A stretch of 64,000 nt of DNA from Tubulanus polymorphus (Eukaryota > Animalia > Nemertea), in the NCBI RefSeq assembly GCF_964204645.1, contig NC_134031.1, positions 5,394,001 to 5,458,000 of the forward strand. Reading direction: 5' to 3'. Positions 1-64,000 of the stretch are shown one piece after another. The notes below the pieces were generated by a model, which ran no database searches, was not told the DNA's origin, and was given only the letters and a program-made list of their open reading frames with translations. Within the stretch, counting starts at the first letter, position 1. Every line of letters begins with the position of its first letter. The translations under genes and the position numbers were made by a program.

Positions 1-287
1 CTTCGTCAATGTATTAGTGTTGTCAGGGTGTATCATTTCTAGGCAGATTTCCTATTGTAGTTGGTGTAAGCATACTCACATTGACAAATACAGAATATAT
101 TGTCTAATCGATAATTGAAAATGGGATGAATTTGGAAGCTATAGATCACCTTATCTTATCATTCCTTTTCTTTACCAACGTCCCTCGAAGCACCAATGAA
201 ATTTCCGACGGACCAATTGATAATGTTTTTAAGCTGAACTAATCGAATAAGGATCTTTTTCATTTGGTAGGGATTGACAATTCCACG

Positions 288-12259
<11,972 letters not shown>

Positions 12260-13972
12260 TGAGGTATATTCTATCAGTCTTTCACTCGATGTATCTCTGG
12301 TTTAAAATTTGGGTTTTGTTGGGTATATCTTGCAAATACATACATGACGTTCCATTAGGAAATTGTGTCATTGCTGTACATGTATTTAACCTGAAATAGT
12401 ATCCGTTTTCTTTCAGGCCGTATCGGTATTACAACGAAGACGATGAAATGCAGATATTCCGCAGTTAGAATACTATTCTCTTTTTATCCATTTGTGATAT
12501 AAATAAAGTGAAGTCATAAATAACATAAAATTAGAATAAAATTTTTGTTGCAATCTGATTTGATTTTTTTCCGAAGTGAAGTACATCTGTTTTGCTGTGA
12601 GCCATCATTTTGAACCCTGGTACTCGTCATTTATCGCGGCAATATTTTCAAACCTGCGCAGGACGATCGACGATCTACATCACCTGCAGCCTTTGTATAT
12701 AGTCCCTGCGCTCTTGATATCGATGCATCGAGCAAGGCTGTCATTTGCAAGACCAAGATTATATTCACCATTATCTTCTGGGATAAGTTTCTGCACCCTG
12801 ATCAAGGTTAATAGTGGGAAAAATCAGAATTCGACATAGAAAGCGAGTCGGAACAGATCACTGCGAAACTCTATTTTTAATTTTGAAGTCCTCTGACTTC
12901 CGTTTCCGTTTACTAGCACTGCACTTCTTGACCTATGTTACAGGAAAACTATCGAGTCAAAAATGAGCTTTGGTATACCATACTGGAGAATAGCAAACAA
13001 CTTCAAAGGTCAGAGGACTATTTCCGTATTGATTGATTTATCTTTATATTTGAAATAAGTAAGTTTTTGGTAGTTTCTCCCATCATTTGACTTCGATTCA
13101 AAACAATTTTGACTGTTAAAAAAATGTTTCCGTAGTCCTTCCAAGATTCTAATACAAGAATTCATATTTTTATCTTTCCCCTTCCATTTTAAAACGTCTA
13201 TGATAGTTGAAATTCTTTTCCCTACATCCTTCCATTTTTCCTACAGAAATTCGTTCTCCGAGTTATCGAAAAGGAAGGCCTTATATAAATAATTTCAAAA
13301 ACTCACGCACGAAAAATTCACTCCACCTTTCACCGAAAACTGTAATTTCTGAATTTCACACTAATGGAACTGGGCCCAGAGTAAACCTCAAACTCATACA
13401 ACTGTGGAATTGTATTCGCTGTAACTTACACAACTGTAGTACTGAATCCAAAGGCAAATTGAACCCACATAACTGTGGAACTGAATTCAGAGTTAAATTA
13501 AAGCCGATATTCGACAGAATATACTGAATAAGAATATTACGTATTTATATTTATTTGATTTTCTATAAATGAACTCAAGGTACAAAATATTTGGCCGGAA
13601 CACGAAATATCAGTGATATACACAATGTATTTGTACAAAATAAATTAGAATATAGCGATCAATTCATCAAATGGAAATGGAATATAAACTATTGATATGT
13701 ATCTTATGTGGTATATAATATACTGATGGTTTTGACGATACAATTGAATATGTATTCAATAAATCATGGCTTATGGCGAGATAGTATTTGCGAGTAAAAC
13801 CCTAGCCATGTTCTAGAAGTGTACAGACTTAACTTAGTATATGTATATTCCTATATCATAAATGTCTTCGATAAATAGTTAGCTCATTGGTCGAAGATAG
13901 TCAACACAATTTGGGCTGTTGTGTATCAGCCCGAGACGTAGATCTAAGTTCTAGAAGATCTAATTCAAAAAC

Positions 13973-14289
13973 CGGGGCGGATCCAGAAATTTGAGCTAAG
14001 GCACTCATGCACAGTTTTTTTTCCCAGATATAATTTATCATACATCAATGAAAAATGCATTCTCCTGAAATTTGACGATCAAAACTAATTTGAAATTAAG
14101 AATGATTAATGCGTAAAATGCATATACATTTTTATGTTCACAAATCTACATATTTTTACACTTAGTTTCATGCCCATGTTCAAATTGTGGTTGGTTCATC
14201 ATTAATATCATTGAAATCACTATCAGAAAATTTGAGAACACAGAGCAGGGGGTGAGACCCCCTGGACTCCCTTCTTAGATCCGCCCCTG
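13973..14289. mobile_element. MITE, family B (CAGGGGCGGATCCAG-type TIR)
   Basis: Ends cggggcggatccag / tagatccgcccctg. Related copies at 23837, 57623; partial ends at 27669, 54170, 59824, 61788. Confidence 0.7.
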
Positions 14290-14412
14290 AAAAAGCTATA
14301 CAATACTTAACGACAATTTGTTTTAATTATAGTTATACAGTCAGCAGTTCAATTATTTTGATTTTTCCATCGTTCGAAACGGTCAAAGACGATGCTTTTG
14401 GAAAACGTTTCA

Positions 14413-17400
14413 TTAAGCGATACTCGAGTCTGCAGCTCGAAGTTCCGACGTATTGTCCGTGTCAGAACACGAAACCTGATAAACTCTCACTTCGTGACGA
14501 CCGTAAAAGCCGCATTGAGTTAAAACCAGTCTGCCGTCGTCGTCCATTTCGACCGACATCGGATACTGTAACCCGTCCCTCTCCGACAACAAATCCCGTA
14601 GATATTTACCGAACGGGTCGAACACGGCGATTCGGTGATTATCGCTATCGGCAATAGCGATATTACCGTCTAAATCTAAACACAACCCGCGCGGACAGTT
14701 CAACTTTCCCTGCCCGAATCGGTACAGCGGACGGCCGTTCTTATTGTAGACTTTCACGCAATTGTTCGTCGAATCCGTTACGATGATGTTATCGTCCTCG
14801 TCGACGCATAAAAAGTGCGGACTCGGAAGATCGACGTCGCTGAATATTCGGGCGCAGAATTTATTGATTAGAATACCGTCGGGACTGTGCACGGTAATGA
14901 ACGAGCGTTCGCTGTCGCACATCACTACGTTACCGTTGCTCATCACGGCGATTCCGGCAGGGTATTTGAACAAACCGTGGCCGAAACGATTCACCAACGA
15001 ACCGTTCTCATTGAACACCTTAACCCCGTTCGATTCCTCGTCGCTGACGTAGACGAGTCCGTCGACGGGGTTAGAAATGACGCGCTTAGGTTTGACGCAA
15101 TCCAGTCCGATATAGCGAACGAACTTTCCATCGTTTTTGCTGAGAATTTGAAGTCGTTTGTTGTTTTTATCGCAGACGATCACGTCACCGCTCGGCAGGA
15201 AATTGGCGTGTACGGGCCAATCGAACTGTGCCCTGCCTTCACCCCGCCCTTCGACGTGCCACAGTAATTCGCAATTCCACACTTCTTTACACTTCTCGCT
15301 TTCGTAAATAAAATCGAATACGACTTTTTCGGGACCGTCTAGTCCTACGGTGCTGTAGCGAGCTAACAGCGATCGCGGACTCAACCAGAGATCTCCGTCG
15401 TTCGATTTCAGCGCATTTCGCGTGATATCTTGCTCCACTATAGAAATCATATCTTCGCTTACGGCGGCGATCTGATCATCGGCACATTTGTCTAAAATCT
15501 CCTCGACGATGTCGTGATCAACTTTAAGAGCGGCGTATCTGCCGTACAGACGGTTTTGTTGTCTCATGAGCTGAGCTAACGTGGGCCCGAACCGCTCGTC
15601 CAATTTTAGTCTTTCTTGTTCATAATCAACTGAAAAATTACCGAGAAACTTGAATCATTCTTTTATTCAGACCGACTGGTAGGGAAGCGTCCTGGGGCCG
15701 TATCTATAAGGGAAAGGTTTTTCGTGTAAGTTCCGAGTTTGTAATTCGCAAAAAATAGTTTTCTCAGTTAGAAGTGATTTTGGCGTTTTATTCCCAGTTA
15801 GTAACTTGAAATAAACTAGTAGTTAAAAGTGATTTGTAAGTTAATTCCGACTTTGTAACTGGGAATGAACAAAGTTTCCTCAGTTGAAAGTGATTTTCTG
15901 GATTATTCCGATATAGTAACTCGGATAAACCTCCAAATTTCATTTCGAGTTAGTTACAAACTCGGAATTAACCTTGAAAATTATTTCTGAAATTAATATG
16001 TCACCAGGACGCTTCCGTAAAATTGACATTTACCGATTTCACTGTTAATTCGTATTTGCAAATAAGAAATAAAAACCTTACAGAACAATTAATTAGTTTT
16101 ATCTAAACAAATATGTTAAACAAAAATAAAGATTGATCCGTAATCAAAACAAGTTTTACACGCTGAGTGAATTTCGCAATTTCTTATTTAGATAGTTGAG
16201 CCTCCAATGTGACATGGTGAAAAATTGTTTTTTTTTTTGTCCTGGGAACGAAATAATCTTTTTGTTCGAACGAAACACATTTCGTTCGACGGAAATGTTT
16301 TTCGTGGAAACTTATGAAAAATGAATTTATTATTAGTAAGTATAATCATCTTCGAAGCTGACCTTCATCTGGATATGCGCACGCAGCATCTCGACCTGGT
16401 TGTTCTCTGGTTGATTCCGATTGGTTGAAATCGGAACATTTTGCCTGCAAACTCGCTATATTATCGTAGTAATCCTTGTGAGTAACTTTTTCGGTGAGGG
16501 CGATTTGAAGTAGTTTGTTGTACAGTTCGCCGCATTTCCCGTTAAGAGTATTCATTAGTTGACGCAGATGACGCTTCTCGTGTTCGATGTGCTGGCTGCC
16601 GCAGACGGCGTTGTAAACCCCTGCAAAAACAATACGATATACACGTATACATGAGCGTGAACATAATATTGTTACATGTACTTGCAAATCTCGATGCATC
16701 AAATTAGGTAGCCAGCAGAAATAAGCCCCCGATCGATCAGTTGCTTTGCCGGTTCAGACTGGATACACTAAATCGGAACAGGAATTTCCAATTGTGTACT
16801 TTTTGTACTTAGTATTATTTGAACAAAACATTACGTAATGTTAAATGTCAACAAACTGTATCTGTACTTCGATTTCCGATTTACAAATGAGACCCCCTCT
16901 GTTTCGTTAAAAAAATGCGGAGAGGGCATTTGTTACATGGGATTCGAACCTACCACTGTACCAGATGGTGAACAGCATAACAGGATGTATAACTTAAGTA
17001 TCTAAAATCTCCTCCTTAATATAACATTTCCAATAACTATCAGTGTTTCACTGAAATTGATTTTCATTATTCTGACTAATATGGATTCGTATGATTGTGA
17101 TATTCAATTTCTAATATTCATAATATTTGTTATCATTAACTCTGTCTGTGATCGTCTATTTATTCTGTCAAGCTCAAAATTCATGTCATCAAACATTAGT
17201 AAACAGGACGTTATCAAACTGTTTGTTCGATGGGCAATACAAACAGCGAGTGCGGAGTTTATCACGATATATATCCAATAATTCCAGGGTCGGAATGAAC
17301 CATGTCTACATCATGCATATGTATATACACGTATATCATATACAGAATTTTCTATTGGATATTTTGTAACAACGTCAAAACCATAGCGAAATCCACAATA

Positions 17401-18875
17401 AGTAATGAGTTATGGGAGCTACAAATGCCGAAACGTTTCGACCGTTGCCATCGTCATCAAGTAGAATGATGAAATCAGTTAGAATATGTCTCCACTTCTA
17501 ACTATGATTGCTGGATTTGACCATTGACTCAATTATTAGAGTCCATGGTTCGACTGAACATGATTTGTCGTAATTCACCGAGTAGCGTGCCCAAATATAT
17601 GAGCAATAGATACTTATGTCTGTTTTTCTGATGGTGCACACGATTTTCTCTCCGTCTTTTATTATTAAAAAAAACTTTTTAGAGATAAAAAAAAAAGAAG
17701 TACGTTACAAGCTATTCCATATCTCTTTATAGATCCGGTGCCATTAAAATCGAATAAATATTTGTTTTTCAGCTGTAACCTTCAGCATTGCTTAGATTTA
17801 TGAGTCATGCGCGGGCCATATTCGAAGTAGATTATTTTTCTATTCTACCACCGCGTCTGATGTACGATTATTTGTTGATAAAAAGTGTAAAAGTTCACGA
17901 AATTCAAAGATGTTTTCCTTTCTTAATACATTTATATCTCGATTGTTATCGATTTTCCTGGATATACAATATTCTAAGGAAGGTCCTTCATCGGGGTCCT
18001 TTATGTTTTCGTGCCATTATGTTGCGAGAACCCGTTGTTTACGGGCCGCTATTTGGCACGCGTTTTAATGTATACACAATACCCCTGCTGTGGATATATC
18101 CTATCTAAAATACACTGCGAATAATCCCGATTTCTAGGAACAAATCGATTTGATATTAGAGCCCATATATAACTCGTGAAGCCGAATGTAAACAAAGACG
18201 ATTCATTCCATAATTGATAATGCATATTTATTGCAAGGTCGTCATATTATCTATCAAATTTTGTTCGCGTTTTATCAAGAACTTGAGTAAATTATGGTAG
18301 AAAGAGGTCAATTGATCTTTGACTTCTATTAGGCTATGTTAAATTGGAATGAAAAGTAAATAACGAATATTGAAAAAGAAATAATGACTTAATGTACAAT
18401 TAATACGATACTTATAGATAGGCTGAAGATATTGCACTATTTTAGGTACAAAATTAATTACTAAACTAAAGAAATGCTGCAAGATTTTGAAGGCCAAATG
18501 CGACAAGTATTTTTGATATCGATACGTTAGTTACAAGCGAATACCTTCCAATACGGGTTCATTATCCACCGCCGAAGCCGATATCTGCGATAAAGCGTCG
18601 AATATCGTTTGCATCTTTTCTGAAAGATTCGACATTTTTTCGATGGCCACGTCGTCCCGTAGTCCGGCGATACCCTCGGCCGGTAAGTAGGTGGAATCGC
18701 GACATTTCGGACAAACGATGCAGATGTTGACCTGTTTGAAATGGCTGCCCTGTTGGGCCAGATGCCGCTCCAGACATTGTTCGCAGAACGTGTGAAAACA
18801 CGATAATATTTTGGGCGTTCTAAAACGATCGTAGCAAATCGGACAATGCAATGCGTCCTCGCGCAGACGTTCCAT
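14413..18875 (-). CDS. RING finger + coiled-coil + NHL-repeat protein (TRIM2/3- or malin-like E3 ligase); exons 18545-18875, 16363-16620, 14413-15629
   Basis: C3HC4 RING (CPIC..CFHTFCEQC..CPKC) in exon 1. Six NHL repeats in the last exon (FDWPVHA, VKPKRV, FKYPAGIAV, LPSPHFLCVD, LNCPRGLCLD, LQYPMSVEMD). Both introns are phase 1 and GT-AG. Confidence 0.9.
15682..16017. mobile_element. MITE, family A, flanked by TA
   Basis: ta|gggaagcgtcctgg ... ccaggacgcttccg|ta, with internal repeated ttccgagtttgtaa motifs. Confidence 0.8.
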
Positions 18876-19266
18876 TTATAATCCGGGTTTGTTTACGTAC
18901 ACACGAACGTATTCCAATACGACACAAAGCGGAAATCTCGAATCGAAAATATATTTCCAGTCTTAGGTTAATAAAGAAAATCCATAACAATTTCCGAAAT
19001 CCATGTCTAATGACATATCTTAGTCTATACAATATTTGGTATGTCGTATTATATGACCCGATTTCGCTAATCTAGATGACAGTATGGCGAAATAGAGCAT
19101 TCGCTAATGCGCATGTCGGAAATGAAGTTATCGTGATAATGGCGCCCTAGGGGAAAATGGCGGGTGTGAATAAATGGCGCGAAAATTGAAGCAGACAAAT
19201 TGTAGTGATATGAATGGCTTGAGATAGACCCCTGTTTCTTTCAGTATCCGCATCGTTCAGTTGGTT

Positions 19267-19937
19267 CCTAACGTCAATTAGACCCCCAAGGAGCCCTTGC
19301 ACCGGGCAATAACTATATACTGGGCTGTAGCTCTCAAATAGTTCTATCTTCTGTAAAAGTTTCAGAGACTTTGACTGTTTTGTATTTTACTTATTAATTT
19401 CTAAACATTATTTTTGATATTTTGGGGTCTTTGGGCGTCAATTAGACCCCCAAGGAACCCTTGCACCGGGCAACAACTATATACTGGGCCGTAGCTCTCG
19501 AATAGTTCTATCTTCTCTGAAAATTTCAAAGACTTTGACCGTTTTGTATTTTACTTATTTATTTCTAAACATTATTTTTGATATTTTGGGTCGTTGGGCG
19601 TCAATTAAATCCCCAAGGAGCCCCTGCACCAGGCAATAACTATATACTGGGCTGTAGCTCTCAAATAGTTCTATCTTCTCTGAAAGTTTCAGAGACTTTG
19701 GCCGTTTTGTATCTTACTTATTAATTTCTAAACATTATTTTTGATATTTTGGGGTCTTTGGGCGTCAATTAGACCCCCAAGGAGCCCTTGCACCGGGCAA
19801 CAACTATATACTAGGCTGTAGCTCTTGAATAGATCTATCTTTTCTAAAAGTTTCAGAGACTTTGACCGTTTTGTATTTTACTTATTAATTTCTAAACATT
19901 ATTTTTGATATTTTGGGGTCTTTGGGCGTCAATTAGG
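19267..19937. repeat. Four tandem ~165-bp units bounded by short TIRs (cctaa/ttagg) and a 9-bp TSD; satellite-bearing non-autonomous transposon, Mutator-like
   Basis: Unit cgtcaattagacccccaaggagcccttgcacc...ttttggggtctttggg x4. cagttggtt occurs at 19258-19266 and 19938-19946. Confidence 0.85.
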
Positions 19938-20669
19938 CAGTTGGTTCACGTGAAACTCGGGAATGAAACGCGGGAGTTTCACCCGTATTGGTTTCGCCGC
20001 TCTAGCGACTGATTTCATTTTTACAGGAATGTGCTGGTTAAACGGCTGATATACCGCGCACTCAGTGAATTACACTGTTGTCAGAAGAATATGCCCAGAA
20101 TCGTTGTAGAATATTTCACGTGGAAAATAAATTACATGTTATGAAGAAGTAGATCATACCATATCGCTTCTCGTCATACTGAATTGAGATAGAGGATTTT
20201 TTCATACATTTCAAACCTGAGTTTCGCCATCGGGGCTTTGTGCGGATTTTGTGCACCTTTGCAAAATCTGAATCTAGGAGAATGTGCAGTTACTGTTCTT
20301 TTTCCGTTTCGAGAGTTTTTACATGTTTGTTTGGTTAGATTCATTTTATCTATGTAAATATGTACAACTTGGTTCGGGTCTCCAGTGCCCGTTTACGTGG
20401 ACTTTTCTTGTCATGTTTGAAGGAGGACACCTCTGCTACCGAATCTAGGTTAGATTCGAACTTATTTGTTGACTTAACGTTTGGCGACGTATTAGGTGAA
20501 CCCTGTTCATCCCCCAGGTCTTGTATAAGGAGGTAGCCGTGGGAGGCCAACTGTGTGCTGACAAAGTAGTCCTCACACAATGGCCTGGTCTTTTTTCACC
20601 GGTGAGTGGGGGTTGGATTTGGTCCCTGCATATCGCTAAATGATTGAGACATTATCAACCAAATGCCGA

Positions 20670-21662
20670 CTAAGGTTTTCTACAGCGCAACAGCAATTTC
20701 ATTTGTTTTCTGAAATTTTTGCTGTACACATAATAGAATATACCATTCACGGCCGAATTCAAGGCTTGAGTAACATCATTCACGAGCATGATCGGCCATA
20801 ATGTTTTGAACCCATAATGATCCATAATCGCCAAACCATTGTATAGCATATCAGGGAAAACTGACACCATGAATAAAGTGGATGCGACAAATACCATTCT
20901 GAGACCCGTTCCCCCATCTTGTTTGTTTTGCTTCGTGCCACCACCGGTCAGTTTTTTCCTACTTTTAGCGTGAATTTGTAGTTTTATTACCATGACGATG
21001 TTTAACAGTGGCACGATACCAAACGGTAGGTATGTAGAGAAAATATTCACCATCAAATACGAAGTTTCGGTTGGATTGTTAACCCTTTTGTTAGTGCGGA
21101 TGGGTATGCCGTACGTACATACGTTCATTACAAATACGATAATTCGGTCCTGCGCGCGATAAATAAACAGTCCAGTCCACGCGATTACGCAGACGGCTGA
21201 AAGTAGAAAACAACGTTTCAAATTCCAATATCTCTTAGCTTTCAGAGGGAATAAGATGTGGAGTGCGCGGTCGAACGTCACTATTAGGGTCAGACTGTTT
21301 CGAATGTTAGTGCTCCATTTTATGATAAGATTTCCCGCTATATTAAACTCTGGAGCCCCGAGATCCGTTTTCAAATACAGTCCTGCCTTTCCGTGGCGAA
21401 TCATTTTCAAGACCCAAATTAAATGATAATAGAAAATGTATCCGACGCAAGAGAAAGTGTCGAAAATAGCTAGTAACAATAAGACGAAATACGAAGTAGC
21501 GGAATCGTTCATTTTATGTAGTCGATATACCACGACTATAGTAACCGCGTTGGCAATGATGCCGAACCACGCGGTCGGTCCTATCACTGTCGATGAAACA
21601 AGGTTCCACACATCGTGACGATCGTTGAAGCACCAGTCAACAACTGTGGCGTTTAACTTCAT
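20670..21662 (-). CDS. Intronless class A GPCR (divergent FMRFamide-receptor-like / putative chemoreceptor)
   Basis: 330-aa ORF with seven hydrophobic segments: TM1 'GIIAN', TM2 'LAIFD', TM3 'TFDRALHILFPL', TM5 'LPFGIVPLLN', TM7 'NSAVNGIFYYVYSKNFR'. Confidence 0.88.
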   Translation of the reverse strand: MKLNATVVDWCFNDRHDVWNLVSSTVIGPTAWFGIIANAVTIVVVYRLHKMNDSATSYFVLLLLAIFDTFSCVGYIFYYHLIWVLKMIRHGKAGLYLKTDLGAPEFNIAGNLIIKWSTNIRNSLTLIVTFDRALHILFPLKAKRYWNLKRCFLLSAVCVIAWTGLFIYRAQDRIIVFVMNVCTYGIPIRTNKRVNNPTETSYLMVNIFSTYLPFGIVPLLNIVMVIKLQIHAKSRKKLTGGGTKQNKQDGGTGLRMVFVASTLFMVSVFPDMLYNGLAIMDHYGFKTLWPIMLVNDVTQALNSAVNGIFYYVYSKNFRKQMKLLLRCRKP

Positions 21663-22477
21663 TGCGCCTTGGAGTCAAACGATTCACCTAAGATTGTACG
21701 GAGTTCGTAATTGCGGCTGATGCGCCACAAAAGCACTCGGCAAATCTATCAGTTCGGGAACACGCCCATAATTTTTCGAATATTTCGCGTTGAAAGTAAA
21801 TTATACGTTAGCATACCGAATGGCTTTTCGATGATACTGAGCTGTCATGTCACGACCTAAGGCCTACGCGCGTACAGTTCATGAAAGATTATTCCTCTGA
21901 AATGCACCAACTATGTTATCGTTATATTCTCTTTAAATCCCAATGTATTTGACAGTTAACCTTGATATGTTTCCCATTGTAACATAAGCAAAAACAATAG
22001 GCGTTTGCGCGCACACGTAGTTTTAAAAAAAGACATTTCTTCAAAGGCCTTCTACCAGAATCAGCATAAAGTATACTAAGCAGAAAATGTTTGCATAATC
22101 CATGGTGGTACATACGTACCGGCGCACGGTATGTTTTAGTAGGTAACAATCTCCACCTTTACAAATGAAAATACAATTACTGAAGACCAGACTAAAACCA
22201 TTAAATTTTCAACAAGAAGAGGAGTAGACCTAGAACTTTTTACGGATAATGAAGCGGTTCTGCTGCTTGTCTTGAGATCCTGACGGACTATCGGGCGGCT
22301 GCGATTCGCAATTCTTTAAATTATAAATCGGTCACTTTTAGTAATTAGTAAACCGGTGACTTTTTCTCCGAGAAAAAAGATTGTGGAGAAAATTCATTAT
22401 GGCGGCCAAATCAAAAAGGAACGAAGCGAAAATTAATGAATAAACTTCGAAATTAAAGAAATCCCTCCAACACAACA

Positions 22478-25400
22478 ATGAGATCGTCACATAGTTTAAT
22501 TATATTTATCATATTGTTAATTACACCGGTAAATTACGCATTATTTGACTGGCTATTTCCGAGTACGGCTAAAAATACCGACGACGCCGACGGATCCGGA
22601 AATAGTGGAGAAAGTTCACTGATCAACGATAAAAATGCGATATCATCCGCAAAATTTGAAATGAAATCTGTCGACGAAAAATTCTTACAGACAGAAGCTG
22701 GAAAAGAGTTGGCGACGTTGTCCGAACAAGATTTATGCCACCACAAGGTAAGCCACTTGGTCTGAATACCAGTCGTTGTTAGTTACCGCCGACCGGTTCC
22801 CTACTACTACAACCGTTTGTTTTTGTGGAACGACGGCTAGGTACAAGACTAAGCCACTATGGAACCATCCGACATCGAGGTCAACTACTAGGCCTAGCTG
22901 TTACAAGTTAGTTTATTCGTCATAACCATATTACATGATGATCCCCTAGGCCTAGCAAGGTTGTGTTGGGGACCGTAAAACATCTGGTATTCCAACTACG
23001 AGGTCTCTTGGACTTTGGTGCCACTTCAAACTTCTAACTGATGTTACTCGCGAGCCATACTAAACTAAAGCCTGTCATTTTTTGTTTCAGGTAGTTGCTC
23101 AGTTGAAAGCTTCTTGCGGTCGATTGACTGAAGAACAGATTGGAAAGTTGGGCGTGCTCTTATTGAACTGTCAGTCAGCAGCTGAGGGAAGGACCATTTA
23201 TCCCTGCACAGATGAAATGGTTAGTGCCCGTTGTGCGTTGATGCATTGTAAACCTACATATTCTGCGTCAGTGTAGTCTAAATGTTATGAATAGTCAATG
23301 AACTACTGGTCTAGTGATGAACATAAGATTTAATCCAGATTTGTTATTGGCCTAAACACAATTGATTCTTCAGTCCTAAAAATATCCCGGATAAGGTGTG
23401 TTTAACAGAACTGTCAAAATTTCCTATTTATTTTAATGCATTTTTCTAAAAAATGCTCTTTTTATGGAAAGTTTGCAATGGGAATCTATCTGCCCTTGGA
23501 TATTCCATGTGTACTGTACAGTACTTCACTAATCACACGAACTTACTGATTTAATGTCTTTGTTTCGTCTTGTAATTTCAGAAGATCGGTGAATGTACGA
23601 AGGATATGGAACAGACAGTGTGGAATGCCTATCAGATCGTTAGTAACAGAGCGAGGGCGATCTGCTTCGCCGTGCAACAAAAACAGTTTCGTTTAAAAGC
23701 CGAATACACAGTTAATAAACTATTATACTCTACCGAACATCAACTGAAAGCTATGGATGACATCAAGGTAATAAATTGTGTCGCAGTTTTTCAGTTGGGC
23801 AAAAAAAAACTTTTTTCTGACTGAAAACAGGTGGTACAGGCGCAGATCCATGGGGTGGCACCTGCTACTTTCCAGATTTTCAGTTGGCTCCTGTCAAAAT
23901 TTGTTACCACCTGAAGACGTCTAAAGGCTCCTAATTTATTTTTCTTTGGTTGAAACATGCTTTGAATCCTTGGAAATGGCATCTGCAGGGGCTTATTTTT
24001 CAAAATTTTCCTTGAGGAGGGCAACCAGATCTCCTTTCGCTACTTGTGGATGGTGCCTCTTTTAAACAATTACTGCCCCTTTCATCGGGCACTACCCCTC
24101 AATATAAGATCTGGATCCGACCCTGTTGTAGGAGCCACCTAGAAATATTTCTAGTATTCTAGATAATTAATGTCATACTCAACAAGTGTGGGATTCTACG
24201 TACATTTCTCATCGGTATCTATCTCGTATTGTAGGACGGACAAGAAGCGATTCACGAAGCCGCCTCGGACACTTTGAGACGCATGTTCGAAGGACAACAA
24301 GAACTGATGAATCGACAGGAATCGTTGAAGAACTCACACAACGGAATTCAAACGTACATCGCCGAAAACCTGAAAGAGCTCACGAAAGAGAAAGCCATGA
24401 TCGCGACGGGAAATAAAGAACTCGCCGAAATGACGGACAATATAAGGAAAAAGATCGGTAGTTATTATTTTGGCTACAGAGTTGCCAGTTGAGATTTTTG
24501 ACAAATTCATTCTAAAGCGGGGAATCATAGGAATAGGAGACAGAAATGTGTTTCCAAGTGTTTCAGCGTTTCTCTGTCGTGTGCATCCGTTTAGGAGAAA
24601 TAAGAAAAATAATTTTGGGAAACAATGTTTCCGATATCAAACATGTTTAATTCCATGTTTCCCTGCATTATGTGCGTAAGTTAAAGGTTTAGTTATCGGT
24701 AATGAAGTGGCCTACGCTTCTTCTACAGATGAGGCAACGAATGTGTTATTTCAACAAGAGTCCGATCAGAGGGATAACCACGCTGAAATACTACGCGATT
24801 TATCGACCATTAGAGAAAAGGCGAGAGAAGTGTGGGAGAAGATAGGTATGGAAATTCTCTTACTTTAGTTCTTTTTTGTATTCACTCAAAATCAAACGGT
24901 TACGAAATGATTGCGGAGCTAATTACGCGTGGTATTATGGTCCTTGTTATTCCTTTTTCATGCAGATAACAGCAGTAAAAATGTACTGATGTACCACCAC
25001 GAAGCGGCCGAACAATATCAGAAAACGTTAAAGAATCTCCAACAAGTGAACGCGACCATCAATTTTATAATGAATACCGTAACGGACATGAAATCGGGAA
25101 TCGATTCGAGACTGAGTTGGTTGATTAGTCTCATCGGAGGCACAGGTTAGTCTTACAAGTCATCTTGTCGGTCTGCTGCGGCCAGTTGCTCAAAAGTTGG
25201 TTTTAAAGCCCAACAGTTTAGATTTATGCAGTCTAAAGCTTGCCTAAATCAGATCTTTGCTTGAAACTCTACCACAATTTTCTAACTTCCTTCATAGGTC
25301 ATTTATCTCTACATGTATTTCTTTATTCAAACTGGATCAACAAGGAAGCATGCACATTCAAAGCCGCTAAATCCAGATCAGTTTGATACAGAGATTTTTA

Positions 25401-28400
25401 ATCTAATTCAGACTTTATTACTATTTTAATAGTAATAAATAATGTAATAGTAATAGCAGGTTTATCTAGACTACAGTCACCTAAACCGGTGCATTATATA
25501 TGGTGTTTTGTTGTTTGTATTTTCCATGACTGGATTGATTTCAACTGTTTCAAATGATTCAGACTAAGATATGAAATACCGTACCTGTATAAGATATTTC
25601 TAATCTTCGTTATTTTCTTATGTTCATAGAGGACAAGGTGACATTGTTAACCGTGTGTGGTCTGCATCTCGTGTATTTCCTGTTGGCCGCGATATCGGTG
25701 TCGTTTCTGCAAACTCCGTGGTTTACCAGGTTTATTCTACTCATAGCGGTGCCGTTGAACGCCGTATCCGCCGTGAAAAACGGAGTCTCGCTCGATTTCA
25801 TAGCGATGACATTATTTATATTGCTAACATCGATGGGTAAGAAAGACCTTTTCACTGCGTATGACAAGTTCAGCTCGTCGTGAAGTATTTTATAGCAATA
25901 GTCATCGCACATCATTGTTATAACTCTATGCACGCATACAAGACAAGGTTCTGGATCCAGTTCCACAGTTCTGAGTTACGAGTCAACTTTGAGTTAGAAC
26001 TAGTTCATTTTCAATGAGCTAACTCAGAGTCAAATCTTAACTCACAACTATGGAACTGGGTCCTGATTTCTTCTGAAAGATGGCAAAGCTATTGTCGGTT
26101 GGCTCGGATGGTTGGCTGGTTGGTGTTGCCAGGTGATGGGCTCATTGCATGTGTGCTATGCTGTCGTGTTCTGATAGTGGTGGGAATTAAGAAATAATCT
26201 TTCTAGCTATTACTATCAAGAAAACATCACGATGAATAAGGCCTATCAAAAATGAATGGTTTTGTTTCCTTTAAATTGCTTTAGATATTTTGACGTGGGG
26301 ATCCCAGCACACCACGATTCAACCATGTTCGCAGCTAAAGGGTAAAGTTTGTCTGAAGCTGAATATGATAAGTTGATTTGACGTGTTTACTCTAAAGTCA
26401 AATTTTACGGAGAAAACTGTGCTCAACCCGATTATAATCTGAATCTATAAAGACATACATTTAGACTCCTCCAATTTAAGGCTTTCAAGTCGAATTGTCT
26501 CCGAACTCGAAAACAAATCTTAGACCTTTTTGCAACGGGATGTGAATCAAATTCCATTGTCTAACTAGAGAACAATAATCACTGGTCCCGATTAATTCCA
26601 GCAAGGTGGCGTCTACCGAAAAGATTAAAAATCTGTTGATATTTTCAGTGAATTATATAACTTGCGTTGCTTACACTTTCATCACTGGACTAATCAGCCG
26701 AACAGCGGAAACGAAACAAACTGATCAAGCGCATCTGTGTCCGTGCGCGTCGCCCGTACAAACTGTTCAATTCACGTAAGCTGCTTCTGTATAAAACATC
26801 TCAATGTTCTTTGATTTTGTGAACTAAAAGTTATTTTACTCACCGGTAATTGTTCCTATCTATACAGGGTGGTCACTTACCTGTTTTTCTGTACCATTTT
26901 CTTTTCTTAAAAGGGTCGGGGAATAGTCAGGGAACCAAGTAATGGTTGGCAGCCCTGTTAAATTGAATTTGGGGCCTGATTTCCTGTAGAATTATTTTCT
27001 GGGTTTTTTTTTAAGGAACCCAGAAGTAGAAAGTCATCAACCAGTTGGCAATCTGAGTGATCGAGATTTGAAGAAGATCGCCACGAAATTGAAACTACTG
27101 ATGAAAACTGACTTAGGACGAAGCAGTAAGGGTTTATTATCATAATCAGTTACATGCATGCACATGTAACATGTAACCCGTAGTAATGTAGAATATTCAT
27201 GTAACATGTATTCATAGATGTGCATGTTAGATGTGATCGCTATTTGAAATGAGTTCATCTGCATATGTGTATTTTGAACGTTTTAAAAATCTAACTTTAT
27301 GTCTTCGCTTATGTACATGTACAAATTGCCTCTTGAAAAATGTATGTCCTGTTAGCTGTAATCATCTGTACATGTACATATAGCATGTCACCTTTGAAAA
27401 CATGTATATTTCTAGGTCGCGAGTCTACTCCGAATTTGAGCGTTATTTCGACCGATTCCACTACTACGGGCGACAACAATATTCAGACGTGGTTGGACAA
27501 AAACTTCCAGGATTTGGATAAACATCCCGACGACGTTACGACAATCTCCGCTACCAGTCAACAGCAAGAAGAGCTGTCCGTACTCGATAGAACGGATTCC
27601 GTGATTGAATCAGTGTCGGCGCAAAAGAAGGATGACGTTTTAGACGTAACCAGTTTGTCCGAGGTAAGAGGCGGATCTAGGAAAATTGGAAGGCCCGGGT
27701 CCCGAAGAAAGGAAAAGGCATTTCTCAGATAAAGCAGCCAAGTATTAGATATGCCTGGTATTAGATATATACTTGAAATAAACCTGAAACAATGCTATTT
27801 CCAAGAGGATGGGTGTCAAATTTATAGGTTTTCCCGATCTCCGTCTTGATGAAAAGGGCAACGTCAATGGGAAGGCAGGGGTCCTGACCCGGTGTAATGG
27901 TCGGAAATGAGCTTGATTTTTCCTGTACAAATTTCAGGAATTAGCTTAGAACTGGCGTCACAATCGAATTTGCATAAATCGTACCCCACCCTTATTTTGA
28001 AATTCGGTGTTATTTTCGTCCAAGTTTTGCGTGTATCTCTGCTATTTTGTCTAAACTCTTTTTTGTCATTATCGAAGGTACCCTACATTCGAATTCAGTA
28101 CGCCTGTTGAATCCGGTACATATAAACGTCTCTCGTTCTTTCATAGACTCCTCCCGATGTGGAACACGTGAAGCGTAGGTTGCTGAATCAGTTGGACGTT
28201 TCGTCGACTAAATCCGGAAAACGAGGTCGGTCTCATTCTTTAACTCCGAGAGTCCGCAAGTCGATGGACGGTTCTGTGGCATCATCACGCAGCGTGTCGA
28301 GGTAAAAATATTATTTAATGAATAAATGCTTTCCAAAGGTGACCATTATTTCGAATCATAATATCATATGTAGGCATGTATAAAACATAATCTCTTTATC

Positions 28401-28964
28401 TTTGCTTGATTGAGATTGGAATATCATCTTTTTCGGTCCACATATAGTGTAAATTCCGCTTAATTCACATAATTGAGGATTAATAAAGTTAACCCAGTTT
28501 ATGTAGATGTAATCCAATTGTTAACACATATTTTAAATACCGTAAAGAGATTAAGTGGGGTCTATTGTACTTGTAAAGTAGAATACCTGGTACATGATTT
28601 AAATAAGGGGTTTTAAACAATCAACTTAAAAATGTCCGATTGTTAATAAAACAGATCACTGTGACTTGATTCCTGCATAAATAAACCATGTTAAAATCAT
28701 TAATCCCAATAGACCCAGCTGGCTTAGTATTACTGAATGTAACTTAAGTTTAATGGTTCTACCAGTTATTAGTTATCTCCAATTTTTTCCGTATTTTCAT
28801 GTTCGTACATTTTAATAATATTCACTTTTCCTAGGATATCGTCGCGAGCGTCAACTCCCGGTGGATCGCGACCTCAGTGCGCCGGTCTGACCGCTAGCGG
28901 TAATATGTGTAAATTGAAAAGCGCCGAAGGTTCGATGTTCTGTCATAAACACACAGCGAAATAA
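22478..28964 (+). CDS. bmb: Protein brambleberry (Kar5/GEX1/Bmb nuclear envelope fusion family); exons 22478-22747, 23091-23219, 23582-23767, 24235-24457, 24729-24845, 24966-25145, 25630-25836, 26649-26775, 27016-27125, 27416-27663, 28147-28301, 28835-28964
   Basis: Signal peptide, then 'LFDWL' and 'FEMKSVDEKFL'. Cys-rich domain 'CHHKVVAQLKASCGRLTEEQIGKLGVLLLNCQSAAEGRTIYPCTDEMKIGECTKDMEQTVWNAYQIVSNRARAICF'. Coiled coil, TM segments, and C-terminal 'CAGLTASGNMC..FCHKH'. All exon phases are consistent. Confidence 0.93.
23837..24125. mobile_element. MITE, family B, in a bmb intron
   Basis: caggcgcagatcca ... tggatccgacccctg. Confidence 0.6.
25951..26065. mobile_element. Short palindromic MITE
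   Basis: ggatccagttccacagtt / aactatggaactgggtcc. Related aactgtggaactg repeats at ~13360-13490. Confidence 0.65.
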
Positions 28965-29086
28965 TCACCGCAATCGATCGGAAATATAATCATGATTTCA
29001 AAATTGAATGTTAAGGTTTTTCCACATGAAACCCAGTGCTTAAAAAATAACTGCTGAAATAATAGTTTAGAGTATTAAGATTAACC

Positions 29087-29432
29087 GTGTCAAAAATGTG
29101 TTCTACATGTATTATATTATTATCAATTTATGAATTTTGGAAATGACTAAGAATAAATTTTCTCATCAAAATAATCCTCGAATGTTTCTTGTGTATACGT
29201 TTGTAAATACGGCGCTAACATTAAGACGAAGATAGCCGACTTCTAAGTTGCTGGAATATTGGTGTCAAAAGTGTTCTATTATAGTATTATCAATGAATGA
29301 ATTTTGGAAATGACTAGGAATAAATTTTCTCATCAAAATAATCCTCTAGTGTTTCTTGTGTATACATTTGCAAATACGGCGCTAACGTTGTTAAGACAAA
29401 GATAGCTAACCACATAAATTGCTGTAACATTG
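29087..29432. repeat. Tandem ~176-bp duplication in the bmb 3' region, each copy with AATAAA
   Basis: gtgtcaaaa..tgttcta..atgaattttggaaatgacta..gaataaattttctcatcaaaataatcctc.. occurs twice. Confidence 0.85.
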
Positions 29433-29719
29433 GAGCCAAGCTACTATTTGAACCCAAACTTCAACTACTAGCCCCTGTAGTCCGACCCAAATTAGAGTAC
29501 GGATTCATACCGTACCAAGATACCAAGCAGATTCATACCGTACCAAAAGCCACCCGTGCATGTCGATCATACTCATATCAAATCTAAAACATTTGAATCA
29601 AATGATGAATGGGATATCTAATACATTGAAGAACAATTACATTTTACAATCATTGATTTTATTGAGAAATGTACAAAATTTCCAGATATATTATTATATG
29701 ATGTTGATGAGCTGCAGTT

Positions 29720-32700
29720 TTACTGTTGTCTACAGCTGTCATGAAATGCATCTAAACTGCGGAAATCCCTCCAAGTCGGAGGTAAATTATCTAATAAATA
29801 TTTACCGCATTTATGACACGGCGTACTGAATAGTGAGGTATAGCTGTGTAACCAAGTCTGAAATATACATAAAAGCATTTAATTTACGAACAAAAAAATT
29901 CTACTAAGTAATGCTGCTAACAGTGTTTTCAATAAAAAATTAACAAGCCAGGTCCCTTTGAAAAACAGGAGGGTCCCATGATATGTCGCAGTCCCAGAAA
30001 TGAAAGCTGGTTTGAAAAAACAGGTGGGTCCTTTACAAACGACAGATGTGTCTGGGACCTGGCTCTTATTGAAAACACTGACTGCAGAGTGGCACATACC
30101 AGTACACTAACAGCTCAATCTTTCACAAACAGTTCTCATCAATCCAGGTTCCGACTTCCAGCACCATGGGGATCAGTCATTTATAAAGTACTCATAGAAT
30201 TTTTCAACCCCCTTCCCTTTGTAGGCAAAATTTTGACAGTTTGCCTTCTGAGTTCTAGAAACAGGGGAATAGATTTATTCAAAATGGGTTTATTTCAAAC
30301 TGTGGGCTCGAATTTTGCATAAATTATCGTATATACGTACCATGAACGATCTGATCGCTAATTCAGGAATCAACGGCGAGTAAAAATGTAACATGGCTGC
30401 GTTTGTATGATCCGTAACCTGAAAATATTGAAAAATTTACGATAATGATTTCACTGTTGCTTTGTAACAAGATTTCTACAAATAAGATTTCAACTGCGTG
30501 GAGTGGAATAACAGAAAATCTCCAGTTGTGGGGAAGTATTCCGAACTAGTAAGTTTCAAGTGAAAAGATTTCTCAAATAGTTGGCCTACATACCTTTTGG
30601 AAGACGACGTATTTTGATTTCGACCACAGAGCATCTTTGGCACTTTCGTATTGCGCGTTTTCACCGTTTGCCTTCACGTTCACTGATTCGATAATAAATC
30701 CTCGTAGTACGATATTCGCTACCATCGTACGACCGATCGATACCTAAAAATCAAAACAACATTATTATCATCTTAGGCGTTTTTATTTAAGCAACTCGTA
30801 TAAAATCGCTTTGCTCTGTCGATTACTGTCACGCGGTACAAATCGAATCGCCTTAAATAAATGACCCTACTCTCCACAACCAGAACCTGAATTTTCTGCG
30901 ATTGAAAAAGCCGCCATTTTGTTTTTGATATATCACCGAACGCTCCACTGTCATAGCAAATCGAATCAAAGCGCTTCGATGAGCGATTTGGTTAAATAAA
31001 TGGACGTTGTAGGCAAACCGTTGTAGGGCGCGTTGCTTAAATAAATGGGCGATTTAATCCGTGTCGATTCGAGTTGCTTTAATAAAAACACCTCTTGCCT
31101 ACAAGCAAAACCTTTAACAAGGCTGCAAGACCAAAATGGCCACAAGTAGGTCATCTTGACACTGATCGTGTCAACTTATGGGCTGTAGATGCGTTGTTAC
31201 AGACGTGAACCGACTATCAAGACCATACATCAAAGGGTGTCGCAAACTTCCCAAATAAACTAGAATCTGTCAGATGAAAAGTGAACCAGAGTTGGCATTA
31301 ATAGACTCGACTGCCATTACTATTTGAGAGCAGTTACGGCTTTTAAATTTCTGAAGCTCAATTATGACAAAAATTATCAAAATACTCTCAAAATCAGAAT
31401 AATATTCTAGTACATTTTCAATGAAAATTGCTATTTTCGATCTCAAATTGTGGTCAAAACTACTACAAAGGGAGAGACCAAGGAAGTCTGGTCTGCATTG
31501 AGCACCGGTATACATATAACAGACTTTACCCTGCATGAATTAATAATTATTGCCAACCTCTGATCACCGCTGGTTATCCGCCAAATGTTCCATTCCCGTG
31601 CAAAAATTGTGGTCATTTCCAATTAGACTTAACATAATGTATAGTTATCCGCAAATCAGTACGGTAGCGTCCGAAAGATCAATAGTTGACTAAAACGCCA
31701 AAACCTTGGCAAGAACTTACGGTCATTACGGCTGAACTTCCCATCGACCGCGATACAGATATAGACATATCGGGAAACAGTCTGTCCAAAGTACCGATCA
31801 TCGTGTCGACTAATCTGAAAATTACAATTCAAATTGATGACGAACTACGAATTATGACACTGAATAAAAGGGTTGGCTAACCAAATTTATCAGCGGGACA
31901 AGCATACAGTTGACTTTGGAACGGGGTCATTCATTTATTACCTACGCATTAGGGGAGGGAGGATTGATCAGTGCAATTGTGTACTGTAATGCTTAATGTA
32001 TATGAAAAATGGCCGATTTTGCGTACAGAGGGGGAGGGGGGTTGAAAAAAATTCAAATTTTATGCGTACGTTATAAATGAATGATCCCAACGGTAAAACT
32101 TGAAATACAACATAACTTGTCGACTGATGTATTCTCAATTTTTTTGAGATGATAAGTGAAGCCCGAGAGGTCTACCATATACGGGGTGAAGCCCGAGAGG
32201 TCTACCATATACGGGTTGATAAACTTACTGAGTAGGAACCGAATGACTGACTGCTTGTTTTCTCATGCGTTTATTTCCGTACATCGACTGCATCGACCGT
32301 TTCAACGAATTCTGCCCCAACAATAAAGCCGTGTGACTGGCGACATCGTGAGCCTGGAAATATGAACGCAGCAAGTTTACTACTAATAACCAGAGCCAGC
32401 GTGGTCGAGTGGTCAGAGCGTTCAACTCAGAGATGCGGGTCCGTCTGTTTAGGATTGTATTTTCATGAAATAAAAAGCCCCTAAGGATAGGATTATAAAC
32501 TGCTTGGCAATTACTAAACAACTGACAGCTTACAAAAAATCATTCGTCATCAATGAATGTTTCATTCATCAATCGGGTTTAGATACACTTAACCCTTTCA
32601 GTGCGCCTACACCACTGTGCGGTGTATAAATTGGTGACTGACTTTGCTGTACACACCATCGCACTAAAAAGCGATATGTCCGTTATTCAACACACTGGGG

Positions 32701-33628
32701 TGGAATCTTCGAAAATTTTCATTTAGAAATCTTAGAAAATATCTCCAGCTCTTTCGGATACTAATTAGTCAGCACTGAATGCTTGGAATCTTGCGGCTGA
32801 TGGTGTCAAGTGGTAGGCGTAAGCGAGCTAAAAACTGGGGCAATAACACAAGGATTAAACTTTAAACTAATTAAATAAGTAACAGCTCAACTATTATCTA
32901 TTCAAGTTTTAACTTTCCTATTATCCTTTCTACAAGGGTTTTTTGATGGTGGACGAAGGGGGCAGAAAATCTTGGATGCAACAATAGCCTAAGTGATTGT
33001 TGACCCACATGCCTCTATCCCCACCTGACTATGATGAGGTTGCCGGGGAATCCGATAATTACCTTATTCCACCACTTATAAGACTGTAGCAGCTGAGTAA
33101 ACAGCGGCGTCCTATCCAGTATCGGATCCTGACTTATCAAGTACGAATTCGCCGATATGAGGTTGTTACCCAACGGAGTCAGAGCATTACTGTGCTTCTC
33201 AAAGTCGCTGAAATCATAGAACAGACAAAGGAGAATATGAACGATCAGATACCACGATTGATGAAATAATAAACATCGGGGCCAAAATCAGAGAATCTGA
33301 ATTGAAAGCGAATCAAGTTAAACGCTGGCCTCGCTCAGAACAAAAAATTTAAATGCTCGGGTTACTAGGTTACTACCAACCTAAAATGTTTGTTAACGTC
33401 TAGCAGAGATTTTTGTAGATCTGTTAAGAATAATTTACTCTGACTCGAAGAGCTGTCATTATTGCTACTGTTTGTTGAAGAAGTTTTATTTTGTTGTTGT
33501 TGATCGGGTGGAGATTTTTCCGCAGCTTTAACGCCTTTACTCAACTGCTCGAATACGTGCGACACCTCACTACGGAGCTGCTGCAGCGCGTGAAGCGACT
33601 GCATCAAATTATCATTCAGTTCAGACAT
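29720..33628 (-). CDS. MED27: Mediator of RNA polymerase II transcription subunit 27; exons 33381-33628, 33063-33207, 32229-32353, 31721-31814, 30594-30743, 30341-30418, 29720-29857
   Basis: Spliced translation contains 'QDPILDRTPLFTQLLQSYKWWNK', 'LGQNSLKRS', 'LDRLFPDMSI', 'WSKSKYVVFQKVTDHTNAAMLHF', 'RSFMTWLHSYTSLFSTPCHKCGKYLLDNLPPTWRDFRSLDAFHDSCR', all matching MED27 motifs. Confidence 0.96.
30775..31093. mobile_element. MITE with ~24-bp TIRs and possible 3-bp TSD (ctt), in a MED27 intron
   Basis: aggcgtttttatttaagcaactcg / cgagttgctttaataaaaacacct. Confidence 0.75.
31923..32088. mobile_element. PIF/Harbinger-like MITE
   Basis: ggggtcattcatttatta..acgcat / atgcgtacgttataaatgaatgatccc. Confidence 0.7.
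32156..32215. repeat. 30-bp tandem duplication
   Basis: gtgaagcccgagaggtctaccatatacggg x2. Confidence 0.9.
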
Positions 33629-33712
33629 TTCGCCTGAAAAAACCCGAAAAAACCCGTCGATTCGAACAATCGGTTCAAACCAATAAATTGATTGAATTGA
33701 ATTTAAAAGGGT

Positions 33713-34251
33713 TTGATCAGTATTAAATGTCTATATTCGGATCCAGAGATGGGTAGCTCCGAATTGTTACAAATCGCGGCATCCATATATAGAGCGAATG
33801 ATACGCGGGGCGGGGTGCTCTCCCCTAGCTCTCCCTCGTATTTCTAGAGGGTTGGATCAGATAACGGATAAGAACCAGTTTGTATCTTGATATTTCACGC
33901 AAGAAAAATTCCCAGAAGCAATATGAAAATGAAAAGCAATTTAGTCGCTCAACGAATTTCGGCCACCCAGTTGACTAAATCAGTAAGCTATCTGAATCGT
34001 GAGCCACCGGCCGCGACATCATTACAAAAACCATTGGATTGAAAGCTGATGATGTCCACATGCTATGGTTTCATAAGTTTTTCAGCCAGAATACTGCTGA
34101 ATTTGAAATATATGCGTGCACTGATTTAAGAGATAATGCCAATTGCAAATAAACTTGTTAAATATCAAATTCCCAATAAGGCCTATCGCCGCGAGGAGTA
34201 TTTGAAAAAAAAATCTGTTTATATTAATTGAGTAATCTGATCTGTTGTACA
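33713..34251 (+). repeat. Displaced upstream region of GPCR copy 1 (paralog of 48346-48831)
   Basis: Colinear similarity from ttgatcagtatt to aattgagtaatctgatctgttgtaca. In copy 2 this runs directly into ccgtatcttatcacgATG. Confidence 0.88.
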
Positions 34252-37200
34252 TTATGAGTTTTCCGGTTTGCTCCGGCTACCCGTACTGGCGGGGTAGTCT
34301 AGAGAGGCCAATGAAATCTCCGGTTTGCTGAACTACCCCTCTTTGCGGGGATGCGGTATGATGTTTGATCTGACAGTTTCAAGTGGTTAATGGCTGTTTC
34401 AAGTGCTTACAACGATGCTTATTACTTCGTGGTACATGGTGGTTTAAAAAAAGATTTCATAATAATACGCACACCGCGTGGGCTTCGTAAAAAGACCACT
34501 ACCTGTGGCCTTCACAAATTTTAATTGTCCTGTCCGATTTGGTTTCGTCCAAATGAGAGACTGCCTTTTCCAGTAAGGGCATTTTTGGATCACATCACTC
34601 AGGAAATGACTTGCGCTTTTCGGCCTCTTCGTCGGTTCCACATGTTTCATTTGAGCTATAGACCACAATGGCGACACCATCATGGTCAGAAACTGACCAA
34701 TTGAGATATCCCCGAGTCTCGAACACTTGACTTCGAATTTCGGAAATTTTTCAAGTCATGTTTGTTTTCAAACTAATGAAGAATCATTGCAAATTCATAA
34801 ACTGACCATCACTGACCACAACTGACCAATTCAAACTCCTTGAATTTGAAAACGATATACCGCGTTATGGTGTCAAACTATAAAGGATTCGCTATAGATA
34901 TTGAGAATTCATGAATTGACCATCACTGACCAATTCATGCTTACTATCATATCATCACCAACCTAACTATAAATACCCTGATACTAATTTACTCTTTTAA
35001 AACTAATTCATTTAAAGAGGAATTGCCAGTTAAGGAGTTTAAGGTAAATAATGTAAAGTGTCTGACAAGCGAGTATTATGTTAGTTCATGTTTTCTCCGC
35101 TATCGTTATACATAGGGGCAGCACTAGACGGTTTAGATCACTATTTTTATAGTGGCGGGCTCGTTTCAAATGCTTTATTTAATGAAACTATTCTCTTGAT
35201 TAAAGACTTTAAAGCCACTTTTTGTAGACATGATTCTCACTTTTCTTTCATACGATCTTTGATTCGGAGTCTGTAGATATTAATACAGTCCACGGGACGC
35301 CAATTCAAAGGGGCCACCACGGCTTCCGCTCGTCCCGCCCAGTCGAATCATCGAATCACCCCCCGGAGGCCGGGTGATTTGATACGATTTGAAGATGGTA
35401 GACTCACAAATTTGTTTCGAAAAACTGATATGAATGTCAAAACTGAAAGAGAAACCTGAAACTCATTCATAGGAAATAATTAATATTTTAAAAAGTGGGA
35501 CAGTATTTTGTCAGCCGTTTGTGGAACAACAGGCGTCAAATTCATCTGTGCTTTATCTTATTTGGAATACACGTGAACTAGCAAATTATGATTAGGAAAA
35601 TCGAATCTGATTTGACAAGATAAAGTTCGCCTATGTTATTCAAACAAAAATTATTAAAATTTAGTAGTCTCTGCTTCGCCAAGCGAGTGATCCCTCCACC
35701 AATTATAGTCAACTTACCAGACAGTTTTCAATAGTGAAAGATTTCAAATAAATACAAGGCTAAAAGCCGCGAGTTTTAGTCATCATTGGTCGGTCGATTT
35801 TCTTCTCATTTTACTTGGTTGGTTACTTTTGGTTGGTATCATGATTTACTTTTAATGGTTGTTACAATTTTGGTCGGTACTAATTTTACTTTTGGTCGGT
35901 ATTAGACGGCTTTTGGTTGGTATTAGACGGCTTTTAATCAGTATTGGACGGTTTTGATGCAATAAATATACGGATGCAATAAATTTTGAATTGAAGTGGA
36001 AATTCACCCTTGATGGCTATAGTGACAATCAAAAAAATTTCGCAATTACTCTTCGGCAGCAACACTCGCTTCTAACTGGTCAACAAGTGTCAGTGTGTCC
36101 GGTTTAAAGTGTTTAACTGTATTGCCTGATATAAGATTATCATATTTTGCGGACATACTCGTCTCCGCACCATGTTGATGGGAATAAAGGGTTGAAAAAA
36201 GAGGTGGATTGCAAGACAACAAAAAACCACTGACTGGTGAACTAATTAAGTTCAGAGAAGCTAATTAAGTAAACAAAAAGAGACTACAATTATATTTACT
36301 CTCATACAACAATTATACAAAATGCCAGGTTTGTGCTTGAGGAATTATAACTTAAGTTCCTCAAATACGTGGACTGATTTCAAAAATAATCCAATCATGG
36401 ACGTATAAACAATAAACTAGAGCTTATACGTCCATGGTCCAACGCGCAATTATCTAGGCTGTATCTGGACAACTAGAATTTTCGCTGCACCTTGTCTTAA
36501 ATAAAGATTTTCAAACATTATCAGTTCGCTCGCTCATTTAATACAACGCTATTTCAGGGTAAACATGACAATAATTTTACTATCGATAACTAATCACGTT
36601 TATAGCTGTTTAACATTCTTTCTAAAAAAGAGTAAAATGTATCTCCCAGATATTATCCCTAAAACAATTAACAGTTACAGCAGTGATAGGGTGTGATACA
36701 TAGGTAAAGGACGCGTGATCTTTCATCAGTTATTTGAAGCATTCTATCGAAACAGATATTTTTTAGTGTTTTTGGTTTAGTTAAGGTTTATGGTTATTTG
36801 TTTTGTTTATTACTGAGTCGATAGAACGCTTAAAACAACAACAGAAAAGGTCTCAAGAGGTTGGGAAACACGGAGAAGGTTGTTCTATGAAAAAAGAACC
36901 TTTAATAATTAGATTGAGTTGATTAGAAAAAATTCCCGATGATGAAGGCCTATATTAACTAATTGTTTGTTGGTTTTGTTTATTTTTTCATTACTTTATA
37001 ATTTCATTTGTTTTTTTGTATCATTTATTTTGTAGTTTTTATCTATTTTTTAAAATTATGTTCTCTGTATTTTGTACTATTTATTACTATTTACATCATC
37101 AGGATTTTGTAGCGGTGAAATTATGGCCTCACTTAAAAAAGTGCTACAAATTCACTGCTGCAGCTAAATAATCGCTTCCTAATTAAACACCCCGATTTGA

Positions 37201-38122
37201 AGTTAAGTGATCATTGAAAGCCGCTCAGCCTTATGATATGAATGACGATGATAGAAGTTAAAACAGCTATAAACAAAATTAAAACAATCAAAATCATTGC
37301 TGGCCATTATTATTTATTCCTTTATATTACAATATTCCTAGTATTACCTCTCATACCTCTGTGGATACAATGTACTACGATATAAGTTTCATATAACTAG
37401 CTAGGATCACCTACATGGAAGCACAATGCTAAAACCTGGCCCTTCACGTTTTGGCCAAGGAATCATTTTCAAAACATCTTTATTCAAAACCCATTAACTT
37501 GCTAGGCGAGTTTAGGAGTCTAAACTAATAACGTACCAACTTCCTTTATTGTGTTTAAAAGTTGCAACTGTTTAACTGACTACGCTCTCCCTTTTCAACA
37601 TTTAGGCTATGCAAATCATTAAATTATTTTCACTCTCAGGAAATATAAAATGAATCACTATTTCTAAGATTAATCGAATAAAGACCAATGAACTATGTCA
37701 TTATTACAAATCATTCTCAACTATGTTTAACTAAGGATGAAGATTATCTGAACTATCCTGTTGATTTCATATCTCAGTTTAGGAGTATTTCAACCGACTT
37801 ACGAGTCGAACCCAGACGCTGAATGCGATCAACACCATGAATTAATGGAGCGTAAATTTTATGAGACTCCAAGAAGGAACTTAAAGGACATGACTCCTCT
37901 GTTTACAAACCGAATTCAAATTATTCAAATATGAATAGTTCCTTCTCAGACCCAGAGCCCTAATTATCTAACTTCAATTTTCAATTATCAACATTAAAAC
38001 TATTTCTTCAGTTTATTCCGCTCCTTCAAATAGACAGTGATTTTTGTAAACCCATGTTACCCATCAGACTAGTTTGTAAAAAGGTAATACGCAAAATAAA
38101 TCAATACTTTACATATTCTTTA

Positions 38123-38345
38123 GTCTGTGCTGCCTGTCCTGAATAAGTGTTTATAAGATACGCATTGTCTGTGCTGCTCCTGAATAAGTGTTTATAAGAT
38201 ACGCATTGTCTGTGCTGCTCCTGAACAAGTGTTTATAAGATACGCAATGTCTGTGCTGCTCCTGAACAAGTGTTTATAAGATGCGTATTGTCTCTGCTGC
38301 TCCTGAATAATTGTTTATATATACCGGTAAGACACGCATTGTCTC
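38123..38345. repeat. Minisatellite, ~41-bp unit, ~5 copies
   Basis: gtctgtgctgctcctgaataagtgtttataagatacgcatt repeated. Confidence 0.93.
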
Positions 38346-38679
38346 TTCTCCACCTATTGAAAAAGAAATCCGTCATTGGGCGATAAACCGCTGCTGGATA
38401 AATTTCTCCTCTGGACTTCTAGGCCTATGCAGTCGAATTCAAGATGGTTCTTCTGTGGTAGTTGATGATTTCAATTCAAGATGGAATCTTCTGTTAGCTA
38501 TTCTAATCAGTACATTTTTCACCAGTACATCTTAGGCTGAGCATTTTCTTATAGATGTGATTAAGCTGAAATGAATAAAAGAAGATATCCTGTAATTAAA
38601 CAATATCATACAATATACACAATTCTTCATATACCATTAATAATAATAAATTCCATGTACCGTAAATCAATTTCATTTA

Positions 38680-39416
38680 GAATTTATCGCAATAATTCCA
38701 TCTATATTTAGTTACCTTTTATGATTGCTGGGTTGATGATTTGATTCTAGCTGGCTGTGCGCTGTTCCAGTTGGTCGATTTTGGACGAGTAGTTGATCTC
38801 AAGCTAGCTTTTCCATATAGTTGAAATTTAGCTGCAATGATTAAAAGAAGTTATCCTGTAATGACAAGTTTTTTCAATGAGAATTTATCGCAATAATTCC
38901 ATCTATATTAAGTTACCTTTTATGATTGCTGGGTTCGTTATCGGCGTGGAACATCTAAGTTGATTGGTTGATGATTTTGATTCTAGTTGACTGTGCGCTG
39001 TTCCAGTTGGTCGATTTTGGACGAGTAGTTGATCTCAAGCTGGGTTTTTCATATAGTTGAAATTTAGCTGCAATGATTAAAAGAAGTTATCCTGTTATGA
39101 CAAGTTTTTTCAATGAGAATTTATCGCAATAATTCCATCTATATTAAGTTACCTTTTATGATTGCTGGGTTCGTTATCGGCGTGGATCATCTAAGTTGAT
39201 TGGTTGATGATTTGATTCTAGTTGGCTGTGCGCTGTTCCAGTTGGTCGATTTTGGATGAGTAGTTGATCTCAAGCTGGGTTTTTTCATATAGTTGAAATT
39301 TAGCTGCAATGATTAAAAGAAGTTATCCTGTAATGACAAGTTTTTTCAATTAGAATTTATCGCAATAATTCCATCTATATTAAGTTACCTTTTATGATTG
39401 CTGGGTTCATTATCGA
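38680..39416 (-). repeat. Tandem ~236-bp repeats, each shaped like a minus-strand exon + intron
   Basis: Units start at 38680, 38881, 39117, 39353. Minus strand reads cttcttttaatcattgcAG|...cataaaag|GTaact. Confidence 0.85.
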
Positions 39417-39465
39417 CGAGGGTCTCCTATGTTGGTTGTCTAATTTTTACATATTTTTTTTCATA

Positions 39466-39843
39466 TAACTTTTTTTCTGCCTAATTTAATACATTGAGAT
39501 TTTGGAAATAACTATATTTTACAATATTTGGTCTTTTTTTCATGTAAATACTCCGAAAGTTTACAAGGTTGAATAATTTTGTCTAAGTTTTTTACATTTC
39601 ATGGGTCTTTTTTTCATGTAAATAGTCCGAAAGTTTACAAGGTTTAAAAATTTCGTCTAACTTTAATTTTCTTGGTCGTTTTCACTGTTTAAATAGTCGA
39701 AGCACATAAGCGATTGATTGGGGTTAACTTTTTTTCTGCCTAATTTAATACATTGAGATTTTTGAAATAACTATATTTTACAATATTTGGTCTTTTGTCA
39801 TGTAAATAGTCCGAAAGTTTACAAGGTTGAAAAATTTTGTCTA
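39466..39843. repeat. Interspersed direct repeats (115-bp block x2 plus partial copy)
   Basis: taacttttttttctgcctaatttaatacattgagatttt...ccgaaagtttacaaggtt at ~39466 and ~39725; partial copy at ~39605. Confidence 0.8.
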
Positions 39844-40529
39844 GTTTTATATTCAAATTCGGAAATCAAAGTACAGATATAGTTGTGTGATCGGGGGTCG
39901 ATTTTACATAAATTTCGTTTTCTTTAAAACCAAGCACATAATTGGAAAATCCGGTTCCGGTTCATTCAATTAATCTTCCAACCAGTCTGAACCGACAGGC
40001 GACTGATTGGGGTCAATTAAGTTGACTGCCTATTTTAATACATCAATATTTGGAATATCTATATTACAAGGTTGAAGATCACTTTGTACATTTTATGACT
40101 AGTTGATTAATAGTATAGCTGAAAAAAAGAGCAAAATCTTGTGAGCAGAAAATCCTTTCGAATATCACTGATCATGATTAACGTGTCAATTCATACATGG
40201 ACCGGAAAGTAGATTTTGATAATAGTCAATTATTAAACGATTGAATTAATTAATCTATATTCATTCTAGATTCATGATATTGATTATTATAGTTTAACAA
40301 CAATTCGGGTAAAGCATCTCTAGCTATCTTGAGGAATACCAGAGTTACAGCAAATTTAATAATGCATAATCAATCTGTTCAAATTTTTTTTGTACTGTAG
40401 TTTCTCTTCTTCTATCTTCAGAAATTCTTGATGTTTTTCTTCCATGGGTGCTAAACACCCAGCGGCCAGTAGACTTTTATTAAAACCCAGGCCCATCATA
40501 CAGTGCAAACTTGCTAGTAATATTGCCCC

Positions 40530-43040
40530 CTATATACATTTCGATTGTCAGCTTAACCATGTTCATATTATCAAATTAACTTCATCGTCAATTAATAAAC
40601 TTTAAGAGATACGTTTTCTACCCACAGATGGTGACATCTGTGCCCAGTAAATGGTATTCTCATCAATTTCAGTAATTCTAAATATTGCACGTAAAATATA
40701 TACAATGATCTTGTAATTATGATAATATAACTAACTAGAGTGAGTGCGCTGCCAGCATTGAGCACACTGATCCTATAAGCAACATGGTTCTACAGATTTA
40801 AGAAACCTTGAATCATCCCCACACCTTGACAAATCCAGAATTCTGCAAAGCCTCAATGATTTAATAAATCCAACGCACAAGAGAGAAAAGAGAGTTAAAA
40901 CACTGTATAGGGTATAGGCCTAAACCAATAGTTAATTATACAGTTGTCTTATCGACCCATATGGTTTGGATTTGAGCACTTTTACCTTATATGAAGATGC
41001 TGAGTTAATCTTTATCGTAGATACCTAATAAATCAATTAATGTCCTAGCTATAATTAAAATTGTCTCGGACAATAATTTATTTGGGGCTTGAAATTTCTA
41101 CACGAGAAGAATTTCAGATCCCGTATAAATTTGAATTCATCATTATTTCAACTGCTAATTTTGCATCAGAGCTTTTGATACCTAGCTTAACGAACCCAGA
41201 ATTCCCCAAAACCTAACTGATTCAACAGATCCTTCACACATGTGGCCCAGTTAGACACAGACAGCATTGCACAATACAGTTGTCTCATCCACTGCGCTAT
41301 TTTCTAAATAATTTTCACTTATATTCATTATATTGAATTAATTTTAACGAATTTTCTAGATATCTAAGCGATCCGTTAATTAGTCATCATACTAGCTACA
41401 TCTTAATTATCAGTCAACAATATTTATATTGAGCCTGAAAATCTACACGAGTAGAATTTCAGATGTGGTGAATTCATCACTATTTGAATTCATCAGAAAT
41501 TAAGATAAAAGCACATTTTGAGTGGTAAATTAGAAATTCCCTTATAGCCGAATTGCTATGTAATCTTTAGTTCTTTTATTATATCTTTTACAGTACACTG
41601 TGTATAAGGATCGAAAGACCATGTTGTGACCAGACCTCCCTGGTGCGGTGCAAGACATGATGCTGTAATATAGTTTGAAGGAGAGGGGTTAGTAAAAGAG
41701 AGCTATTAGCAAGAGGAATAAGAAGTTTAGGATATCCTGTCAGATTAAGGCTCTCAATCTGACATACACAGTGAAATTGAAATATTCTCCCTTCCAAATT
41801 CAGGAATGTATTTTTGCACAGATTTGTTTTATCTCCCTTCAATCGGAAGTAAATCTGCGTTAAATGAATTTGGCAATATGTATCAAAACTAATACAGCTG
41901 TATGACGACACAATAGGTTCACTTTAGATACAGATAAATTATTAATTTGCTCAGATACACATGTATCAGCTACATTTTAAATGTCAATGGACTTGAATTT
42001 AAAAAAAAATTTCACATAACAATTGAATTAACCTTAATTGTAGATATCTAAGTAATACATTAATGAGTAATTCATCTTAGCTATATTCTAATTGTCAGTT
42101 AATAAACTATATCTATTATGCGTCACTTGACACACAGTAGGCCTATGGCTTTTGGATATCATTTGAATCAGTAAGGTTTTGGTAAGTTTTGGCAATATTG
42201 AAGAGCATGACCAGTCGCCGTAAGTACGGCAGTTGGAGATATAAATACTGATCAGTCGATGAGACTGATTCACTTATTATATAGATATGCTCAAATATAC
42301 ATATATCAGCTATATCTCAATTGTCAGTTTAATGATATTTATAATGGACCTGTATCACATATAAATTATTTCATACATAGCATATAAATAGTTTTTGATC
42401 TTACATGGAATATTAAATTCATCTTAATTGTGGATATCTAAGCCATTGGTTAATGAGCAATTTTTCCTAGCTATATATATGATGATTGTCAGTTAAACAA
42501 TAATCATAGCCCAAAACAAGGCACAGAGTATGGCTCTGGGGAATGATTTGGATTAATTAAAGCTTTCTTTATTCTAGATTTATCAAAGTGCTGAGACCTA
42601 ATCACAGTTTCTAAAAGACCCGCAGTCCATAGTTTTCCCCATATATATTACACCAGATCTCGATAGAGCCCTAGACAATATTTTATACATCTTTCCCCCA
42701 GGAATTCATTAATGTAATGGGTAAAGCAGCATATAATATATACTGTAAAGTGCCCAAATTGTCCTATCTAAAGTGTCCTATCTATATCTTGATTGTCAGT
42801 TAAACAAGCTATATGAGGCCTGAAATATCTACCGTACATTCGGAAAATTTCACATAAGATATTGAATTTACCTTAATTGTACATACTTGAAAAATATTTT
42901 CATCAATAACTGACCAATCTACCTTTAATTATCAGACCAAAGAATAGTCAAGGGACCTCACTCAATCATTTCATCTAATATTGTAAATATTCAAGCAATC
43001 ATTGCCCTAGCTATATTTCAATTTACTTTAACCAATATAC
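40530..43040. repeat. Highly degenerate AT-rich repeat array
   Basis: Recurring blocks such as ttgaatt..ccttaattgtagatatctaag..ctagctata..attgtcagtt at ~41340, 42020, 42415, 42780-42880, 42980. Confidence 0.6.
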
Positions 43041-43491
43041 CGGCCATAGAGCTTCAATAAAGTAGTGCGGAGATGGTGAGCTTGACCAGCGTCTGTATCC
43101 TCACCAGTGCCTATGCATTCTACCCCAGATATGAAAAATCAACTTAGCTTTATGTATGTATGCATTCCTGTTGCCATGCAGGATGAGACTGCCAGGTTTG
43201 GTTGCTCAGGTCTTTCGGTGTTTGGTTCATTCAACGTGGAGTCTTTTGTGGGCACTTCTAGTGGGAAGATTTTAGATGGGCCTTTCCGGATTAACCTGAA
43301 ATGAGTAAAAGAACGATATTCTGTAGTTACACAATCCTTTCTGTATCATACAACGAAATTTACACATGTATCATATTAACTTTCAATATTGCTGAGTTCA
43401 GTGTTCTTCTGTAGTCGCCTTCAGCATCTTCTTCTTCATCTTGGGAGTCCTGAAATGAAAAAAAAAGAGAAGAGCGATGAAAACCTGGTAC

Positions 43492-44290
43492 GGAACAAAA
43501 CTAATATCCGAAAGCTTTTCAGCTCTCTGTCGCCGGTCACATGCCCAGAACACCAGACAATGACCCAGCCAGGAATATACTGCCCTCTACACGCCCTCAC
43601 ACAGAACGCGAAAACCAGGATGACGACGCCTTACTTTCACCATTTACCGACAGGGTGTGCCGGGTGACGTCAGTAACTGACAAACCTATCAAATTGCCCA
43701 AGCCAAAAATAGGGCAGTGCAACTGGATTGCCCAGACTAGCACTCAAAGGAAGACAAGACTTAATCCCGCCCGAAGCGACCCACAGGGAATCAATGAATA
43801 CTAACACTCAAAGGAAGACAGGGAAATTAATCCCTGCCCGAAACAATCCCTTAAAGGGAATCAATGAATGCTAGCACGCAAGCGATCCCGCAGTGAATCA
43901 ATGAATCCTAGCACGCAAAGGAAGACAGGGAAATTAATCCCTGCCCGAAGCAATCCCTTAAAAGGAATCAATGAATGCTAGAACGCAAAGGAAGACAAGA
44001 CTAAATCTTTGTCCGAAGCAATTCCTGAAAAGGAATCAATGAATACTAGTAGACAGTCCAGCTTTACCACTCCATTTTTAACCTGTGCAATCCGACTGAC
44101 TTGCCCGTCATTGACGTCACCCAGCACACTCTGTTGATACATGGGGAGAGTGAGGCCTCATCATCCTGGTTTTTGTGTTCCGTATGAGGGCGTGTAGAGG
44201 GCAGCCATTTCCTTACCGACTCTTTGTCTGACATCCTCGACATGTGACCGGCGAAGGAGAGCTGACGCTTTCAGACATTAGTTTTGTTCC
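43492..44290 (-). ncRNA. Candidate structured RNA: ~250-bp imperfect stem enclosing ~4.5 tandem ~65-70-nt structured modules
   Basis: Arms 43492-43740 and 44046-44290 are reverse complements. Most transition mismatches give G-U only on the minus strand. Loop modules show compensatory stem changes. Confidence 0.55.
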
Positions 44291-44949
44291 AGCAAACGTT
44301 GAAATTCGACAGAGAAATCGGCCCTGAAAAATAAAACGGGTTAATCCCTGAAAAATAGAACGGATAAATAAACACAGAACAGTACAGGACAGCACAGAGA
44401 CGAACAGTAACACATAAAACATAAAGACGTCGTTCCTCAGGAAGCAGGAACAGGAGCAGGAGCGGGAGCGCAGCGAAAATCGCCAGGAGGAGAATCCACG
44501 GTAGCAGCATGTTCACAGTGTGAGTGTGCAGAGGTGAATGGCCTATGCTTGTACTACACCGTGGTCAGCCGGTGACGTATTCAATAGGGCATGTGAATGC
44601 TATCAACAACTCTGAAAAACCACTATTGTGTCTCTATTGTTGAATGGATTTACCTTGAATACGCGCCAGTAGCCAGCCGAACCTATCGTGGAACTTTAAG
44701 GCCATATAAAATAAATTACTTGATTCTCGACTCTAGAATTTAGCGCCGCTTGGTTTTTTTCAGTCTGTTGCGGTCGGCTCCAGTCAGTCGGCTCCGGTCG
44801 TACTCTTCGAGCGTAAGTCGATCGTTCGTCTGGGGTCTTAACCTGCTGAAATGAAAGCAAGAAAACGAGTTCGATTTAAAAGGTTACAGTCCTCAAATAA
44901 TAAATACAGAATTAAATAAACCTTGAACGCTGGAGTCCAGACTTTTTGA

Positions 44950-45031
44950 AATAATTAATATTTTTAAAAGTGGGACAGGCATGTTTTGTGGAACAACAGA
45001 CGTCAAATTCATCTGTGTTTTCTATTTCTAC
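44950..45031. repeat. ~85-bp direct repeat of 35474-35555 (promoter-like on the minus strand)
   Basis: aataattaatatttt..aaaagtgggacag..tttgtggaacaacag(a/g)cgtcaaattcatctgtg in both places. Confidence 0.8.
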
Positions 45032-45498
45032 AAATCACTATTGAATTGTAAACAGTTGACACAGTGATAATTAAAAGTTAATTATTTCAATGGTATTTAT
45101 CTGCCAGTTTTGGGCAACTGCAGCCCCGGGTCAGTGATGGACTGGTCAGGATTGACTGACCCCACCTGAAAAAGAAACTTTGACCAATTTTGCATTTTGT
45201 AACAAGATGTGGCTCGAGCGGGATGCTGCGATCGTATTCCGCCACCAAAAAGAGGAAAACAATTTTAACTCGTACAGAATAGATCATTTTACCCGGCGGG
45301 CAAATCAAATTGCTCACGCGGGTTCAACTTTGAACCGGTCGAATCGTGCGAGTCCGGGTACTAACCGGACATCATTTTTTCCACACGTTCAACACTTGCC
45401 AATTTGACAAGACAGGTAAAAAGAATTACTAGGTCTTGGTCCTACGAAAAAATAGATATCGTAGCAGCATTTCTATGAACCGACCGTATCTTATCACG

Positions 45499-47005
45499 AT
45501 GAATACATCGTCGGAAACTTTCACTCTACTTTCACCGGCGCCACTCGGCTTCCTGTTGGTCGGTATCATCGGCACGTTGGCGAATTCACTGGTCATAGTA
45601 GTTTTCATCGGCGTTCCATCGATGTTGTTAAAACTTACAAACATTTATATCTTGAATCAATCGCTAATTGACGGGACTTTGTCCATAATTCTGATCGGCA
45701 CGAGCGTCCGCGAACATATGATGTTCGCACCGAGCGACTTCGACGGCAAAGTGTTGTTTTGCCGGCTTATTTTGTCTCGCGTATTTCTATGGAGCTTGCT
45801 TTACAGTTCCAGCTACAATCTCATCATCATGTCACTCGAAAAATACGTAGCTATCTGCCACCCCTTTAAACACGAGCGATTTTTTTCTCGGAACCGGGTT
45901 TACGTGACGCTGGTAATTGCTTGGATGTTCGGTTTAATATGGGGTATGCAGAACGCCATCACGACTGTTTACATCGACGGGCGATGTATGTTCAACTCCG
46001 TATGGCTGGGGCACTGGAAAGAGGCTTTCGCCTATATGAATTTACCCGTTCAACTGGTTGTTCCTGTCGCTGTCATGGGATATGTTTACTTCGCTATCGC
46101 AAAAACAATTTCCAATAGCATGAAGGTAGGATTGATAGCTATTAGCCGAAATGATGTTGTTATCGAAACGGTGCATAAAGCAATATAAAGAATATCCTCG
46201 TCAAATTCTTCTCAGGAAAGGTTTTTACGGACCATAATAGTAATTGAATTCAATTACGATAATTTTCCCATATTTATGGATGATCTTATACCCTTAAACA
46301 TTGAGTAAAATCCTATTGTCATCCAGGCAAAGATTTTCCTATAAGTGAACATTAAGACTGTCTCTTTATTAGTAGAAGTTGTCAATTGATAGGTTTTTCC
46401 CATTCACTAGAATCCTAACGGAACAATCATCATATATAGGCCTACCAAGGACTCCCTATTCATTCACGTTCGATCGGTATTTTAGTCCTTTCAAAATTCG
46501 GGTGAACAGACTTTTGGAGCCTTTTGAACTACAAGATATATTAATCATTTATCTTGTACACACGAGTCAGTTCAAATTACACTCAAATAGGTCACAAAAT
46601 ACGAATAAAATATGTATAAAAGACAATCTTTGGTTATTTTTTAAAAAATGGGGAAAGTGAATGAGTTATTAGTTATCGGAGGCTCGCACTATATTTCTAC
46701 CACAGGCTGTCGGTGAGACGACCGGAAGTGACGTTGACCACCGGAATTCGAAGTTGCAACGCGCGCAAAAGAATGTCATACGCACTTTGGTCATCGTGTT
46801 TATTTCATTTCTGTTCTGTTGGTCCTGGAACACGATATACATAGCGATGTTTTATTTCCACGTACCGGGCGTCAATCTGAACAACATCTTCTATTTCTCG
46901 ACTGTAATCATCGCGTATTCTAACTCTAGTTGGAATCCGTTCATATATTGTTTTGCGTATGCCGAGTTTAGGAACGCTCTCGTGAAGGTGTTTCGTTGTG
47001 GATAA
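45499..47005 (+). CDS. Class A GPCR, galanin/allatostatin-receptor-like, copy 1; exons 45499-46125, 46706-47005 (308 aa)
   Basis: TM1 'GTLANSLV', TM2 'LNQSLID', TM3 'SLEKYVAICHP', TM6 'FLFCWSW', TM7 'NSSWNPFIYCF'. Phase-0 intron in ICL3. Confidence 0.92.
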
Positions 47006-48846
47006 ACCTGGCGTAGTAGATATTAAACAACTTTTGGAGATCACAATCGTCGCATTTTTCCCTTATCTCTGGAACACGTGATTCCCTTCAAATTCCCTTC
47101 AAAAAACGTTGTAAAAAACGTTTCATCTGCTCTTAAAGGAAAAAAACGTTGTAACGACGAAAGAGCATAAGTAAAATCCATGATTGCTATGCAGTAGTGT
47201 TCATTACTATATGATATCTTCACTATTTCAATGTACTTCTACGGGTTTTCGATGTGGGCAATTGGACATGACTTTAACTGAGCCCTATGCCTTTCATCTT
47301 AACGTTAAAGGTTCGAGAAGAACAGCTGTATGAAATCGGTAATTCATGGTTTAATGTGAAGTGCAATACATACAAAGGATCTGGCGCGACCAATCGGATC
47401 GCTGAATCTTTATCAATGTATCATTAGTCGAATTTGATGGAGACTTTAGATCTCATGAACAAAGAACGAAACCAAGTGGAAATTATGAAAGTTAAGTTTC
47501 TGGAAATGACCACCAAATAATGTTGACTCCCATATCACCTATAATGGTGCTATGTAGAAATATCGAAAAAAAGACTTGATAGAAAACCCGAGGATTGTAA
47601 CTGATGATTATAGCACAAGAAGATTGTGGTCAAATATCTAATTTATGATAATTGCTTTTCATTTCAAATATTTCTTTCATTGTCATTGTAAATGAAACGG
47701 ATTCTATTGATATTCATTAACTGACTGATTTCCCTGATAAACCTGAAGTGGTTAATTTCATTGTGCACCAAAGAAAACGTTAAACGTTAGATTTTGAGTA
47801 ACATTTCATTACCAGCATCAGCTCCAATCTACAGCCTACTGTTGACGTTAAACTCTTACAATACAATACCATACATAAGGGATCAATATATATCTAAAAT
47901 ATATAAGCTTTTTTGTTTATCAATCTAAAAAGAATTAACAGATATAAAACATTATAAAAAACATAAGTTGAAATTTGGGGACCAAAATGGCACCACGCGC
48001 CATTTCAGAAATCCTTCCTTCTCGTAATGTCTACATCCTCGAATACCCTACTACTGCCCACATGTGGATTCTGAGTCTCCCAAGCAAATAAAGGTGCGCC
48101 CCCATTTGGATATTCTGACTCATTAGAATGGAGGGACAATTTTGTGCCTGAAAAACTCCTAAATATTGATTTATATTACAACGTTAAATTATTATTTCGT
48201 CGAATAAAGTGGTTAATAAAGTGTTTTAGCGATTTGATTCAATAATTCCCTGATACGGATATTTTGCGGCTCCTGCCCCGACACAGATATTCCCGGTTTG
48301 GATATAAGAGCGCACTGCCGCGATATGGAGCTACCCTTACCTCGATTGATCAGTATTGAATGTCTATACTCAGATCCAGAGAAGGGTAGCTCCGAGTGTA
48401 TACAAATCGCGGCATCCATGTAGAACAAATGGTGTGGGCTGGGTGCTCCCCTTTGATCAGATGAACGGATTAAAACGGATTTTCACGGAAGAAAAATTCC
48501 CAGAAACAATTTTATTTCCATGAAAAGCAATTTAATCCATGCCCAAACCAGGCGGCGGCCGACGAATTTCTACCAGTTGTGAAGGTGCATGGCTTTTTCT
48601 AAGAATTTTAATACCGCGACACTACCATTACAAGCATGGATTGTAAACTGCTGGTACCCAGGTTTTTCAGCCAGAGTACTGCTGATACTAATTTGAAGTA
48701 AAGCGTGCACTGTAAGCCAATATGTCAATATTGCGAATAAACTTTATAAATATCAAATTCTCAATTAAACCGTTGCAAGAACTATCTGAAAAAAATGTTT
48801 ATATAAATTGAGTAATCTGATCTGTTGTACACCGTATCTTATCACG

Positions 48847-50361
48847 ATGAATACATCGTCGGAAACTTTCACTCTACTCTCACCGGCGCCACTCGGCTTC
48901 CTGATGGTCGGTATCATCGGGACGTTGGCGAATTCACTGGTCATAGTAGTTTTCATCAGCGTTCCATCGATGTTATTGAAACTTACAAACATCTATATCT
49001 TGAATCAATCGCTAATTGACGGGACTTTGTCCATAATTCTGATCGGCACGAGCGTCCGCGAACATATGATGTTCGCACCGAGCGACTTCGACGGCAAAGT
49101 GTTGTTTTGCCGGCTTATTTTGTCTCGCGTATTTCTATGGAGCTTGCTTTACAGTTCCAGCTACAATCTCGTCATCATGTCACTCGAAAAATACGTAGCT
49201 ATCTGCCACCCTTTTAAACACGAGCGATTTTTTTCTCGGAGCCGGGTTTTCGTGACGCTGGTAATTGCTTGGATGTTCGGTTTAATATGGGGTATGCAGA
49301 ACGCCATCACGACTGTTTACATCGACGGGCGATGTATGTTCAACTCCGTATGGCTGGGGCACTGGAAGGAGGCTTTCGCCTATATGAATTTACCCGTTCA
49401 ACTGGTTGTTCCTGTCGCTGTCATGGGATATGTTTACATCGCTATCGCAAAAACAATTTCCAATAGCATGAAGGTAGGGTTGATAACTATAAGCCGAAAT
49501 AATGTGGTTATCGTAACAATATAAAAAATATCCTCGTCAAATTCTTCTCAGGAAACGTTTTTACGAACCACAATAGTAATTGAATTCGTGAGTTAACGAT
49601 AATTTTTCCATCTTTGTGGCTGATCTTATACCCTTAAACATTGAGTAAAAACCTATTGTCATCCAGGCAAAGATTTTCATATAAGTGAACATCAAGACCG
49701 TCCTCTACTAGTAGAAGTTGTCGATTGATAGGTTTTTCCCATTTACTAAAATCCTCATGGAACAATCATCATATATAGGCCTACCAACGACTCCCTATTC
49801 ATTCACGTTCGATCAGTATTTTAGTCCTTTCAAAATTCGGGTGAACAGACTTTTGAAGCCTTTTGAGCTATAAGATGTATTTATCATTTATCTTGTACAC
49901 ACGAGTCAGTTCAAATTACACCCACATAGGTCACAACATAAATAACATACGAATAAAAAATGTATAAAAGACCATCTTTGGTTATTTCTTAGATAATGGG
50001 GAAAGTGAATGAGTTATTAGTTATCGGAGGCTCGCACTATTTGCTTTTATTTTTAACACAGGCTGTCGGTGAGACGACCGGAAGTGACGTTGACCACCGG
50101 AATTCGAAGTTGCAACGCGCGCAAAAGAATGTCATACGCACTTTGGTCATCGTGTTTATTTCATTTCTGTTCTGTTGGTCCTGGAACACGATATACATAA
50201 CGATGTTTTATTTCCGCGTACCGGGCGTCAATCTGAATAACATCTTCTATTTCTCGACTGTAATCATCGCGTATTCTAACTCTAGTTGGAATCCGTTCAT
50301 ATATTGTTTCGCGTATGCCGAGTTTAAGAACGCTCTCTTGAAAGTGTTTTGCTGTGGATAA
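48847..50361 (+). CDS. Class A GPCR, galanin/allatostatin-receptor-like, copy 2; exons 48847-49473, 50062-50361 (308 aa)
   Basis: Near-identical paralog of copy 1 with the same exon lengths (627 + 300 nt). Confidence 0.92.
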
Positions 50362-52193
50362 ACCTGGCATACAACTTTTTGATATTACATTCGTCGCATT
50401 TTTTCTCCATCTCTAGAACACGACTGATTCTGAATTCCCTTCGAAAAAGGTGGAATTGTTCCTCTGCTCCTGTAGGCAAAAGAAAAAAAACCGTCGAAAG
50501 AGCTTAAGGAGCAGCCATACTTCTGGCTTCAGTCTTAATATACTATGCAGTATTGTTCACAACTATAGGATGTTTTCATTATTTTAATTTACTTCTACGG
50601 GTCGTAAATGTAGTTAATTGGACACGACTGCCATTGAACCCTGTGTTTAATCGAAACGTTAGAGGTTTGAGCAGAACAGTAGCAATATGAAATCGGTAAT
50701 TAACGAGTTTAATATGAAGCGCAGTATATTCAGAGGATCTGGCGCGTTCAAAACGGATTGCTAAATTTCTATCAGCGTTGGAAATTTATTAGGCAGATAT
50801 CGTACTCGAATTTGATGGAGATTTCATGGACGAAAACCAGTGGAAAAAAATAATGAGAAGCAAGGCCCAGTTCGCTTATTTAAGTTAAGCTCCTAGAAAT
50901 TACCACCAAATGATGCTGATGCCCATATTATCTATACAATGATATGTAGACATATCTAGTTATAATGGTTATCAACGAACATGGCTGATAAACAACGTCA
51001 TTCAGACGATTTTCATAACTCATATCCAAAATTCATTTTGCTAATGTGTAGGCTTGATGCCCGTTCCTCGAGTGTCCAGCTTGCTTTCATTCCAATAGGT
51101 CGAGTGCTGGTGCCAATGCGAACCACGTTTTCTCTTCGTCTATCATCCAAAGATTCTCCAGATTTGCCGATATAAATGTTATTCGCGATAGACCAACAAC
51201 CATGAAATAATGTTTTTATTTGAAATGTATAAATGTAATGTATATTTCATTGCTGAAAATCTCATAACGATAAAGAATGGAAACATTGAAATACATCGAC
51301 TGTCAAAATATTTTTTCCGCCATCCATGGGTTTAAATTAAAAGTACAACGTTATTCAAATGATTCACGAAGAGGTGTATAGCCCGCTAGGGTTCTGTATT
51401 GGTGTCTAGACAAACCAAATTACACCGAACCCCACCTGGGCATCGTTTCAATAAGTAGCTTTGTATGTCTTTGATGGTATCTTTTTTGAGTGGAGGAAAA
51501 TGTGTGAGAAATTCAACCCTCTTAAAAACACATCTCTCCAAAAAGCCCTTCTCTAGAAAATTAACGCAATAAGTCGATGACCTCTAGCATGACAGTATTG
51601 AAATCGATATTAATAGTTATTATATGAATTAGTTTTTCACTTTAAATTTTCACGCATTATCATATATTCTGAAATGATCACAACTGCAACTATCTCGAAC
51701 TTCATTAACGTATAACCACAATTTTCCTCGATATTGATAAAAACATTTTCCCTAACAACCGCACAAGTACTATCGTTTTACGCCGTGATAGTCTTGACAC
51801 CGCGGAGATCCTCTGCTACTTTCGATCGCTGCATGTAAAATGACGAGAAATGTATCCAATCTGAAAGGTGTGGAAGATCCGAACGAGATTATTGAGGCTC
51901 GCGCGAGCGCCACACGAAAATGACGACAGTTCGCGCTCGCTAATATTTTCTGCGACAAGTTTGGGACACTATTCGATAAAGGTATAGCCTCTTATCTCGT
52001 AATTAAAACCAATGCATCGATAGAATATCGATTTTTCAATCAAGCCGCGTTTAATTAATCGCTAGCAGCGGTAGTTAATGGGCGATTGGAAATGTGACCC
52101 GTAGTTCTCTTGATTCGAACACTCGATTCACGCACAAACGATGATCGGTTGTCGATTACTGCAGTTATTTTGCTATTATTACAAATAACGACG

Positions 52194-55100
52194 ATGTTTA
52201 TTGGCGGTAAAATATCGGCGATTCGTCTGCCGGCGGCGGCGGTTTTTTATTTGACGCTGTTCATCGTTGTTCGTTGTTGTAGCGCGCTTTCTATCAACTC
52301 GATTAATTCGGTGGACAAAGATTTCATACTGAAACATGCCACGAAAACAGGTGAGTAAATCGTGATCGGAATTTCATATAAACACAATCGTTATTTCACA
52401 AATTACATTATTTTTATCAAATTTTCGGGGGGTAACAACCCCCTTCCTCAGGATAGTTTCATTTTTGTTCTATGTCAATCTTATGTTTATCTTTCAAGAG
52501 TTTTTAGTTTGGCTTCCACGAAAGAAAACATATAAAGATATTTTTCCTTATCTATTATTTACTTTTTCTATGAAATTCATTCTTTTTGTTTGTAAAGAAA
52601 AATATGAATATCTGTGTAAAGTTTTTAGTCTGAGTTCCATGAAAAAAATGCATGTACATATATTCGGTAAATACCCTTAAGATCGCCCGCGATCTCACAT
52701 GTTAAATATCTACCAAATATTTGTGAATATTTAGATACAACTTATGATAGTCATTCAAGATTATATACATTTGAATTACAAAAACAGAAAAACATACTCA
52801 GAATCTGGGTTGTAAAATTGCGCCGATTTATCTACCGTCGATAAAAACTGCTTTAAATGGTTTATTTATTGTATACGCGGAGAGCACGTATTTTCACCTA
52901 ATACATCAGAATATGTTGTCGATAAGAAAACGTATTCACAATTATTAGGCCTATACGGCTTATTTCATACCGGAATAAACGAATAGGCTTTTCATGGCTG
53001 GGCATAACACTGGCGGGATAAAACAAAGAACTTAGAAATTAGCAGCCGATGTATAACCATGATTAGAACGCACCAGTGGAACCTCGTTACAACGAACTCG
53101 GAAATAACGATTCGTCGGATATCACAAATATAGAATCGCGTGCCCGAGTAAGATGATTCAATTCATTTCATACTGGATATATCTATCGGTCATAACGAAC
53201 AGATTTTCTAGTGACCTGAAGTTCGTTGTATAAAGAGGTTCCACCAAATAATGTAGCACCGGCATGAAGCTGGGTGTGAAAAAATCAAGAACTGTCACAG
53301 CAATTTTGTTTTTAATGTGAAGATATGCGTTCCTTCGACAAGTGGAAGTTTATCCAAAGTGTTTTGATTAAAATACGAAGCTTGTTAATACAATAGTCCT
53401 ATTTCTGTTTGATCAAAAACAATATCTGCATCTACTAGTACTGCAGAAATTCTGTACTCAAATTGTCGCGCGTGTTGTCAATATGTTTGAAAACCGGTAA
53501 AATAAGATAGTTTTAAGGCGTCGCCGGGATTTTCAAAGGAGAAGAGGGTGCTCTGCTGGACATCGCTAAGGCCGATGAGTTGAATTACGGATTCTATAGA
53601 CTTGAAACAATTGCGGAGGCAGGAAAAAATTAATAAATGAAAAATATCATTTTTCTCAAAACATAATTGCTTTACTTTGGAGGTCGTTTTGGGTGATTGA
53701 ATAATACCAATTTTAATTTTTGCAATCGACGCTATTTACTGACCGAACCCGAGAAATATATCCATAAGAACAGCATTGTCCACCGCAATTTGTTATGTAT
53801 GATGTCTTAAGATGACGTGACAGTGTAAAAACATTATAAATATTTATTTCTATTTCCATATTTATGCATAAAGATAAGGGGCGACGGGAAAAAAAGAAAA
53901 AAGAAAAATTTTGTTTCATCTAGAATCGGAAGGTTTTTGCGGCGGATCCGTAATCCGACTAATGATGAAAAACGGCCTTGGAAGTTTTTTTACAACTAGT
54001 CTGATTTTCATGCATTTTTGGCGTTTTTAGGCACTTCTTAACCACCTCTCATCTACGTATCAAAATGTACCGTGTAGTTTGAAAAGTGCCTTTGAAAAAC
54101 TGAAAATAAATAATACGTAGGAAATTTACCCAAGGGGGCGCCCTATAGCACCCTATGAACCCTTCCCCCTCTGGATCCGCGCCTGATCAGGAGATGCGTG
54201 TCTTTTATCCCAAAAGCTTTACCTACTTGTAACAGAATATGCCACACGACTGTCGGAATACCAGTCTGTAAAGAGGTTCTGTTTAATAGACATAGAAAAC
54301 CAGCTATCATCGCAGCTACCGCGTTACGTACGCATTATCATTTCATGATTTTTGTATAGGATTAATCATTGTGTATATGAATGACTGTAAGTTCAGTATT
54401 TCGGAATTTGAAGGCAACGTCGACTTTCGAGCAAAAAACGAAGATTAGCAATATCTTGATAAACAACCCGGTCGGTATACCCAGTTTTCGGAAAGATTTC
54501 TTCAATTCTGGTTAAGGATCGATATCGTGGCGAAAATGGGCTATATTCTAGCGGTGTTCAAATGAAGGAAATTCTAAGTTTTATATCTGGTAAAGGAGCG
54601 ACAGGAATTAACGAGAATGTTAGCCGAGCACCGATTGGTAATAACTGTATTGATGTTGATAATATTGTGTCGGTCGGGAATTATTAGCAAGGCTGTGCCA
54701 TCGAAGTCCATGAAATCACAGGGTAATTATCAACAATTTCTGTAAAAAAAAGATGTTGGCGTATCAGAGAAAGTAACTACAATCTTATATTCGAAATTCA
54801 TACTGATAAATTCATGACATTCACAGGCTTCTTCCAGACTTAAAATATACGAAATTGACAAAATTTCGAGGTAGGGTACAATTGGTATTACAGACACGTA
54901 CAGCATACACGTTTCTGGTCTTTATATTATAGATTTGTACGTTAACGATAAATATCGCTGTACGGTATTTGAACAATTATCAATATTTTTAGTTGTGGCT
55001 GCTTTTAATGCATTTAAAGTCGATCTCAAATATTTACTTTGGCCAATGATATCATGTATGTTTTCGTTCAATTAAAGCTCGATTTTCGATAAGTCTACGC

Positions 55101-58100
55101 GTCGGGTAGAAGTGTATCCCGCAATATTTTTCTATCGAAATCTTAGATATCAATATTCAGGCGGAGCATAGCCTGACAATCCTCGGGGGCCGTGTTTAGG
55201 CCAACCACATGGTGGTGGAGAACGGTGTCATCTCCGATACTCCAAGCGAATCAAAAGTCGTAAATCAAACGAATTTTCACATTTTAGTCACAAACAAATT
55301 ATTCTACCTCGCAGTACCAAAATGCGGTGTAAAAGCCAGTTTTTGGATCTTCTAGTCCAAATCGTTGATCAGATCAAAGGATTTAGTTAGACAGCTGCAG
55401 ATACAATATACAACTCGTATATTTGATAACTTATGTACTTATCAGAGATAGGAATGATGGATTTCCTAAATAAATATGCACGATTGCTATGCATGTTATA
55501 GTCAAGTTAAACCTATAGTTCCCCCAATCCAGTCGCTTGCCGAATCAGGCTGGTCGGGAGATTGTTTGAATGAAGAAACGGAACCCAAGTTTCCAAGCAT
55601 GTATTTCGATTTAAACAAAAAGTTCTGTAAATTCGACCACCGAATTTCGGTCCCGTCAGATTTATTGAGGTTTGTAAGGGACACTAAATCAAATAAACCA
55701 ATAAATAAATCACATGGTCAATGCCTATTTCAAAATAGAGGAAAAAAACCATAGTCTTAGCTAGGTAATCTCTGCCAGCGTATACAAATACGGTGCGGGG
55801 TGGCCTAACATAATGTTCAGCAGTGATATATGAAATGGTACGTTGACATCGGCGCCGGAAACAACAGCGTTTAGCTACGTATATATCGCGATATTTATTA
55901 TGAAGGAAATATCAGATTTATTGAATTTCATATTAATTTGAACGTGTAGTAAACGGTCGCAATCGTCGAAGGTATTGTGCGCAGACGTTGGAAGCAGATA
56001 GGTTACCAGCACAGACTTAATTACCCCATTTGGAGTTCACTAGATTGTGTCATTAAGGGGCCCAGGAGGCTTCAATGTGAAGTAAAGAGCAGCATCGAGG
56101 TTGATTCAATTCTAAATGTGATTCCTGATATATGTATTTATATATTTATTACTATATTCATATATACACCACCAGTCCTATAATATTCCTATACCGATTT
56201 ATTACACGCGTTAAACAGTATTTCACACCCCGAATCGATAATTGATAGAATAAACCATTTTACAGTTGCTAGCGACCATTTTGTTAGGGTACTTATGTAT
56301 TGTTTGGTCATTTTTTTTCTATTTTTTAACAACATTTGCGACGCATGTTTTATCATTTTTCACCTGTCCCCGGATGGATTTTGACAGTTTTAGCAACATT
56401 TAAACGGCGTGAATCTCTAGTTTCCAGTTATGTGAAATTCGCTTCTCAAAACTGTTACAATGCGGCGTGGGAGCGATATTAAAACCAGTGGCCGATTTTT
56501 GCCACACGCGTATAAATTCAGGGTACTCAACAACATGAATGGGGCACTAACATATTGGATATTTGACGGTGCTAGTGCGAAAAATGTTGGGGGTCCCTCT
56601 TGCCTTGTCTTGTCCTGAATTGTAGTATTGACAGTAGTTATAACTTGGGGCTACTATAAATTGGGTATTTACTATGTATTACTTTTCAAAGAGGCAATCT
56701 CCGAGTCAGTAAATTGATGACGGGGTTGCCTGCGAGACCAAGTATGCCATCTTAGCCAGTCTGGCAGTATTTGGTGTGATGAAGCAATGGGTAAAATATT
56801 TTTGTGTCTAGAAATGCTAAACGTCTGGAACTCGATTCATACTCGGCCAACTCATACAAGTAGCCACTTATACCAATATTCCGATAGCCGGAGATAATCC
56901 CGCTCTCATAAATCAATAATATACGAACACACAGATGATAGACAGTTCCTCTTTACCCCAAAACCGATCTGAGAGATCCGTCGAAATTGAAAAAGAAATG
57001 CATATTTTCATGAATCGACACTCCTGGGGATCAGAAAGATCGCTAGTCGGGTTCACGTCATCTGTTCAATGCGTATGAAATGAAGCCAATTTCCGCCCGA
57101 ATATTCAAACAAGGTCGACTTTTGCTCCTTTAGATAAAAACCAGATCATTCAATACAGCGTTATTTCAGTATGCAAGTGTGATTTCCAGAAACAGATCTT
57201 TCGTTATCTATATTCCATACAAATATGATATCTCCAAAAAGCAAGCATCAAAAATAGTTTAAAAAAAGAGAAAAAAATGACCCAACAATACATGACAAAA
57301 GTACCCTAACAAAATGGCGGCTAGCAACTGTAAAATGGTTTAATAAACCATGGCTTAGCACGTTGAGTATATTTCAAACTTCTAAACTAATCGGACTCGC
57401 TGTAACCTTATATGAATTTGTATAGGTTTTATTAGATATCCATAGTGATAATCTTCAGTTTAAAGGCCATCTTCGGTTTCATTTATACTAAAGCTTGCAA
57501 ATCATTTTTGCGAAATTGAGATATCATCACGGTATCTTATAAATTGGTACACTTTCTGTGAAACTGAATAAGAGATTATCAAAAGATGAAGCACCGGTGG
57601 AAAAAAACGATAATCTTAAGAGCGGGGCGGATCCAAGGGACGGGTACAGGGGGTGCGCCTTATGCACCTCATTCTGCATCCATTCTCATCATTCCCGTAA
57701 AATACGAAGTTGCCCTGATATTTCATGGGATAATGAAAATATCGAACTGATACTTAACAAGTTTAAAAATGCATGTCCTCTGTATTTCCAGAAATGAATT
57801 AACGCTTCCCGATGAGCTTTTTTCAGGATGCCCTTTTAATCATATATTTACGTTTTTAGGGTGCAACCCCGCCGTGAGTCAGACCCTAGATCCGGCCCTG
57901 AAGCGTATATCTTAGGAGGCTGTGAGTTAAGTAATTAGAAAGGTTATCTTCGATATAAAATACATAAAAACATCTTGTCATAACTCTCAGATCCCTTCGG
58001 TTTTGTCGTATAAGTATAAAACGTATGCATAGGCGGTGTAATTATTATGTATTTTTGTGATGTAGGGTATCTCCGTTGTATCTCCGCCAGTCTCACACTG

Positions 58101-60331
58101 GTCTTATTTCCGTTTCGGTATCTGATACATCGGCAATTCTCATCATTCCATCAGAGATCTCTGTATAACCTCGCGCACAATCATAGAATAGCCCAGCAAT
58201 TCCCTTCCCTCGGTATGAAACCGAACTCTTTTGAGCGCGTTCAGAAAAAGGATCGATTCATACACACAAAACTTATGTCTTTCATTGACTAAAAGCTTTA
58301 CCGGTGCCGCTAAGATCTCATTGATTGGGGTCTGTGGCCTCCCATTAGTTTTATTTTCATGTCCAGAATCGCGAACTCCTGTTCTCTCTCTCTCTTTCAG
58401 ACCATGGTCAATTACATATCGTTTTTTACTATTAACTCAATTTGAAAATGTCTTTCATTGGCGCCCACTCTTAACACGCAATTATCAATTGTTTGATGAT
58501 AAGTCGAGCCGAAACACAATATCCGTGTTAGATGAATAAACGAGAGAAATCCCACAGTAATTCAACCAAAGATGAAAAGTTCTTGAAAAAGTTCGTCTTA
58601 CTTTAATCTGTATTCTACTCTCAACTTTTTAATCACTGTCAGTTCCATTATTTGATTCTTGTATAAATGTCCTGTAAATTTAGTCTGTGTTCAGTACGCC
58701 TGAAATATCCCCCCGGTAAAAATCCCACACGGAATATGTGTATTTCATATGATTTTTACCGGGGGATACTTATAGGGGGAAACTTAGGCTGAATTATGTA
58801 TTGTGGGATTTCTCTCGTATATTGATGATGATATTTCGAATCCTGCCCAGGATTTTGCCCAGTTTCACCTAAAGTGGTCCGCGTTACATATATATTCGTA
58901 TTCTTTTTGAAAATCTTCATATACTCTTATCATAATCCGGCCGGCTTCTTAGTCCGACAAAAACTTGATGATCTTTTGACTCACAAGGACTATTTGCACA
59001 CGACCCGCCTTTATGAGTGTAGACGATCTGCAGCGATAACTTCGTCGTTGTTTACTGATGCTATCGCGCGACGTTTAGACGATATTAGATCATCATTATC
59101 TTAAACAAACGCGAGATCGCCGTCGCTGGACACCTCACTGTGACTAAGGATAAGGATGTGGGTTATATCCTAGTCGAATCCAATAAACGAAAATGAAGTA
59201 AATTGATTTATGTTTGCTGCAGACTGTGGCTGGTTATTGTGCAAACGGTTTACGTTAGAAGAAAATACAGGTGCTCTGAGAGATGAGAAAATATTCTATA
59301 CGCTATCAGAGCGAATGTATTGATTGAAAATTCGATAGAGGACTTTAGTGAGAACTTGGATGTTGAATTCTTGCCGGTACTATGTTCATCATAATATAGC
59401 TACCCTATCGACAATATTTCTATTTTTCAGTATGTAATTTTGTATTAATTTATTTTGTTAATGTCTACTCTTGATTATGCGTCATAAGCACTGTAGTACA
59501 CGCTTTGATAGAGAAGAATTAACTATATTAGATAATGAAATATATCAACTTTTATTTTTCATATATGATTTCAGGAAAAATCCGAGCCTTTGTAACGTGT
59601 CGTAAAGAATGCATTCACAGATGCGATTTTCAGGTTTACAGAATCGACAACAATTCCATATATTGTCACGATTGCTTACGAGAATGCATGTACGCATTTC
59701 TGGACCAGGCGCTGCACCTCGGAGTCGATTTTGGTTAGTTTGCTGCTTTTACATTTTGATAGCGAATATGGAGATTGGCCTTTTCGTCAAGGGAAAACTA
59801 AAATTGTTTAGGCGGCGGTCCATAGGGGCGGATTCAGGGCAGACTTTGATAGGAGCACAATGAAATGAAAAGGGCATATATAGTGAAAATGGGCAAGTAT
59901 CCACGCAGCAAAAACAAGGGTCTGGAAAATTTTGATATTTCATTGCATTTTCATACAATTTCTAGGCACTTACGGGACATTTAAGAAAACATGAGCTAAA
60001 TCTTGCGCCGCGAACTGCTGTCTTATTAGTTGCGCGTGGAAAAAGTCATCTGAAAAATATTGCTATTGTATATGGGCACGGGAAAATTGCGACGGGTTCA
60101 CGTGCTTCTCGGGCTCTGGATCTGTACCCGGGGCCCAAGTCCGAAATGGGTTGATTGAAAATATAATCGTTGGAATGGGCTATAACATTGGAATGGGAAT
60201 TCATTTTCACAGGAGATAGACGTATTTGTATAAATGAAGCAGAGAGATCTTCAAAATCTTATCAACCCATGTACTTAAAACTTTCAGATCGCTCGAAACC
60301 GAAGAAGAAGGCGTACAAACGATACACTTAA
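52194..60331 (+). CDS. Candidate small secreted Cys-rich protein; exons 52194-52350 (or alternative 54617-54722), 59575-59733, 60213-60331
   Basis: Signal-peptide exon ends in a strong phase-1 donor (acag|gtgagt). A symmetric phase-1 exon encodes CRKECIHRC-x13-CHDCLREC. The final exon stays open in phase to TAA. Confidence 0.55.
53074..53246. mobile_element. Tc1/pogo-like MITE
   Basis: cagtggaacctcgttacaacgaact / agttcgttgtataaagaggttccac. Confidence 0.7.
56251..57342. mobile_element. ~1.1-kb non-autonomous DNA transposon with ~70-bp TIRs
   Basis: taaaccattttacagttgctagcgaccattttgttagggtactt / aagtaccctaacaaaatggcggctagcaactgtaaaatggttta. Confidence 0.85.
57623..57900. mobile_element. MITE, family B
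   Basis: cggggcggatcca ... tagatccggccctg. Confidence 0.65.
58540..58818. mobile_element. MITE with ~28-bp TIRs
   Basis: acgagagaaatcccacagtaattcaacc / ggctgaattatgtattgtgggatttctctcgt. Confidence 0.7.
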
Positions 60332-63119
60332 TTGTGAGGAAAAAACGCTAAGCCTGGGAATCGAGACTGAAGGCAGCAACCACGAGGAACCGAATTTTGA
60401 AGTGGAATGCAGTATCAAGCTTTTAAGCAGCAGTTCGGAGTTAACAATTTAATTCTGTTCTTTGAGATGCGTTTTTGAGTGTCGCGACGTGTTGAAATTA
60501 CTATGATAGGCTATAAGGAAGCCGATGCACTTATTTCATATCAAATTGACGTCCGAATATTCTGATGTATACTTGCACCCCTTTTGAAATCGCGAATAAA
60601 CGTGTCCGTTTTCTTTCCGATTGATGGCATTGTAATATGGTGGTGGTATATATAGTTGCAGGCATAAAACACGGATGACTAGAACGGATCGGGAAATTAG
60701 AACCGCAGCGGTATCGGCTGCGTTCAAAGGTCTAACCGTTTCTCCTCGAGCGTACTTCAATCGCCTCAGTCTTGCCAAACTTGACCCACACCAGACAAAT
60801 AGATTTTCGTGATTAGGTTTTGTGATGAAGAAACGAAACGAAAGCATATTTTGAGTCGACAATGTGCAATTAGTAGGCCTGTATTTCATGATATACAGGC
60901 TTGAAAATCGATACCTTTGTTAATCATTTGACTGAGCTGAGCTCAAAAAGTTCACCCGACCGGCCGTCTATCTACCCTGTACAACACTTTCTAAAATCAT
61001 CTTCAAGCTAGCCATGACTGACCCAGCAGTTATAGAAACGAACTGATTACTAATTTTATCGCGATTTACAAAATGACCCAGCCGATCCGATTAGGAGAAA
61101 CGAGGTATCATTTTTCAGGCTTAATACTCTCGATATTCCGTTAAGGGTTCAAAATTGAAAAATATGTCATCGAATTTTACCACCGCCTACAATCTGAGAT
61201 TTTGACATCTTTCAGAATGTCACCGATGAAGTTATTTCAAATGTTTTTATCGTTGTTTTCTATCTGTAATCGATGTCGTTGAATCGTTGTTGTTGAAGTC
61301 GTTTAAAACAGAATTTCTAAACGCCGAGATTCCTCCTTATAACAGATAGCAAAAGATTTAGAAAATAATAAATAAACTAGGAGACATTAATGAATTCCTT
61401 TAATTTGAGTTTTTTGTTTGTTTCTGTGGTGTCACAGTCGTTGAGACCATTGAACTGATTTTTCCCTTGGGGCTGTCAATAAAAGACGTCCAAGGTCGAG
61501 GGTTTGTGAACTTCGGACTTAAGTGGACAAAGGGAGGGGGTTATTTGGATGCGGACGTCCTGCTTAATTTTGATAAGCCAGAACAAATCATTTAGTGCAT
61601 TAAATGGATGATTACATCAATTTCGAATCAGAGGAGAAATAGTTCACATAATGTTTTCAAGATTATTTATGGAATGGCAAACTGTAGTCCAGAGTGTATA
61701 ATAAATGATTAAGTGAATAAAACAAAAATTTTTTTGCATGACTGGATATACAATGTCTTCGATTGCTTTTTGTCCGATGGACAAACAAGGGCGGATCCAG
61801 CCTACCGCTACAGACCGCTTGAGCGGTACTCACGATTTGAGAAGTGCCCTTCTATTTTTCAAGTTCTGGTAGAAGTAATGTAAAATGGCCAATTTGTATA
61901 ATCGAAAATGGGTGAACTTCTTACTTTTTATTAAAGATTTTTCTTAAAAATGTCATATTTTGTGGATGCAGAGATGCCCCAAATTGACTCATATTGCATC
62001 TCAGAGCCATAAAAATTCAAAATTTCCTATGACAATGTTCAGTGGACATGGGTAGGTCAGAAATGGAGGTCAGAATTTTGTATTTTGTGTGGACATCTCT
62101 TTGAAAAACGAAGCCAACGCGATTTTATGTAAAGATACAATAAGGATTTTATTGAACAACGAAACAACTTCTTAAATTACATCGTTATTATTAAAAATAA
62201 TCTACCTTTTTATTCATTAATCCATTCTATTACATGTATATTAATTACTTTAATTGATAATAATATGAACACGTTATCACATTATGATGTATTTACATAA
62301 TATATATACTTGTATATCCCAGTATGTTCATATTTACACTAATAACATCGAGTAAAACAAGTTTTTGTGACAGATGAAGCGAAGTCCATAACGAGTAAAG
62401 TAAAAAAAAATTCCATAACATAAACAGGGAGCCTCAAAGACGAGTAAAATTGAGTTTGTAAACGTGAGATAAAGTTATTAAAATCTAATAATCTACTGAG
62501 ACTAATCTATCAACTATAATTGTTAAATTCACTAAAAATATGAAATAGAAATGTTCATTTCCCTGCCAATTTTACCTGAAATTCTAAAAGCGTCCGAACA
62601 ACATACCTTAAATGATTGGTAAAAGCGATATATTCATAAATTACGATATCGCGATAATTTTCTTTCCAAACTTTTTCGCAAAGGATCTTTTCAACATTCA
62701 ATTTCAGAACAATAGTTCAGTAATAAATAAAAGCCATGCCGAGAGCATCTAGCTCAAGTTGAACTCAAGTTGGTTTAGTAGTCATCAGATAAGTTGTCAC
62801 TATTTTTGAGTCCCGATTTGTGTCTCTGAATCTAGAGTATCTAGTCCATTCACTAACAGCGAATATCGTCAGGTGGATAAGTCAACAATGATGGTCCCAG
62901 CTATGACAACTTAACTAATTCAACCATACATGAGTCATCAATTTAAAATTGAAAACCCACAATAATTAAGAACAATCCGCGAATGTATCTGAGCTCGCTT
63001 GGTCAGGTGCTTAGTTAAGTCACAATCATATACATTGTATCGTATAAATATAATAAAAGTTCTATCTATCAAAAGTTACAGTCAGTTATAGTTATACGTC
63101 AATAGTTATAACTTTATTC

Positions 63120-63495
63120 GAGATTTTTTTAATTTCAGATTCCAAGATGGCCACCAGTCAGCCATCTTCGATGACATCATGACCTATAGTTTGGTCATAT
63201 GATACTCCATTCCATTTCACATTCTCACATGAAAAATGAAAGCTCTTCGTGGAATATCATATCAGTTGATAGCCAAAATGTGCATATTCAGAATCCAAGA
63301 TGGCCACCAGTTGGCCATTTTGGATCTGATCACATGTACCACAAATATCAAACTCTTCTGAGATTTCATTGTCATACAAAATATATCTGAATTTGAAGAA
63401 GATTGGACAGAAATTGTGTTCTGCAGAGTGTTCACAAGAAACCTGGACGCACAAACGCCAGCACACCACTAAGGCGCAGGGGTACAGCATAAGCC
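63120..63495 (-). mobile_element. Possible DINE/HINE-like repeat remnant with internal direct repeats
   Basis: ttcaga(t/a)tccaagatggccaccagt..gccat repeated at ~63134 and ~63287. Layout resembles invertebrate Helentron-associated elements. Confidence 0.35.
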
Positions 63496-64000
63496 CTAAT
63501 GGCTATGAGAACTATTTTTTTCAAAATGGCGCACTACTATTGGCTTGAAAATCAAATGCTCATTTAGTCTTTCTTCATTATTGTGGGTTTTTTACTTCGT
63601 AATAGTATCGAACAGTGACATGTCTATGAAAACCAAAATGGGAAATCTAATTAAAAGGTAGCAAAGGGGATTTCAAAGAGATTTTAACAATAAAATAATT
63701 AGATACCGTAAACATTATGTATATATTCATGTATATTCACAATTATGTACAATTACGCTGTTAAATAATCCTTTTTTCATTTTCAACTGACTATTATCAA
63801 TCTCCGTAAAAATTAATTCTCAAATAAAAATTAACTACGCCGGCTTTTTTCTATGCAACAGACATCTTTAAAGTGTAATCTACCGGCAATAAGTATTTTG
63901 TAGTTTTATATTCGTTGTCCACGATACTTTATACATCGACGTAAAATTCTATCGTCGCCATCTTTTAATAATCTCCGCACGAACACCGGTAAAAGTTGAG

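Follow-up and report, generated by a model that had tools for sequence, protein, structure and literature searches.

The window analysed here is a 64,000-nt stretch of the genome of the nemertean Tubulanus polymorphus (positions 5,394,001 to 5,458,000 of contig NC_134031.1). Two single-exon ORFs lie on its minus strand, one for an NHL-repeat protein of 396 aa (14413-15603) and one for a Srw/rhodopsin-type GPCR of 330 aa (20670-21662). Both are ordinary animal genes and, together with the GPCR pair described next, mark the window as metazoan. Another GPCR ORF (45436-46188) has a tandem paralogue (48831-50356, 93.7% identical to 45483-47000) that retains an empty site at 48830/48831. Comparison with this site delimits a composite, ORF-less insertion of 11,231 bp (34252-45482, minus strand) just upstream of the GPCR ORF. 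The insertion carries a long foldback, which is the subject of this analysis.

The ends of the carrier were read at both insertion junctions and at 14 further 3' ends (L061-L074). Insertion took place without target duplication, with an overlap of only 1 nt, and no LTRs, terminal inverted repeats or poly(A) tail were seen in the insertion. Collinear copies of the insertion are present elsewhere in the genome, and its 5' 320 nt are absent from these other copies. On the minus strand its 3' end coincides with that of a terminal module of ~683 bp (34250-34932, minus strand), which is separately abundant. This module is much commoner than the rest of the insertion and has a different 3' flank in each copy. 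It always ends in ...CTCATAATG after two short hairpins, an end also read as ...CCGGAAAACTCATAATG. A direct repeat of ~90 nt occurs twice within the insertion (35473-35563 and 44948-45027). Internal tandem arrays with units of 41, 236 and 74 bp were observed at 38123-38319, 38731-39415 and 39517-39664. A unit of ~58 bp, single in the insertion (near 40025-40072), forms kilobase-long satellite arrays at C7:2.465-2.471 Mb, C9:13.257 Mb and C9:14.58 Mb.

Foldback and tandem array

The arms of the foldback were located by inverted-repeat detection. The 5' arm (44054-44292) and the 3' arm (43490-43736), both read on the minus strand, form a stem of ~240 bp that encloses a loop of ~310 nt, the whole being a hairpin of ~800 nt. 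The arms are 75-80% complementary as DNA, and the minus-strand RNA pairs nearly throughout. Arm-arm pairs on this strand comprise 180 Watson-Crick, 31 G.U, 11 A.C and 17 other combinations, the A.C pairs being those that would be G.U on the plus strand. The whole hairpin (803 nt) folds to -468 kcal/mol on the minus strand as against -344 kcal/mol on the plus strand. With DNA energy parameters the difference shrinks to -187 versus -169. This small difference indicates that the asymmetry is specific to G.U pairing of the RNA type, and a fold of single-stranded DNA is less likely than one of RNA. The content of G+T is 63% in the array, 54% in the two arms together, 49% in the rest of the insertion, 50% in the downstream flank and 56% in the upstream flank. 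A regional compositional skew was rejected as an explanation, the enrichment being local to the hairpin. Each arm contains a CRE-like palindrome, TGACGTCA, and the two occurrences (about 44105-44112 and about 43666-43673) lie at corresponding places.

The apical loop of the foldback is a tandem array (43737-44049, minus strand) that constitutes its branched apical domain. The sequence-only reading had described minus-strand units of ~65-70 nt here, and five are indeed present head-to-tail: U1 (43982-44049, 68 nt), U2 (43912-43981, 70 nt), U3 (43875-43911, 37 nt), U4 (43805-43874, 70 nt) and U5 (43741-43804, 64 nt), followed by a closing CTAG (43737-43740). On the minus strand each unit is laid out as a 5' strand CTAGYATTCA, a short hairpin A, a linker GCTTC, a longer hairpin B, a linker TCCTT and a 3' strand TG(A/C)GTG. 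The 3' strand, together with the CTAG of the next unit, pairs with the 5' strand. One unit had been reported to lack hairpin B cleanly; this is U3, and the loss is compatible with a clean deletion between CTT repeats. The first and last 10 nt of a unit, said to pair, do so perfectly in U4 and with one or two mismatches in U2 and U1.

When 93 distinct units from 40 copies were fitted to a three-way-junction model, 93% of the cells were standard pairs. When the partner was slid by 1-3 columns, this value fell to 32-54%. The array alone folds to -128.3 kcal/mol on the minus strand (z -8.1, none of 100 shuffles as good) and to -69.8 kcal/mol on the plus strand (z -2.2). Equally good folding of the plus strand, which would have spoken against the proposal of a strand-specific structure, is thus not seen. 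The unit pairing and the z-scores indicate that the array is a real feature, beyond chance and strand-specific. The proposal that the units are three-way junctions holds for U2 (z -4.2) and U4 (z -5.4), but U1 (z -0.8) and U5 (z -1.7) do not fold significantly in this way when taken singly. Compensatory change between units was found in part: one two-sided change is clear (G-C to A-U in hairpin B), while the others are one-sided exchanges between Watson-Crick and G.U pairs. The junction linkers, described as almost invariant, are so within the window but are not significantly more conserved among 35 copies, in which 4 of 24 linker sites vary as compared with 29 of 116 sites in stems and loops (p 0.44). 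For this reason the linkers were rejected as specially conserved protein sites.

No known family accounts for the unit, in agreement with the earlier statement that none was recognised. A search of the whole window against Rfam 15 gave no match at gathering score; over 43400-44400 the best matches scored 12-17 bits against thresholds of 36-103, and a tRNA/tmRNA search returned nothing. The suggestion of a catalytic module gained no support, as 43700-44100 contains no CUGANGA on either strand and matches no ribozyme family. A hammerhead or other small self-cleaving ribozyme was rejected, a catalytic core being absent. No paper on this repeat, or on repeats of Tubulanus polymorphus, was found in the literature.

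Copies, subfamilies and flanks

A DNA search with the foldback gave 173 candidates, of which the best 40 were scored. A search with a translated arm gave 319, and all 150 of the best that were scored match. Since each element has two arms, the 319 candidates point to well over 100 copies. The copies are spread over at least 12 contigs of this 268-Mb genome; those sampled are the best-scoring 40-150, all paralogues of one genome. The subfamily of the window, A, is represented by 35 aligned copies that are 91-96% identical. In the older subfamilies B (L041-L059) and C (L075-L094) the flanks are 78-92% and the arms 79-88% identical to the window. Homology between copies extends kilobases beyond the outer ends of both arms, and the foldback is not an element by itself.

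The foldback and its strand asymmetry are kept in every sampled subfamily, mostly at ~800 nt and at more than 1 kb in two copies. The majority sequence of B folds to -448 on the sense strand versus -332, and the 19 individual C copies, without exception, to about -430 versus -320. The apical domain of B and C is a short CTAG-delimited tandem array whose outer strands are unchanged (CTAGTTTCATTG ... TGAGTGCTAG). Its interior is different in these sister subfamilies, in which hairpin A reads TGTC-CTTGT-GACA and hairpin B is replaced, and single B units fold no better than shuffles. The outer CUAG-closed helix is the sole part of the unit conserved across subfamilies. Conservation across subfamilies thus extends to the rod and to a modular apical domain closed by CUAG; it does not extend to the three-way junction itself, which characterises one subfamily. 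All five units are copied together, as a block, and copies with fewer units are known, most of them with three.

A covariance model built on the unit gave 146 instances, nearly all in foldback loci already known. A few further matches were obtained (C6:9084060-9084242, C12:1876089, C10:9978246 and C9:11439468). The notion of a repeated, free-standing module was not supported by this search: among the 150 candidates scored, the unit was found only inside the repeat family. With no stand-alone unit among these 150, nothing indicates an independent RNA gene family. Nor are the units independent of one another: together they make up the loop of a hairpin of ~800 nt within a multi-copy 11-kb repeat. 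The feature is a repeat-borne hairpin tip and not a new array of independent RNA modules.

The family shares an upstream flank (44293-44726, minus strand) and a downstream flank (42770-43489, minus strand). The hairpin is flanked by an acceptor-like ...tttttcag/GG at 44322 and a donor-like ...TACCAG/GTTTTC at 43485. A splice-acceptor-like motif, TTCTTTTAYTCATTTCAG, was seen to recur on the minus strand at 43296-43313 and 43450-43467, both in the downstream flank, at 44846-44863 and in the 236-bp tandem array at 38.5-39.4 kb. Different sequence modules come after this motif in other copies (e.g. L025), which suggests modular recombination or an exon-like organisation. Splicing was rejected as the origin of deletion variants: the junction of one variant, L008, shows microhomology and not GT...AG.

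An ORF of ~146 aa overlaps the 5' arm (about 44516 to about 44064, minus strand). Its start, which has the look of a signal peptide (MLPWILLLAIFAALPLL...), lies in the upstream flank. The frame is open in most A-subfamily copies (also in L003:2085-2570) and has a stop in B. Non-synonymous and synonymous changes stand at 67:30, with 65:29 expected by chance, and the in-frame length changes fall in a hexamer microsatellite. The product has no Pfam match and no homologue in the length range searched of 5.8 billion proteins, and exact-protein look-ups in public assemblies gave no match. In view of the stop in B and the want of coding constraint and of homologues, the ORF was rejected as a gene and is probably fortuitous.

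Variation at paired positions

The effect of variants on pairing was scored in the 35 copies of subfamily A. Pairs were taken from the fold of the A majority sequence, so that no single copy was privileged, and transitions at Watson-Crick pairs were counted as making either G.U or A.C. Private variants, present in one copy, are neutral (G.U to A.C 44:46). Among variants present in at least two copies the ratio is 46:25 (p 0.017), and among those in at least four copies it is 22:5 (p 0.0015). In the array only, private variants stand at 10:12 and shared ones at 13:2. As private variants mostly arose after insertion and shared ones derive from the lineages that made copies, the contrast indicates selection on those lineages.

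Strand-biased mutation, whether A>G of the ADAR type or C>T in an intermediate that is single-stranded, was considered as a source of this excess and rejected. The spectrum polarised with the sister subfamily as outgroup is strand-symmetric in the hairpin and its flanks: C>T matches G>A, and on the sense strand A>G is not commoner than T>C, if anything rarer. With a symmetric mutation spectrum, the excess of G.U points to selection on the RNA fold.

A consensus fold of 58 copies from the three subfamilies with RNAalifold reached -230.8 kcal/mol with 220 pairs in sense, as compared with -109.5 kcal/mol and 136 pairs in antisense. Well-supported two-sided changes were found at 12 arm pairs and 12 array pairs as against 0-5 in slid controls, a contrast that is somewhat flattering because RNAalifold picks the structure that maximises covariation, and a part of the double changes in the array may stem from misalignment, because the array regions of A and B align poorly. 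Between the A and B majority sequences the arms differ by 18 one-sided changes between Watson-Crick and G.U pairs, by four double changes, all of which stay paired, and by 12 disruptive changes. All of these comparisons are among paralogues of one genome, so that the events are few and variants shared by descent or gene conversion are not fully independent. The earlier observation that stems vary yet stay paired, often through G-U, is supported. The structure is real and strand-specific, and its pairing has probably been under selection on one strand.

Candidate roles of the hairpin and class of the carrier

The reading we prefer, for which the chances appear to us evenly divided, is that the array forms the modular branched tip of an ~800-nt, G.U-rich hairpin in the minus-strand RNA of a non-coding repeat. 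The carrier would be a gene-like, non-coding repeat of ~10 kb, now dispersed at more than 100 sites of the genome. In each unit CUAGYAUUCA would serve as the 5' strand and UGAGUGCUAG as the 3' strand, and these could pair within or between units. In the consensus fold the rod is lengthened by pairing between the first unit (5' strand) and the last unit (3' strand), and the inner units are nested inside it. Since the outer strands are identical in all units, units can be gained or lost without unfolding the rod. Such gain and loss would proceed by unequal recombination, copies with three and with five units being in existence. In the subfamily of the window U2 and U4 would close on themselves as three-way junctions. 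The hairpin may act in cis on the element's own minus-strand transcript, in its stability, handling or copying, and so aid the making of new copies. We give this role slightly less than an even chance; it is suggested by the fact that the elements that multiplied kept the fold. Binding of a protein, or localisation, by the array RNA, as proposed from the sequence alone, is a possible function.

The main rival to a role in cis is processing to small RNAs. Here the minus-strand transcript would fold as a hairpin-RNA precursor with the array as a mere terminal loop. Dicing to endogenous siRNAs, or entry into the piRNA pathway, would yield small RNAs that silence its own family. A stem of ~240 bp is of typical length for hairpin-RNA loci, and G.U wobble weakens the DNA palindrome yet keeps the RNA duplex; in plant transgenes, G.U wobble in the hairpin prevents self-silencing of the locus (PMC9263138). 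Among the best 40 and 150 candidates scored, the arms match only copies of the family itself, as a self-silencing precursor would have it, and show no homology outside the repeat family that would mark a target gene. However, self-silencing should be selected against in lineages that multiply, yet it is there that pairing is preferentially kept. Pairing is also kept between subfamilies whose arms are 12-21% divergent, and the loop is structured and covarying, which a Dicer substrate does not need. We regard this precursor as rather unlikely, although no other rival is stronger. More doubtful still is a host-like transcription unit, either a long non-coding RNA or a decayed gene, that became multi-copy by segmental duplication and in which the hairpin would be an exon or intron; its structure would then serve that RNA, for instance in splicing, stability or localisation, and not transposition. 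The acceptor-like 44322 and the donor-like 43485 bracket the hairpin, and acceptor-like motifs recur in the repeat, as that account would have it. But the copies lie on at least 12 contigs and the 11.2-kb insertion is clean against the paralogous empty site, and this dispersal and clean insertion are the behaviour of a mobile element. Moreover, the ORF over the 5' arm is without coding constraint and the deletion in variant L008 is not bounded by GT...AG.

An origin without any RNA function, as a decaying inverted duplication of DNA with slippage repeats at its centre and inherited palindromy, is highly improbable. Good folding is to be expected of any tandem units that contain palindromes, gene conversion between the arms may produce changes that look like covariation, and variation at the level of the units is mostly one-sided. 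Nevertheless, under neutral decay G.U and A.C should be equally frequent and the two strands should fold equally well, where 31 against 11 and -468 against -344 were observed. The same asymmetry is seen in every sampled subfamily with a strand-symmetric mutation spectrum, and private variants are neutral (44:46) whereas shared ones are not (22:5). Going further than the preferred hairpin tip, one may picture a new selfish non-coding element that needs a large modular RNA domain to copy itself and whose array recruits a host or partner protein. This we consider unlikely. The domain would then consist of the 240-bp wobble-rich rod and, as its cap, an expandable array of CUAG-closed junction modules. 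If this were true, the unit would count as a structured RNA module that is new and has no curated relative.

Long hairpins in repeats are usually dismissed as decaying inverted duplications or accidental Dicer substrates. At this repeat a single genome provides an internal control: private mutations are neutral to pairing, and those inherited by multiple copies preserve it, on one strand only. The contrast argues that the retention of an 800-nt RNA fold by a mobile non-coding repeat reflects the importance of that fold to the repeat itself. If RNA data confirm the minus-strand transcript, the family would offer a tractable case of how RNA structure serves non-coding elements in spreading or in managing host silencing, and of G.U wobble that allows a long RNA duplex without a fragile DNA palindrome.

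Long-inverted-repeat loci are catalogued in LIRBase (PMC8728187). The foldback resembles the hpRNA loci that give rise to endogenous siRNAs in Drosophila in having a stem of several hundred nucleotides derived from an inverted duplication and in being putatively read on one strand. Unlike such single loci, it occurs in over 100 copies, each carried by a mobile non-coding repeat. It further differs from them in its stem with ~15% G.U pairs, in its structured, repeat-built apical domain of 310 nt, and in that no trans target gene was found for its arms among the candidates scored. In retrozymes and viroid-like rod RNAs a highly paired rod made partly of tandem units is likewise found, but the hairpin, unlike retrozymes, carries no hammerhead or other ribozyme.

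Non-autonomous retroelements also contain conserved RNA structure, as in the internal domains of LARD and TRIM elements and the 3' stem-loops of LINEs and SINEs. The repeat is like these in being non-coding and multi-copy, in having modules with a common 3' end and a transcript that apparently needs the fold. It is unlike them in that no LTRs, poly(A) tail or target duplication were seen. A derivative of an LTR retrotransposon (LARD/TRIM) was rejected, as terminal direct repeats and a 4-6-bp target duplication are absent. FB transposons and MITEs share with the foldback long inverted repeats with short tandem repeats in multiple copies. Here, in contrast, the inverted repeat is internal, with homology running for kilobases on both sides in all copies. 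The tandem repeats occupy the loop instead of the arms; no target duplication accompanies the arms, whose complementarity as DNA is only 75-80%. A foldback transposon or MITE was rejected on these grounds: the inverted repeats are not the termini, homology between copies passes both arm ends, and target duplication is lacking.

The insertion is in part like Helitrons: it has a composite non-coding body with internal tandem repeats, no target duplication, and short hairpins ~11 nt before a sharp 3' end, and one way of reading the junction would permit a 5' TC. Neither the CTRR end nor the A/T target of Helitrons fits, as the 3' end is ...CATAATG, the site is not A/T, and the 5' 320 nt are unshared. 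The end of the ~683-bp module, taken by itself, looks Helitron-like or like the tail of a LINE or SINE.
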